From positions 32,001-96,000 of the forward strand of contig CAVQSP010000004.1 in the NCBI GenBank assembly GCA_963715985.1: 64,000 nt of DNA. The letters run 5' to 3'. Shown here in pieces: positions 1-64,000 of this stretch. Each line of letters begins with the position of its first letter. Position 1 is the stretch's first letter. The notes under the pieces were generated by a model. That model was not told where the DNA came from. It searched no databases and worked only from the letters and a program-made list of their open reading frames with translations. Made by a program: the position numbers and the translations under genes. This stretch comes from an uncultured Thermoleophilia bacterium (GTDB taxonomy: Bacteria; Actinomycetota; Thermoleophilia; UBA2241).

Positions 1-18
1 CACCCCCCCGGGCACGAC

Positions 19-24
19 TACAAT
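19..24 (+). promoter_or_regulatory. Putative sigma70 -10 element (TACAAT) for the mttB operon
   Basis: TACAAT about 70 nt upstream of the mttB GTG; the -35 would lie at or beyond the window edge. Confidence 0.4.
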
Positions 25-91
25 GTCGCCACCCAGGTGGGTAGAAGGCCCCGCTCCTGCCGCCCTCGAGCACGACCCAGAAGGGACAGCC

Positions 92-1561
92 GTGAAACGA
101 AACCTGTTCGCCGGCCGCCGGCGCAGCGAGGGCGTGCAGCTCAGCGTCCTCACCGACGACGACCTGCTCGACATCCACTCCGGCACGCTGGAGGTGCTGG
201 ATCGCACCGGCGTGTTCGTGGAGGCGGAGGAGGCCCGCGAGGTCTTCGCCCGCGCGGGCGCCGAGGTCGACGACGGCACCGGTGTGGTGCGCATCCCGCC
301 CCACGTGGTCGAGGAGGCCCTGCGCACCGTGCCGTCCAAGGTCGTGCTCGCGGGGCGCGACCCGAAGAACGACATCGTGCTCGAGCCGGGGCGGGTGGGC
401 TTCACCAATTTCGGCGAGGGCGTCAAGGTCGTGGACCCGTACACCGGCGAGGTGCGCGTTCCCACCAAGGACGACGTCGGCACCACGGCCAAGGCCGTCG
501 ACTACCTCCCCAACGTGGACGTGTACGAGCGCGCCCTCACGGCCATGGACGTGCCCCAGGAGTCGGCCCCGTTGCACCAGGCCGAGGCCTGGATGACCAA
601 CACCTCCAAACACGGCTTCATGGGCTCGGGCAACGGCTACCTCTCGGAGAAGCTCCTCGACATGGCGGCGGCCATCGTCGGTGGCCGCGACAAGCTTGCC
701 CGGCGGCCGATCATCTCGTTCATCACGTGCCCGGTGAGCCCGCTCAAACTGGTGCGGGACACCTGCGAGATCATCATGAGCGCGGCCCGCGGCGGCGTTG
801 CCGTGAACATCCTCTCCATGGCCATGGCCGGCGGCTCCTCGCCGGTCACCCTGGCCGGGACGCTGGTCACACACAACGCCGAGGTGCTGGCGGGGCTCAC
901 GCTCAACCAGCTCACGCGGCCGGGGGCGGCGGTGGTGTACGGCAGCTCCACCACCGCCATGGACCTGCGGCTCGCCGCCGCCTCGGTGGGCTCTCCGGAG
1001 TGCTCGCTCATCAGCGCCGCCGTCGCGCAGATCGCGCGCTTCTACCTCCTGCCCAGCTGGGTCGCCGGTGCGTAGGGCGACTCCAAAGTGGTCGATGCCC
1101 AGAGTGGCCACGAGAAGACCCTGACCGGCCTGATGCCGGCGTTGGCAGGTGCCAACCTCATCTACGGTCTGGGGATGATCGAGTCGGGCATGACCTTCGA
1201 CTTCGGGCAGCTCGTCATGGACGACGAGTTCGCCGGCATGATCAAGCAGTGCGTCGCCGGCATCCCGGTCAACGACGAGACGCTCGCCCTCGACGTCATC
1301 CACGAGGTCGGGCCCTTCCAGGACTTCCTGAGCCACGACCACACCATGGCGCACATGCGCTCCACCTCGCAGCCGGCGCTCATCGACCGCCGCGTCCGCG
1401 ACGAGTGGGCGGCCATGGGGTCGAGCACGTTGCACGAGCGGGCGCTCGCCAAGGCGAGGGTCATCATCGAGACGCACGTCCCGGAGCCGCTGCCTGAGGG
1501 TGTCCCGGAGGAACTGGCGGCCATCATCGCGGCCGCCGAACGCGAGCTGGGGGTGGGCTGA
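92..1561 (+). CDS. mttB: Pyrrolysine-containing trimethylamine:corrinoid methyltransferase; in-frame TAG at 1073-1075 (Pyl328)
   Basis: ORFs 23-1075 and 1088-1561 share a frame and join through TAG to read SWVAGA-O-GDSKVVDAQSGHEKT, matching the methanogen MttB Pyl context. Also GF.NFGEG, CPVSPL and AMAGGSSPVTLAGTLVTHNAEVL motifs. GTG start after AAGGGA. Confidence 0.95.
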
Positions 1562-2943
1562 TGGCCGACATCCGTACGCGCATGGGCGATGGCTACGTGG
1601 CCATGCTCACGCCCGAGGAACTGCGCGCCGACCTGGAGGCCGGCTGCGCCGAGGCGGTGAAGCGCGCCAAGGTGCCGCCGCTCGAGGAGAACGAGTTCGA
1701 CTGGCTCGTCGACCTCTTCGCCAATCCGAGCCGCATCATGGGCGTGGACCCGGGCCGCGAGGTGATCCTCACCAAGGACGGCTCGGTCAACACGCTGTGC
1801 TCGGCGCAGCTCTCCAGCGGCGTCGGGCTGCCGCTGAGCCGCGAGCAGGCCTTCCGCGTGTTCGAGCGCGCCTTCTGCTTCGACACCATGGAGATCGGCC
1901 ACCCCGACTACTCGTACAAGCCGGTCAAGCCCATCGTCTCCCTCGAGGCGACCGGGGTGGAGCAGGCGCTGCTCACCACCATCATCCCGGTGTTCTACGG
2001 GGCGATGCCCAACTTCGGCCTGTACGCGCAGCCGGACGGGCCGTTCCCCAACCCCGCCGACCTGCTGCCGCGCGGCGAGGTCGAGGCGGCGCGCGAAGTG
2101 CAGATGGAGATGGCCGAGGCCTGCAAGGCCGACATGCTCTACGTCTCCCGGATCATGGCCGAGGTGGGCGCCGACGGCATCAACTTCGACACCACCGCCT
2201 CCACCGGCGACGCCGAGTTCCTCGCCACCCTGCAGGCGGTGGAAGAGCTGGCCGCGACCACCGACCTCTCCATCGAGGTCGGCATGGCGGCCGAGTTCGT
2301 GCTGGGCTTCCACGGCCAGCTCGAGTACAAGGGCAAGCGGCTGGCCGGCATGTGGCCGCACCAGCAGGTCAAGGTGGTGGAAGAGGCCGGCGCCCACATC
2401 TTCGGCCCCGTCGTGAACACCAACTCCCGCAGGTCGGTGCCGTGGAACGTGGCGCGTGCCGTCACCATCGTCAAGGAGTGCTCGCGCGTCGCCGAGATCC
2501 CCGTGCACGCCAACGTGGGCATGGGCGTGGGCGGCGTGCCGATGTTCGAGGTGCCGCCCGCCGACGTGCTCACGCGGGCCAGCGCCGCGATGGTGATGAT
2601 CGCCAACGTGGACGGCTTGTAGGTGGGCACCGGCGATCCCTACGGGATGTCGATCAGCCACGCGCTTGCCTCCGGCATGGGGGGCATCCGCACCACTGGA
2701 GACCTGGTGGCGAGGATGCAGCTCCGCAGGAAGATGAGGCTTCCGGAAGCGAAGAAGTACGTGGCCGACAAGCTCAAGGTGGGTCTGGACGACCTCGCCG
2801 ACAGCACCGTGATGAGGGGCCTGCGGCAGGAGCTGGACATCGGCGTGATCACCGCCGTGCCCGGCTGCCGCAAGGGCATCGAGGCCAAGCGCAACATCTC
2901 CGAGCTGCTGGACGTTCCTGTACCCTGTCTGAAGCGGCTGTAG
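1561..2943 (+). CDS. mtbB: Pyrrolysine-containing dimethylamine:corrinoid methyltransferase; in-frame TAG at 2620-2622 (Pyl354)
   Basis: N-terminus TRMGDG; [35 protein letters not shown]; read-through gives [37 protein letters not shown], the MtbB Pyl context. TGATG overlap with mttB. Confidence 0.95.
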
Positions 2944-3060
2944 GCGGACGGCGGCCGCGGCCGGCGTGAGCGCCGCCGCGGCGCACGACTGAGACACCAC
3001 GGGCCCCGGGCCGTCCGACTGCGTCGGCGGCTCGTGGGCCCGCTGCTGCGGGCGGGAGGC

Positions 3061-4305
3061 ATGGCGGAAGCAGGCGGGACCACCTCGGCGGGGCGGATCA
3101 GGGAAGTCGCCGCAGCGTTTCCGCGACCCTTCTGGCTGCTCACCGCCGGGTGGTTCGTCTATGTGCTCGGCTACGAGTGTGGCTTCCCCTTCGAGTCGAT
3201 CTACCTCAACGAGAAGCTGGGCATCTCGCTCACGGCCATCGGCCTGATCTACGGGGTCACGCAGCTGTGCGGCCTGCCGGCCCAGATCGCCGGCGGCGCC
3301 GCGGCCGACCGCGTCGGGCGGCGCCCGGTGCTCCTGCTCGGGATCATGGCCACCACGGTGCTCTTCCTCGGCCTGGCGTTCGTCCACAGCGTGCCGCTGG
3401 TGGTGGCACTCATCGCCTTCGAGGCGGCCTTCGGCTGGGGGATGTTCCAGATGTCGAGCAACGCCGTGGTCAGCGACGTGGTGTCGGAGGAGCGGCGCAC
3501 GGAGGGCTACAGCATCGCCAGGACGGCCGCCAGCGGCGGCATCGTCGTGGGCCCGCTTCTCGGCGGCCTGCTGCTCCGCCACGACCCGAGCTACCGCTGG
3601 CCGTTCATCGCCGGCGGGGCGATCTGCGCGACCTTCTTCGTCATCGCCCTCGTGTGGCTGCCGGAGACGCGTCCGGCGGCCGCGGCCGCGCGCGAGAGCG
3701 TCCGTGCGACCTTCGCCGGGTACCGCGCCGTGCTGCGTGACCGGCGCCTGCTGACCTTCGCCGCCGTGACCCTGCTGCCGCTCTACTGCCACGGCCAGTT
3801 CCTCATGACCTTCCCGATCCTGCTCAAGGACACAGTAGGCGTGTCGACCAGCACCGTCGGCCTGTTGTACTCGTTGTACGCCGCGTGCAATGTGCTCGTG
3901 CAGTACCCGCTGGGGCGGCGCCTGCGGCATGCCGACCGGATGAAGGTGCTGGCCGCGGCCAGCACCTTCATGGGGGTCGGCCTCTCAGGCGCCGCCTTCG
4001 CGCCCCGGGGGGTCGCCACGGCGGCGTTCGTGGTGGTCGTGAGCTTCGGCACGGCGCTGCTGATGCCGTTCTCCGTGACGGTCATCTCTCACCTGGCGCC
4101 GCTGCGCCTGCGCGGCCGCTACATGGGCGCGTGGACGCTCGTCTGGACGGCCGGGGTGGCGCTGGGGCCCATCTTCGGCGGGCTGGCGATGGACCGGCTC
4201 GGGGGTCGCGGCGCCTACGCGCTGGTGCTGGCCGCCGGCCTCATCGGAGCCGTGTTCTATCTGCTGCTGTCGCGGCGGCGGACGATGGACGCGGCCGCGA
4301 CCTGA
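3061..4305 (+). CDS. MFS transporter (12 TM)
   Basis: Motif A GAAADRVGRRPVL, multiple hydrophobic helices, GGAGG RBS before ATG 3061. Confidence 0.9.
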   Translation: MAEAGGTTSAGRIREVAAAFPRPFWLLTAGWFVYVLGYECGFPFESIYLNEKLGISLTAIGLIYGVTQLCGLPAQIAGGAAADRVGRRPVLLLGIMATTVLFLGLAFVHSVPLVVALIAFEAAFGWGMFQMSSNAVVSDVVSEERRTEGYSIARTAASGGIVVGPLLGGLLLRHDPSYRWPFIAGGAICATFFVIALVWLPETRPAAAAARESVRATFAGYRAVLRDRRLLTFAAVTLLPLYCHGQFLMTFPILLKDTVGVSTSTVGLLYSLYAACNVLVQYPLGRRLRHADRMKVLAAASTFMGVGLSGAAFAPRGVATAAFVVVVSFGTALLMPFSVTVISHLAPLRLRGRYMGAWTLVWTAGVALGPIFGGLAMDRLGGRGAYALVLAAGLIGAVFYLLLSRRRTMDAAAT

Positions 4306-4359
4306 GCGGCCGGCAGACGGTCGGAGCCTGAGGGGCCCGCCGGCGCTAGCGCCTGCGAT

Positions 4360-5538
4360 TCAGCCTGCCTCGAGCGCGTCACGCACGGTGCGCGCGAGCC
4401 GCTGGGCGCCCTCGCGGAGCTCGTCCGGGTCGTACATGCTGAAGCCCAGGCGGATGCCGCGGTCCACGCCGGCGAGGGAGAAGCGCGTGCCCTCCATGAA
4501 GCCGACGCCGTTGGCCTCGCCGGCGGCGACCAGGGCGCCGGCGGTGAGGCCGTCAGGCAGGGTGAGCAGCAGGAAGAGCCCGCCGCCGGGGCGCCACACG
4601 CCGCACCCTTCCGGCAGCGACTCGCGCAGGCCGCTCACGAGCGCGTCGCGGCGCAGGGCGTAGTGCGCGCGCAGGTGCTCGACGTTGGCGGCGTAGACGC
4701 CGTCGAGCACGAGCCGCGCGCACACGCAGGCGCCGAACTGGCTCATGCAGCCGGCGCTGTCCAGCACGCCGCGCTCGGTGAACTCGAGCACGCGCCCGGG
4801 CGCGGAGGTGAGCCAGCCGCAGCGCAGGCCCGGCGACAGCGTCTTGGAGAAGCTGCCCAGACGGATCACGTGCTCGGCGGCGCCGTCCACGTCCGCGGCG
4901 AGACGCCACAGGGACGGCGGTGGCGGGCCGTCGTACGAGAGCTCACGGTAGGCGTCGTCCTCGACGACGATGAGGTCCTCCTCGACGGCGAGCTCCACGA
5001 GCCTGCGCCGCCGCTCCAGCGACATGCAGGCGCCGGTGGGGTTGTGGAACGTCGCCACCGTGTAGACGAGGCGCGGGCGGCGCCCGCCGGCCCGCGCCTG
5101 CCTGACCGCCTCCGCGAGGGCGTCGACGTCGAGGCCGTCCTCATCGAGGGGCACGCCGACCAGGTCCAGCGAGAGGTCGCGAGCCATGCGGATGCCCAGG
5201 CTGAAGCCCGGGTCCTCCATGAACACCACGTCCCCGGGGTGCACGAGGTGTGAGAACAGCAGCTGGATGGACGGCGAGATGCCGTTGGTGACGGCCACCT
5301 GCGGGACGTCGACGTCGCAGCCTTCGAGCGTGGCGAGGCGCTCAGCGAGCGCCTGCCGCAGCGCCATGGGGCCCTCGTTGAGCCCGTAGTTGAGCGACGC
5401 CGCGCCCACGGTGTCCATCACCCAGTCGGCGGCGTTGCGGATGGCGGCGGTGGGGATGAGCGCGGGGTCGGGATCGCCCCAGCGGAGCTCGATGATCCCC
5501 GGTCGCATGATTGCCTGTGGCTCGACGATGAAGGACAT
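4360..5538 (-). CDS. PLP-dependent class I/II aminotransferase (2-aminoadipate/MocR-like)
   Basis: FHNPTG, EDDAY and GSFSKTLSPGLRCGW motifs. Confidence 0.88.
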   Translation of the reverse strand: MSFIVEPQAIMRPGIIELRWGDPDPALIPTAAIRNAADWVMDTVGAASLNYGLNEGPMALRQALAERLATLEGCDVDVPQVAVTNGISPSIQLLFSHLVHPGDVVFMEDPGFSLGIRMARDLSLDLVGVPLDEDGLDVDALAEAVRQARAGGRRPRLVYTVATFHNPTGACMSLERRRRLVELAVEEDLIVVEDDAYRELSYDGPPPPSLWRLAADVDGAAEHVIRLGSFSKTLSPGLRCGWLTSAPGRVLEFTERGVLDSAGCMSQFGACVCARLVLDGVYAANVEHLRAHYALRRDALVSGLRESLPEGCGVWRPGGGLFLLLTLPDGLTAGALVAAGEANGVGFMEGTRFSLAGVDRGIRLGFSMYDPDELREGAQRLARTVRDALEAG

Positions 5539-5592
5539 GCTCTCGGTCTCCGTGTCCGCGGTGGCCAGGCCGGGGGTCCCGGCCGGCACATC

Positions 5593-6279
5593 TTACGCTT
5601 CGACTGCCTCCACGCGGTTGCGCAGCACGCCGATGCCCTCGACCTCGACCTCCACGACGTCCCCCGGCTTCATCGAGAGCTTGGGGTCGCGGAACACGCC
5701 GACGCCGGCGGGCGTGCCCGTGAGGATCAGGTCGCCGGGCAGCAGGGTGAGCACGTGCGAGACGAACGAGACGAGCTCACGCACGGGGAAGATGAGGTCG
5801 CCGGTGCGCCCGTCCTGAAGGGTCTCGCCGTTCAGCCGCTGGGTGACGCGCAGGTCGGCGGCGTCGCCGAGCTCGGCGACGGGCACGAGGTGCGGACCGA
5901 TGGGGCAGAAGCTGTCGTACGTCTTGCCGCGGAACCACTGGCGGTCGCCGAACTGCGCGTCGCGGGCGCTCACGTCGTTGCCGCAGGTGTAGCCGTGGAC
6001 GGCAGCGAGCGCCTCGCCGGCCGAGACCTTGTGCGTCTCCCGGCCGATGACGACCGCGAGCTCGGCCTCCGAGTCCACGTGGCCGATGCCCTCGGGCATC
6101 AGGATGGGCTCGCCGTCGCCGCACAGCGCGGTGGCGAACTTGGCGAACAGGATCGGCGACGTGGGGAGGTTCTTCACGCCTCCCTCGGCGGCGTGGTCCT
6201 TGTAGTTCAGTCCCACGCAGATGACCTTGGGCTCGGTGCGCCCGAAGCGCTCCAGCCAGTCGGCGCGCCAGTCGTACAT
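5593..6279 (-). CDS. Fumarylacetoacetate hydrolase family protein
   Basis: CVGLNY, DSEAELAVVIG, NDVSARD, GDLILTGTPAGVG; GAGGAG RBS. Confidence 0.92.
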   Translation of the reverse strand: MYDWRADWLERFGRTEPKVICVGLNYKDHAAEGGVKNLPTSPILFAKFATALCGDGEPILMPEGIGHVDSEAELAVVIGRETHKVSAGEALAAVHGYTCGNDVSARDAQFGDRQWFRGKTYDSFCPIGPHLVPVAELGDAADLRVTQRLNGETLQDGRTGDLIFPVRELVSFVSHVLTLLPGDLILTGTPAGVGVFRDPKLSMKPGDVVEVEVEGIGVLRNRVEAVEA

Positions 6280-6289
6280 CGTGCTCCTC

Positions 6290-7689
6290 TCAGGCGGTCT
6301 GACGGGTCGTGGCGGCCTCGGCCGCCTTCGCGGCCGGGGCGGCCGCTGCGATCCGGCCCTCGGCCGCGAGCGCCTCCGCGACGATCTCCACGGTGTGGCA
6401 CACGCGCTGGCCGCGGCCGCGCCGCCGCAGGCTGTCGGTGAGCTGCATGCGGCAGCCGGGGCAGCTGGTGACGACCACCTCGGCGCCCGTGGCGTCGATC
6501 TCCGCGGCCTTGCGGGCGCCGATCTTGTCCGCCAGCCCCGGATGCGTGAGCAGGAACGACCCTGCGCCGCCGCAGCACACCTCGGTGGAGGCCAGCTCGG
6601 CGAGCTCAAGGCCGGCCACGCGGCTGATGAGCTCGCGCGGCTGCGCGCGGACGCCCTGGCCGCGAGCCAGGTGGCAGGGGTCGTGGTAGGTGACGCGGGT
6701 GCCGGCCGGGGCGACGGCGGCCGGCAGCTCGACGCGTTCGGCGAGGTACTCCGTGGCGTCAAGGGCGCGGGCCGCGAGCCGCTCCGCACGCGGCCCCCAG
6801 ACGGGATCGCCGGCAAGCAGCCTGGGGATGAAGTGCTTGAGCGCGGACCCGCACGTGGGACAGGCCGTGAGCACGGCCTCGCCGTCCAGGCTGCCCAGAG
6901 TCCTTACGGTGGCCCGCGCCAGGTCGCGGCGCAGAGCGCTCGTCGCCGTGCATCAGCATGGGCACGCCGCAGCAGGTGGTTCTCAGGCGGCAGCGTGGCC
7001 TCGACCTGCGCCGCGCCGAGCGCGCTCACGAGGGCGCGACCGATCTCGGGATAGACGTAGGTGATCATGCAGCCGGGGTAGAAGACGACGCGGCCGCGTG
7101 CCTGCGCGCGCGCGGCCGGCCGAGCCGTCCGCCGGCGCCCAGCGGCCGGGCCGGCAGCCTGGGCAGCACCGGCCGCCGCTCGCGCGGCACCGGCAGGCGG
7201 GCCACGCCGAGGTCCTCTTCGGGGCCCGCCGCGAACGCCAGTCCCTGGAGCTTCGCGGCCGCGGCGGCGCCCGCTTTGAGCACGCGCGGACGCTTGACGG
7301 CGGCGAAGATGGCGCCCGCCGCGGGCGACACGCCCCGCCGCCGCACGACCTCCGCGCGCGCCGCCAGGATGATGTCGTCCAGGCGGATGCCGGACGGGCA
7401 GGCGTCCACGCAGGCGGTGCAGGTGAGGCAGAGGTCGAGCTGGCGCGCGACGTCCTCGTCGGGTTCGAGCTCGCCGCTGAGCAGGGCCTGCGCGATCACC
7501 ACCTTGCCGCGCGCTACGGCAGGCTCGCGGCGGACCTGGTAGTAGACGGGGCACACGGCCTGGCAGTTGCCGCAGCGCATGCACGCGTCGATGTGCCTCG
7601 CGCAGGGCGGCGAGGCCGGAGGCATCCGCCGGCTCACCGGGGTTCGCGCCGCGACGCGGCTCACCCGGCTTCACGTCGCCGGTCGTCAC
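6290..7689 (-). CDS. glcF: Fe-S subunit of a glycolate/lactate-type oxidoreductase (GlcF-like), with several apparent frameshifts
   Basis: CMRCGNCQAVCP, CLTCTACVDACP, FYPGC, CCG, YHDPCHL, CCGGAG and TSCPGC spread over about four frames. Confidence 0.8.
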
Positions 7690-9162
7690 CCGGCGGACCC
7701 CGCGAGCGTGACGACCTTGCCGGGGTTCAGCAGATCCTGGGGGTCGAGCGCCCGCTTGATGCGCTGGGAGATCTCCACGCCCACGTCCCCGATCTCCCAC
7801 GGCAGGTAGCGCTGCTTGGACGTGCCGATGCCGTGCTCGCCGCTGAGCGTGCCGCCGAGGCGCAGGGCCCCGGCGAAGATCTCGTCGATGGCCGCGTGCA
7901 CGCGCTCCATCTCGGCAGGGTCGTTCTTGTCCGTGAGGATGGTGGGGTGCAGGTTGCCGTCGCCGGCGTGTCCGACGACGCTGATGGTGACGTCGTGCTT
8001 GCGCGCGACGTCGGCGACCAGCTCGAGCATGGCGGCGATCTGGCTGCGCGGCACCGTCGCGTCTTCCACGATGGTGGTCGGGCGCAGGCGCGCCGTGGCC
8101 GGCAGCGCCGCGCGGCGCGCGGTCCAGAGGGCGTCGCGCTCGGCGCCGGTGGCTGACCTCGCGTACGTCGCCGCCGTGGTCGCGGCACTGGGCGAGCACG
8201 GCCTCGGCCTCGCGCGCCACCATCTCGGGGATGCCGTCGACCTCGATGAGGAGCAGAGCGTCGGCCTCCACCTGCAGACCCACGTGCGTGTACGCCTCCA
8301 CGGCGACGATGGTGGTGTGGTCCATGAACTCGAGCGTGGCGGGGATGACGCCGGCGCCCACGATGGCGATGGCGGTGTCCGCGGCGGCCCTCTGGCTGTC
8401 GAAGTAGGACACCATGCTGCGCATGGCCTCGGGACGCGGCCGCAGGCGCACGACGATCTCGGTGATGACGCCCAGCGTGCCCTCGGAGCCGACCATGAGC
8501 TTGACCAGGTCGTAGCCGGTCACGTTCTTGACGGTCTTGCCGCCGGAGCGCAGCACGCGGCCGTCGGCCAGCACCACCTCGAGGCCCGTGACGTAGTCCT
8601 TGGTGACGCCGTACTTGAGCCCGCGCAGGCCGCCGGCGCACTCGGCCACGCTGCCGCCCATGGTGGCCGTGGCTACGGAGCCGGGGTCGGGCGGGTACAT
8701 CAGGCCGTGTGCCGCCGCGGCCTCGTCGAGCTCCTTGATGATCACGCCGGGCTGCACGGTGGCCGTCAGGTTCACGGCGTCGATCTCGAGGATCTCGTGC
8801 ATCTCCAGCAGGCAGAGCACGACGCCGCCGTCGGTGGGCGTGCTGCCGCCGCTGAGGTTGGTGCCGGCGCCACGGGTGAAGACGGGACGACGGTGGCGGG
8901 CGGCCGCCTGCACCACGTGCGCGACCTCGGCGGTGGAGCGCGGGAAGACGACCGCCACCGGTCTGCCGGGCACGGAGTCGGCGGCCGCGTCGAACCCGTA
9001 GCACACGAGGTCCTCCGGGGCGGTGAGGACCTGCTCCGGCGGCGAGGCCGCTGCGCAGGTCGCGGAGGAGCGCCGCCTCCGCCGGCGTGGGGTTGCGGCG
9101 GGCGGCGCGGAGCGGTGCCCTCCGGCGCCCCGCTCGACGGCCTGCCTGCGGTGGCTCTTCAC
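7686..9162 (-). CDS. glcD: FAD-linked oxidase (GlcD-like), frameshifted near 8150 and probably near 9060
   Basis: RGAGTNLSGG, YPPDP, KYGVTKDYV, GSEGTLG, GHAGDGNLHP, SGEHGIG. Confidence 0.88.
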
Positions 9163-10291
9163 GACGGCCCTCCCCCAGCACCCGCGACTCGGCGCGCAGC
9201 GCCTCCAGGAAGCGCTCGTTCTGCTCGGGCCGGCCCACGGTCACCCGTACGTGGTGAGTGAGGCCCCAGCCGGTGGCCGGGCGCACGATGACGCCGCGCC
9301 GCAGCAGGCGCCCCCACAGCTCCTCCGCGTCCTCGCCGACGTCGACGAGGATGAAGTTGGCCTGGCTGGGCGCCACGTGGAAGCCCAGCTCGGTGAGCGT
9401 CTCGGTGAGGTACGCGCGGCCGGCGATGGTCTGCGCGATGCAGCCCGCCAGCCACTCGGTGTCGGCGAGGGCGGCGGGCCCGGCGACGATGGAGAGGCGG
9501 TTGAGATTGAACGGCTCCTTGATCGTGTCCAGCAGCCAGCATACGCGCTCGCCGACGAGGGCGTAGCCGAGGCGCATGCCGGCGAGGCCGTAGGCCTTGC
9601 TGAAGGTGCGCAGCACGATGACGTTCTCGTGCCCGGCCTTGAGGAAGTCCAGGCCGTCGGCGTAGTCGGGGTCGTCGACGAACTCGCGGTAGGCCTGGTC
9701 GAAGACCACCGCCACGCCCTCGGGGAGCGAGGCCAGGAACTCCTCGGTCTCGCGGCGCCGCACGATGCAGCCGGTCGGGTTGTTGGGGCTGCAGAGCCAG
9801 ACGAGCTTGGTCCTCGCCGTGACCGCCGCGCGCACCGCCGCAAGGTCGTAGTGGAAGTCGCGCAGCGGCACCGTGACGACACGGGCTTGCATGAGCTTGG
9901 CCGCCTCGGCGTACCGGCCGTAGGTGAGGTCCGGCACCACGACCTCGTCGCCGGGGTCGCAGAACAGCTGCGGGATGAGCTGGATGATGACCTCCGTGCC
10001 GTGACCGACGACCACGTTCTCGGCGCGCATGCCGTTGGCCTCGGCGAGCACGTGCTTGAGGTCGAAGAAGCTCTGCTCGGGGTACTGCCAGAGGTTGTGG
10101 AGCTCGCCGCGGATGGCCTCCAGGGCGCGCGGCGACGGGCCCCAGGCGTTCTCGTTGGAGGCGAGCTTGACCAGGTCGGTGAGGCCGAGCTCGCGCTGCA
10201 CCTGCTCGGTGGTGTAGCCGGCGATGTACTTCTCCAGGGTGAAGACGGCGTCCCTGTAGCGGTCCTCGCCGGCCCGACGTTCCGTGGTCAT
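9159..10291 (-). CDS. hisC: Histidinol-phosphate/aromatic aminotransferase; stop restored by a 1-nt indel in the G-run near 9170
   Basis: KLASNEN, SPNNPTG, DQAY, RTFSKAYGLAGMRLGY, SQANF. Confidence 0.85.
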
Positions 10292-10301
10292 GGCCGCGGC
10301 C

Positions 10302-11306
10302 TCACGCGGGGCGCGGCGCTGTGAGCCGCAGGCCGCCGCGCTCCAGCACCTCGGGGTTGCGCACGTAGTGCGGGGTCTCGCCGCGCAGCGCCCGCACCAC
10401 CTCGAGACACGCCTTCTCCCGCGCCTCCTTCTCCGAGACCCAGGACATGAAGGCGGTGTGGGGCGTGATGATGACGTTGGGTTGCGCGTAGAGCGGGTGT
10501 CCGGCCGGCAGCGGCTCCGGACAGAGGACGTCCAGCGCGGCGCCGGCGATGCCGCCGTCGATGAGCACCCCCGTGAGCGCCTCGATGTCGACGCAGGCGC
10601 CGCGGGCCGTGTTGATGAGGTACGCGGTGGGCTTCATGGCGGCCAGAGCCTCCGCCCCGATGATGGCGGTCGTCTCCGGGGTGAGCGCGCAGTGCAGCGA
10701 GACGTAGTCGCACGCGAGCACCTCGTCGAGGCCGGCCTTGCCGACTCCGGCGGCGGCCATCGTGGCCTCGTCCACGTAGGGGTCCGAGGCCATCACCGTG
10801 AGGCCGAAGGCGTGCGCGCGTTTGGCCACGGCCGTGCCGATGCGGCCCAGACCGATGATGCCCAGCGACTGGTGGCTGATGCGGTCCGGTTTGCCGCAGG
10901 CCTCGTAGTCCCACTGCCCATCCAGCACGCAGCTGTGGTGGCGCAGGAGGTTGCGCCCCAGGGCAAGCAGGAACCCCATGGCGTGGTCGGCCACCTCCTG
11001 CGTGCAGTAGTCGGGGACGTTGGTCACCACGATGCCGCGCTCCGTGGCCGCCTCGAGGTCCACGCTGTTGTAGCCGGTGGCCATGAAGGCGACGATGCGG
11101 CAGTCGGGGAGCTGGTCCAGCACACGGGCGGTGAGCGGCGCGTAGGCCGGGATCAGCGCGTCCGCCCGGGCGCAGACCCTGATGACGTCGTCCTCGCTCT
11201 CCAGCTCGTGGCGTTCGAAGGAGATGTCGAGGCCGGAGCTCCGGAAGACGCCTTCTTCGACGATCCTGTCCGAGGCGCCGCGGTCTGTCTGGATCACAGT
11301 GAACAT
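10302..11306 (-). CDS. D-isomer-specific 2-hydroxyacid dehydrogenase
   Basis: NVPDYCTQEVADH, GIIGLGRIG, LINTARG, ITPHTA. Confidence 0.92.
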   Translation of the reverse strand: MFTVIQTDRGASDRIVEEGVFRSSGLDISFERHELESEDDVIRVCARADALIPAYAPLTARVLDQLPDCRIVAFMATGYNSVDLEAATERGIVVTNVPDYCTQEVADHAMGFLLALGRNLLRHHSCVLDGQWDYEACGKPDRISHQSLGIIGLGRIGTAVAKRAHAFGLTVMASDPYVDEATMAAAGVGKAGLDEVLACDYVSLHCALTPETTAIIGAEALAAMKPTAYLINTARGACVDIEALTGVLIDGGIAGAALDVLCPEPLPAGHPLYAQPNVIITPHTAFMSWVSEKEAREKACLEVVRALRGETPHYVRNPEVLERGGLRLTAPRPA

Positions 11307-11373
11307 CCATGTCCTCCGCGAGGGGGAGCCAGAAGGGCCGGGAGAGGGCGTCTCCCGGACGACGCACCCAAGC

Positions 11374-11925
11374 TTACTCGACGGGAGGCTCCGCGGTCGC
11401 CTCGAGCGGCGCCATGCCCACGTTCTCGCCCTCCCAGTTGTAGAAGAACTTCTCCGTGCGCATCACGTGCCAGGTCTCGGTGGCGCTGATGCCGTCGATC
11501 GCCTCGAGGTCCTCGTTGAGGAACTTGAACAGGCCCTCGGTGTCGGGCAGGAACGCCTCGATGAGGATGTCGAAGCTGCCGGCCAGGTAGGCGACGTAGG
11601 CGACGTTCTCCATGGCGGCGAGCTTGCAGCCGACCTCCTTGACGCGGCCGCGTACCGCCCTGACCCCGATGAAGGCGTCGATGGGGAAGCCGATGGGCGC
11701 CGGGTTCACGCGCGCCATGATCATGATGGCTCCCGCGTGCACGAGCCTGTCGATGCGCTTGCGCACCGTGGGCTCGGAGACGCCCACCGTACGCGCGATC
11801 TGCGCATATGTGAGGCGTCCGTCGTGACGCAGCAGCTTCATGACGCGGCGGTCCAGCTCGTCGAGCACGAGGGAGCCGTATGGCATGGAGCCCTGGCGGA
11901 CGAGGGGCGGCGATTTCGAATCCAT
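11374..11925 (-). CDS. Lrp/AsnC family regulator
   Basis: LDELDRRVMKLLRHDGR...VSEPTVRKRI HTH; GSFD RAM domain. Confidence 0.9.
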   Translation of the reverse strand: MDSKSPPLVRQGSMPYGSLVLDELDRRVMKLLRHDGRLTYAQIARTVGVSEPTVRKRIDRLVHAGAIMIMARVNPAPIGFPIDAFIGVRAVRGRVKEVGCKLAAMENVAYVAYLAGSFDILIEAFLPDTEGLFKFLNEDLEAIDGISATETWHVMRTEKFFYNWEGENVGMAPLEATAEPPVE

Positions 11926-12208
11926 ATCGTTTTCTTCCTTCATAATCAGTAAGTATAGTGATCGCAACCTTCTGGTTCAATACCGTTTCGGAATACGCCG
12001 TTTTCGCTGTGATTCCGTCGGCGCACGCTTGCCAGGGCCGAAGTGGGGTGCTACCGTCACGTCAGCGCGCTGCGGGACGGCGCCGCCGCCACCGCGGTCC
12101 ATCGGTCCGGTCCACCAGTGGGTCGACGATCCCGGCGGCGCCGTGCATCCCGGCGGCGACCGATCGAGGCAGCACCGCCGGGCACACACATCATCGAGGA
12201 GAAGCCAC

Positions 12209-12937
12209 ATGAACAAGATCGTCCCTCTCTGGTCCATCCCGCGCTCGATCTCCACAGGCTTCGAGCGCATGATGATGGAGCGTGGCGACTTCAAGGTCAT
12301 CCACGAGCCGTTCTCGTACTACTTCTACCAGAAGGCTCAGGGCGCGGCCGCGGTGGGCATGAACGTCGACCCGGACCACCCGCAGGAGTACGACGAGATC
12401 GTGGCGATGATCCTCCGCGAGGCCGAGAAGGCGCCGGTCTTCTTCAAGGACATGTCGTACCACGCCTTCGCCGGCGCGGACGAGGCGTTCATGAGCCAGT
12501 TCGTCAACACGTTCATCATCCGTCACCCCAAGTACACGCTCGTGTCGGGCCAGAAGATGAATCCGGGGTTCACGCTGGAGGAAGCCGGCTACGAGACGCA
12601 GTTCAAGATGTTCGAGATGGTCAAGAAGATCACCGGCGAGGTGCCGGCCATCGTCGACGGCGAGGACCTCGTCGAGGACGCGGCCGGCGTGGTCAAGCAG
12701 TACTGCGAGAAGGTCGGCATCCCCTTCCTGCCCGAGTCGCTCACCTGGGAGCCCGAGTTCAAGCCCGAGTGGAAGTCCTGGGAGTCGTGGCACCTCGACG
12801 CCGGCAAGAGCACCGGCTTCAACAGGGACATGGAGGAGTGGGAGTTCACGGTCGACGACGTGCCGCGCCTCAAGGAGATGTACGAGCAGTGCATGCCGTA
12901 CTACGAGAAGATGTACGAGGTCCGTCTCCGTCCGTAG
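12209..12937 (+). CDS. Sulfotransferase-like P-loop protein (Sulfotransfer_5-type)
   Basis: LWSIPRSISTGFER, HEPF, FFKDM, FIIRHP, W..WH..A..STGF; GAGGAG RBS. Confidence 0.78.
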   Translation: MNKIVPLWSIPRSISTGFERMMMERGDFKVIHEPFSYYFYQKAQGAAAVGMNVDPDHPQEYDEIVAMILREAEKAPVFFKDMSYHAFAGADEAFMSQFVNTFIIRHPKYTLVSGQKMNPGFTLEEAGYETQFKMFEMVKKITGEVPAIVDGEDLVEDAAGVVKQYCEKVGIPFLPESLTWEPEFKPEWKSWESWHLDAGKSTGFNRDMEEWEFTVDDVPRLKEMYEQCMPYYEKMYEVRLRP

Positions 12938-13055
12938 GCGCGACTGGTCCGGGGAGGACGTCGTCACGACGTCCGCCCCGGGACCGGCCGCCCTCGCGGC
13001 CGGTGGCACGTCCGCGTCGGCCGGGGGCGATCCGCGACCGCCGGGACGTACGCTG

Positions 13056-14345
13056 ATGCGCATGACCTCCACAGCACGATCTGATTCCCTCCCGGTGGCT
13101 TCGCGGCCGGACGGCGGCCGCATGACGCCCGCCCGTGAGCCCGCCGAGTTGATCACCCCGTTCGGAGGGCGCCTCGTGGACCTGGTCGTCCACGACGAGG
13201 CGGAGAGGCGCGCCCTCTTCGAGCGGGCGCGCCACCTGCCCAAGGTCACTCTGTCGCTGCGCGGCCAGTACGACCTGGAGATGCTGGCCGTCGGCGCCTT
13301 CTCGCCGGTCGACCGCTTCATGGCGAGAGACGACTACGAGTCGGTGCTCGCCGAGATGCGTTTGCGTGACGGCACGGTCTTCCCGATTCCGCTCGCGGTG
13401 CCCGTGTTCGGTGGCGCCCTCCACCACCCGGGCGAGGTCGCGCTCACCGACGAGGGGGCCAACGTGCTCGCCCTGCTCGAGATCGACGACGTGTACCGGC
13501 ACGACAGCATGCGCGAGATGCGGGCCGTGCTGGGGGCCACCGACACGGCCCATCCGCTCGTCGCCGAGTCCGTGCGCTGGCCGACGCACTACATCGCCGG
13601 TCGGCCGCGCGTGCTCGATCTGCCTCGGCACCGCCTGCACGGCCCGCTCTGCCTCACGCCTGCCCAGACACGGGAGCGCCTCGCGGCCATGGGCAACGTC
13701 AATGTGGTCGCCTTCCAGACGCGCAACCCCATGCACCGCATCCACGAGGAGCTCACGAAGCGCGCCGCGCAGGCCGTGGGCGGGTCGCTGCTCATCCACC
13801 CCGCCGTCGGCGTGACCAAGCCCGAGGACGTGCACCACGCGTTGCGCGTGGAGGCCTACGAAGTGCTGGTGCGCAACTACTACGATCCGGCGACGACACT
13901 GCTGTCGCTCATGCCCCTGGCCATGCGCATGGCCGGGCCGCGCGAGGCGGTGTGGCACTCCGTCATCCGCCGCAACTACGGCGCCTCGCACCTCATCATC
14001 GGGCGCGATCACGCGGGGCCCGGCAAGGACTCGCACGGCAACCCGTTCTACGGGCCATACGACGCGCAGGTGCTGGCGGAGAAGTACGCCGACGAGGTGG
14101 GCGTGCAGCCCATCGAGTTCGAGGAGCTCGTCTACCTGGCCGACGAAGACCGCTACGAGGAGATCGACAAGGTCCCGCCCGGCGCGCGCGTCTGCTCCAT
14201 CTCGGGGACACAGGTGCGCGAGGAGTATCTGGCCAAGGGCAAGAAGCTGCCCGAGTGGTTCTCGCGGCCGGAGGTCGCGGCGATCCTGCAGAGAGGCGAC
14301 TGGAGCAAGGCGCGCCGCCCTGCCGCCTACGCCATGTGGGCATAG
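13056..14345 (+). CDS. sat: Sulfate adenylyltransferase (ATP sulfurylase), without an APS-kinase domain
   Basis: AFQTRNPMHRIHE, MRMAGPREA, RRNYGASHLIIGRDHAG, SISGT, PEWFSRPEVA. Confidence 0.93.
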   Translation: MRMTSTARSDSLPVASRPDGGRMTPAREPAELITPFGGRLVDLVVHDEAERRALFERARHLPKVTLSLRGQYDLEMLAVGAFSPVDRFMARDDYESVLAEMRLRDGTVFPIPLAVPVFGGALHHPGEVALTDEGANVLALLEIDDVYRHDSMREMRAVLGATDTAHPLVAESVRWPTHYIAGRPRVLDLPRHRLHGPLCLTPAQTRERLAAMGNVNVVAFQTRNPMHRIHEELTKRAAQAVGGSLLIHPAVGVTKPEDVHHALRVEAYEVLVRNYYDPATTLLSLMPLAMRMAGPREAVWHSVIRRNYGASHLIIGRDHAGPGKDSHGNPFYGPYDAQVLAEKYADEVGVQPIEFEELVYLADEDRYEEIDKVPPGARVCSISGTQVREEYLAKGKKLPEWFSRPEVAAILQRGDWSKARRPAAYAMWA

Positions 14346-14619
14346 CCCCCCGTTGCTGGACATCGCCGCACGACGCTCCGGCTGAGCGTTCCACGGTCCC
14401 CCGCGCCGGCCTCCGCCGCCTGAAGGCCGTCGGCCGACGGCCGAGCCCCTCCTTGCCGGCGTCCAGTCCGCCGCGTTCGCGCTGACGCACGCGCCGGAGC
14501 AGGCGCCCGATCGTTCCCCGGACCCGCTCGATCGCCGGAGAGTCTTTCGACGGCGATTCAAAGAGACGGCCGTTTCGTGTTCCAATCGGCCTTGTTCAGG
14601 AGCTTCGACGGCAATCACG

Positions 14620-14649
14620 TTGACGGACCGGAGATACTTCGTCTAGCAT
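14620..14649 (+). promoter_or_regulatory. Putative sigma70 promoter TTGACG-N18-TAGCAT
   Basis: Read directly 27 nt upstream of the Lrp start. Confidence 0.55.
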
Positions 14650-14675
14650 GTGACCTCAGCAGCCAAGGGGATGAC

Positions 14676-15179
14676 GTGGATGACCTCGACCGCCGCATCC
14701 TGGTCACGTTGCAGGAGGACGGCAGTCTCACAAACGCGCGCCTGGCGGAGGCCATCGGCCTCTCCCAGTCGGCGATGTCGGAGCGCGTACGCCGCCTGCA
14801 GCAGGAGGGGCACATCACGGGGTACCGGGCTCTGCTCGACCCCGCCAGCGTCGGTCTCCACCTGCAGGCCTTCATCGCCACCGGCCTGGTGCGCCACGGC
14901 ACGGACAGCATCGAGGCCTTCGAGACGAGCATCGTCGCCGTGCCCGGCGTGCGCGCCTGCTACCACGTGGCGGGGCGCTTCGACTATCTGGTCCATGTGG
15001 CCGTGCGCGACCTCGAGCACCTCGGCCAGCTGGTGAAGCACGACATCGCCGCCATCCCCGGTGTCGACAAGGCCGAGACCATGCTCGTCTACTCTGAAGT
15101 CAAGCCCGACAGCGGCTGGCCGGTACCTGCGGAGCTCACCGAGACGAGCTCCAGCACGCACCCGGCCGCCCGGCTCTAG
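14676..15179 (+). CDS. Lrp/AsnC family regulator
   Basis: [27 protein letters not shown]; close paralog of 36575-37048. Confidence 0.92.
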
Positions 15180-15199
15180 CCCACAGGAGGTCCACCCCC

Positions 15200-16077
15200 A
15201 TGCCCGCGAAGAAAGGTCTCTTCGACCTGCACGAGATGAAGCGCGCCGGCGAGCAGATCGCCTGGCTCACCGCCTACGACTACCCGACGGCGCAGTTCGA
15301 GGAGGCGGCCGGCGTCGACATGATCCTCGTCGGCGACTCGCTGGGCATGTGCGTCTACGGCTACCCCGGCACCGTGCCCGGTGACGATGGAGCAGTGCCT
15401 CGTGCACTGTGAGGCGGTGCGCCGCGGCGCCCCCGACACCTTCGTCCTCGGCGACATGCCGCTGGGCAGCTACCAGGCCTGCGACGCAGACGCCGTGCGC
15501 AACGCCATCCGCTTCCTCAAAGAGGCCAACGTCGACGCCGTCAAGCTCGAGGGCGGCGTGCGCACGCTCTCCCGCGTGCACGGCGATCCTCGACGCCGGC
15601 GTCGCCGTCTGCGGCCACATCGGGCTCACGCCGCAGTCCTCGGGGCAGCTCGGCGGGCACAAGGCGCAGGGGCGCACCCTCGCCTCGGCCCAGCTCGTCG
15701 TCGAGGACGCCCGCGCCCTCTACGAGGCCGGCGTCCAGCTGCTCCTCGTCGAGGCCGTGCCCCCCGAGGTCGCCGCCTTCATCGCCCGCGAGCTGCCCAT
15801 CCCCGTGCTCGGCATCGGGGCGGGGGCGGACGTCGACGGGCAGCTGCTCATCGTCAGCGACGTGCTCGGCACCTTCGCCGCCTTCACGCCCAAGTTCGTG
15901 AAGCAGTACGCCGACCTCGCCGCCCTCTCCACGGCGGCCCTTGCCGAGTACGTCGCCGACGTGCGCGGCAACGCCTTCCCCGAGGAGCAGCACTGCTACC
16001 GCATGCTCGAGGGCGAGGCGGCGAAGTTCGGGGAGTGGGCACGACAGACAACGACCGACCAGGAGGGACTTCGATGA
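15200..16077 (+). CDS. panB: 3-methyl-2-oxobutanoate hydroxymethyltransferase, frameshifts near 15380 and 15580
   Basis: [49 protein letters not shown]. Confidence 0.9.
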
Positions 16078-17372
16078 GCGCCCGTGACGAACTGCGGCAG
16101 AGTCTGGGGGTGTCGCTCGACGACCTCCGCGTTGTGAACGACTTCCTCACCTCTCCAGACAATCCCCTCATCGACGGCCTGCTCGACGTCGTCGACCGCT
16201 ACGGCGGGGTGGACGAGATCAACCGCAAGGCCGACGAGGCCGGCCTCCTCGAGAACCGGCTCGCACGCCTGCGCGACGAGGGCTCGCCCTTCGTGGACGG
16301 CCTCGACTGGCTCATGGAGCAGCGCGACACCGGCGCCTTCGTCACCCTGCCCGAGTACCGGCGCAGCATCCTCGGCGAGGCCGCGGACGGAATGACGTTC
16401 GACGAAGAGCACGCCGTCACCCTCGAGATCAGCGCTCTGCAGTACTTCCCCTGGCTGATCGCCGAGGCGGAGCGCGCCATCGCCAAGCGTGAGCTCATGC
16501 CCGGCCGCTACATCCGCGTGCGCAACATGGCCGAGCAGACGGCGCCCGGCGAAGACGTCCTCGCGATCGCCGCGGCCATGCAGGTCATCGGCGCCAGCCA
16601 CGTCGAGACGCTCGACACCAAGGGCATCGACGGCTCCAACGTGCACCTCGGCGGGCCGGACACCATCGCCGGCTACTTCGGCGGCATCGGCGAGCCCAAC
16701 GACTACCCGCTGCGCTGGGCCGACGAGTACCTGCGCTACCTCACCGAGTATGGCGTCCGCCAGGTGCTCAACATCAACAGCGGCACCATCATGGTCGCCC
16801 TCCTGCTCCGCAAGATGGGCATCCGCAACGAGTTCAAGGTGTCGGTGTTCATGGGCATCGACAACCCATGGTCAGTCCTGTGGCTGCTCATGGGTGCGCG
16901 GCTCCTGGCCGGCGAGGACGGCTCCGCCAGCATGGCCGGCCTCAACCTCTCCAACTCCGTGGACGCGGACTGCATCCGTGCCTCGTCCACCGTCCGCCAC
17001 GCTCTGGGCCTCGAGCACGAGGTGCGCTTCGAGCACCACATCACTGAGGCCTACAAGTCCATCGTCAGGCAGCCCTACGACCGCCGCGGCGAGCTGCTCG
17101 ACGTGGCCGCCGATGTGCCCAACATCTCGGCCAAGCACGAGGGCGCCGACCCGGAGACCGACGCCGCGCGCGAGCACCCGAGCGACATCTTCGACTACTT
17201 CGTCCCCAAGCAGCAGGTCATCGACGACGGCCTCATGCCGCTGCTCGAGCAGAACTACCTGGACAAGCACGAGGCCGTGTGCCACACGGCAGCCGCGCTC
17301 ACCAAGGCCGGCATCGGCGTGCACGCCGCCGCGCTCCTGCACACGCCGCAGGGGGTGGGCGTAGGGGCGTGA
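16074..17372 (+). CDS. Hypothetical protein (432 aa) translationally coupled to panB
   Basis: AGGAGG RBS, ATGA overlap, strong G/C third-position bias; no family recognised. Confidence 0.8.
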   Translation: MSARDELRQSLGVSLDDLRVVNDFLTSPDNPLIDGLLDVVDRYGGVDEINRKADEAGLLENRLARLRDEGSPFVDGLDWLMEQRDTGAFVTLPEYRRSILGEAADGMTFDEEHAVTLEISALQYFPWLIAEAERAIAKRELMPGRYIRVRNMAEQTAPGEDVLAIAAAMQVIGASHVETLDTKGIDGSNVHLGGPDTIAGYFGGIGEPNDYPLRWADEYLRYLTEYGVRQVLNINSGTIMVALLLRKMGIRNEFKVSVFMGIDNPWSVLWLLMGARLLAGEDGSASMAGLNLSNSVDADCIRASSTVRHALGLEHEVRFEHHITEAYKSIVRQPYDRRGELLDVAADVPNISAKHEGADPETDAAREHPSDIFDYFVPKQQVIDDGLMPLLEQNYLDKHEAVCHTAAALTKAGIGVHAAALLHTPQGVGVGA

Positions 17373-17378
17373 GAGGCG

Positions 17379-17407
17379 TTGACGGCCGCGAGCGCCGCGT
17401 CTAGGCT
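17379..17407 (+). promoter_or_regulatory. Sigma70 promoter TTGACG-N17-TAGGCT
   Basis: Canonical spacing, directly followed by a palindromic operator. Confidence 0.65.
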
Positions 17408-17410
17408 TGC

Positions 17411-17438
17411 CATTGACTAACCGGTCGGTTAGTCAATG
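17411..17438. promoter_or_regulatory. 13-2-13 inverted repeat CATTGACTAACCG-GT-CGGTTAGTCAATG, probable TetR-family operator
   Basis: Perfect arms, AT-richer than its surroundings, overlapping the predicted transcription start. Confidence 0.75.
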
Positions 17439-17471
17439 TGCGGACTGCAGACGGCAGAGCTGGGGGTCCAC

Positions 17472-19277
17472 ATGATCGTGCGCGAATCGCGTCGCCTGCG
17501 CGTCCGTGTGCTCGCCGTGACGGCCGCCTGCATCGCCGTGCTGGCGGCCGTCACGGCCACGACGGCGGCCGCCTCCTCGTCGTCTGCGTCACCGGCGGCC
17601 GGCCTCGCGGAGCCTGTCTTCAGAGTGGGCTTCAGCTACGACATCGACGGCATGAACCCCCTGGTGAACTACTCGGGACTCTCGTGGGAGATCTTCCGCC
17701 TCAACTACAACTTCCTCACCTGGTACGACGACAGGAACCAGCCTGTGCCGGAGCTCGCCACGGCGTGGAAGACGAGCCCCGACGGCAAGGTGTGGACCTA
17801 CACCATCCGCGCGGACGTCAGGTGGCACGACGGACAGCCGCTCACGGCGAAGGACATCGCCTTCACGTACAACCTCATCCGCGACAATCAGGTCTACGTC
17901 TACATGTCGTACATGAAGGACGTCACCAAGGTGGAGGCGACCGACGACACGACCCTGGTCATCACCTCGAGGAAGCCCAGCTCCCAGATGCTGGCCATGT
18001 ACGTCCCCATCCTGCCGGAGCATCTCTGGGGCAGGATCGACCCCAAGAAGCTGGAGACCCTCAAGGACCCACCCACGGTCGGGTCCGGTCCCTTCGAGAT
18101 CAAGGACGTGCAGAAGGGCCGCTACGTCAAGATGGCCGCGAATCCCGGCTACTTCGTCGGGCGCCCGCACGCCAACACGGTCCTCTTCCAGATCTACACG
18201 ACCGAGGACGCGCTGGTGCAGGACTACAAGACGGGCGCCCTCGACGTGGGCGTGTTCGCGGTCCCGACGTCGCTGCGCTCCGTGGCGGGCGTCCCGGGGT
18301 CCAGGGCCGTCGCCCAGCCGACCGTCGGTTTCGTGATGCTCGCGTTCAACTGCTGGGACTCGCCGAAGAGCAAGGGCAACCCGCTCCTGCAGGACGTGCG
18401 CATCCGTCAGGCGGTCGCCTGGGCGGTCGACAAGGCGAACATCGCCGAGACGAGCATGAGCGGCGCGGCCACCGTCGGTACATCCGTGCTTTCGCCGGCG
18501 ATGGGTGACTGGCACTGGCAGCCGACCGCCGACCAGCTCGTCACGTACGACCCGGCGAAGGCCAAGGCGCTCCTCGACGCGGCGGGCTACGTGGATCGCA
18601 ACGGAGACGGCGTGCGTGAAGACGCCAAGGGCAAACCCCTCGACTTCAAGCTGGTCGCGCTCGCGGACTACCCGGACGAAGTGAACGCCGCCAAGATGAT
18701 CGTCCCGTACCTCAAGGCCGTCGGCGTCAAGGCGCGTCTCGAGATCATGGACGAGGGCGCGTTCAACGACATCCTCTACAACAACCAGGGCGTGGACATG
18801 TACGTGTGGGCGTGGGGCGGCGACCTCGACCCCAGCTTTCAGCTCTCCGCGTTCACCACCGACCAGATCCTGAACAACAACGACAGCTGTTACTCGAATC
18901 CCGAGTACGACAAGCTCTTCGCCGAGCAGTCGGCGACCATCGACCGCGCCAGGCGAGTCGACATAGTCCACCAGATGGAGCAGATCCTCTACCGGGACGA
19001 CCCCTATGTCGTCCTGTACTACGCCATGAACCTGCAGGCGTATCGCGCGGATCGCTGGACGGGCTGGCAGCTGGCCCCTGTGGGTTCGCCCGCGGTCCTC
19101 ATGAACTACATGCGCGGCACGTACACGGGCGTGCAGCCCGTCGCCGCGGCCGGACCGACGGGCGGCGGCGGGCTCGGCGCTTGGGTGATCGCCGCCATCG
19201 TCGGCGCCGCGGTGGTCATCGTGGGCCTCGTGGTCTGGCTGGTGCGGCGCCGGCCCAGGAAGGTCGAGGACACGTGA
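17472..19277 (+). CDS. Family 5 ABC solute-binding protein with a C-terminal membrane anchor
   Basis: PELA..W..S.DGKVWTYTIR..V.WHDG.PLTA.D motif, GSGPF; C-terminal hydrophobic helix followed by RRRPRK. Confidence 0.9.
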   Translation: MIVRESRRLRVRVLAVTAACIAVLAAVTATTAAASSSSASPAAGLAEPVFRVGFSYDIDGMNPLVNYSGLSWEIFRLNYNFLTWYDDRNQPVPELATAWKTSPDGKVWTYTIRADVRWHDGQPLTAKDIAFTYNLIRDNQVYVYMSYMKDVTKVEATDDTTLVITSRKPSSQMLAMYVPILPEHLWGRIDPKKLETLKDPPTVGSGPFEIKDVQKGRYVKMAANPGYFVGRPHANTVLFQIYTTEDALVQDYKTGALDVGVFAVPTSLRSVAGVPGSRAVAQPTVGFVMLAFNCWDSPKSKGNPLLQDVRIRQAVAWAVDKANIAETSMSGAATVGTSVLSPAMGDWHWQPTADQLVTYDPAKAKALLDAAGYVDRNGDGVREDAKGKPLDFKLVALADYPDEVNAAKMIVPYLKAVGVKARLEIMDEGAFNDILYNNQGVDMYVWAWGGDLDPSFQLSAFTTDQILNNNDSCYSNPEYDKLFAEQSATIDRARRVDIVHQMEQILYRDDPYVVLYYAMNLQAYRADRWTGWQLAPVGSPAVLMNYMRGTYTGVQPVAAAGPTGGGGLGAWVIAAIVGAAVVIVGLVVWLVRRRPRKVEDT

Positions 19278-20107
19278 CCGCCCTCACGGTCGGCGTCCAG
19301 GGAATCCCCATCGCCTGCGAGGTGCGCGGAGAGGGCAGGCCGATCCTGCTGATCCACGGCTGGTCCGCGGACCGCCGCTACATGCTCGCCGATCTCGAGC
19401 CGGTCTTCGACGAGCATCCCGGGTGGCGGCGGATCTACTTCGACCTCCCGGGCCACGGGGCCACCCCGGCGCCGGACTGGCTCTCCACGCAGGACCAGAT
19501 GCTCGCGATCGTGCGCGACTTCATCGGCGAGGTGCTGCCGGAGGGCCGGTTCGCGATCGTGGGCAGTTCCTACGGCGGGCACACCGCGCTGGGGCTCGTC
19601 CGCTCGATCCCGGACCGGCTCAACGGCGCCGGACTGCTCGTCCCCGACGTGCCCGCCCCCGACGGCACGCGAGACACCGCTGATGCCGTCGTGCTCGTGG
19701 AGAACGACTCCGTCTTCGAGGATCTTGCGCCCGACGAGGCCTGGATGCGCGAGACGCTGGTCGTGCACGAGCGCTGGATGGTCGACGAGATCCGTGCTCA
19801 CGACATGCCGGCGTACCGGCTTGCCGACTACGGGTTCCTCGCGCGACTGGAGGCGAACTACCTGCCCAGCGGAGCGGCCGCGCGCCCCGGGCCGCCGTTT
19901 GCCCACCCCAGTCTCATCCTCACGGGCCGCCAGGACTCGACGGTAGGCTACCGCGCGGCGTGGGCGTTGCTCGACGAGTTCCCTCGAGCCACCTATGCCG
20001 TGCTCGACATGGCGGGGCACCAGCTCGGGCGCATCGAACGCCCGGGGCCCTTCCGGGCGCTGCTCGGCGACTGGCTCGAGCGCTTGACCTTGCCCCTCGG
20101 CGCTTGA
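19274..20107 (+). CDS. Alpha/beta fold hydrolase
   Basis: LIHGW, DLPGHG, GSSYGG nucleophile elbow, GRQD, AGH. Confidence 0.88.
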
Positions 20108-20132
20108 ACGTCATGGCTGCACAGGAGGTGCC

Positions 20133-21026
20133 GTGCTGAACGACGAGGTCATCATCAGCTGCGCCGTCACAGGCGCCGGCGACACGGCCGGGATACACCC
20201 CGAGCTGCCGGTCTCGCCGCGGCAAATCGCCGACGCGGCGCTCGATGCGGCCCGCGCCGGGGCGGCCGTCGCCCACATCCACGTGCGCGACCCGCAGACC
20301 GGCGCGGCGTCGCGCAAGCTGGAGTACTACCGCGAGGTCGTCGAGCGCATCCGCGCCAGCTCGGTGGACGTGATCATCAACCTCACGACCGGCATGGGCG
20401 GCGACCTCTTCGTGGACGACGCCCACCCCACCGTGGCCGCGGAGGGCAGCGACATGGTCCCGGCCCTGGAGCGCCTGGAACACGTGGAGGCGCTCCTCCC
20501 CGAGATGTGCACGCTGGACTGCGGCAGCATGAACTTCAACGACGGCGACTACGTGGCCGTGGTCACGCCCAACCAGCTGCGCACCATGGCGGCGCGCGTC
20601 AAGGAGCTGGGCGTCAAGCCCGAGCTCGAGGTCTTCGACACCGGCCAGGTGCGCCTGGCCAACAGGCTCATCGAGGAAGGCCTCATCGTGGGCACGCCGC
20701 TGTTCCAGCTCTGCCTCGGCATCCCGTACGGGGCGCCGGCCGACACGCGCTCGATGCTGGCGATGATCGACCTGCTCCCCGAGGGCGCGCAGTGGGCTGC
20801 GTTCGCGATCTCGCGGATGGAGATGCCGCTCGTCGCGCAAGCGGTGATCCTCGGCGGCAACGTGCGCGTGGGGCTGGAAGACAACCTCTACCTGCGGCGC
20901 GGGGTCTTCGCGAGCAACGCCGAGCTGGTGCAGCGCGCCGTCACCATCGTCGAGAGCCTCGGCGCGCGCCCGCTGGCGCCAGCCGAGGCGCGCCGCAAGC
21001 TAGGACTGGCGTCACCCGACGGGTGA
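20133..21026 (+). CDS. Beta-keto acid cleavage enzyme (BKACE/DUF849), CdhC-like
   Basis: [41 protein letters not shown]. Confidence 0.9.
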
Positions 21027-21037
21027 CGCCCCCCTGT

Positions 21038-21073
21038 GCGGCGGACCCCTTTTCCCCCTTGGGGGTCCGCCGC
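21038..21073 (+). terminator. GC-rich 12-bp stem-loop after the BKACE gene
   Basis: GCGGCGGACCCC...GGGGTCCGCCGC inverted repeat; no U-tract. Confidence 0.45.
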
Positions 21074-21141
21074 GCTCCCCCCGGCGCCGGTACACTGTCG
21101 CCGGACGTGCCTACGACGAGTGAGAGCAAGGAAGGTGTGAG

Positions 21142-21916
21142 ATGCAGCTGGCAGGCCTCGAGGGCGCCCGGGTGATCGTGACGGCGGGCGGCAGCGGCAT
21201 CGGCAGCGTGATCGCCGGGAGCTTCGCGGACGCCGGCGCCAGGGTGTTCACGTGCGATGTCGACCCGGCGCTGGTCGAGCGTGTGCGCGCCGGCGGCAGT
21301 GATGGGCGCCACCGCCGCCGACGTGGCCCTGGCCGACGACGTGGACCGTCTCTTCGACGAGGCGCTCGCCTATCTCGGCGGCCTGGACGTGCTCGTCAAC
21401 AACGCGGGCGTCGGGGGGCCGGTCGCCTGTGTGGAGAACGTGTCGCCGGAGGAGTGGCGGCGCACCATCGACGTCAACCTCACCGGCGCCTTTCTGTGCA
21501 CGCGCCGCGCCGCGCCGGTGCTCAAGGAGCAGCGCTCAGGGTCCATCGTCACGATGTCGTCCCACTACGGCCTGCTCGGCGGGCCCACCCGCTCGCCCTA
21601 CGTGGCCAGCAAGTGGGCCCTCATCGGTTTCACCAAGACGATCGCCATGGAGCTCGGTCCCTTCGGCGTGCGCGCCAACGCCATCTGCCCCGGCGGCGTG
21701 GAGGGCGAGCGCCTCGAGCGGGTGATGCAGCTCGAGGCCGACGAGAAAGGCATCACGTGTGAGCAGCTCCGTGAGGAGTGGGTGCGCGGCTGCTCGCTGC
21801 GCACCTTCGTCAAGCCCGAGGACGTCGCCGCGATGATCCTCTTCCTCTGCTCCGAGCAAGGTTCGCGCATCTCGGGCCAGGCGATCGGTGTGGACGGTCA
21901 CACGGAGTTCATCTGA
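21142..21916 (+). CDS. SDR oxidoreductase, frameshift near 21295
   Basis: TAGGSGIG, NNAG, YVASK; near-identical C-terminus to 56600-57376. Confidence 0.88.
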
Positions 21917-21962
21917 CCGGCCCGGTGTCGACGGGCCGGGCCCCGGGAGGAGGCCAGCACAC

Positions 21963-23186
21963 ATGAACCAGAGGGACTTCGTGGACGAGCGGCTGATGCG
22001 CGGCTTTCCGCCGCCGCCCGAGTTCCGCGTGCGCGCCGACCAGGCCTACGCCGACCCGCGGTTCACGCACTGGTACATGCAGCACGCCCGCGAGGTCAGC
22101 GGGACCGCCGACGTGTCGAGCCGCCACGGGGCCGTCGTCCCGCTCCCCGTGGACATCATGGATCTGGATGGCGTCGCGGTGAGCAGGGCAGACGGCGGGC
22201 AGTGGACTCTGGACGAGATGCTGCGCGGCACCTGTGTGGACGCGGTCGCCGTCCTGCGGCGGGGCCGGCTCGTCTACGAGCGCTACTTCAACGGCATGCG
22301 GCCCGAGACGCCGCACCTCTGCCAGTCCGTGACCAAGGCGCTGGCCTCGTGCGTGGCCGCGACCCTGGTCGAAGCGGGCAGGCTGAGCGTCGACGACGAG
22401 GTCGCGGCCATCGTGCCGACGCTGGCCGAGAGCGCGTACGGCGACGCCCGCGTGCGCCACCTCCTGGACATGTCAGTGGGCATCGAGTACGAGGACGAGT
22501 TGGACAAGCCGGAGTACGACGGTGCTCGCCTGTGCCGGCTGGAGGGGGTGCAGCCGGCGCTGGCCGACGACGAGCCCGGGTCCGCCTACGACTTCGCCAC
22601 CCAGACGCGCAAGCAGGGCGAGCACGGGGCCGTGTTCCACTACGTCTCGCTCAACACGTTCGTGCTCGGCTGGGTGATGGAGCGCGCCACGGGGACGCCG
22701 ATGCCGGACCTCCTGCGCACCCAGCTGTGGAGCAAGCTCGGCACGGAGCACGACGCCTTCGTCCTGCTCGACGGCGCCGGCAGCGCCCAGCTCGACGGCG
22801 GCTTCTCGTCCAGCCTGCGCGACCTGGCGAGGTTCGGCCTCATGCTCTGCCAGGACGGGGCCATCGGTGACACGCAGGTCGTCCCGTCCTGGTGGATCGA
22901 GGACGTGCGGCGCAACGGCGACAAGGCCGCCTTCAAGGCCGCCGCCGACACCTGGGGCGATTCGCGTTCGTACGACGGCTGCTCCTACCGCAGCTGCTTC
23001 TGGGTCTGCGAAGCCGACGACCATGTCGCCTTCAGCGGCGTCGGCTGGCTCGGCCAGCGCGTGTACGTCGCTCAGGAGACCGGGGTCGTGGTGGCGATGT
23101 TCTCGTCGCGGCCCCAGGACCGTGAAGATGAGATGGGAGCTCACGCCTTCCCGGCGTGCGAGGACCTCTCCCGCCTTCTCGCCTAG
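21963..23186 (+). CDS. Serine hydrolase (beta-lactamase/NylB-like amidase family)
   Basis: SVTK (SxxK), VRHLLDM, FHYVS, SLRDLARFG. Confidence 0.85.
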   Translation: MNQRDFVDERLMRGFPPPPEFRVRADQAYADPRFTHWYMQHAREVSGTADVSSRHGAVVPLPVDIMDLDGVAVSRADGGQWTLDEMLRGTCVDAVAVLRRGRLVYERYFNGMRPETPHLCQSVTKALASCVAATLVEAGRLSVDDEVAAIVPTLAESAYGDARVRHLLDMSVGIEYEDELDKPEYDGARLCRLEGVQPALADDEPGSAYDFATQTRKQGEHGAVFHYVSLNTFVLGWVMERATGTPMPDLLRTQLWSKLGTEHDAFVLLDGAGSAQLDGGFSSSLRDLARFGLMLCQDGAIGDTQVVPSWWIEDVRRNGDKAAFKAAADTWGDSRSYDGCSYRSCFWVCEADDHVAFSGVGWLGQRVYVAQETGVVVAMFSSRPQDREDEMGAHAFPACEDLSRLLA

Positions 23187-23233
23187 CATGGCGGCGGCGC
23201 GGGACCACCGATCGTCTGAGAGGGAGTGTCGCT

Positions 23234-24484
23234 ATGGATGACGTTGTGATCGCGGCCGCCTGCCGCACGGCCATCGGCGCGTTCGGCGGCGCTCTCAGGG
23301 ACGTCCCTCCGTACCTCCTGGCCGCCACGGTCATCCGCGAGGCCATGGCTCGCGCCGGCGTCAGTCCGGACGACGTGGACGACGTGCGCCTGGGCAGCTG
23401 CTTCGAGCCGTACCTCACCAAGAGCGTGGCCCGGTCCGCCGCCATGGAGGCCGGCATCCCGGTGACCGCGACGGCCGTGTCCATGGACCGTGTCTGTGTC
23501 TCGGCCATGGAGGCCGTGATCTCGGGCATGGCGATGATCAAGGCCGGCCTCGCGGACGTCGTCGTGGCGGGCGGCGTGGAGGTCATGTCGGGAGTGCCGT
23601 ACGCCGTCCCGACCGCCCGCTGGGGGGCGCGCCTGCAGAACCAGACCATCGACGACCAGGTGATCGAGGGGCTGTTCTGCGGCTCGCGGTATCACCCGTG
23701 CCCGCCCTGCGACGATCCCGACGCACACCCCGTCCACGCCCGTCTGCAGGGCAAGCCCTACGTGATGGGCGACACCGCCGAGCTCGTGGCCGAGAGGTAC
23801 CGCCTCTCGCGCGTGGAGCTGGATGAGGTGGCGCTGCGCAGCCACCACAACGTCGAGCGAGCCACGGAAGAGGGCGACTTCGCCGACGAGATCGTGCCGG
23901 TGGAGATCCCCCAGAAGCGCGGCAAGCCGCCGCTGGTCTTCGCCAGAGACGAGCACTTCCGCCCCGGCCTCACGATGGAGGACCTCGCGGCCCTGCGGCC
24001 GGCCTTCCTGCCGGACATCGGCGTGGTCACGGCCGGCAACTCCGCCGGCATCAACGACGGCGCCAGCGCCGTGGTCATCATGTCGGCCAAGCGGGCGAAG
24101 GAGTCGGGGGTCAAGCCCCTGGCCGCGATCAGGGCCGTCGGCTACGGCGGCTGCGAGCCCTCGCTGATGGGCATCAGCCCGGTTCCCGCGGTGCGCGCCC
24201 TCGAGCGCCGCTCCGGGCTCCGGCTGCAGGACTTCGAGCTGCTCGAGGTCCACGAGGCCTTCGCCTCGCAGTACCTCGCCTGTGAGCGCGACCTCGGTCT
24301 CGACCGCGACATCACCAACGTCAACGGCTCGGGGATCGGCCTCGGACACCCCGTGGGCTCCACCGGCTGCCGCCTGATGGTCACCCTGTTGCACGCCATG
24401 CGGCGTCGCGGCAAGACGCTGGGGCTGGCCACGCTGTGCGGCGGCGGCGGCGTGTCGATGGCCGCCGCCCTCGAGCTCGTCTGA
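23234..24484 (+). CDS. Acetyl-CoA C-acyltransferase (thiolase)
   Basis: RTAIGAFGG, RVCVS, TAGNSAGINDGA, HEAF, GHPVGSTG, CGGGG. Confidence 0.93.
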   Translation: MDDVVIAAACRTAIGAFGGALRDVPPYLLAATVIREAMARAGVSPDDVDDVRLGSCFEPYLTKSVARSAAMEAGIPVTATAVSMDRVCVSAMEAVISGMAMIKAGLADVVVAGGVEVMSGVPYAVPTARWGARLQNQTIDDQVIEGLFCGSRYHPCPPCDDPDAHPVHARLQGKPYVMGDTAELVAERYRLSRVELDEVALRSHHNVERATEEGDFADEIVPVEIPQKRGKPPLVFARDEHFRPGLTMEDLAALRPAFLPDIGVVTAGNSAGINDGASAVVIMSAKRAKESGVKPLAAIRAVGYGGCEPSLMGISPVPAVRALERRSGLRLQDFELLEVHEAFASQYLACERDLGLDRDITNVNGSGIGLGHPVGSTGCRLMVTLLHAMRRRGKTLGLATLCGGGGVSMAAALELV

Positions 24485-24515
24485 CCCGCAGCCGACGACG
24501 CACGGGAGGGTCCAC

Positions 24516-26159
24516 ATGCCGGCCAAGCTCATCGAGAGGACGTCCGAGGCCTACGGCTACCCGCTGCTGATCAAGCACCTGCTGCACGCCCCCATGGCGC
24601 ACGCGGCCGACCAGGAGATCGTCTACCGCGACCTCGTGCGCTACACGTACCGCGACTTCGCCGAGCGGGTCGCCCGGCTGGCCGCCGGGCTCGCGAGCCT
24701 CGGCGTGGAGCCGGGCCACACCGTCGGCGTGCTGGACTGGGACAGCCACCGCTACCTCGAGTGCTTCTTCGCCGTGCCCATGATGGGCGCGATCCTGCAC
24801 ACGGTGAACGTGCGCCTCTCGCCGGAGCAGATCCTCTACACCATCGATCACGCCGAGGACGACGTCCTGCTCGTCAACGCCGAGTTCCTGCCGGTACTGG
24901 AGGAGATCCGCGACCGGCTCGAGACCGTCAAGACGTTCGTCCTGCTCAGTGACCTGGAGGAGCCGCCCGAGACAGCTGTGGCGTTCGCCGCGGAGTACGA
25001 GGAGCTGCTGGCGCGGAGCCCGGCCGAGTACGAGTTCCCCGAGCTCGACGAGGACACGCACGCCACGACCTTCTACACGACCGGCACCACCGGGTTGCCC
25101 AAGGGCGTGTACTACAGCCACCGCCAGCTCGTGCTGCACACGCTGGCGGGTCTCTCGGCGATGGCCATGGCGCCGGCACAGGGCGGCTTCCACCAGGACG
25201 ACGTCTACATGCCGATCACGCCCATGTTCCACGCCCACGCCTGGGGCTACCCGTACATGGCCACGCTCATGGGCGTGAAGCAGGTCTATCCCGGCCGCTA
25301 CGAGCCGGCGACCCTGCTCGGCTTGATCGAGAGAGAGAAGGTCACGGTCTCGCACTGCGTGGCCACCATCGTCTTCATGCTGCTGCGGAGTCCCGCCATG
25401 GAGCACGCCGACCTGCGCGGCTGGAAGGTGATCATCGGCGGCGGGCCGCTGCCCAAGGCGCTCTGCAGCGAGGCCCTGGCGAAGGGCATCGACATCTACG
25501 GCGGCTACGGCCTCAGCGAGACCTGCCCGTTCATCATGAGCGCGCACCTGCCGCCGGAGCTGCCCGACTTGGACGAGGAGCGCGAGCTGGAGATCCGCTG
25601 CCGGGCCGGCCGGCCCAACCCGCTCGTGGACCTCAGGGTGGTGGATGAGGCCATGCGCGACGTCCCGCACGACGGTGTGGCCACGGGCGAGATCGTCCTG
25701 CGCGCCCCGTGGGTCACGATGGGCTACCTCAAGGACGAGCGCAACTCGGAGGCGCTGTGGGCCGGCGGGTACCTGCACACCGGCGACATCGGCTTCATCG
25801 ACGAGCTCGGCTACCTGCAGGTCTCCGACCGCATCAAGGACGTCATCAAGACGGGAGGCGAGTGGATCTCGTCGCTCGACCTCGAGAACATCATCCTGCA
25901 GCACCCCAGCGTGAGCGAGGTGGCGGTGATCGGCGTGCCCGACGACAAGTGGGGCGAGCGGCCGCTGGCTTTGGTCGTGCTCAGGGACGGGGCGCCGGAC
26001 GACGCCGAGGGCATCCGGCGCTTCGCCCTGGACTACGCCCAGAAGGGCGTCATCCCCAAGTACGGCGTGCCGGACCGGATCCTGTTCGTGCCCGAGATCG
26101 ACAAGACGAGCGTCGGAAAACTCGACAAGAAAGTGCTGCGCGACAAATACTGCGGGTGA
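24516..26159 (+). CDS. Fatty-acid--CoA ligase (AMP-forming)
   Basis: [43 protein letters not shown]. Confidence 0.93.
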
Positions 26160-26262
26160 TATGCTCTGCATCCGCAACTTCTACTGAATGTGTGAGAGTC
26201 ATCAGGATATCGACCGGATACTCTGCTGACACGACGGAAAGGATTCGGGTAACTCTGTCGCC

Positions 26263-28053
26263 ATGGACACACTCTTCCTGATGGGCAACGAGGCGATCGG
26301 GTACGGCGCGGTGCGCGCCGGGGCCCGCTTCGCCTGCGCGTACCCGGGCACGCCCTCCACCGAGATCCTCGAGACGGCCGCGGGCCTCGAAGGCATCCAC
26401 GCCGAGTGGTGCGTCAACGAGAAGGTCGCGCTCGAGACCGCCGTCGGCGCCTCGCGTGCGGGCCTGCGCAGCATCGTCAGCATGAAGCACGTCGGCCTCA
26501 ACGTGGCCGCCGACCCGCTGCTCACGCTCACCGAGACCGGGGTCAACGCCGGGCTCGTCATCGTGAGCGCCGACGACCCGAGCATGGCGTCCTCGCAGAA
26601 CGAGCAGGACAGCCGCAACTACGCCAAGTTCGCCAAGATCCCCATGCTCGAGCCATCGGACAGCCAGGAGGCCTACGACTTCGTCGCCGAGGCCTTCGCC
26701 CTGTCCGAGGAGTTCGACACGCCGGTCCTGCTGCGGTCGTCGACCAAGCTCTCGCACGGGCGCGGCCAGGTGGTGCAGGGCGAGCGCATCGAGCCGCCGC
26801 AGATCGAGTACGTCAAGGACATCACCAAGCACCTCATGGTGCCGCAGTGGGCGCGCCTGCGGACGCGCTTCATCATCCAACGGCTGCAGCGCCTGCGGGA
26901 GCGCGCCGAGGAGTCGTCGCTCAACGTGCTGGAGCCCGGCACGGTGGACTTCGGCATCATCACGTCGGGCGTCGCCTACCAGTACGTGCGGGAGGCGTTC
27001 CCCGACGTGTGGGTGCTCAAGCTCGGCATGTCCTACCCGCAGCCGTACCGGAAGATCGCCGAGCTGTACGAGAAGGTCTCGCGGGTCGCCGTGGTCGAGG
27101 AGCTGGACCCGTTCATAGAGGAGACGGTACGCCTGCTCGGCCTGCCGGTGATCGGCAAGGAGGCCATCCCGGCCGACGGTGAGCTGGACCAGGACATGGT
27201 GTTCGAGGCGCTCGAGTCATACATCGAGAGCGAGGCGCCGGCGCCCCGCACCCCGGTCTTCCCGCCGGCGCCCCGCCTGCGGCCGCTGCCCGTCGACGAG
27301 GACCTCCCGGTGCGCCCGCCCGTGCTCTGCCCCGGCTGCCGGCACCGTTCGGTGTTCACCGCCCTCAAGCGGCAGAAGCTGGCGGCCATGGGCGACATCG
27401 GCTGCTACATGCTCGGCGCCGACCCGCCGCTCAACTCCCTCGACAGCTCGCTGTGCATGGGCGCCAGCATCGGCATGATGGCCGGCTTCAACGAAGCGCT
27501 CGGACGCAAGGCCTCGGCCGCGGTCATCGGCGACTCCACCTTCTTCCACTCCGGCATCACCGGCCTCATCAGCGCCTCCTACAACGGCGCCGAGGGGTTG
27601 GTGCTCATCCTCGACAACCGCACCACGGCCATGACCGGGCACCAGGGCAACCCGGGGACGGGCGTGCGGCCCGACCTCACCGAGGGCCCCGCCATCGACC
27701 TGCAATCGCTGTGCGACGGCATCGGCGTGCGCTGCACGACCATCGACGCCAAGGACTACGGCGCTATCCAGGGCGCCATCAAGACGGAGGTCACCACGCC
27801 CGGCCTTGGCGTGATCGTCGCCCAGGCCCCGTGCGCGCTGCTCGTGCGCGAGAAGTCCGGCACGGTGCTGGTGGACGACGAGCGCTGCAACCTCTGCGGG
27901 CTGTGCCTCGCCATCGGCTGCCCGGCCATCGTGCCCGAGGAGGACACCGTGAGCATCATGGACTCGTGCACGGGTTGCGGCCTGTGCGTGGAGGTGTGCA
28001 AGCGCGGCGCCCTCAGCCTCGAACGTACGCCGGTCGCGGGAGGTGTGTCGTGA
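26263..28053 (+). CDS. iorA: Indolepyruvate ferredoxin oxidoreductase alpha subunit
   Basis: MGNEAI, YPGTPSTEI, MKHVGLNVAAD, SSQNEQD, GDIGCY, GDSTFFHSG, two ferredoxin motifs. Confidence 0.95.
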   Translation: MDTLFLMGNEAIGYGAVRAGARFACAYPGTPSTEILETAAGLEGIHAEWCVNEKVALETAVGASRAGLRSIVSMKHVGLNVAADPLLTLTETGVNAGLVIVSADDPSMASSQNEQDSRNYAKFAKIPMLEPSDSQEAYDFVAEAFALSEEFDTPVLLRSSTKLSHGRGQVVQGERIEPPQIEYVKDITKHLMVPQWARLRTRFIIQRLQRLRERAEESSLNVLEPGTVDFGIITSGVAYQYVREAFPDVWVLKLGMSYPQPYRKIAELYEKVSRVAVVEELDPFIEETVRLLGLPVIGKEAIPADGELDQDMVFEALESYIESEAPAPRTPVFPPAPRLRPLPVDEDLPVRPPVLCPGCRHRSVFTALKRQKLAAMGDIGCYMLGADPPLNSLDSSLCMGASIGMMAGFNEALGRKASAAVIGDSTFFHSGITGLISASYNGAEGLVLILDNRTTAMTGHQGNPGTGVRPDLTEGPAIDLQSLCDGIGVRCTTIDAKDYGAIQGAIKTEVTTPGLGVIVAQAPCALLVREKSGTVLVDDERCNLCGLCLAIGCPAIVPEEDTVSIMDSCTGCGLCVEVCKRGALSLERTPVAGGVS

Positions 28054-28649
28054 GCGACGTGACGACGGTCTGCCTCGTCGGCGTGGGCGGCCAGGGCATC
28101 CTGCTGGCCGCCTCCATCCTCTCCGAGGCGGCCTCGGCGGACGGGTTGATGGTCAAGGCCAGCGAGATCCACGGCATGGCCCAGCGCGGCGGCAGCGTGG
28201 TCAGCACCGTGCGCTTCGGGGCCAAAGTCTTCTCGCCCGTGTCCAAGCGCGCCGACTTCGTCCTGGCGACCGAGCTCCTTGAGGGCCACCGCGGCCTGCG
28301 CCTGCTGGGCTCCGGGGGCACGCTGGTGTGCGCGGTCAGCACGCTCATCCTGCCGGGCAGCGTGCTGCGGCGCGAGGAGCAGTATCCGGAGGACCTGGCG
28401 GCGGAGGCGGCCACTCGCGGCGTACGCCTCGTGGCCGTGGACGCCGAGGGACTGGCGCGCGAGGCCGGCACGATCCGTGCCGTCAACGTCGCCCTGCTCG
28501 GCGCCGCCAGCACGGTCCTGCCCTTCGACGAGGCTTCATGGGAGCGCGGTCTGGAGCGCGCCGTCCCGGCCAAGATCCGCGCCGTGAACGAGCGCGCCTT
28601 CGCCCTCGGGCGCGAGGCGGTCGCCGGAGAGGTGACACAGACGGTGTGA
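28050..28649 (+). CDS. iorB: Indolepyruvate ferredoxin oxidoreductase beta subunit
   Basis: GVGGQG, SEIHGMAQRGGSV; GTGA overlap with iorA. Confidence 0.93.
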   Translation: MSDVTTVCLVGVGGQGILLAASILSEAASADGLMVKASEIHGMAQRGGSVVSTVRFGAKVFSPVSKRADFVLATELLEGHRGLRLLGSGGTLVCAVSTLILPGSVLRREEQYPEDLAAEAATRGVRLVAVDAEGLAREAGTIRAVNVALLGAASTVLPFDEASWERGLERAVPAKIRAVNERAFALGREAVAGEVTQTV

Positions 28650-28703
28650 GCGGCGCCTGCGTGGGGGCGCGGAGCGCGGACGTGGACTGAGGGAGGAGCC
28701 GAG

Positions 28704-29462
28704 GTGCAGATCGCGGGAGCGAGGATCCTGATCACCGGCGCGGCGCGCGGCCTGGGGCGGACGTTCGCCCTGGACCTGGCGGCGGCCGGCGCGCGAGTGG
28801 GTGTGTGCGACGTGGACCCGGCCGGTCTGGCCGAGCTGGAGAAGGAGACGGCCGGGCTTGAGCCGGCCATCTGGACGCAGACGGCCGACGTTGCCGACGA
28901 GGCGAGCGTCGAGGCCCTGTTCGCCGGGTTCGTGGAGCACGCCGGCGGCATCGACGCGGTCATCAACAACGCCGGCCTGAACCGCGACGGCCTGCTCGTG
29001 CGCAAGACCGACGAGGGCGTGCAGAAACTCTCGCTGGCCAAGTGGCAGGCCGTGATCGACGTGGACCTCACCGGCGTCTTTCTATGCTCCCGTGAGGCGG
29101 CCTGGCACATGGTGCGGCAGGGCACGGGCGGCGTGATCCTCTCGATCTCGTCGCTCTCGTGGCTGGGCAACGTCGGCCAGACCAACTACAGCGCCGCCAA
29201 AGCGGGCGTGGTCGGCATGACCCGTACGTGGGGCATGGAGCTGGCCCGGTACGGCATCCGCGCGGCGGCCATCGCGCCCGGGCTCACGGCCACGGAGATG
29301 GCCCAGGCCATGCCGGAGGAGGCGCGGCGCAAGCTCACCGACGCCATCCCCTTGCGCCGCATGGCCGACCCGGCGGAGATCGCCCTCACCGTACGGTTCG
29401 TCCTCGAGAACGACTTCATCAACGGCCGCGTGATCCCCGTGGACGGTGGCCTGAGGCTCTGA
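28704..29462 (+). CDS. SDR, FabG-like 3-oxoacyl reductase
   Basis: TGAARGLG, NNAG, GNVGQTNYSAAKAG. Confidence 0.9.
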   Translation: MQIAGARILITGAARGLGRTFALDLAAAGARVGVCDVDPAGLAELEKETAGLEPAIWTQTADVADEASVEALFAGFVEHAGGIDAVINNAGLNRDGLLVRKTDEGVQKLSLAKWQAVIDVDLTGVFLCSREAAWHMVRQGTGGVILSISSLSWLGNVGQTNYSAAKAGVVGMTRTWGMELARYGIRAAAIAPGLTATEMAQAMPEEARRKLTDAIPLRRMADPAEIALTVRFVLENDFINGRVIPVDGGLRL

Positions 29463-29547
29463 GCAGGCCCCTCGCCTGCGCGCACGAACGACACCACCGG
29501 GCGAAGCCGGAGGAGCTCTGCCCGACCGAGAGACTACGGAGGTTGAG

Positions 29548-31616
29548 ATGGGTGCGGTGAACATCGACCCGGCACGTTTCGCGCGTCTTCTGGACCCGCG
29601 TTCGATCGCCGTCTTCGGCGGGGCGCAGGCCCAGGAGGTGATCCGTCAGTGCGACCTCATGGGCTACGAGGGCGAGATCTGGCCGGTCCATCCCAAGAAG
29701 GACGAGATCATGGGCCGCGCGGTGTACCGCTCGGTCGACGAGCTGCCGGGCAGCCCCGACGCGGCCTACGTCGGGGTGAACCGCAACCTCACCATCGACA
29801 TCATCAAAGGACTCGCGGCACTCGATGCGGGCGGCGCGATCTCCTATGCCACCGGCTTCGCTGAGGCAGGTCAGGAGGGTTCCGAGCTGACGCAGCAACT
29901 CCTGGAGGCGTCGGGAGAGATGGCCCTCGTCGGGCCGAACTGCTACGGGCTCCTCAACTACGTCAGCGGGGCCATGCTGTGGCCGGACCAGCAGGGCGGC
30001 CGCCGCGTGGACAAGGGCGTCGCCATCATCACGATGTCGTCCAACGTGGGCTTCAACCTCACGATGCAGCGGCGCGGCCTCCCCATCGCCTACATGGTCT
30101 CGCTCGGTAACCGCATCAAGTTCGACCTGCACGATGCCATCAAGATCTTCGCGCAGCAGGAGCGGGTCACGGCCATCGGCCTCTACCTCGAGACGATGCC
30201 CGACCCCAAGACGTTCCAGGAGGCCGTCGACGTCGCCCGCCGGCTGGGCAAGCCGATCGTGGCCATCAAGACGGGCCGCTCGCAGGTCGCGCAGAAGGTC
30301 GTGATGTCGCACACCGCCTCGCTGGCCGGGTCCGACGTGCTCGTCAGCGCGCTGTTCGAGCGTCTCGGCGTGGCACGCGTGGACTCTCTTGAGGCGTTGA
30401 TCGAGGCGCTCAAGGTGCTGCACGTCCTCGGCCCGCTCCAGGGCGGCCGCATCGCCGCCATGAGCACGTCCGGCGGCGACCTCACGCTGGTCGCCGACGC
30501 GCTCACCGCGGGCCTGTCGCTGCCGCCGCTGTCGCCCGCGGCGACGGAACGGCTGCGCGCGGTCGTGCACGAGCGCGTGGTCCCGGCCAACCCCTTCGAC
30601 TACCAGATGTTCAGCTGGGACGACGACGACGCCAACGCCGCGATCTTCGGCGCTCTCCTGTCCGACGATTTCGACGTCGCGCTGTGCCTGCTCGACTACC
30701 CGCGGGCAGACAAGTGCGACCAGTCGACCTGGGGCGGGGCCGAGCGGGGCTTCGTGCGGGCCGCCAAAGACACGGGCACCAAGGGTGCGGTGATGGCGAC
30801 CTTCGCGGACACGATCTCGGAGCCCGTGGCCGAGCGCCTGATGGAGGACGGCGTGGCCATGCTGGCCGGCATCGACGCCGGGGTCGCGGGTGTCAAGGCG
30901 GCGGTGGACATCGGCGCCGCCTGGCGACGGCCGCCGGCGCAGCCGCTGCTCACCGACCCCGGCCGGCAGAGCGGGGGCCCGGTCAGCGTCCTGGACGAGG
31001 CCGCATCCAAGCGCCTGCTGGCCGAGGCCGGCGTGCACGTGCCGGCGTCGCGGACCGTCCGCACGGCGGCCGAGGCGGTCGCGGCCGCCGAGGAGCTGGG
31101 CTTCCCCGTGGTCGTCAAGGCGCTGGGCATCGCGCACAAGTCCGACGTGGGCGGCGTACGCCTGGATCTGCGCAGCGCGGAGGAAGTGAGCGAGGCCATG
31201 TCCATGATGTCGGGCCTCGCCGACGCCTACCTCGTGGAGAGGATGGTCGAGGGCGCGGTCGCGGAGATCATCGTGGGCGTGGCCCGGGACCCGCAGTTCG
31301 GCCCGTACCTCGTGGTCGGCGGTGGCGGGATCCTCGTGGAGCTGATGAAGGACAGCGCGTCGCTGCTGCTGCCGGTCACCAGGGAAGCACGTCCTGCAGG
31401 CCCTGGACGGGCTGCAGTGCGCGCCGCTCCTCAACTGCTTCAGGGGCTGCCCGCAGGCCGACCTCAACGCCGCCGCCGACGCGGTCCTGGCGGTCGCCGG
31501 GCCTCGTGGAGAAGGACCCTTCCGCCATCGCGGAGCTCGACATCAACCCGCTGCTGGTCCTCGAGGAGGGCCGCGGCGCGGTCGCCGCCGACGCTCTGAT
31601 CAGACTCAACGCGTGA
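29548..31616 (+). CDS. ADP-forming acyl-CoA synthetase (CoA-binding plus ATP-grasp), frameshifts near 31388 and 31500
   Basis: PRSIAV, GPNCYG, SHTASLAG phospho-His, HKSDVGGV, ELDINPL in a shifted frame. Confidence 0.88.
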
Positions 31617-31662
31617 CCCTGGAGCGAACCGCCCGGCCCGGCCGGGGAAAGGACCGCAGCAC

Positions 31663-33081
31663 ATGAGCAGCGACGGCATCGAGCAGAGGATCATCGAGAG
31701 GGCGAAGGAGGAGGGCGCGGCGCTGGCCGGTATCGCGCGCATCGCCGACCTCAAGAACGGCCCCTCGTACGCCACCTACGACGCGAACCCCTTCTACCCC
31801 GAGTACGAGGGCGTGGAGTGGAAGGACGAGTACAAGTCGGTCCTGGTCTGGGGGCTGGCGCACCCGGCGTCCGAGCCGGTGCTCGACTGGTGGAGCCTGA
31901 AGGTCAAGGGCTTCACCCCAGGGAACCGCGAGCTGGCGGCGCAGTCCAAGCGCTTGCGCACGTGGATGAACGAAGAGCTCGGGATCGGGGCGCTCTCCCT
32001 CCCGTACCAGATCGAGTACGGCGGCGCGTTCCTCAAGGACGCCGCCGTCATGGCCGGCCTCGGCGTGATCGGCCGCAACAACCTCGTGGTCACGCCGCAG
32101 TATGGCCCCCGCATCCGCTGGCGGGGGATCTTCATGGAGGCGGAGCTGGAGCCCACGGGTCCACTCACGGACTTCGACCCGTGCGGCCCGTGCGAGCGGC
32201 CGTGCTGGGCCGCCTGTCCCAAGGACGCGTTCGGCAGTGGCCGGTACCAGCGGGCACTCTGCAAGCAGTATCAGGACCAGCTCGACGTCGACTTCGAGGT
32301 GATGGACGGGTCGCTGTTCGGGATCGAGGAGCCCAGCAACGTCACGGCCTACTGCCGGGCCTGCGAGCTCGCCTGCCCCGTGGCCCCCGACTTCGACGCC
32401 TCCACGTCGGGGACGACGGCGGGGCTCGCTCCGGCCGGAGAGTCGGCGGCCGACCAGACCCACTTCGTCCTGCCGGACGACCGGCTTGTGGCGTTCACCG
32501 GGCTGCTGGAGGGGAAGTCGCGGCCCATACCGGCGCTGAGCGAGGCCGCCGCCAAGGCCGGCCCGCTCGCCGGCGACGGGGCCGCGTTGCGGCTCGAGGC
32601 TCTCGCCCTGACCGACGACGTGCTCGGCTTCGACTGCGGGGACGCCGGTCTCGACGACTACCTCGTCACGCGCGCCTACGAGGAGCGGCGCGCGGGCAAG
32701 ACCCGGGTGGCCGCGCGCGGCGACCAGGTGGCAGCGTTCTTCAGCCTCAAGGCGTCCAGCGTGAGCCCCCGCCCCGACACGGAGGTCCCGGCCAGCGGCA
32801 AGGGGCCTCGGGACATCCCGGCGATCCTTCTGGCGCGGCTGGCGGTCGATGCGTCCGAGCAGGGCCACGGCCTCGGCGAGGCGATGCTGGTGCAGGCCCT
32901 CCGCCGGTGTCTGGACGCGTCGAGCACGATGTTCGCGCGGGCGGTGCTGGCGTGCGCTCCCACCGATCGGGCGCGCAGCTTCTACGAGAAGTACGGCTTC
33001 GAGCCGTCGCCGACGGATGCGGAGCACCTCGTCCTCCGCATCAAGGACATCCGCAAGAGCCTGGCGCCGCCCCAGGAGTAG
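31663..33081 (+). CDS. Fusion of a QueG-like 4Fe-4S domain, a DUF1778/TacA-like C-terminal segment and a TacT/AtaT-like GNAT
   Basis: AAVMAGLGVIGRNNLVVTPQYGPRIR, CGPCERPCWAACP, CRACELACP; ADQTHFVLPDD..AF..LL....PIPAL; FDCG...LDDYL, IPAILLARLAVD, QGHGLG, FYEKYGF. Confidence 0.8.
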   Translation: MSSDGIEQRIIERAKEEGAALAGIARIADLKNGPSYATYDANPFYPEYEGVEWKDEYKSVLVWGLAHPASEPVLDWWSLKVKGFTPGNRELAAQSKRLRTWMNEELGIGALSLPYQIEYGGAFLKDAAVMAGLGVIGRNNLVVTPQYGPRIRWRGIFMEAELEPTGPLTDFDPCGPCERPCWAACPKDAFGSGRYQRALCKQYQDQLDVDFEVMDGSLFGIEEPSNVTAYCRACELACPVAPDFDASTSGTTAGLAPAGESAADQTHFVLPDDRLVAFTGLLEGKSRPIPALSEAAAKAGPLAGDGAALRLEALALTDDVLGFDCGDAGLDDYLVTRAYEERRAGKTRVAARGDQVAAFFSLKASSVSPRPDTEVPASGKGPRDIPAILLARLAVDASEQGHGLGEAMLVQALRRCLDASSTMFARAVLACAPTDRARSFYEKYGFEPSPTDAEHLVLRIKDIRKSLAPPQE

Positions 33082-33164
33082 GCTGCATCGAGGAGCAGAT
33101 CACCCTCCACGGCGCGGCGCGGACCATGATCGCGCTCGATGGAGTGGAAGGAAGTGAGGCGTCC

Positions 33165-34460
33165 ATGACCGGTGCAGCAGGCATGCGGCTGACGCCCGAC
33201 GAGGAGGCCGTCCTCGCCGGCCGCGACGGTGCGGTCATGCAGAAGGTCATGCGCACCGTCGTGCAGTACGGGGAGGCCCTCGGCGCCGAGAGGCTGGCCG
33301 ACATCTCCGGCGACGGCCACATGGTGATCGCGTACGCGCTTCCGGGCATCGCCCCGTCGCTGGAGATGCTCGAAGAGCTGGTGGCGGCGGGGCTCACGAC
33401 CAAGTTCCCGTTCACCCTCGACCCGCGGCCGCCGCTCGACTACGAGAACTGGGCCCTCGACGGGCAGCAGGTCGCCGTCCTCGACGGCATGTACACGGAC
33501 CAGGCGCGGTATGAGGGCCTGTTGCTCCGGCTGGGCCTGCGCGACGCCGACGCCTTCACCTGCCGGCCGTTTCTCGAGGAGGTCGGCAACGCGCCCAGGA
33601 GGGGTGCCGTCCTCGCCTGGTCGGAGTCTGCCGCCGTCGTCTACGCCAACTCCGTCCTGGGCGCGCGCACCAACCGCAACGGCGCCATCATGGACCTTCT
33701 GTGCAACGTCGCCGGCAAGGTGCCGTTGTCGGGCCTCATCGAGGACGGCGCGCGCCGGGCCACCTGGCGCATCGACGTCACGACCGCCGACCTGCCGCTG
33801 CCCCAAGTGCTGGGGGCGGCCATCGGCAGGCGCGTGCTGGCGGACGTCCCGCTGGTCACCGGCCTCGACCGCTTCTTGAGCGCCGACCTGGACGCGCCCA
33901 CGCTCGACTACCTGAACGAGATGGGCACCGCCTGCGCCACGGCCGGGGCGGTCGGACTCTTCCACGTGGAGGGCGTCACCCCGGAGGCCGTCGAGCAGGG
34001 CCGGCACATCCTGGCCCCCGATCATCGCGAGTACACGATCGACGAGGACGTAGTGGCGGATCTGATCGCCTCGTACCCGGTGCTGTGGCGGGACGGCGGC
34101 GCGCGCCCGGAGAGGTGCTATCTCGGCTGCCCTCACCTGAGCCTCGAGCAGATCTCCTGGTGGGCGCGCAGCATCAGCGCCGCGCTACGCGAGCGGCGGC
34201 AGGCGCGGATCGCGGTGCCCACCACACTGTGCGCCGCGCCGCAGACGCTGGCGCGGCTCGGCGCGGCCGGGAGTGCAAGGCGCGATCTGGAGGCAGCCGG
34301 CGTCATGCTCAGCGCCGGCTGCCCCATGCAGCTCTTCGACTGCGACCTCGCCGCCGGCAGCGCCATCATCACCAACTCCACCAAGCTGCGCACCTACACC
34401 AACGCGAGGTTCTACCCGGACCAGAGGATCGTCGAGATCGTGGTCGGCGGAGAGATCTGA
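33165..34460 (+). CDS. Aconitase X catalytic subunit (DUF521)
   Basis: FTC.PF, AWSES.AVVYANSVLGARTNR, FHVEGVTPEA, GCPHLS, TNSTK. Confidence 0.88.
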   Translation: MTGAAGMRLTPDEEAVLAGRDGAVMQKVMRTVVQYGEALGAERLADISGDGHMVIAYALPGIAPSLEMLEELVAAGLTTKFPFTLDPRPPLDYENWALDGQQVAVLDGMYTDQARYEGLLLRLGLRDADAFTCRPFLEEVGNAPRRGAVLAWSESAAVVYANSVLGARTNRNGAIMDLLCNVAGKVPLSGLIEDGARRATWRIDVTTADLPLPQVLGAAIGRRVLADVPLVTGLDRFLSADLDAPTLDYLNEMGTACATAGAVGLFHVEGVTPEAVEQGRHILAPDHREYTIDEDVVADLIASYPVLWRDGGARPERCYLGCPHLSLEQISWWARSISAALRERRQARIAVPTTLCAAPQTLARLGAAGSARRDLEAAGVMLSAGCPMQLFDCDLAAGSAIITNSTKLRTYTNARFYPDQRIVEIVVGGEI

Positions 34461-34471
34461 GGGCCCGCCGG

Positions 34472-34927
34472 ATGCCCACCACCTTCAAGGGGCGGCCCGT
34501 CCTCGCCGGCAACGTCTCGGGCCAGGCCGTGGTCAGTCACGGCGGCTTCAACATGTACGCGAGCTTCTTCGAGAGCATCCACGTGCCCTCCGGCAAGGCG
34601 GTCTGCGCCGACAGCGGCAACGCCGACCTCTTCGGGCGCGATCTGGCGGGCAAGGTCGTCTGCGTTCCCGGCACGACCGGTTCCACTTCCGGCGGCGCCG
34701 TGTGGCAGCGTCTGGTCAGGATGGGGAACGCTCCGAGGGCCATGCTCTTCTCCGGCGGGATCGACTCGCTGGCGGCCGGCGGACTCATCGTCGCCGACCT
34801 CTGGGCCGGCACGCGGATCGTGGTCGTCGATCGCCTGGGCGATGCGTTTCTGGACACCGTCGAGCACGGCGACACGATCACGATCCAGGAGGACGGCCTG
34901 GTCGCGATCGAGCGCGCGAGCACGTAG
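34472..34927 (+). CDS. Aconitase X swivel subunit (DUF126)
   Basis: GR.V..G.V.G.AVVS, L.G..LAGK, GST; adjacent to DUF521. Confidence 0.85.
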   Translation: MPTTFKGRPVLAGNVSGQAVVSHGGFNMYASFFESIHVPSGKAVCADSGNADLFGRDLAGKVVCVPGTTGSTSGGAVWQRLVRMGNAPRAMLFSGGIDSLAAGGLIVADLWAGTRIVVVDRLGDAFLDTVEHGDTITIQEDGLVAIERAST

Positions 34928-35091
34928 ACGGGCCACCGCGACGCGCGCCCTAAGCTTGACACCTGCGCGAGCCTGTGACCGAATCTGGCACTGACCGACC
35001 GATCGACCGTCGTTCTCGCGGTCCGGGACCTGCGCCGCTCCTGGCGGACCGGGCCTTCGCAGCGATCCTTGAGGTGGAAAGGAGCCCCCCT

Positions 35092-36531
35092 TTGGACTGC
35101 CGTGTGAGCTGGATGAGCGCGTCCGAGCGCGACCTCATCATCGAGTCCGCGCTCGCCGTTCTGGAGCGCGTGGGCATGCGTATGAAGGGCGCCCGTGCGC
35201 TCGACGCCCTGCAGGAGCGCGGCGCCGTGGTGGACCGGGACTCCGGCGTCGTGCGCATGCCGGAGAGTGTGGTGCGGGCGGCCCTCGCCGGCCTCCCCGA
35301 TCAGTTCTTCATGGCCGGCGCCACGCCGGAGCAGGACCTGGTCTTTGACCGTCGCAACGGGCCGCACTTCAATCCTTCCGCCTGTATCGCGAAGACGCTC
35401 GACTTCCGCACGGGCAAGCTCAGGCCGTCACTCCTCCAGGACCTCCGCGAGGGCACCATGGTCATGGACGCCACGCCGGAGCTGGACCTCATGTGGACGT
35501 TCGCCACCGCGAACGACGTGCCCGTCGAGGACCGCGAGCTGCTCGAGTACTACACGTACCTCTCCAACACCTCCAAACCGCTGGTGTTCGTCGATTGCCC
35601 CTCCGAGACCGAGGCCGTGAAGCGCATCATGGAGGTCCTTGGAGGCAGTCTCGAGGGCCACCGGCGGCGCCCCCGGCTCGGTCTTCTGTGCGCCGTCCGC
35701 GCGCCGCTCGAGGTGAACGGCGACCTGCTCGACGTGACCTGCGAGTTCGCGAGACTCGGCGCACCTGTTTTCGCCTACTCCATGGCGATGGCCGGGGCCA
35801 CCTCGCCTGTCACCGTGGCGGGCACGCTGGCGCAGATGTGGGCCGAGCTGCTCGGCATGGTCACGGCTGTGCAGGCCGCGGCCCCGGGGGCCGCCATGGT
35901 CGTCTGCTGCGGCCCGGGCATTCTCGACATGCGCACCAGCTCCATGTCGCTCGGCTGCCCCGAGAACACCCTCATGGGCGTGGCGTCGGTGGAGATCGGC
36001 CACCATCTGGGCCTCCCGGTCCACAATTCGGGCCTCTCCTCCGACGCCAAGCACCCCGGCGTCCAGGCCGGCTACGAGAAGGGCATGAAGGCACTGCCGG
36101 CGGCTCTGGCAGGGGTCGACCTCATCAGCGGCGGGTTCGGCGCCCTGGACTCGTCGAGCGTGTGGCACCTGCCGATGGTGCCCATCGACGCCGAAGTGGC
36201 CCGGATGGTGAAGCGTCTGGTCGCCGGCGCCGAGATCAGCGCCGAGACCGTGATGCTCGACGTCATCGAGCGCGTGGGCGTGGGCGGCAACCACCTCAGG
36301 GAGCGGGTCACCCGAGACCGCATCCGGGCCGGGGAGCACTTCGTGCCGGCCATCGGCAGCCGGCTGCCCTTCGAGCAGTGGCTGGCCGAGGGCAGGCAGG
36401 AGACCGACGTCGCCAGGGAAGCGGTAGAGCAGACGCTGGCGAGGATGGAGGCGCTGGGACCCGCCGCCGCCTCACTGCTCAGCGACGAGCAGCTCCGGGC
36501 ACTGGCCGAGATCTGCGGTGCCGGCGTGTGA
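35092..36531 (+). CDS. Non-pyrrolysine MttB-superfamily methyltransferase (quaternary-amine type)
   Basis: AMAGATSPVTVAGTL, DMRT, NSGLSSDAKHPGVQAGYEK (Ser at the Pyl-equivalent site); AAGGAG RBS before TTG. Confidence 0.88.
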   Translation: MDCRVSWMSASERDLIIESALAVLERVGMRMKGARALDALQERGAVVDRDSGVVRMPESVVRAALAGLPDQFFMAGATPEQDLVFDRRNGPHFNPSACIAKTLDFRTGKLRPSLLQDLREGTMVMDATPELDLMWTFATANDVPVEDRELLEYYTYLSNTSKPLVFVDCPSETEAVKRIMEVLGGSLEGHRRRPRLGLLCAVRAPLEVNGDLLDVTCEFARLGAPVFAYSMAMAGATSPVTVAGTLAQMWAELLGMVTAVQAAAPGAAMVVCCGPGILDMRTSSMSLGCPENTLMGVASVEIGHHLGLPVHNSGLSSDAKHPGVQAGYEKGMKALPAALAGVDLISGGFGALDSSSVWHLPMVPIDAEVARMVKRLVAGAEISAETVMLDVIERVGVGGNHLRERVTRDRIRAGEHFVPAIGSRLPFEQWLAEGRQETDVAREAVEQTLARMEALGPAAASLLSDEQLRALAEICGAGV

Positions 36532-36574
36532 GCGACACGGCACCGGTGCGAGCCGGCGACCGGCTCGCCGCCAC

Positions 36575-37048
36575 CTACTCCGCGGCCCCGTCGTCGGGCA
36601 CGGGCCAGCCGGCGTCCGGCTTGACCTCGGAGTACACGAGCATGGTCTCGACCCTGTCCACGCCGGGGATGGCGGCGATGTCGTACTTGACCAGCTGCCC
36701 CAGGTGCTCGAGGTCGCGCACGGCCACGTGCAGCAGGTAGTCGAAGCGCCCCGCCACGTGGTAGCAGGCGCGCACGTCCGGGAGCGCGATGACGCCGCGC
36801 TCGAACTCGGCGATGCACTCGGTGCCGTGACGGACGAGCTCGGCAGCCACGAACGCCTGCAGGCCGATGCCCAGGCTGGCGGGCGCCACGAGCGCGCGGT
36901 AGCCCTGGATGTGCCCCTCCACCTGCAGGCGCCGCACGCGCTCGGACATCGCGGACTGGGAGAGACCCAGGGCCTCCGCGAGCTTGGCGTTGGTGAGACT
37001 CCCATCCTCCTGCAGCCTGATCAGGATCCGGCGATCGAGATCGTCCAC
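36575..37048 (-). CDS. Lrp/AsnC family regulator (paralog of 14676-15179)
   Basis: HTH plus RAM domain; long identical stretches with the other copy. Confidence 0.92.
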   Translation of the reverse strand: MDDLDRRILIRLQEDGSLTNAKLAEALGLSQSAMSERVRRLQVEGHIQGYRALVAPASLGIGLQAFVAAELVRHGTECIAEFERGVIALPDVRACYHVAGRFDYLLHVAVRDLEHLGQLVKYDIAAIPGVDRVETMLVYSEVKPDAGWPVPDDGAAE

Positions 37049-37236
37049 GTCATCCCCTTGTCAGCGGCTTGCCGCATGATATCGCACTCGCTCCGGGCGT
37101 GAGGCTTCGCCGCCGCTGCGCGAAGCAGGTCGTCGGGAGCACCGACGAGACCGGAGAGTGTGCACGTATGTCGAGCCAAGGACGGCGCGATTGTCAGCAT
37201 GGAGCTGTGCTTACCGCAGAATCATCGGTGAATACG

Positions 37237-37266
37237 TTGACTTGCCGAAGAGTCGACGACTATCAT
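37237..37266 (+). promoter_or_regulatory. Putative promoter TTGACT-N18-TATCAT
   Basis: Near-consensus hexamers in an intergenic region. Confidence 0.55.
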
Positions 37267-37530
37267 GCAGGCAGCCGTTGAGGGGGTGGACATGGACGGA
37301 GCTCGCTGCTGGATCGGGGACGCGTCGGGGGGCGCGGGTATCGGCACGTCCGCGGGCAGTTCACCGGTTTCAGGTTGCCCACGGTTCCTCCCGTTCCGTA
37401 TCGGCAAGGGCAGCAGAATCGCCGCGGACGTTCGGCAAGACGAGTGATAGCGCCGTTTTCGCTTGTGATTCCGTCATCAATGTCTTGTCTCGCCCGGGGC
37501 CTGATGCTAGGCTCGCCGGACCGAGCTCTC

Positions 37531-37560
37531 TTGACAACTCGGAGCGATGACTTCTAGAGT
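37531..37560 (+). promoter_or_regulatory. Putative promoter TTGACA-N18-TAGAGT for the ABC operon
   Basis: Consensus -35 about 200 nt upstream of the SBP gene. Confidence 0.55.
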
Positions 37561-37762
37561 GCAGTCCAACTTGGCGACCCACCCGGGCGGATACATTGCA
37601 CCCCAGGCTCGCTGTACGCGGACGTCACGATCATCGGCAAGATCGGCCAAGGGGGTTGGTCTCTCGCACACGTGAAGGTGATGCCCGCGGTCTCGCGACT
37701 CGCGTGTCTGCGGGCGGCTCTGCCGTTCGGGCAGGGCCTCGTCAGGCGGGGAACGCAAACAC

Positions 37763-39436
37763 ATGGGGGACGGTATCGTGAGTGACCAGGACAAGAACTC
37801 AGGGTTCGAAGTCGGCGAGATCAGCGAGGTCCTGAACGAGAAGCGCGTCACGCGGCGCGACGTGCTCAAGGGCGCGGCGGCCGTCGGCGCCGTCGCGGCG
37901 TTCGGCTCGGTGGCCTCGGCGTGCGGCAGCGGCGGCGGCTCGGAGAGCTCTGCCTCCCCGTCGGCCTCGGCTGCGGGCGGCGAGCCCAAGAAGGGCGGCG
38001 CCCTCAGGGTGGGCATCGGCGGCGGCTCGGCCAAGGACACGCTCGACGCACAGATCTCCACCACCGAGACTCAGATCGACTATCAGTTTCTGATCTACGA
38101 CTCGCTCATGGGCTGGGACCCGGAGCACAAGATCGTGATGCTGCTCGCGGAGGAGTACTCGCCGAACGCCGACGGCTCTGTGCACACCGTCAAGCTCAAG
38201 TCGGGCCTCACCTTCCACGACGGCTCGCCGGTCAACGCCGACGCCGTGGTGTACAGCTTCAATCGCATCCTCGACCCCAAGACGGCGGCCGCGGGCAAGG
38301 ATCAACTGAAGGGTCTCACGGCCAGCGGCATCAAGAAGATCGACGACCTCACCGTCGAATTCGCGCTGGACAAGCCCAACGTGATCTTCTACGAGGCGCT
38401 GGCGTACTACAACAACGCCGTCGTCCCGATCGACTACGCGCCCAAGGGTGCCGACGGCGCCATCGGCAGCGGCCCCTGGGTGGTCACGAGCTTCTCGCCG
38501 GGTCAGCAGCTCGAGCTCAAGGCCAATCCCGACTACTTCGGCGACGTTCCGTACTTGGACACCCTGACGTTGATCAGCTTTGCCGACCCGACGGCCAAGC
38601 TCAACGCGCTGCTCGGCGGCACCGTCGACTACATGACTCTCCTCGACAGTGCCCAGGTCGGCACCATGCAGGCGACGCCGGGCTTCAAGGTCCTCGAGGC
38701 CAAGACCGGCGGCTGGAACCCGTTCACCATGCGTGTCGACACGAAGCCCTTCGACGACGAGAAGGTGCGCCAGGCGTTCCGCCTCATCGTCGACCGTCAG
38801 CAGATGATCGACCAGGCCAAGGGTGGCTACTCCTGGATCGGTAACGACATGTACTCTCCCTTCGACCCCGGCTACGCCAAGGATCTGCCGCAGCGGGTGC
38901 AGGACCTCGAGCAGGCCAAGTCGCTGCTCAAGTCCGCAGGCTACGACAACGACCTCACCGTGGAGCTCATCTGCTCCACCGCCACCGGCGCCGGCGACGT
39001 GCAGGCCGCCCAGGTCTTCGCGCAGCAGGCCAAGGGCGCCGGCGTCAAGGTCAACGTCAAGCAGGTCGACCCGAGCGTGTTCTACGGCGACGACTACCTC
39101 AAATGGGTCTTCGCCATGGACTTCTGGGGCTACCGCAACTACCTGCCTCAGGCCGCCATCGGCAGCTACCCCGGTGGCGTGTGGAACGAGACGCACTGGG
39201 ACGACCCCGAATGGATCAAGCTCTTTGACGAGGCCATGAAGACCGTGGACGACACCAAGCGCAACGAGCTCATCACACAGGCGAGCACGATCGAGTACGA
39301 GAAGGGTGGCTACATCATCTATCAGTTCAACAAGCTGCTCGACGCCTACACTGACAAGCTCGGCGGCGCCATCCCCGACAACTGGGGCGCGGAGGCCGCC
39401 AACAAGCTTCGCTTCAACCTGATGTACTTCGTCTGA
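37763..39436 (+). CDS. Family 5 ABC solute-binding lipoprotein with a Tat signal
   Basis: TRRDVLKG twin-arginine motif, ASAC lipobox, FHDGSP, GSGPW; start may be GTG 37778. Confidence 0.92.
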   Translation: MGDGIVSDQDKNSGFEVGEISEVLNEKRVTRRDVLKGAAAVGAVAAFGSVASACGSGGGSESSASPSASAAGGEPKKGGALRVGIGGGSAKDTLDAQISTTETQIDYQFLIYDSLMGWDPEHKIVMLLAEEYSPNADGSVHTVKLKSGLTFHDGSPVNADAVVYSFNRILDPKTAAAGKDQLKGLTASGIKKIDDLTVEFALDKPNVIFYEALAYYNNAVVPIDYAPKGADGAIGSGPWVVTSFSPGQQLELKANPDYFGDVPYLDTLTLISFADPTAKLNALLGGTVDYMTLLDSAQVGTMQATPGFKVLEAKTGGWNPFTMRVDTKPFDDEKVRQAFRLIVDRQQMIDQAKGGYSWIGNDMYSPFDPGYAKDLPQRVQDLEQAKSLLKSAGYDNDLTVELICSTATGAGDVQAAQVFAQQAKGAGVKVNVKQVDPSVFYGDDYLKWVFAMDFWGYRNYLPQAAIGSYPGGVWNETHWDDPEWIKLFDEAMKTVDDTKRNELITQASTIEYEKGGYIIYQFNKLLDAYTDKLGGAIPDNWGAEAANKLRFNLMYFV

Positions 39437-39458
39437 GCCTCGGCTCTGCGAACTGACC

Positions 39459-39498
39459 TGACTGGGGCCGGGGCCCGCAGCGGCGCCGGCCCCAGTCA
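39459..39498 (+). terminator. Stem-loop after the SBP gene (mRNA stabiliser or partial terminator)
   Basis: TGACTGGGGCCGG...CCGGCCCCAGTCA 13-bp inverted repeat. Confidence 0.6.
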
Positions 39499-39522
39499 CA
39501 CCTCGAAGGAGGTCGGCGGGCT

Positions 39523-40485
39523 TTGCCACCCCTGCTGAAGATCATCCTGCGCCGACTCGGACTCGGGATCCTGACGCTCTTCCTCGTCTCGGTCCTCGTG
39601 TTCGCGGCCACGCAAGCGCTGCCCGGTGACACGGCGCGCGCCATCCTCGGCCGGGACGCCTCACCGGAGCGTCTCAAGGAAGTGCGCGCGCGGCTCGGGC
39701 TCGACCAGCCGGCCACGACGCAGTACGTGAAGTGGCTCGGCCACATCGTGCGCGGCGATCTCGGCGACTCGCTCGTGGCGTCGCAGCCCGTCACCTCCCT
39801 TCTCAAGGGGCGGGTCATGAACTCGGCGGCCCTCGTTCTGGTCGCCGCCCTCGTCAGCATCCCCATCTCCATCCTCCTCGGCAGTCTGAGCGGGCTACTC
39901 CGCGACAAATGGTTCGACTCCGCCACCTCGCTGGGCAGCCTGGCGCTCGCCGCCCTGCCCGAGTTCGTCATCGGCATCCTGCTCATCATGCTGCTCGCCA
40001 CGCAGGTCTTCCACGTGTTTCCCGCGGTCTCCCGCGTGAACCCGAGCGAGTCCATCTGGAGCCAGATGGACATGCTCATCCTGCCGGCGCTCACACTGAT
40101 CCTCGCCGTGGCGCCGTACATCATCCGCATCCTGCGCGCCTCGATGATCGAGGTGCTCGAGAGCGAGTACGTGCAGATGGCGCGCCTCAAGGGCATGCCC
40201 GAGAGCATCGTCCTGCGGCGTCACGCCCTGCCCAATGCCGTGATCCCCGCGATCCAGGTCATCGCCCTCAACATGGCCTGGCTGGCCGGCGGCGTCGTGG
40301 TCGTCGAGTACCTCTTCAACTACCCGGGCATCGGCTCCGGGCTCGTGGACGCGGTCGCCAACCGCGACGTGCCCATGATCCAGGCCATCGTGCTCCTCAT
40401 CGCCAGCCTCTACGTCGGCTTCAACCTCATCGCCGACATCCTCACCATCCTCGTCAGCCCCCGACTCAGGACGGGACTGCAATGA
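39523..40485 (+). CDS. ABC permease, DppB-like
   Basis: LPGD, GDLG.S, EYVQMARLKG, FNYPGIG. Confidence 0.92.
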   Translation: MPPLLKIILRRLGLGILTLFLVSVLVFAATQALPGDTARAILGRDASPERLKEVRARLGLDQPATTQYVKWLGHIVRGDLGDSLVASQPVTSLLKGRVMNSAALVLVAALVSIPISILLGSLSGLLRDKWFDSATSLGSLALAALPEFVIGILLIMLLATQVFHVFPAVSRVNPSESIWSQMDMLILPALTLILAVAPYIIRILRASMIEVLESEYVQMARLKGMPESIVLRRHALPNAVIPAIQVIALNMAWLAGGVVVVEYLFNYPGIGSGLVDAVANRDVPMIQAIVLLIASLYVGFNLIADILTILVSPRLRTGLQ

Positions 40486-41468
40486 GCGCCGAAGCGCACG
40501 TCCTCAGAATGGGCGTCTCCAGCGACCTCAACCTGGGCCCCGGCGAGGGCCTCAACGAGCCGCTCGAGCCGCAGCTGGGCCACGACATGGAGATGGCGCC
40601 GGTCCGCGGCAAGCGGCGCCGCAAGGAGTGGGTGCAGCTGCTGTATGACGCCCTGCACTACCGGCGCACGCAGATCGGCCTGGCCCTCTGCCTCTTCATC
40701 CTGGTCGTCGCTATCGTGGGGCCGTACCTGGCGCCCTACTCGCCGTTCGAGTTCATCGTGAAGCCGTTCGCCAAGCCGTCGTCCACCGCCGTCCTCGGCG
40801 GCGACGTCCTCGGCCGCGACGTGCTCAGCCGCGTCCTGTACGGCGGCCGCTCGGTGCTCATCCTCTCGGTCATCGCGACCGTGGTCGGTATGGTCATCGG
40901 CGTGTCGCTGGGCCTGTTCGCCGGGTACGCGCGGGCCGCCGTGGACGAGGTCATCATGCGCATCCTCGACGTCTTCCTCGCCTTCCCGCAGATCGTGCTC
41001 GTCCTGCTGCTCGTGTCGGTGCTCGGGCCGCGGCTCTGGCTGATCGTCCTCACCGTCGGGCTCTCGCACGCACCGCGCATCGCGCGTGTGGCGCGCGGGT
41101 CCACTCTGGAGGTCAAGGAGCGCGACTTCGTCAAGGCGGCGGAGTCTCTGGGGGTCTCGCGCATCAAGATCGCCTTCGGCGAGATCCTGCCCACCATCAC
41201 GAGCCCGTTGTTCGTGGAGTTCGGCCTGCGTCTCACCTACTCCATCGGCCTCATCGCCGCCCTGAGCTTCCTCGGGTTCGGCATGCAGCCGCCGGCCTGT
41301 GACTGGGGCCTCATGATCAACGAGAACCGCATCGGCCTGGTCATCCAGCCGTACTCGATCTTCGTGCCGGTGGCCCTCATCGCCATCCTCACCATCGGCG
41401 TGAACCTGGCCACCGACGGCATGGCCCGCGCCATGATCGGCATCGAGCGCGACACGGGGGCAGCATGA
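40482..41468 (+). CDS. ABC permease, DppC-like
   Basis: LG.D.LGRDVLSR, EAA-like loop, LSFLGFG.QPP..DWG. Confidence 0.92.
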   Translation: MSAEAHVLRMGVSSDLNLGPGEGLNEPLEPQLGHDMEMAPVRGKRRRKEWVQLLYDALHYRRTQIGLALCLFILVVAIVGPYLAPYSPFEFIVKPFAKPSSTAVLGGDVLGRDVLSRVLYGGRSVLILSVIATVVGMVIGVSLGLFAGYARAAVDEVIMRILDVFLAFPQIVLVLLLVSVLGPRLWLIVLTVGLSHAPRIARVARGSTLEVKERDFVKAAESLGVSRIKIAFGEILPTITSPLFVEFGLRLTYSIGLIAALSFLGFGMQPPACDWGLMINENRIGLVIQPYSIFVPVALIAILTIGVNLATDGMARAMIGIERDTGAA

Positions 41469-43262
41469 GCCGCATCATCCTCACGGTGAAGGACCTCGAG
41501 ATCGCCCTCGACCCCTCGGGCGTGGAGATCGATCACGAGGTCAACTTCGAGCTCGTCGAGGGCGAGGTCCTCGGCCTCGTCGGCGAGTCCGCGTCCGGCA
41601 AGACCACGGCCGCCACGTCGCTGCTCAACTTCCAGCGCCGTGGCGCCAAGATCTCCGGCGGCAACATCACCATCGACGACAAGGACGTGCTGTCCCTGGG
41701 CGCCTCGCAGCTGCGCCAGCTGCGCGGCGGGGTCATCAGCTACGTGCCGCAGGACCCGGGCTCGGCGCTCAACCCGGCCCTGCGCATCGGCCTGCAGCTG
41801 CGCGAGATCCTCGAGGTGCACGGCTTCGGCACGTCGGACGACGAGCGGCGTGCGCGCATCGAGGAGATGATGGCGGAGGTGCTGCTGCCGAGCACGAAGG
41901 AGTTCCTGCGCAGGTACCCGCACCAGCTCTCCGGCGGCCAGCAGCAGCGCGTGGCCCTGGCCATGGCCTTCGCCTGCCGGCCCAAGATCATCGTGCTGGA
42001 CGAGCCCACCACCGGCCTCGACGTGACCACGCAGGCGCACGTCCTCGACACCATCCGCGACCTCACCAATGCCCATCACGCGGCGGCCGTGTACGTGACG
42101 CACGACCTCGCCGTGGTGAGCGAGCTGGCCGACCGCATCGCCGTGATGTACGCGGGCAGGCTCGTGGAGATCGGCCCCGCCAGGGAGCTCTTCGCCGGGG
42201 CCAGCCACCCGTACACGCGCCGCTTGCTGCACGCCATCCCGCTGCTCTCGGGGCGGCGCACGCTGGAGGGCATCCCCGGCTTCGCGCCGCGCCCCGGCCG
42301 CCGTCCCACGGGCTGCGCCTTCGAGCCGCGCTGTGCCTACGCCATAGAGAAATGCGCCGCCGAGTTCCCTCCTGAGGAGGTCGTCGGGGAGTTCCACCGC
42401 GTGCGCTGCTGGCGCAACGAGGAGGTCCGCAACCAGGCGCCCGTGCTCCTCGAAGAGGACACCTCGGTGCTGGAGAGCGGCGGCGAGGAAGGCCTCGTCA
42501 CCGTGCGCGGCGTCACCGCCTGGTACGGCAACAAGGAGATCCTCCACGACATCGACATCACGCTGCGCGCCCACGAGTGCCTCGCCCTCGTCGGTGAGTC
42601 GGGCAGCGGCAAGACCACGCTGGCGCGCTGCATCGCCGGGCTGCACCCGTTCAAGGTCGAGGGCGAGATCAGCTTCCAGGGCAAGCAGCTGCCGCGCCTG
42701 GCGCGCAGCCGCTCGCGCTCGCTGCGGCACTCCATCCAGTACGTGTTCCAGAACCCCTACAGCTCGCTGAACCCGCGCAAGACCATCGCCCAGATCCTCT
42801 CGCAGCCGCTGTCGATCTTCTTCGACTACACGCGGGACCAGCAGGAGGCGCGGCTCGCCGAGGTGCTCGACCTGGTCTCGCTCGACGACACGCTGCTCTC
42901 CCGCTACCCGGACCAGCTCTCGGGCGGCGAGCGCCAGCGCGTGGCCATCGCGCGCGCCCTCGCCGCCGAGCCCACAGTGCTCGTGTGCGACGAGGTCACG
43001 TCCTGGCTCGACGTCTCGGTGCAGGCGTCCATCGTGGAGCTGCTGGTGCGGCTGCAGAAGGAGATCGGCCTCTGCATGCTGTTCGTGACGCACAACCTGG
43101 CTCTCATCCGCAGCATCGCCTACGACGTGGCGGTGATGAGCGAAGGGCGCATCGTGGAGTACGGTCCCACCGACGACGTGCTCGGCCGACCCCCAGGACG
43201 AGTACACGCGCAAGCTGCTGGCCGACACGCCGACCATCGAGCCGATAGCGGTCGAGACCTGA
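41465..43262 (+). CDS. Fused DppD/F ABC ATP-binding protein, frameshift near 43187
   Basis: Two Walker A motifs (GESASGKT, GESGSGKT), two LSGG motifs; the true end PQDEYTRKLL is in a shifted frame. Confidence 0.9.
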
Positions 43263-43363
43263 TCTCGCCGGCGCGCGCGGATGCGGGCGCCGCACGCGTG
43301 CCGAGCTTCACGCGCGTGCCGTAGCCCTTGCGGCACGCGCGCTGCGCAGACGGAAGGATGCCC

Positions 43364-44857
43364 ATGCGCGCACACACCACGTGGCTCAGCGGCGCCGAGA
43401 AGACGCTCGTCGTCGACGAGGCGCTGACGCTGCTCGAACGCGTCGGCATGCGCATGAAGGGCGCGCGTGCCCTCGAGGCGCTCGCGGCGGCGGGCGCCGA
43501 TGTGGACGCGGCCACGGGCATGGTGCGCTTTCCCCCCGCCCTCGTGAGGGCAGCCGTCGCCCAGTGCCCTCGCGACGTGCTCATGGGCGGCGCGACTCCG
43601 GCGGACGACGTGCTGTTCGCCGACGGCGAGCCTTCCCACTTCTGCTCCTCGGGGTGCGGGGCCTTCGTGCTCGACGACGAGACCGGCGAGCGCCGGCTCT
43701 CGACGCTCGACGACCTGTGCAAGGCCACGGCGCTGCTCGATGCCGCTTCCGAGGTCGACGTGATCTGGACGACGGTCACCGCCAACGACGTGCCGCTGGA
43801 GGTCCGCGAGCTTGTCGGCTACCACGCGGTACTCACGCAATCGGACAAGCACGTCACCTTCGTGGACTGCCCGTCCCAGGTAGAGCCGTTGCTGCGCATC
43901 GCCGAGATCGTCGCCGGCCATGCCGACGCCTTCCGCGAGCGGCCGCGCTTCAGCACGCTGATCACCGCCGCCTCGCCTCTGACGGTCGACGGGGCGAAGC
44001 TCGACTTCCACACCGCGGTCGCCGCCGCCGGCGTGCCGGTACAGGTCTACACGGTGCCGATGGCCGGGGCCACGGCGCCCGTCACCGTGGCCGGCGGCAT
44101 CACCCTCTCCGTGGCCGAGTTCCTCGGCGTCGCCACGGCCATCCAGTCCCTGGCGCCGGGTGCGAGGCTCATCTTCGGCGCCTCCGGCTCCATCATGGAC
44201 ATGCGCTCGGCCGGCATCTCCTACGCGTCGCCCGAGTCCAGCCTCATGGCCACCGCCTGCGTCGAGGTGGGCCACCTGCTCGGCGTGCCGGTGGCGGTCG
44301 CGGGCATGGCCACCGAGGCCAAGCACCCCGGCATCCAGGCCGGCTACGAGAAGGCGCTGCGAGGTCTCTCGGCCTGCGCCGCCGGGGCCGACGTGCTCAG
44401 CGGCGGCGTCGGCATGCTGGACAGCGTCAACACGCTGTACCTGCCGCAGATCGTCATCGACAACGAGATCGCCGGCTTGATCCGCCGGCTCCTCGGGGAG
44501 GTGACGATCTCGCACGAGGAGATCCTCGGCGAGATGGTCGAGAAGGTGGGCGTCGGCGGGCACTTCCTGGCCGAGAAGGAGACGCGGCGGCGCATCCGCG
44601 CCGGCGAGCACTTCGCGCCGGCGATCTCCACACGCGCCTCGTACGACGCCTGGGCGGCCGAGGGCCGCGATGAGCTGACGGTCGCGCGCGAGCTCACGGC
44701 CGAGATGCTCGCGGCCCGCGCCGACTGGCGCCCGGCGCTGAGCGACGAGCAGCTCGCCGCCCTCGCCGCCGTCTGCGGCATCGCACCCGCCCGATCTTCC
44801 GCCGGCGGCCGATCGCAGTCGCCTCCGAGCCTGAGGGGGCTGGCCCAAGCCTCCTGA
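43364..44857 (+). CDS. Non-pyrrolysine MttB-superfamily methyltransferase
   Basis: ASPL, PMAGATAPVTVAG, DMRS, VAGMATEAKHPGIQAGYEK (Ala at the Pyl-equivalent site). Confidence 0.9.
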   Translation: MRAHTTWLSGAEKTLVVDEALTLLERVGMRMKGARALEALAAAGADVDAATGMVRFPPALVRAAVAQCPRDVLMGGATPADDVLFADGEPSHFCSSGCGAFVLDDETGERRLSTLDDLCKATALLDAASEVDVIWTTVTANDVPLEVRELVGYHAVLTQSDKHVTFVDCPSQVEPLLRIAEIVAGHADAFRERPRFSTLITAASPLTVDGAKLDFHTAVAAAGVPVQVYTVPMAGATAPVTVAGGITLSVAEFLGVATAIQSLAPGARLIFGASGSIMDMRSAGISYASPESSLMATACVEVGHLLGVPVAVAGMATEAKHPGIQAGYEKALRGLSACAAGADVLSGGVGMLDSVNTLYLPQIVIDNEIAGLIRRLLGEVTISHEEILGEMVEKVGVGGHFLAEKETRRRIRAGEHFAPAISTRASYDAWAAEGRDELTVARELTAEMLAARADWRPALSDEQLAALAAVCGIAPARSSAGGRSQSPPSLRGLAQAS

Positions 44858-45073
44858 CAGGGAGCTTCCGGACGCCACCATCCCCGCAGCTACCCCGAGG
44901 CGTCTCGCGACGATCACACGATTCGCGCCTACAGTGAGGGCTCAGGCGTCGCGGTCGTGACACGTCGAGCGCTCTGGTCGAGGTGGGATCCTGGCCGGGC
45001 GACGCGGGGCTGCACGACGCTACCATCAGTGGCCTCCACGGGCGCTGACCCCGCTTCGCGGCGGCCAGATCAC

Positions 45074-45139
45074 CACCCGAACGGGTGAGAAGAGGGACGC
45101 AGTTCGGGTGTGGTGACCCGATGCTGCTGACCATATCGT
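45074..45139 (+). promoter_or_regulatory. Repeated regulatory motif, copy 1 (CACCCGAACGGGTGA-N16-CGGGTGTGGTG ... TATCGT)
   Basis: Same architecture as four other intergenic copies. Confidence 0.65.
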
Positions 45140-45498
45140 TCGGGCGGACGTCGACCGGCCGAAGCCACGCGCACCGACACGGCCCTGGATGACACGCCGG
45201 GTCGATGGGGCGGGCAGCTTCCCCGCCCGGCAATCGGATGGTCGAGCCGTCGACGAGTACGGATGCCGGCAACTCGGTGCAGTCACGGACGGCGAGCACC
45301 ACTGACCATGCGCTCTTCATCGCCTATCGAAGCCGAAGGGGGTGACATTCCGTCTTCACGACGATCTCACGAGCCCTGACGAAGACACCGGGGAAACGGG
45401 CTGGCCGCCTGGCCGTCGCTCGCGGGCCGCGCCCACATCGCGTGGATGCGCAGGAAGGGCCCGGGTCCAGCCGACTGCGAACGAGAGGTAGGGAAGCG

Positions 45499-46727
45499 AT
45501 GCGCAAGCGTTTGATCGTCACCACAGGCTTGCTCCTTGCGTTGTTTGGACTGCTCGCGATGAATGCCGTCGCCACTCTGGCGGCCAGTGCGGACGTGGTC
45601 GAGCCGCTCGGTTTCTACGCGAGCGCACCCGACGGGTGGCAATCGAAAGGCGTCGGCACACTCCTCAAGTGGGAGCGCGAGCGCGATACCTGTGACGCGC
45701 TGAAGGGCCTCAAGGGGTACCGCGTGATGTACGTCAGCCGTGGAGCCCTGGGTGAGAAGACGTTCGAGACCGGCATGGTGTTCTTCCCCACACGCGGGAG
45801 CGCGCCCAAGGCGGGACGTTCTGTGATGGCCTGGGATCACGGGACGGCTGGTGTCGGCGAGAGCGCCGCACCGTCGCGCTATCCGTGGTTGTACCCCACC
45901 GATGAGGCCTACCCTTGGGATTGGAGCGCCCGCTGGGTAGGGCATCTGGGGCGGATGGGCTACGTTGTGGCGTGTCCGGACTACGAAGGGCTCGGCACGC
46001 CTGACCCGCATACGTACATGAACGCGGAGTCCCAGGCGCGATCGACCATCGACGCCGTCCGCGCCGCCCGCCAGCTGGCCGGCAAGATGGGCGTCCGGGT
46101 CTCCCGAGAATGGGGTGTCGCCGGTCACTCGCAGGGTGGCATGTCGGCCCTTGCGGCGGCAGAGTGGGCGCCAAGCTACGCCAAGGAACTCTCTCTGCTC
46201 GCGACGGTCGCGGTCTCGCCGGCCACCGAGATGCCGACCCTCCTCTCGCTCTGCGGGACGAGCGATGCCTGGCCGTATCTCGGGTACTGCGCGGCGGGGA
46301 TCCAGGCTGTCGACCCCGACTTCGATGTCGCGGAGCTCTGCGGACCTGGCTCCTGCCGTACATCGATTCGGCGCCGGACTACTTCTATGACGAGTGGTTC
46401 GGGTACCTTCTGAACAGCGGGCCGAACGCCGGCCAGACTCCGGTCATAGGCGACGCCTTGGCCAGCAGCTGGGAGAGCAGCTCTGCCGTCCAGCAGTTCA
46501 TCGCGGCGTCGGACGTTGAGAGCAAGAAGCCCGCCGGCCCCGTGTACGTCATGATGGGCGACAGGGATTTCATGATCTCCACGTTCCTGCCCCTCTGGTA
46601 CAAGCTGTACGGCCTCGGCACCGATTTGGAGGGTGTGCTCCTGGCGGGCCAGGACCACACTCAGGCCCTGTGGGCAGGATGGCCGTATGCCAAGGCCTTC
46701 CTCGAGGAGAACCTGCCGCCGCGCTGA
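45499..46727 (+). CDS. Secreted lipase/esterase, frameshift near 46345
   Basis: Signal peptide, W.HGTAG, DYEGLGTP, GHSQGG. Confidence 0.82.
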
Positions 46728-46847
46728 CGAAAGGTGCTTCGTGGGTGCCGTGGACGTGGGCACCGCGGCAGTTGTCGCGCTGACGCGGGCGGGGAGACGG
46801 GTCAAGGCCGCCCCGCCCGCCCTGCTCATCCGGCACAGCGCGGAAAC

Positions 46848-46913
46848 CACCCGAATGGGTGACGGCACGCGCGCAGTCCGGGTGTTGTGGCTGCGTCCCG
46901 CCGTCTCCATCAT
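46848..46913 (+). promoter_or_regulatory. Repeated regulatory motif, copy 2 (CACCCGAATGGGTGA-N16-CGGGTGTTGTG; -35 TTGTGG-N17-CATCAT)
   Basis: Upstream of the second ABC operon. Confidence 0.75.
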
Positions 46914-47001
46914 GCACACAGAGTCCCCCGGGCTCGGGCCGGGGACATCCACGCAAGGATCGGGCACACGAACGTGTCGCTTCCGACCGCAAGGAGGACT
47001 G

Positions 47002-48610
47002 ATGAAGAGGGGGGCATCGATTCGCAAGCAGATCGCCGCCTGGTGCGCGTGTAGCCTGGTGGCGGTCGCGGCGCTGCTCGGCGCCGCGGCCTGTGGAGAC
47101 GACAGCGGCACCGCGAGCTCGCCGAGCGCGACGGCTGATGTCCTTCGCGTCGTGGGCGCGCAGAGCCCGACGACGTGGGACCCCAGCGCGGCCTACTCCG
47201 ACGAGGTCGCCTACGTGGCCAACTGCTACGAGACTCTCGTCTACGCGAACCCGCCCGGCAGCGCCGAGCCGTTCGCTCCGAAGCTGGCCACGTCGTGGCA
47301 GGTCTCCGACGACGGGCTCACCTGGACCTTCGACCTGCGCGAAGGCGTCACCTTCCACGATGGGACGCCCTTCAACGCGCAGGCCGTCAAGTACTCCTTC
47401 GACCGCACCAAGAAGATGAACCTTGGTGGCGCCTACCTGTTGTGGGCCGTCGACAAGGTCAAAGTCGTCAGCGACTACCAGGTGCAGTTCATCCTGTCGA
47501 CACCGGTGGCGCTGGACCGCGTCGTCGCGGCCGAGTCCGCCGGGTACATCTTCAGTCCGGCGACCACAGACAAGAACGCGGACTGGTGGGAAGCGCCGAA
47601 CGAGGCCGGCACCGGGCCGTGGGTGCTCGACTCCTACACGCCCAACGAGGAAGTCGTCTTCTCTCGCTACGCCGACTACTGGGGCGGCTGGCAGGACAAC
47701 CAGTTCCGCAAGGTCGTCGTCAAGATCGTGGGCGACTCCACCACCTCGCGGCAGATGCTCGAGGCCGGCGACGTGGACGTGCAGTGGGGGACGGCGCCCG
47801 ATGACATCCCCGCCCTCCAGTCAAATCCCTCGCTCGAGGTCTATGCCGAGCCGAGCTTCTACAGTTTTGTCATGTTCTTCAACACCCAGCGCAAGCCGCT
47901 CGATGACGTCAAGGTGCGGCAGGCCCTGTCCTACGCCGTCCCCTACGCGGACATCATCGCCATCGGCGCCAACGGCATGGGCAGCCAGGCATGTGGCCCG
48001 GTCCCGGCGGGGCTGTGGCCGTACCGACAAGGACCTGCCCCAGTACACCACCGACGTCGAGAAGGCCAAGAGCCTGCTGGCCGAGGCCGGGTACCCGGAC
48101 GGCGGCTTCAAGCTCACGCTGACCTACTCGAGCGAGAACTTCCAGGAAGCGAAGTGGGCTCCCCTCATCAAAGAGGCGTTCGCCCAGGTCGGCGTGGACG
48201 TCACCGTCCAGAGCATGCTGTGGAATCAGCAGTGGGCCAAGGCCAAAGGTGCGGCCGGCAAGCGGCAGGACATGACCTGTCTGGAGTGGTGGCCCAGCTA
48301 CCCGAACGGGCTCGACGAGCTGTACGGGATGTTCCACACCGAGGAGCAGCCTTACTTCAATCTGGCCTACTGGTCCAGCCCTGAGTACGACAAGCTTCTG
48401 TACGAGGCGAACGGGCTGGAGGCGACGGACGCCGCGAAGTCCTTCGAGCTCTACTCCCAAGCCCAGAACATCCTGGTCGACGAGGCACCGGCCGCGTATC
48501 TCTACGATGCCTACGGATTGGCCGCGTGGCTGAAGACGGTCAAGGTCGACAGCGCCGCGGTGAACCCGAACTACCCCAGCGTCCTGTCCTACAGCGGGGT
48601 GACCCTCTAG
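47002..48610 (+). CDS. Family 5 ABC solute-binding lipoprotein, frameshift near 48020
   Basis: AAACG lipobox, LREGVTFHDGTPFNA, GTGPW, VRQALSYA. Confidence 0.9.
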
Positions 48611-48729
48611 CTCCCTGAGGCCCTCGCCGCCCGCCAGGTGGCCGGCCCGGTGACGTTCCCTGCGACACCGGGCCGGCCGCCGGCACGAACCGCCAGTCCG
48701 ATCTCCGAGAGCGCTGGAGGTGACAGACC

Positions 48730-49752
48730 GTGAGTATCTCGGCCTATGTGGCCCGCAGGCTCATCCTGCTCGTGGTGGTGCTGCTCGGCGTGAGCGTGCT
48801 TACCTTCGTCATGGTCCGGGTCGTCCCCTCGGACCCCGCCGCGCTCTACGTCGGCGCCAACGCAAGACCGGGGCAGGTCGCCGAGGCGCGCCAGATCCTG
48901 GGCCTGGACAGGCCTGCCTACGTGCAGTTCGGCCTGTACATGAAGGGCCTGGTCACCGGTCAGTGGGGCGACTCTCTGCGCACGCACAGGCCCGTCCTTC
49001 GTGACATCGGCGACTTCCTGCCCGCCACGCTCGAGCTCATCATCTGCGCGCTCTTCGTCTCGTCGATCGCGGGCGTCCTGCTGGGGGTGGTCGCCGCCAA
49101 AGCGAAGGGCGCCTGGATCGACCAGGTGCTCCGCTTCTTCTCCATCAGCGGCGTGTCGCTGCCGGTGTTCTGGCTCGCGCTCGTCCTCCAGGTCGTCTTC
49201 TTCCGGTACCTTCACCTGCTGCCCGTGGCCGGCCAGAACGACATCCTGGTCGTCCAGCAGCACCCCATAACCCCGATCACGCACATGGCGCTCGTGGACG
49301 CCCTCATCACCGGCAACTGGAGCGCCTTCACCGACGGTCTTCGCCACCTCATCCTGCCGGTGCTCGCACTCTCTGCCTACTCGGCCGGCGTGGTCATGCG
49401 CATGACGCGTTCGGCCATGCTCGAGACCCTCGGTCAGGACTACATCCGCATGGACAGGGCGATGGGCCTGCCCCCTCGCCTCATCTTCTACAAGGCCGCC
49501 CTCAAGAACGCTCTCGGGCCGGTGCTCACGGTCATCGGCCTGAACTTCGCCTATTCGCTGACCGGAGCCTTCTTCATCGAGTTGATCTTCGCCTGGCCGG
49601 GGCTCGGCATGTACGCCACGACCTCCGTGCTCAGTCTCGACTACCCCGCCATCGTGGGGGTCACCGTGATCGTCGCCCTCGTCTACGTGATCGTCAACAT
49701 GTTGGTCGATCTGCTCCAGGCGTGGCTGGATCCGCGGATCGTCCTCGACTAG
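48730..49752 (+). CDS. ABC permease, DppB-like
   Basis: PSDPA, PATLEL, RSAMLE, FAWPGLG. Confidence 0.92.
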   Translation: MSISAYVARRLILLVVVLLGVSVLTFVMVRVVPSDPAALYVGANARPGQVAEARQILGLDRPAYVQFGLYMKGLVTGQWGDSLRTHRPVLRDIGDFLPATLELIICALFVSSIAGVLLGVVAAKAKGAWIDQVLRFFSISGVSLPVFWLALVLQVVFFRYLHLLPVAGQNDILVVQQHPITPITHMALVDALITGNWSAFTDGLRHLILPVLALSAYSAGVVMRMTRSAMLETLGQDYIRMDRAMGLPPRLIFYKAALKNALGPVLTVIGLNFAYSLTGAFFIELIFAWPGLGMYATTSVLSLDYPAIVGVTVIVALVYVIVNMLVDLLQAWLDPRIVLD

Positions 49753-49760
49753 GAGTGGCA

Positions 49761-50666
49761 ATGGAGACCTCAACGGCCGGTCGGCTGGCCGAGTGGCGGA
49801 TCCGCCATCAAGCGTCCATCCAGGAGACACGCCACGGGGTCCGGATCTTCCTGAAGGACCGGCTTGCGGTCGCCGGCCTGGTCGTCATCGTGCTGGCCAT
49901 CCTTGCCGCGGTGCTCGCGCCGCAGCTCGCGCCCTACCCCGAACAGGGTCGCGGGCAGACGAACCTCCCGACGCGCTTCGCCGCTCCATCGGCAGACCAT
50001 CCGATGGGCGCCGACAGTCAGGGGCGCGACGTTCTCAGCCGCGTCCTGTTCGGTGCGCGCCTGCCCCTCACGATCGCGTTCGTCGCCACGGCGGCGATCA
50101 TCCTCATCGGCGTCCCGCTCGGGGGTATCGCCGGGTACTACGGGGGAAGGGTCGACGACATCGTGATGCGCGTCACGGACATCTTTCTGGCGTTTCCCTC
50201 ATTGGTGCTTGCCATCGCCTTCGTGGCGTTTCTTGGCCCCAGCATCCGCAACGTCGTGATCGCGATCGTGATCTCCTGGTGGCCGTGGTACACGCGGCTC
50301 GTGCGCGGCATGGCGGTCAGCCTCCGGCACCGGCCGTACGTGGAGGCCGCCCGGACGATGGGCGTCAGGAACCCCACGATCATCCGGCGACACATCCTCC
50401 CCAATGCCCTGGGTCCGGTCATCGTCCAGGCCACGATCGACATCGGAACCGTCATCCTCGCCGCGGCGGCGCTGAGCTTCCTCGGTCTGGGCGCCTCCGC
50501 GCCGACTCCCGAATGGGGCCTGATGGTGTCCGAGGGCCGCCAGTACATCCTCCAGCAGTGGTGGATCGGCACCTTCCCCGGGCTGGCGATCTTCGCGCTC
50601 GTGCTCGCCTTCAACGTCGTCGGCGACGGGCTGCGCGACGTACTCGACCCCCGCTCCAAGAGGTAG
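49761..50666 (+). CDS. ABC permease, DppC-like
   Basis: GRDVLSR, YVEAARTMG, PEWG, GDGLRDVLDP. Confidence 0.92.
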   Translation: METSTAGRLAEWRIRHQASIQETRHGVRIFLKDRLAVAGLVVIVLAILAAVLAPQLAPYPEQGRGQTNLPTRFAAPSADHPMGADSQGRDVLSRVLFGARLPLTIAFVATAAIILIGVPLGGIAGYYGGRVDDIVMRVTDIFLAFPSLVLAIAFVAFLGPSIRNVVIAIVISWWPWYTRLVRGMAVSLRHRPYVEAARTMGVRNPTIIRRHILPNALGPVIVQATIDIGTVILAAAALSFLGLGASAPTPEWGLMVSEGRQYILQQWWIGTFPGLAIFALVLAFNVVGDGLRDVLDPRSKR

Positions 50667-50671
50667 GGAGC

Positions 50672-51666
<995 letters not shown>

Positions 51667-51670
<4 letters not shown>

Positions 51671-52683
51671 GCCTCCTGTCCGTCGACGACCTCACCGTCC
51701 ACTTCCGCATCCGCCGCGGCTGGAGACGCCGGCGCGACGACATCGTCCACGCCGTCGACGGTGTCTCCCTGCGCATCGCCGAAGGGGAGACCCTGGCTCT
51801 GGTCGGTGAGTCGGGATGCGGCAAGACGACGGTGGCGCGCGCGATCCTGCAGCTCGAGAAGGCCACCGCCGGTCGCGTGACGTTCATGGGCACCGACCTC
51901 GCAACGCTCAAGCCTGCACAGCGCCGGGCGACCATGCTCAGTGCGCAGGTGGTGTTCCAGGATCCGTACTCGTCGCTCAACCCGCGCATGACCGTGCACG
52001 ATCTCGTCGCCGAGCCGCTGGTGGCAAGCTCGGATCTCGGCGGCAGTGCGCTGGAGGCACGCATAACCTCCCTCCTGGAGATGGTAGGCCTCGGGACCCA
52101 GCACCTCTGGCGCCGCCCGCACGAGTTCAGCGGAGGGCAGTGCCAGCGGATCGCGATCGCGCGAGCTCTCGCGCTGGATCCCCGGCTGGTGGTCCTCGAC
52201 GAACCGACGTCCGCGCTCGACGTCTCGGTGCAGTCGCGCATCCTGCTGCTGCTCCACGACCTGCAGGAGCGCCTGGGCCTGGCCTATCTCCTGATCGCTC
52301 ACGACCTGGCCGCAGTCCAGTCGATGTCCGACTCGGTGGCCGTCATGTACCTCGGCCAGCTCGTCGAGCATGGTCCGGCCGACGAGGTGTTCGGCGATCC
52401 CCGGCATCCGTACACTCTTGCCCTGCTGGCGAGCGTGCCGTCACCGGATCCTGAGGTGCGCGGAGAGATGAAGACCCTCGAGGGCGACGTCCCAAGCGCC
52501 GTCAACCCTCCCTCGGGCTGTCGTTTTCACCCTCGCTGCAAGTACCGCATGCCTGTCTGCAGCGAGGAGCGTCCAGAGCCACATGCTGTCGGCGGTCGGC
52601 TCGTCGCGTGTCATCTGCCCGACGATTCTGACCTCTCAGCGGAGGGCTCGATTGCGCGGAGTCTGGCCCAAGCCGGAGCCTGA
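51667..52683 (+). CDS. ABC ATP-binding protein, DppF-like
   Basis: GESGCGKT, FSGGQ.QR, DEPTSALD, HPYT. Confidence 0.92.
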
Positions 52684-52730
52684 AGAGAAGCCGCCTGAGT
52701 GCGGCACCATGACTGTCGAAGGAGAACGGA

Positions 52731-53549
52731 ATGGCGACGGAGTGCAAGCGAGGCCTGCGGATAGGTCTCGCGCAGATCGACGTGAAGGACCTCGACAAGG
52801 AGGCCAACCTGGCCGCCGCCAGCCAGGCGGTCGCGACCGCGGCGGCCGACGGGGCGGACCTCGTCGTCCTTCCCGAGATGGTGGCGAGTGGCTTCGGGAT
52901 GCGCGAAGAACTGCTTCCGCTTGCCGAGACCAGGGACAGCATCTATCCCGGGCCGTGGGGCAGCCTGGCTCGGGAGCACAACGTCGGTATCATCGCCAGC
53001 TTTCCCGAGCTGACCGATGGCGACGTCATCTACAACACGAGCGTCGCCATCGGCCGCATCGGCGAACCGCTCGCCTTCCATCGCAAGACGCGCCTGTACA
53101 ACTACGAGCGCTACGCGGTGACGGCGGGTCCACGCGTCGAGGGGCACTTCACCTTCGAGGGCGTCCGGTTCGGCTTGTTGTGCTGCTACGAGGTCGAGTT
53201 CCCAGAGCTCGCGCGCACCCTCATGCTCGGCGGCGCGCAATGCATCATCATCCCGACCGGGAACATGCTGCCCTGGGACCGCCACCACCGCGTGTACATC
53301 CAGGCGCGGGCGATGGAGAACCAGGTCTTCGTGGCCTACTGCAACCGCTACGGCGTGAGTGCGACGCTCGACTTGGACTTCGTGGGCGAGAGTGCCCTCG
53401 TCGACCCGAGCGGCAGGCTCGTTGTGGACTGCGGGGCCGGCGAGAAGGTGGTCTGCGCCGATCTCGACCTGGGCCTCATCGAGGAGTCCCGGGCGATCAT
53501 CGACTACCTGCACGACCTGCGGCCCGGGACGTTCGGCTATGGTTGCTGA
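52731..53549 (+). CDS. Carbon-nitrogen hydrolase (nitrilase/amidase family)
   Basis: E-K-C triad in LPEM, HRKT and CYEVEFPE; RAMENQ. Confidence 0.9.
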   Translation: MATECKRGLRIGLAQIDVKDLDKEANLAAASQAVATAAADGADLVVLPEMVASGFGMREELLPLAETRDSIYPGPWGSLAREHNVGIIASFPELTDGDVIYNTSVAIGRIGEPLAFHRKTRLYNYERYAVTAGPRVEGHFTFEGVRFGLLCCYEVEFPELARTLMLGGAQCIIIPTGNMLPWDRHHRVYIQARAMENQVFVAYCNRYGVSATLDLDFVGESALVDPSGRLVVDCGAGEKVVCADLDLGLIEESRAIIDYLHDLRPGTFGYGC

Positions 53550-53608
53550 TGGCCCACGTCGCTGCGGCCGTCCGGTCGGCGGCATGATTGCGCAGGGAGG
53601 AGAGCGGC

Positions 53609-53887
53609 ATGACCGATCGGGAACGACGCTTGCTCATCCAGACGCGGGCGCTGGAGAACCAGGTCTTCCTGGTCGACTGCAACCTCAACGGCGCGAGCCC
53701 GAAGCTGGGCATGGACTTCCCCCGCGAGAGCGCCATCGTCGACCCCTTTGGGAGGACCGTCGTGGACTGCGCGGCTGGCGGGAAGGTGGTCTGTGGCAAC
53801 CTCGACCTCGGCTTCATCGAGGAGTCCCGGGTCGACTTCGACTACCTGAACGAGCGCCGGCCGCAGACCTACGCGCTTGGCCGGTGA
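53609..53887 (+). pseudogene. Truncated C-terminal paralog fragment of the preceding C-N hydrolase
   Basis: RALENQVF...ESAIVDP.GR.VVDC...DLG.IEESR aligns to the last third of 52731-53549; no catalytic triad. Confidence 0.7.
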
Positions 53888-53915
53888 GGCCGAGCGCTCT
53901 GGTATCGCGGCAGCT

Positions 53916-56106
53916 ATGACGAACCTGTCAGCACAACGACCAGGTGCGGAGTCGACGGTGTCGCCAGAGCGGCTCGACCCACTCTTCGACCCCCGCAGCA
54001 TCGCCGTCGTCGGCGCCTCCGCGGACGCCTCCAAATGGGGCGGCGACATGGCTGCCCGACTGATTGCGCGCGAACACACTCGGGCTGTCTATCTCGTCAA
54101 CTCCAACGGCGGCGAGATGCACGGCCGGGTTGCCTATCCTTCACTCCTCGAGGTGCCCGGCACGCCCGACCTTGTCGTGCTCGCCATGCCTGCCACCGGC
54201 CTCGAGGCCGCGCTGGACGACGCCCTTGCAGCGGGCGCGCGTGGCATCATCGCCGTCTTCGCGGGTCTCGGGGAGACGGGCCCGGACGGCAAGGAACGCG
54301 AGCGCGCGGCTGTCGCGCGGGTGCGCGCTGCCGGCGCGGCTATGGTAGGTCCCAACTGCATGGGACTCGCCGACACCTCCACGGGGCTGCAAGCGGCGGC
54401 CTACCTCGATATTCCCGCGGGCGGCATCGGTCTGGTCTCGCAGAGCGGCGGCATCGGCGAGGAGTTGGTGACACGGGCCCGCGAGAGCGGGGTCGGCTTC
54501 TCGCGCTACGTCACGGTGGGGAACCAGGCGGACGTGGGCGTCGCCGAGATCCTGCGCGGTCTTGTCGGCCACGAGCCGACGAAGGTCGTGGGCGTCTACG
54601 TGGAGGATCTTCGGGACGGTCGCGAGTTCGCACGGGCGGCGAGGGATGTGGTCGCCTCCGGCAGACCGGTCGTGGTGCTCGCGCCCGGACGCAGCGAGGC
54701 CAGCACTCGCTCGGCGATGACGCATACGGGCTCGCTGGCTCCCGACGCCGCAGTCTCCGATGCGCTCTGCGGTGCAGCCGGGGTTGTGAGGGTGGCGACT
54801 CCCGGCCAGCTCTTCGAGGCCCTCTTCTGCCTCCTCTCGGGCCGGCGCACTCGCGGCCGAGGGATAGCCGTGGTCTCCGACGGCGGCGGCCACGGCGGCC
54901 TCGCCGCCGACGCGGTCGTTGCGGCCGGGCTCGGCGTGAACCCGCTCTCCGAGGCGACGCTCGCCCGCGTGCGCGAGGTGCTGCCGGTGAGTGTGGGCGA
55001 TAACCCCATCGACTTCGCCCTGGGGACCATCAACCCGGACGCCTACGGAAGCGTCGTCGAGGCGCTGACCGGCGCGGACGACGTCGACGCGGTCCTCGCG
55101 GCCGGCCAATTCGGCTACTGGCAAGCGCGCTTCTCCCGCTTCGAGGACAAGATCGCGGAGGAGATGTGGAGCGCGTCCGCGATGGCCGCGGCGGCCGAAA
55201 GGACGGGTACGCCCGTCATCGTCTGCAGCTCGTACCCCGGCTCTCGAGCTGCAGGCGCGCTGCGCGAGCGCGGGGTGCCGGTCTACCGCGAGATCGACGC
55301 GGCGGTCGGCAGCCTCTCGCGTATCGTCGAAGCCACGGAGAACGAAGCTCGCGTGGGTGCGCGGACCGCCCGGGGCGTCGAGTCCATCAGCGCCATCCCG
55401 CCGGCCGCGTCGCGCGGCCTGAGCGTCGCCGCCGACGACTACTGGGGCGCCCGTCAGGCGCTTGTCGACTACGGACTACCGTTCGTGCCGGCGGGACTGG
55501 CTCGGGACGAGGCGGAGGCTCGCGGTGTGGCCGGCAGCGTCGGCTATCCGGTCGTGCTCAAAGCGCTCGGCCTGCTGCACAAGTCCGACCGGGGTGGTGT
55601 CGTCGTTGGCCTTGCGAACCAGGCCGAGCTGACCGCCGCGTTCGAGGACATGGCGCGACGCCTTGCCCCCCCGGGCTACTGCGTCGAGCAGATGGCCCGG
55701 ACGGACGACGGCGTCGAGCTCATCGTCGGCTGCCGCTGGGATGTGCACGCCGGCCCGGTCGTGGTCGTCGGGCTCGGCGGCATCTACACGGAGCTGCTCG
55801 GTGATGTGCGCATCGCGCTCGCTCCAACCGACGAGTCGACGGTCGAGAGGACTCCTGCGCTCCTTGCGCGGCGCATCCCTTCTGTACGGCGTCCGCGGCC
55901 GGCCGCCGGTCGATGTTCCGGCGGCCTGCCGGGCCGCCGTCGCCATCGCCGGGCTAGCCGCCGCGCACCCCGAGGTGGCGAGTCTGGAAGTGAATCCGCT
56001 GTTGGTGACGCCGGACGGAGTTCTTTGTCTCGACGCTCGCATCGTCACGGCGGCTTCGGCGACCGTTGCGGAGCGCGGCGAGCATCCCGGCGGCGGAGTG
56101 CGCTGA
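53916..56106 (+). CDS. ADP-forming acyl-CoA synthetase, frameshift near 55850
   Basis: PRSIAVVGAS, GPNCMG, SQSGG, THTGSLA, HKSDRGGV, EVNPL in a shifted frame. Confidence 0.88.
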
Positions 56107-56182
56107 GATTCTCTCGACGCCGTGAACCCACCCCGCACGCCCGTCCAGCCGGTGCACGCACTCCGGCCCCCGGCGGGGACGC

Positions 56183-56248
56183 CACCCGAATGGGTGACGG
56201 CACCCGCGAAGTCCGGGTGTTGTGACCGTGTCCGGCCGGCTCCATCCT
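56183..56248 (+). promoter_or_regulatory. Repeated regulatory motif, copy 3 (-35 TTGTGA-N17-CATCCT)
   Basis: Nearly identical to copy 2 over about 45 nt. Confidence 0.75.
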
Positions 56249-56599
56249 TCACTCAGGGTGGCCCGGCTGGGTCGACGGCAACGTCGACTCATGAAGGTGC
56301 CATGCCAGCCGGCGTCTTCTGATCGCCAAGTGGAGTACTTAGGAGCCCGTCCGCGCAGTGCTGGTGGCTTGGATCGGTGCACGGTTCGAAAGGAGTGGCC
56401 ATGGCCCAGACTGGTCGCTACCCCGTAGCTGGCGATCTGACCGCGCTGTCCTTGGAGCTCCCGCAGCGCGGAAGTCCGCCGCGTACGCGAGCCGGATGTC
56501 CGATGTCGGCCTGGTCCTCAGCGCTCCGGGTCCGAAGGACCGGCCGGCTCGCGGCAGATCGCAGATCGCGTCGGCCTCTGACTCGAAGGAAGGTGCGCA

Positions 56600-57376
56600 A
56601 TGCAGTTGACTGGTCTTGACGGCGCTCGCGTAGTCGTGACCGCCGGCGCCAGCGGCATCGGCAACGTGATCGCCAAGAGCTTCGCGGACGCCGGCGCGTC
56701 CGTGTTCACGTGTGACGTCGATCCCGGTCTCGTCGCGTCGCTGAGAGCGTCAGAGCCCATGATCGGAGCGACCGTGGCGGACGTCGCCAGCGAGGAGGAC
56801 GTCGACCGACTGTTCGACGAGGCACGGGCCCGCCTGGGGGGTCTGGATGTCCTCGTCAACAACGCCGGGATTGGGGGGCCGGTCGACTACGTCGAGAACG
56901 TGGCGCCCAAGGACTGGCAGCGCACCCTCGACGTGAATCTCACCGGCGCGATGCTCTGCACGCGCCGGGCGGTGCCACTGCTCAAAGAACAGCGGTCCGG
57001 CTGTATCGTCACCATGTCGTCTCACTACGGGTTCCTTGGAGGGCCGCGACGCGCTCCGTACGTCGCCAGCAAGTGGGCGCTCGTCGGCCTCACCAAGACG
57101 CTGGCGATGGAGCTCGGACCCTTCGGCATCCGCGCCAACGCGATCTGCCCCGGCAGCGTGGAGGGTGAGCGACTCGACCGGATCATGGGCTTGGAATGCC
57201 AGGCGCAAGGCGTCACCTTGGAGCAGCTGCGCGAGGACTGGACGCGCGGCTGCTCGATGCGGACCTTCGTCACTCCGGAGGACGTAGCCGCGATGATCCT
57301 CTTCCTGTGCTCCGAGCAGGGCGCCAGGATCTCCGGACAGGCGATCGCGGTGGACGGCCACACCGAGTTCATCTGA
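56600..57376 (+). CDS. SDR oxidoreductase (paralog of 21142-21916)
   Basis: TAGASGIG, NNAG, YVASK. Confidence 0.92.
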   Translation: MQLTGLDGARVVVTAGASGIGNVIAKSFADAGASVFTCDVDPGLVASLRASEPMIGATVADVASEEDVDRLFDEARARLGGLDVLVNNAGIGGPVDYVENVAPKDWQRTLDVNLTGAMLCTRRAVPLLKEQRSGCIVTMSSHYGFLGGPRRAPYVASKWALVGLTKTLAMELGPFGIRANAICPGSVEGERLDRIMGLECQAQGVTLEQLREDWTRGCSMRTFVTPEDVAAMILFLCSEQGARISGQAIAVDGHTEFI

Positions 57377-57382
57377 GCAGTT

Positions 57383-57449
57383 CACCCGAAGTGGTGACCG
57401 GCACCGCGCGGATCGGGTGTTGTGGCGGATGACCAGACGGCGCCATGAT
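57383..57449 (+). promoter_or_regulatory. Repeated regulatory motif, copy 4 (CACCCGAAGTGGTGA-N16-CGGGTGTTGTG ... CATGAT)
   Basis: Upstream of the second BKACE gene. Confidence 0.7.
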
Positions 57450-57601
57450 CGGCGGGACGGCCTCCGAACCGTCTCCGGCGGGGCCGGACTCCCCCAATCC
57501 GGCCTCGTCGCTGCGTCCAGAGGGGCTTCGGTGGAGGTGGTTCGTGCCCCGCGCGAACGATGCGCCTGACCCGTCGTCGATGAGCCGACAGAAGGCGATG
57601 C

Positions 57602-58474
57602 ATGATGAACCGTGAAGTGATCGTCTCGTGTGCGGTAACGGGTGGGGCTGAGCCCGCGCGACACCGGCCCAAAACACCAGTCGAGATAGCGGAGTCGGCG
57701 ATCGAGGCCGCCCAGGCCGGGGCCGCCATCGTCCACCTCCATGTGAGGGACCCTGAGACCGGCGCCGCGTCCCGAGAGATCGACTACTACCGCCAGGTCT
57801 TCGAGCTCGTGCGCAGGAGCAGCGTCGACGTCATCATCAATCTCACGACGGGGATGGGCGGAGACATCGTCTTCGACGACGATGACCTGTCACGCTACGG
57901 CGGGGGTTCCGACTTCGTGCCCGCACTCGAGCGGATCGCTCATGTCGAGTTGCTGCGCCCCGAGATCTGTTCTCTTGACTGCGGTCCCGTGGCATTCTCG
58001 GAGCGGCTCGTCCAGATCTTCACGCTGGAGATGGTCCGGAAGATGGCGCAGCGGATCCATGAGCTCGGGGTCAAGCCTGAGATAGAGGTCTTCGACTTCG
58101 CCGGAATCACCATCGCCAACCAGATTATCGCCGAGGGCCTCATCGACGATCCAGCGTGGTTCCAGATCTGTCTGGGGATCCCGTGGGCGACGCCCGCCAA
58201 CAGCCACACGATGAAAGCCCTGTCGGATGCGCTTCCCTCAGGTTCTCTGTGGTCGGGGTTCGGCGTGTCGCGGATGGAGATGCCCATGGTCGCCCAGGCG
58301 ATCCTCCTCGGCGGGAACGTCCGAGTCGGCCTCGAGGACAACTTGTGGCTGAGCAAGGACGTCCCCGCCACCAATGCCGATCTCGTCGAGCGTGCCGTCG
58401 CCATCATCGAGGCCATGGGCTGCCGGGCGGTGTCGTCGGACGAGGCGCGCGAAAGGCTGGGTCTGCCTCGATGA
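57602..58474 (+). CDS. Beta-keto acid cleavage enzyme (BKACE/DUF849), second copy
   Basis: [28 protein letters not shown]. Confidence 0.9.
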   Translation: MMNREVIVSCAVTGGAEPARHRPKTPVEIAESAIEAAQAGAAIVHLHVRDPETGAASREIDYYRQVFELVRRSSVDVIINLTTGMGGDIVFDDDDLSRYGGGSDFVPALERIAHVELLRPEICSLDCGPVAFSERLVQIFTLEMVRKMAQRIHELGVKPEIEVFDFAGITIANQIIAEGLIDDPAWFQICLGIPWATPANSHTMKALSDALPSGSLWSGFGVSRMEMPMVAQAILLGGNVRVGLEDNLWLSKDVPATNADLVERAVAIIEAMGCRAVSSDEARERLGLPR

Positions 58475-58491
58475 CGTCGCTCCGCACACTC

Positions 58492-58559
58492 CACCCGAAC
58501 GGGTGACGGTCTTCGCGCGACTTGGGTGTGGTCCGGATCTCAGGGTTGCCGCCGATGAT
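58492..58559 (+). promoter_or_regulatory. Repeated regulatory motif, copy 5 (CACCCGAACGGGTGA-N16-TGGGTGTGGT)
   Basis: Upstream of the 3-hydroxyacyl-CoA dehydrogenase-like gene. Confidence 0.65.
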
Positions 58560-58658
58560 TGACACGGTAGCTCCGCGGCATGCCTTGCCTGAGGCTGGGG
58601 CGACACGCGTGCGGGATTCGGCCCGGTCGAGCGTGACTTCGCGAAGGAGAGGACGAGG

Positions 58659-59580
58659 GTGATGGTGGAGAAGAGCGCTCTCGATGCCGTCACGGTGTGT
58701 GGCGCGGGTGTCCAGGGCTCGATGATCGCGTTCCGGTGTGCAGTGCATGGAAAGCGCGTCGCTCTGTATGACCTCGATGCGGCCGCTTTGGAGAGCGCTC
58801 TGGAGAAGTCGGAGACCTGGCTCGCTCGCTACGCCGAGTCTGGCAGACTCACGACGGTGTCAGCGAGGGCCGCTCGACGACGCATCGTGCCGCAGACCGA
58901 CCTGGCCGCGGCCGTCCGGGGCGTCGGTCTGGTCATCGAGAGCGTCCCGGAGCGGCTTGAGCTCAAGCAGGCGGTCTGGGCAGACGTCGACGCACTGGCG
59001 GCAGAGGCAACGCTGCTGACGACCAACAGCTCATCGCTCCGGAGTTCCGAGATAGGCGCAGCCGTCGGGACGCAAGGACAGGACCTTCAATCTCAACTTC
59101 ATGACGCCCACAGAGGACGACCAAGTAGAGGTGATGTGGAATCCATCCACCTCGGAGAGCACGAAGCGGGCGGCACTCGCGTTCCTGCGGTCGATACGGT
59201 GCGTACCGATCGTGACGCGAAAGGAGATCCAGGGCTTCTCTCTCAACAGGGTCTGGCGCGCTATCAAGAAGGAGTCCCTTCGGCTCTGGGCGGAGGACTA
59301 CATCAGTCCCGAAGACCTGGACCGGGCGTTCATGCTCGAGTGGGGCACGGCGTGTGGCCCCTTCGGCCTCATGGACAAGGTGGGCCTGGATGTGGTCCGC
59401 GACATCGAGCTGAGCTACCACCGTGAGACGGGGGACGCGAGCGACCTGCCCCCGCGCGCCCTGGAGCACATGATCGCCGCCGGCAGTCTCGGGGAGAAAT
59501 CCGGTCGCGGCTTCTATCTCTACCCGGATCCAGTCTATCTTCGGCCTGAGTGGCTTCGCGGGGATGGCGGAGGGGAGTGA
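58659..59580 (+). CDS. 3-hydroxyacyl-CoA dehydrogenase family protein, frameshift near 59070
   Basis: GAGVQG, ESVPE.LELK, TNSSSL, KEIQGF..NR, GPFGLMDKVGLD, LGEKSGRGFY. Confidence 0.85.
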
Positions 59581-59731
59581 CCATGTGTGGGTCGATCGGT
59601 AGCCGTGCGTCTCGTCATCGGACCAGGTTGCGGATGGAACGAATGGCGGCGCCTGCGAGTGCGGTCGTCTGATTCCCTATCGAGAGAGCAGTGACTACTC
59701 GGCATCGCAAGGGGCCGAAGGAGGTAGCACG

Positions 59732-61105
59732 ATGACAGACCAGGAACAAGCTGCGGCAGGCGGGGTCAAGGAGGAGTTCCTCGAGCAGCACCTCTGGCCG
59801 CCGTTCACGCAGATGCAGGGCATCAAGCCCGTGATCATGGAGCGCGCCGAGGGCTGCCTCGTCTACGACAGCGACGGCAACCAGTACATCGACGCCTTCG
59901 CCAGCCTCTGGACGGTCAACGTCGGCCACGGCCGCACCGAGATCTACGACGCCATCAAGGCGCAGATGGAGAAGCTGGCGATCTACCACATCTTCCAGAT
60001 CGCCAACGAACCGGCCATCAAGCTGGCCGCCAAGGTCGCCGAGCTGGCCCCCGGCGACCTCGACCACGTGTTCCTCACGCTGGGCGGCGGCGAGTCGGTG
60101 GAGACCGCCGTCAAGATGGCGCGGCAGTACTGGCGCAACAAGGGCAAGGGCACCAAGTACATGGTGCTGTTCCGCGACCGCTCCTATCACGGCACCACCA
60201 TGACCAGCACCAGCGCCCAGGGTCTCACCGTGAACCGCGCCAAGTTCGAGCCCCTGCTGCCGGGCTTCATCAAGCTCGGCGCCCCCTACTGCTACCGCTG
60301 CTTCTGGAACAAGACCTACGGCGAAGACTGCAAGATGGAGTGCGCGAAGCAGGTCGAGCAGGAGATCACCTTCTACGGCCCCGAGAACGTCGGCACCATG
60401 CTCGGCGAGACGATGATCGGCACCGGCGGCGTGATCCCGCCGCCGCCGGAGTATTGGCCGATGGTGGGCGAGATCTGCAAGGCCAACGACGTGCTCGTCA
60501 TCAACGACGAGGTCATCACGGGCTTCGGGCGCAGCGGCACCTGGTTCGGCTTTGAGCAGTTCGGCTCGGACCCGGACCTCGTCACCCTCGCCAAGGGCCT
60601 CTCCAGCGGCTACCTGCCGCTCGGCGCCGTGCTGGCGCGCGACCACGTCTACGAAGCCTTCCTCGGCGGTCCCGGCGAGGCGTTCATGAGCGGCGCCACC
60701 TACATGGGTCACCCGCTGTGCTGCGCCGCCGGCCTCGCCAACCTCGAGATCGTGGTGCGCGAGAAGCTGGTGGAGCGCTGCGCCGAGGTCGGGCCCTACC
60801 TTCAGGAGGGCCTGCGCACGCTGCTCAGCCATCCCATCGTCGGCGACGTGCGCGGCGTCGGCCTGGTGGCCGGCATCGAGTACGTGCAGGACAAGGCCAC
60901 GCGCGAGTGGTTCGCGCCGGCCCAGGGCGTCGCCGCCAAGATCCGCGACGAGGCCTTCAAGCGCGGCGTCTTCGTGCGCCTGCTGGGCGGCGGCCACGTG
61001 CACGCGGTCGCGCCGCCCTTCATCATCAGCACGGAACAGATCGACACCGTGGTGCGCGTCCTCGACGAGTCCATCGGCGTCGTGGAGAAGGAGCTGGGTT
61101 ACTGA
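59732..61105 (+). CDS. Class III (omega) aminotransferase
   Basis: GGESVETAVK, SYHGTT, DEVITGFGRSG, AKGLSSGYLPLGA. Confidence 0.93.
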   Translation: MTDQEQAAAGGVKEEFLEQHLWPPFTQMQGIKPVIMERAEGCLVYDSDGNQYIDAFASLWTVNVGHGRTEIYDAIKAQMEKLAIYHIFQIANEPAIKLAAKVAELAPGDLDHVFLTLGGGESVETAVKMARQYWRNKGKGTKYMVLFRDRSYHGTTMTSTSAQGLTVNRAKFEPLLPGFIKLGAPYCYRCFWNKTYGEDCKMECAKQVEQEITFYGPENVGTMLGETMIGTGGVIPPPPEYWPMVGEICKANDVLVINDEVITGFGRSGTWFGFEQFGSDPDLVTLAKGLSSGYLPLGAVLARDHVYEAFLGGPGEAFMSGATYMGHPLCCAAGLANLEIVVREKLVERCAEVGPYLQEGLRTLLSHPIVGDVRGVGLVAGIEYVQDKATREWFAPAQGVAAKIRDEAFKRGVFVRLLGGGHVHAVAPPFIISTEQIDTVVRVLDESIGVVEKELGY

Positions 61106-61300
61106 CCGCCGCCTGCGGCTGAGACTTCGAGGACCCAGGAACATGAGCAAGCCAAGAGTGGGAGTGGTGGGCTACGCCCGTGACCTCGGCCACAAGCGCG
61201 CCGACATACCGCCTCGAGGCCGTCGGGCTGACCAACCAGTACCTTGGCCCGGGTCAGCCTGTCGCAGCGGCCGCCTGACGGACATGAAGTACTGACTCGC

Positions 61301-61540
61301 ATGTCCCCGAAGATTCGCGTGGTCACGCACGGCGGTCTCCCAGGTCCCGGGCGAACAGACTCGACCGACGACACGATCGTCGTTGACCCCGGCGCGACAC
61401 TGGCAGATGTCCTGCGGGCCATCGGGATCGACCGGGGCATCGTCGGAGTCGCGACTATGGACGGCAGGTTCGTCCAACTGGATGCCGTTCTGAAGAGCGA
61501 CGGCGCCATACACGTCTATCCGATCGTCGGCGGAGGTTGA
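61301..61540 (+). CDS. MoaD/ThiS-family ubiquitin-like sulfur carrier
   Basis: About 80 aa, C-terminal YPIVGGG, adjacent to AOR. Confidence 0.75.
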   Translation: MSPKIRVVTHGGLPGPGRTDSTDDTIVVDPGATLADVLRAIGIDRGIVGVATMDGRFVQLDAVLKSDGAIHVYPIVGGG

Positions 61541-61578
61541 GTCAGCCGCCGGTTCTGTGTCAAGGAGAGGAGGTCGTG

Positions 61579-63519
61579 TTGTCTGCTCACGAAGCACCTG
61601 GGGTGTTCGGCAAGACCGTGTGGGTCGACCTCACTTCGGGTTCGGTGCACGCTGTCGAAGAGACGCCGGAGTATCATCGACGCTTCCTTGGCGGAGCGGG
61701 GGCTGCGGTCTACCAGCTACTGCGACGTTTGCAGCCCGGCACAGACGCTCTCTCACCGGGGAATGTCCTCGTCTTCGCGCCGGGTCTTCTCACGGGGACG
61801 CAGAGTACGGCAACGCCGAGATACGTGGTCTGTGCACGCTCACCGCTGACCGGGGCGCTGGGCAAGTCCGAGTCCAGCGGCTACTGGGGTCCGGAGATGA
61901 AGCAGGCTGGCGTGGGCGTCCTGGTTGTGACCGGTCGGGCGGTTGAGCCGTCCTACCTTCTGGTCACAGCCGATGGGGTCGAGATTCGCGAAGCGTCGCG
62001 AATCTGGGGCCTTACCACGGGCGAGGCCGAAGACATCATCAAGGATGAAGTGGGTGACCCGCGAGTGCGGGTCGCACTCATCGGTCCGGGCGGAGAACAC
62101 TGCGTGCTCTATGCCGGCATTGCCAGCGATCTCACCCACTTCAACGGTCGAAACGGCCTCGGAGCGGTGATGGGTTCGAAGAACCTGAAAGCCATAGCCG
62201 TCCGCGGGGGCACGAGACTCGAAGTGCACGACCGTGACCGCATCAAGGAGATCGCGCGGTCGACGGCTCGATTGTGTCGAGAGCATCCGCTCAGTCGCAT
62301 GCTCCACGAGAAGGGTACGCCGGCCGGCCTTGAGGCCACCAACGCGGGAGGTTCCCTTGCGACCTGCAACTGGCAGCATGCGACGTTCGACGCAGCCGAC
62401 AAGATCGGCGGCGATATCCTCAACGGACGCTATCTCGTCGAGCGCGATGGGTGTTTCGCGTGTCCGGTCAAGTGCAAACGGGTGGTCTCAGTCGACAGCG
62501 AGACCATCAAGGTCGACGAGCGCTATGGCGGGCCCGAGTACGAAAGCCTTGTCGCCTTCGGGTCCAACTGCGGCGTAGATGACTTCGAAGTTGTCGCCAA
62601 GGCCAACGAGCTCTGCAACATGTTCACCCTGGACACCATCTCCACCGGGATGAGCATCTCTTTTGCGATGGCCTGCTTCGAGGACGGCATCATTGGGCGA
62701 GGAGACACAGGCGGCCTCGATGTTCGCTTCGGGGACGGCGACGTGATGCTGACTCTGATCGAGAAGATCGCTCATCGGCGGGGCTTCGGCGACATTCTTG
62801 CCGAAGGCACCGTGCGAGCGGCCGCGAGCATCGGCCGTGGCGCAGACGCGCATGTGCTAGCAGTCAAGGGGCAGGAGCTGCCCTTCCAGGACCCGAGGGT
62901 GAAGACCGGCTTGGGGCTCCAATTCGCCCTAGCTCCGAACGGCGCGGACCACTGGTTTGCGCAGCACGACCCGCTGTACGGCACTGACACCAGCCCCGGA
63001 GTCGCGGCGCTGGCCCCCCTTGGGATGCTCGGTCCGGTGTCGCCTCTTGACATTGGCCCGGCGAAAGTACGAGTCATCAGAGAGACCAGCGTCCTCAATA
63101 GTCTGTACGACTGCCTGGGGGTCTGCATGTTCGGGGCAGTTGCCCGCAGCATGACGAGCATCAACACCTACGTTGACCTCGTCTCGGCCGCAACGGGGTG
63201 GGAGACGAGTCTGTGGGAACTGATGCAAGCGGGCGAACGCGCCCTGGCCATGTCTCGGGTCTTCAATGTGCGCGAAGGATTCGGTCCGGCCGACGACACT
63301 CTGCCCGCCTTGTTCTTCAAGCCATTCGCCGACGGCCCGTTGGCCGGCCAGAACGCTCTTGATCCAGACGAGTTCGCGGAGGCCATTCTCCTCTACTACG
63401 GGATGTCTGGATGGGATCCGGAGTCAGGGTTGCCCACGGCCGGCAAGATGGCTGAGCTCGGCTTGGACGAAGAGACGGCTGGAGGCTCGAATGTGAATCG
63501 TGCTTCGCTCTCGCAATGA
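61579..63519 (+). CDS. Tungsten-type aldehyde:ferredoxin oxidoreductase family protein
   Basis: ARSPLTG, IGPGGE, GR.GLGAVMGSKNLKAI, CFACPVKC, GPEYES, DTISTG, VKGQE, D..G.C.F. Confidence 0.92.
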   Translation: MSAHEAPGVFGKTVWVDLTSGSVHAVEETPEYHRRFLGGAGAAVYQLLRRLQPGTDALSPGNVLVFAPGLLTGTQSTATPRYVVCARSPLTGALGKSESSGYWGPEMKQAGVGVLVVTGRAVEPSYLLVTADGVEIREASRIWGLTTGEAEDIIKDEVGDPRVRVALIGPGGEHCVLYAGIASDLTHFNGRNGLGAVMGSKNLKAIAVRGGTRLEVHDRDRIKEIARSTARLCREHPLSRMLHEKGTPAGLEATNAGGSLATCNWQHATFDAADKIGGDILNGRYLVERDGCFACPVKCKRVVSVDSETIKVDERYGGPEYESLVAFGSNCGVDDFEVVAKANELCNMFTLDTISTGMSISFAMACFEDGIIGRGDTGGLDVRFGDGDVMLTLIEKIAHRRGFGDILAEGTVRAAASIGRGADAHVLAVKGQELPFQDPRVKTGLGLQFALAPNGADHWFAQHDPLYGTDTSPGVAALAPLGMLGPVSPLDIGPAKVRVIRETSVLNSLYDCLGVCMFGAVARSMTSINTYVDLVSAATGWETSLWELMQAGERALAMSRVFNVREGFGPADDTLPALFFKPFADGPLAGQNALDPDEFAEAILLYYGMSGWDPESGLPTAGKMAELGLDEETAGGSNVNRASLSQ

Positions 63520-63556
63520 CGGCGCCACGTTAGACATCACCCCCGCCGACGAGACC

Positions 63557-63814
63557 ATGGTCACGCATAGCAGAGGGGCGGCCGCGAGGCGCGGCATCAA
63601 CACGCTCGACGACTTCGAGGGCGGCGGCAAGGTCGTCCTGTGCCGGCTAGACATCAACGCGTCGACCGAGCCCCACGCCGCGCTGATGAGCGAGCTCACT
63701 GGCTGCGACGTGGGGTCCATGGACGACGTCTGCGAGCCGGCGCACGCGACTCTCTTGCTCAGCGAGACTAGCGGCGCCCGACCGCGCCGTCATGACCTGA
63801 ATCGGAGCCAATGA
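63557..63814 (+). pseudogene. Probable phosphoglycerate kinase N-terminal remnant
   Basis: GINTLDDF..GK.VLCRLDIN resembles the PGK N-terminus, but the ORF ends after about 85 aa. Confidence 0.45.
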
Positions 63815-63837
63815 CGCACCCGAATGGAGGAACGAGC

Positions 63838-64000
63838 ATGGACTTCTTGAAACGGCGTTCTCCTGAGCCGGTCCAGAGCGCGGCTAGCGTTCGCGAAGTG
63901 GTTGCCCGGATCATCGAGGACGTCCGAACGCGTGGACTCGAGGCAGTCAGGGAGTACTCGCGCAGCTTTGACGGCTGGGATCCCCCCTCCTTTGTCGTCG
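63838..64000 (+). CDS. Histidinol dehydrogenase-family protein (HisD or HpsN-like), truncated by the window end
   Basis: GGAGG RBS; VREVVARIIEDVRTRGLEAVREYSRSFDGW. Confidence 0.75.
   Translation, partial: MDFLKRRSPEPVQSAASVREVVARIIEDVRTRGLEAVREYSRSFDGWDPPSFVV

Follow-up and report, generated by a model that had tools for sequence, protein, structure and literature searches.

A TacA/DUF1778-TacT pair carried in one polypeptide behind a compact QueG-like core in Thermoleophilia: a candidate domesticated toxin-antitoxin module

[quoted passage not shown] In the toxins of the GNAT/DUF1778 systems, the acetyl-CoA loop has the motif R/Q-x-x-G-x-A/G (PMC7180214), an equivalent general-acid tyrosine is found as Y140 in TacT, Y144 in AtaT and Y145 in KacT, and the literature and PDB titles present the phenylalanine mutants KacT Y145F and AtaT Y144F as the versions employed in structural and binding studies. 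For QueG, the account of the Bacillus subtilis enzyme places a HEAT-like RNA-binding domain at Leu257-Leu385 (PMC5175355). The current study concerns a protein in which sequences related to both families are joined in a single chain; our literature search found no published description of a natural TacA-TacT fusion.

The window (the whole stretch of DNA that was analysed, 64,000 nucleotides) holds a single unbroken ORF of 472 aa on the plus strand at 31663..33081, and its N-terminus agrees with the N-termini of its homologues. The predicted protein consists of three parts, a QueG/RdhA-type core (aa 1-240), one half of a TacA/DUF1778 antitoxin (approximately aa 253-304) and a TacT-type GNAT (approximately aa 307-472), and the features are listed in Table 1. 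A preliminary description had already reported the uninterrupted ORF, and its coordinates for the antitoxin-like segment (32446-32556) and for the beginning of the GNAT (32587) proved right to within a few residues. The source of the fusion gene is an uncultured wetland actinobacterium. The GC content of the linker and the GNAT (0.74-0.76) falls inside the local range (0.67-0.78), so that the GC profile is uninformative.

Table 1. Features of the fusion gene and its upstream neighbour, in positions of the window
Feature	Position	Strand	Basis or remark
Upstream ADP-forming acyl-CoA synthetase family gene	29548..31616	+	Pfam, NCBIfam
Whole fusion ORF	31663..33081	+	472 aa plus stop, protein P0001
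Cobalamin-binding-type domain, QueG/RdhA superfamily (aa 1-173)	31663..32181	+	AF2 model, A5 profile
Ferredoxin-like domain, 8 Cys for two [4Fe-4S] clusters (aa 174-240)	32182..32382	+	Cys pattern
Ala/Gly/Pro-rich spacer with degenerate RHH helix 2 remnants (aa 241-263)	32383..32451	+	BLASTP
TacA/DUF1778-derived toxin-binding segment (aa 264-300)	32452..32562	+	Antitoxin alignment, AF2
TacT/AtaT-type GNAT domain (aa 307-472)	32581..33078	+	PDB TacT match, VIA
Acetyl-CoA loop Q400-G405	32860-32877	+	Sequence Q400-G-H-G-L-G405
General-acid Tyr441	32983-32985	+	Aligned with the Y140F position of TacT crystal sequences and the 9ilr Tyr

A lost stop codon or a frameshift error in the assembly might have merged separate genes, and the synthetase gene next to the fusion is indeed broken in the same assembly, where single bases are inserted at about 31387 and, 112 bp further on, at about 31499. 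Each independent contig covering these two positions lacks the extra base, which shows that the synthetase frameshifts are errors of the window's own assembly. Over the fusion gene, independent contigs from other runs cover 31797-32600 and 32208-33086 with no gaps and bridge both junctions, and thus no indel separates the domains. Besides, 51 further full-length homologues with 62-86% identity were found in several sources, and the architecture recurs in nine species-level Thermoleophilia genomes, seven of them with intact ORFs of 465-487 aa. Among 401 sampled genomes of the class, the fusion is present in 12, all within one family. An assembly or sequencing artefact, exceedingly improbable in light of these homologues, intact ORFs and gap-free contigs, was ruled out.

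The N-terminal part gave weak but specific matches to QueG (TIGR00276, 29.8 bits, below the cut-off of 200 and the weakest of the seven QueG-model matches in its own genome) and to the reductive dehalogenase model TIGR02486 (30.3 bits, far under the family cut-off of 160). The kinship is clearer in the PDB sequence search, where the N-terminal part matched QueG (5d6s) at E 1.1e-8 and the profile of its family did so at E 1.3e-16 over nearly its whole length. The AF2 model of the domain (pLDDT 94) superposes on residues 2-255 of B. subtilis QueG with a VIA Z of 19.1 (rmsd 3.0, 212 aligned residues), followed by PceA (16.4), NpRdhA (15.4) and MMACHC/CblC (about 10). Eight cysteines (C174, C177, C181, C185, C200, C231, C234 and C238), invariant in all 52 family members, reproduce the motif described for QueG (PMC5175355) except for X3 instead of X2 between the second and third cysteines; the ferredoxin-like domain reached E 0.0034 with Fer4_16, under the cut-off. 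These results bear out the QueG/dehalogenase-like N-terminus with two Fe-S motifs proposed previously.

A stand-alone protein of about 260 aa, whose gene directly follows that of the synthetase in several phyla, is the orthologue of the enzyme core and belongs to a family of compact QueG-like proteins (about 230-300 aa; 91 representatives at E <= 1e-30). The HEAT-like tRNA-binding domain is absent from both forms, since the stand-alone orthologues stop about 20 aa after the last cysteine and the fusion has the TacA-derived segment and GNAT instead, the orthologue tail being swapped for this module directly after CPV. In a quick tree of the N-domain (52 fusion and 61 stand-alone rows), the fusions lie on one side of a branch with an SH-aLRT of 100. 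In 8 of 9 fusion loci and 34 of 39 stand-alone loci (42 of 48 in total, across several phyla), the gene immediately preceding the QueG-like one encodes the synthetase, which has CoA_binding_2, Succ_CoA_lig and ATP-grasp_5 domains. A scan of 29300-33400 detected neither a promoter-like site nor, between the synthetase and fusion genes, a terminator, and PADLOC returned no match for either of them; the sequencing runs listed include no RNA data set. The surroundings are those of a conserved metabolic operon and not of a defence island.

The alignment of the N-domain to QueG ends where the QueG RNA-binding domain starts, and this coincidence raises the idea that the TacT-like domain was exapted for RNA recruitment, bringing (aminoacyl-)tRNA to the cobalamin/Fe-S site of what would be a new tRNA-directed reductase. 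Such a role would agree with the binding of tRNA by TacT-family proteins (titles of PDB entries 7f36 and 7chd) and with the alignment, by a residue count made by hand, of Glu118 and Lys125 with QueG Asp134 and Arg141 (roles from PMC5175355). Nevertheless, it is very unlikely considering that the median net charge of the GNAT dropped from +2 in free toxins to -1.5 in fusions, that the partner conserved across phyla is an acyl-CoA synthetase and not tRNA genes, that TacT targets the acceptor end of tRNA whereas QueG targets the anticodon, and that the stand-alone orthologues do without an RNA-binding domain.

The homology of the linker emerged only in comparisons with antitoxins that accompany the nearest free-standing toxins. 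Searched on its own (63 or 71 aa), the linker had no match in Pfam, NCBIfam or PDB, no TacA chain was among the 43 PDB matches of the A1 profile, and the window protein had no match to Pfam PF08681 (gathering score 21 bits) at E <= 1. Two relatives with longer linkers, P0007 (26.1 bits) and P0059 (34.6 bits), reached that gathering score, matching the TacA1 profile from positions 10 and 5 of 80, and 19 of the 52 fusion proteins matched at E <= 10. Against a comparison database of 75 sequences, which held the antitoxins preceding the free toxins most similar to the GNAT, aa 253-304 could be aligned (44-50% identity, E 2e-12 to 3e-11) with the C-terminal half of genuine TacA1 proteins. For the antitoxins of loci L059 and L058, the identity was 46-50% over 52 aa (E 2e-12 and 2e-11) and the alignment ran to their last residues. 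The upstream ORFs of L057-L060 scored 69-79 bits on PF08681 and are therefore true antitoxins; that of L062, the fifth of the closest toxins, looked spurious and was left out of this scoring. Moreover, an HMM built from the antitoxins of free toxins matched all 52 fusion proteins and none of 1000 shuffles. The segments named in the preliminary description were thus recovered with QueG/RDH, GNAT and antitoxin models, including the suggested resemblance to the C-terminal half of DUF1778/TacA, except that the linker on its own escapes Pfam.

The RHH DNA-binding domain has not survived: its beta-strand and helix 1 are absent, in accordance with the loss suspected earlier, and only remnants of helix 2 were found in the window, where the BLASTP alignment to the L057 antitoxin reaches back to aa 245 with a gap of five residues. 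The spacer that contains these remnants has a pLDDT below 50 in the model and is probably flexible, and its length in the family varies from 17 to 40 residues. Downstream of it, AF2, whose output here consisted of pLDDT and secondary structure, predicts with high confidence (pLDDT 86-92) a strand at 267-270 and helices at 272-282 and 290-297, in the same order as betaB-alphaC-alphaD in the description of KacA (PMC6698736). F278 and S286 are invariant, and the tryptophan at position 275 is found in 50 of 52 members, the window protein having leucine. Overall, the C-terminal toxin-binding strand-helix-helix of TacA/DUF1778 is present in the fusion. No gene for a free TacA scored over the PF08681 cut-off in the source genome, which is 88.8% complete.

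The C-terminal part matched TacT in the PDB at E 2.4e-18, its fold resembles TacT, AtaT, KacT and GmvT (VIA Z 16.2-19.2, rmsd 1.7-2.8) far more than generic GNATs (Z at most 11.4), and it scored above the cut-offs of Pfam Acetyltransf_7, _10 and _1. The identity with free-standing toxins of about 169 aa was 50-63%. The toxin loop motif is satisfied by Q400-G-H-G403-L-G405, the residues Q400, G401, G403 and G405 being conserved in 50, 47, 47 and 51 of the 52 members, and five further toxin-family invariants (R392, R415, R426, H455 and D462) remain invariant in all fusions. Other positions have eroded. The free-toxin consensus has invariant His431, Gly424, Glu447 and Pro453 and near-invariant Arg375 and Asp411. 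The histidine, found in 73 of 73 free toxins, is kept in 4 of 52 fusions at a hypervariable position, and the glycine, equally universal in free toxins, is phenylalanine in every fusion. At Tyr441, which 72 of 73 free toxins share, the fusions have tyrosine in 16, phenylalanine in 32 and cysteine in 4 cases, and a quick tree places at least five separate replacements. The window protein retains two of the seven residues that are near-invariant in 73 free toxins (Y441 and E447) and has C431, F424, V375, Q411 and A453 at the others. The TacT-like toxin of the preliminary description thus keeps the acetyl-CoA loop and Tyr441, but the auto-inhibited toxin proposed there is weakened, and the reading as an intact toxin is unsupported.

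Since the window protein has Tyr441 and the acetyl-CoA loop, it could hold residual or conditional acetyltransferase activity. A stronger proposal would be a still-functional single-chain TA system, in which an active aminoacyl-tRNA acetyltransferase is restrained in cis by the TacA segment until a trigger frees it, be it the redox or corrinoid status of the N-domain, proteolytic cleavage of the flexible spacer, or a signal linked to phage or stress; the whole and conserved neutralising strand-helix-helix, the low-confidence spacer and the loop and tyrosine themselves would suit this proposal. Fused TA proteins are on record (EzeT, PMC4826407; CapRel, PMC9712102), and a TacA-TacT complex has been described as able to retain activity that is tuned by TacA acetylation (PMC5449658). 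On the other hand, the tyrosine is absent in 36 of 52 family members, the invariant histidine is cysteine in the window protein, and both residues occur together in only two of the 52. Replacement of tyrosine by phenylalanine at the general-acid position of the toxin abolishes toxicity. Given also the silence of PADLOC and the metabolic nature of the operon, a working single-chain TA system is unlikely, even if it deserves some weight.

With regard to origin, a quick GNAT tree built from 18 fusion and 73 free rows likewise places the fusions on one side of a branch (SH-aLRT 100), with a stem of 0.58 changes per column. Their sister group consists of free toxins from Thermoleophilia and Actinomycetes metagenome-assembled genomes (MAGs), and they group (98) with five of them, L057-L060 and L062. 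In four genomes (G189, G177, G277 and G312), operons with the order tacA-stop-tacT are colinear with aa 252-467 of the query apart from one internal stop. In L059, tacA and tacT share 11 nt but are read in different frames, and a 1-nt indel would suffice to fuse them. By these comparisons, the fusion module descends from a local tacA-tacT operon. A pre-fusion intermediate was sought downstream of the stand-alone orthologue of another Thermoleophilia MAG (L024), where no tacAT was found.

The repeated erosion of catalytic residues could also mean that the module is a functionless passenger, an inactivated TA remnant left by an accidental in-frame capture, harmless and slowly decaying, as the variable spacer length and the stand-alone orthologues, which need no tail, would allow. 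Broken or partial copies were observed in 3 of 12 genomes (G206, G351 and G371), the G206 copy lying in three pieces with one TGA. However, the G371 copy ends at a contig edge, and the two +1 frameshifts of L009 (taken as the G351 locus) in its MAG are of the error type seen in the window's assembly. In six F-bearing coding sequences (L002-L007), all of them without the tyrosine, pN/pS was significantly below 1 in the GNAT (0.36-0.37, P about 1e-14) and in the TacA-like part (0.38-0.44, P 1e-3 to 6e-3). The C-terminal parts are more relaxed than the N-domain (about 0.37-0.47 versus 0.20-0.24, from sequence pairs that are partly non-independent), a difference that the passenger reading would predict, and every part of the fusion is under purifying selection. 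Additionally, a search with the linker plus GNAT for longer proteins retrieved 44 matches, all from the same family and with the full module kept; it found no other fused architecture, a weak indication given that the scoring was limited to 8000 candidates. Together with the five invariant toxin-family residues, these data make a functionless passenger distinctly unlikely, and the deletion-born relic or singleton considered in the preliminary description does not agree with a conserved fusion that forms one clade in the quick trees.

The option of a domesticated acetyltransferase, also raised in that description, is favoured by a conserved fusion under purifying selection, and the module looks like a tamed poison module because the fusion is retained in related genomes even as the catalytic residues of the toxin erode. 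Our preferred explanation, which we hold to be somewhat more probable than its negation, is that a domesticated, cis-capped TA module forms a C-terminal extension that serves an acyl-CoA-linked cobalamin/Fe-S enzyme. A tacA-tacT operon from a lineage of Thermoleophilia/Actinomycetota was fused in frame to the end of a compact QueG-like gene without the HEAT domain. The antitoxin shed its DNA-reading beta-strand and helix 1 and retained the toxin-binding strand-helix-helix, now running into the N-terminus of the toxin. The GNAT preserved the acetyl-CoA loop and many toxin invariants and lost the invariant histidine and glycine and, in most members, the tyrosine. The TacA remnant may cap the GNAT permanently in cis, with the ancestral acetylation of aminoacyl-tRNA attenuated or lost. 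The capped GNAT might then bind acetyl- or acyl-CoA, or transfer acyl groups weakly, as a domain that regulates or holds a substrate for the Fe-S enzyme, which would work with the upstream ADP-forming acyl-CoA synthetase in an indolepyruvate-oxidoreductase/acyl-CoA cluster.

A role of the GNAT as CoA sensor is suggested by this gene context. The titles of PDB entries 6gtr and 9ilr indicate that a toxin can bind acetyl-CoA with the antitoxin C-terminus bound, and since KacA was reported to impair acetyl-CoA binding (PMC6698736), the cis cap could also block CoA binding. The appended module would be dispensable for the core function, as stand-alone orthologues of other phyla do without the GNAT. 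In a distinctly improbable variant, the TA pair would have been exapted whole, and the capped GNAT, in place of the QueG RNA-binding domain, would recruit a substrate or signal (aminoacyl-tRNA, or an acyl-CoA produced by the synthetase next door) to the cobalamin/Fe-S reductase, or, in members with the tyrosine such as the window protein, would link the control of translation to the redox or corrinoid status of that enzyme.

Within the literature and database searches made, this is the first GNAT/DUF1778 pair found as a single chain. The fusion family offers a stepwise natural series of dozens of sequences, with RHH remnants that are near-complete in some members and deleted in others, in which the neutralising segment is always kept, catalytic residues are repeatedly lost and selection continues. 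Such a series makes it testable whether the binding segment of an antitoxin can turn into a lasting structural cap and what use a detoxified tRNA-acetylating GNAT may have. Our results also draw attention to a gene pair that is uncharacterised, very conserved and widespread among anaerobes from several phyla, in which the gene for an ADP-forming acyl-CoA synthetase directly precedes that for a compact QueG-like cobalamin/Fe-S protein.

[quoted passage not shown] It differs from them in being one polypeptide behind an enzyme instead of two genes, with no separate upstream antitoxin gene, with the free-toxin invariants replaced and with no free antitoxin found in the genome; autoregulation would be missing because the RHH DNA-binding element is lost. 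QueG shares the cobalamin-binding domain, the two-cluster ferredoxin domain and the eight-cysteine motif, whereas the fusion lacks the HEAT-like RNA-binding domain and has an acyl-CoA synthetase gene, not queuosine genes, as its partner. The reductive dehalogenases PceA and NpRdhA have the same superfamily core (Z 15.4-16.4), that of the fusion being much shorter. In Pat/YfiQ-type protein acetyltransferases, an NDP-forming acyl-CoA synthetase-like module and a GNAT that falls outside the TacT clade are found in one protein. This association of synthetase and GNAT is alike and offers a lead only, as here the two lie in neighbouring genes and the GNAT is derived from a TA system. Finally, EzeT and CapRel also unite a toxin and a neutralising element in one polypeptide, but their toxin folds are unrelated and the proteins stand alone, whereas the fusion described here has a GNAT/DUF1778 pair attached to a third domain, which is metabolic.

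The window's fusion protein, P0001, carries a QueG-like Cbl/Fe-S N-domain, a spacer, a TacA-like segment and a TacT-like GNAT in a single frame, and the uninterrupted ORF of the preliminary description was confirmed in the sequence. Its ATG is preceded at 8-9 nt by a purine-rich stretch, and the N-terminus is common to all homologues. An assembly artefact was ruled out by Logan contigs from four other runs, which have zero inserted or deleted letters across 31663-33081; one bridges 31797-32600 and another 32208-33086, each with 0 gaps, thus verifying the junctions in independent data. The search for the same architecture elsewhere also disposed of the idea of a singleton. Considering the best 120 of 192 protein matches, those listed comprise 51 full-length homologues besides the query (456-488 aa, 97-100% coverage, 62-86% identity), seven partial ones and 61 proteins of 259-281 aa aligning with the N-terminal half only. 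Among species-representative genomes, nine loci in MAGs labelled Thermoleophilia or 'Actinomycetes' bear the fusion; the stand-alone form occurs at 39 further loci, from Desulfobacterales and other 'delta' lineages, Anaerolineae/Chloroflexota, Acidobacteriota and, once, Thermoleophilia. Of 401 sampled genomes of the class, 9 (the window's among them) have an intact fusion and three more a partial or broken one, all 12 belonging to family f1 (10/50 genomes of genus g1 and 2/11 of g2).

Coordinates of the features discussed (window positions unless a locus or contig is named)
Feature	Position	Strand	Remarks
Fusion ORF (P0001)	31663..33081	+	uninterrupted, 472 aa
Acyl-CoA synthetase gene	29548..31616	+	single-base insertions at 31387 and 31499, 112 bp apart
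Synthetase/QueG-like pair	29548..32400		
AcnX large and swivel genes	33165..34927		
Fusion gene of locus L009 (protein P0057)	L009 6001-7397		full length, two +1 frameshifts, about 6925 and 7201
TacT-like remnant	L051 1495..1896 = own genome contig C21 about 121142-121336	-	C-terminal remnant

The N-terminus had been described as QueG/dehalogenase-like with two Fe-S motifs, and several comparisons agree. Residues 174-240 match Pfam Fer4_16 below threshold, aa 125-240 score 29.8 bits with the NCBIfam QueG model (cut-off 200) and 30.3 bits with the RDH model (cut-off 160), and aa 121-245 match QueG 5d6s among PDB sequences (E 1.1e-8). The A5 profile, made from 61 family members of this domain, matches S. 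thermophilus QueG (E 1.3e-16, profile positions 7-233), an RDH (1.4e-12) and B. subtilis QueG (3.8e-11). Moreover, the AF2 model of aa 1-246 (mean pLDDT 94, pTM 0.91) aligns with B. subtilis QueG residues 2-255 (Z 19.1, rmsd 3.0, 212 aligned), PceA (Z 16.4), NpRdhA (Z 15.4) and MMACHC/CblC (Z about 10), and all eight Cys are invariant in 52/52 proteins. Since QueG is divided into Cbl (2-189), Fd (190-256) and HEAT-like RNA-binding (257-385) domains (PMC5175355), the window's N-domain corresponds to Cbl plus Fd and stops where the HEAT-like domain starts. Identity as QueG proper was rejected: the score is far under the model cut-off, and six other places in the genome match the QueG model better. 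All seven QueG/RDH-model matches (L137-L143) stay under 200 (best 75.3 bits), so that this 88.8% complete genome showed no canonical queG. In a scan of 1.84 billion representatives (1628 matches at E <= 1e-3, 91 at E <= 1e-30), the family is mostly 190-300 aa long, and the fusions are among its few long members. A distant relative of the N-domain in that scan, P0381 (383 aa), has a NUDIX domain (PF00293, 44.2 bits, aa 254-361) in the C-terminal place held in P0001 by the TacA'-GNAT module.

The linker alone found no match in Pfam or PDB, and its likeness to the C-terminal half of DUF1778/TacA emerged from the family. Pfam TacA1 (PF08681) matches 19/52 members at E <= 10; of ten taken singly, five match and two exceed the gathering score, namely P0007 (26.1 bits, profile 10-77 of 80) and P0059 (34.6 bits, profile 5-64). 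Of 80 loci of the closest free-standing toxins, 75 carry an ORF of 60-140 aa that stops where the toxin begins, and the four put to PF08681 all score 69-79 bits. Window aa 240-316 match 44 of these 75 ORFs with E <= 10, 11 of them with E < 1e-3 (E for this small database), the top alignments having 46% identity over 52 aa (2e-12), 50% (2e-11) and 44% over 64 aa (3e-11) and reaching the last residues of the antitoxins. An HMM built from the 75 ORFs matched 52/52 fusion proteins and 0/1000 shuffled copies (P0001: E 1.8e-5, aa 252-302). In the full-length AF2 model (mean pLDDT 69), a strand (267-270) and two helices (272-282, 290-297) form a block of pLDDT 86-92 between the disordered spacer and the GNAT. 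The proposed loss of the DNA-binding RHH also holds: short-linker members reach PF08681 positions ~40-78 only, and long-linker members, near the tree base, retain remnants of RHH helices 1 and 2, the beta-strand being kept in no member.

The GNAT is TacT/AtaT-like, as the preliminary description had it. It scores above the cut-offs of Acetyltransf_7 (33.4), _10 (25.8) and _1 (25.9 bits) at aa ~340-449, and aa 306-466 match TacT (7f36, 2.4e-18; 5fvj, 3e-18), KacT and AtaT (about 1e-9) among PDB sequences. VIA-align gave Z 16.2-19.2 (rmsd 1.7-2.8, 143-168 aligned) against TacT1-3, AtaT, AtaT2, KacT and GmvT and at most 11.4 against generic GNATs, and Foldseek ranked TacT first (E 4e-12). Tyr441 pairs with the Phe of Y-to-F crystal sequences (residue 140 by counting on the 7f36 alignment; the TacT entry presumably carries Y140F) and with the Tyr retained in 9ilr. 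AtaT Y144F and KacT Y145F are named mutants (PDB titles and papers).

The toxin, whose acetyl-CoA loop had been described as intact, keeps the residues of its family only in part. We compared 73 free toxins, leaving out 7/80 loci with ORFs outside 140-200 aa, with the 52 fusions. The acetyl-CoA loop is conserved in fusions (Q400 50/52, G401 47/52, G403 47/52, G405 51/52), where many toxin-family invariants (R392, R415, R426, H455 and D462) are also fixed, and the window keeps Tyr441; however, it retains only 2/7 diagnostic residues, and this Tyr (72/73 free toxins) is mostly replaced in the family (Y 16, F 32, C 4), at least five times separately on a quick tree. Position 431 (window Cys) is His in 73/73 free toxins and hypervariable in fusions (His 4/52), 424 is Gly in 73/73 versus Phe in 52/52, and Glu447 falls from 73/73 to 21/52; His and Tyr occur together in P0006 and P0007 alone. 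A conditionally released toxin, for which the loop and the antitoxin-like cap would speak and these replacements would not, is unlikely. Median net charge is +2 in free toxins and -1.5 in fusions; an RNA-recruiting exaptation, recalling the RNA-binding domain of QueG, seems highly improbable.

Erosion of these residues would suit a decaying passenger, a reading that we hold to be quite improbable beside the signs of constraint. For 8 fusion CDS compared in 28 pairs, the NG86 medians were 0.21 (N-domain), 0.44 (spacer), 0.47 (TacA-like) and 0.35 (GNAT). In the six F-bearing CDS (L002-L007; three pairs summed, not fully independent), pN/pS came to 0.36-0.37 in the GNAT (P about 1e-14, binomial) and to 0.38-0.44 in the TacA-like part (P 1e-3 to 6e-3). 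Selection would therein keep the GNAT fold, the CoA loop and the antitoxin cap.

Regarding origin, one branch (SH-aLRT 100, quick tree) separates the N-domains of fusions and stand-alones, and the fusion GNATs likewise cluster together (SH-aLRT 100), set off by the longest internal branch of their tree, at 0.58 changes per column; their sister group (98) consists of five free toxins from Thermoleophilia/Actinomycetes MAGs. Residues 252-467 are colinear with canonical operons in four genomes, with one stop inside; in the free-toxin locus L059 the antitoxin and toxin genes, read in different frames, share 11 nt at their stop and start, so that a one-base indel would fuse the two. Stand-alone proteins finish about 20 aa past the last Cys with a conserved tail, which is replaced in fusions. 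Free TacA was not detected in the window's genome (88.8% complete; best E 0.32), and the second TacT-like gene there is a C-terminal remnant, sharing 54% identity with residues 105-169 of the domain query and adjoining ORFs that by eye resemble HigB/HigA (higBA) and a PIN-domain toxin.

The fusion gene is preceded by genes for IorA, IorB, an SDR and an ADP-forming acyl-CoA synthetase and followed by AcnX, its swivel subunit, an MttB-family methyltransferase and an Lrp regulator. The synthetase lies directly 5' of the QueG-like gene in 8/9 fusion and 34/39 stand-alone loci (of five exceptions, three lack upstream sequence), with 69-77% identity across phyla, and the IorAB-SDR block is common to 7/9 fusion loci. 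The pair of synthetase and ~260-aa QueG-like protein (L010-L048) shows 60-77% identity across Desulfobacterales, Anaerolineae/Chloroflexota, Acidobacteriota and Thermoleophilia. Near some Desulfobacterales pairs, ORFs resemble by eye ETF, 4-hydroxybutyryl-CoA dehydratase-like and AMP-forming ligase genes. In L002 and L004-L008 the fusion gene is followed by the MttB-family gene; the window and L009 alone have the AcnX genes in between. The window's synthetase is read in three frames (aa 1-613, 613-650 and 652-687 of the L002 orthologue), and each inserted base is missing from every independent Logan contig covering either place; hence its two +1 frameshifts are most likely assembly errors rather than marks of a pseudogene. 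The L009 fusion gene has the same kind of pattern, and its frameshifts were therefore not counted as decay.

We propose that a tacAT module was captured behind the Fe-S core and its toxin activity disarmed. Acetyl-CoA can stay in TacT-family toxins while the antitoxin C-terminus is bound (PDB titles 6gtr, 9ilr), and TacT can act on its own bound antitoxin (PMC5449658). From this toxin-family behaviour and the acyl-CoA context, the C-terminal module is somewhat more probably than otherwise an accessory domain that binds CoA thioesters or weakly transfers acyl groups.

Compared with known systems, the fusion resembles QueG in its Cbl and Fd domains but is without the HEAT-like domain, and its predicted strand-helix-helix follows the betaB-alphaC-alphaD order given for the toxin-wrapping region of KacA (PMC6698736). 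In the literature searched we found no description of a natural TacA-TacT fusion; known precedents of fused TA are EzeT (PMC4826407) and CapRel (PMC9712102).
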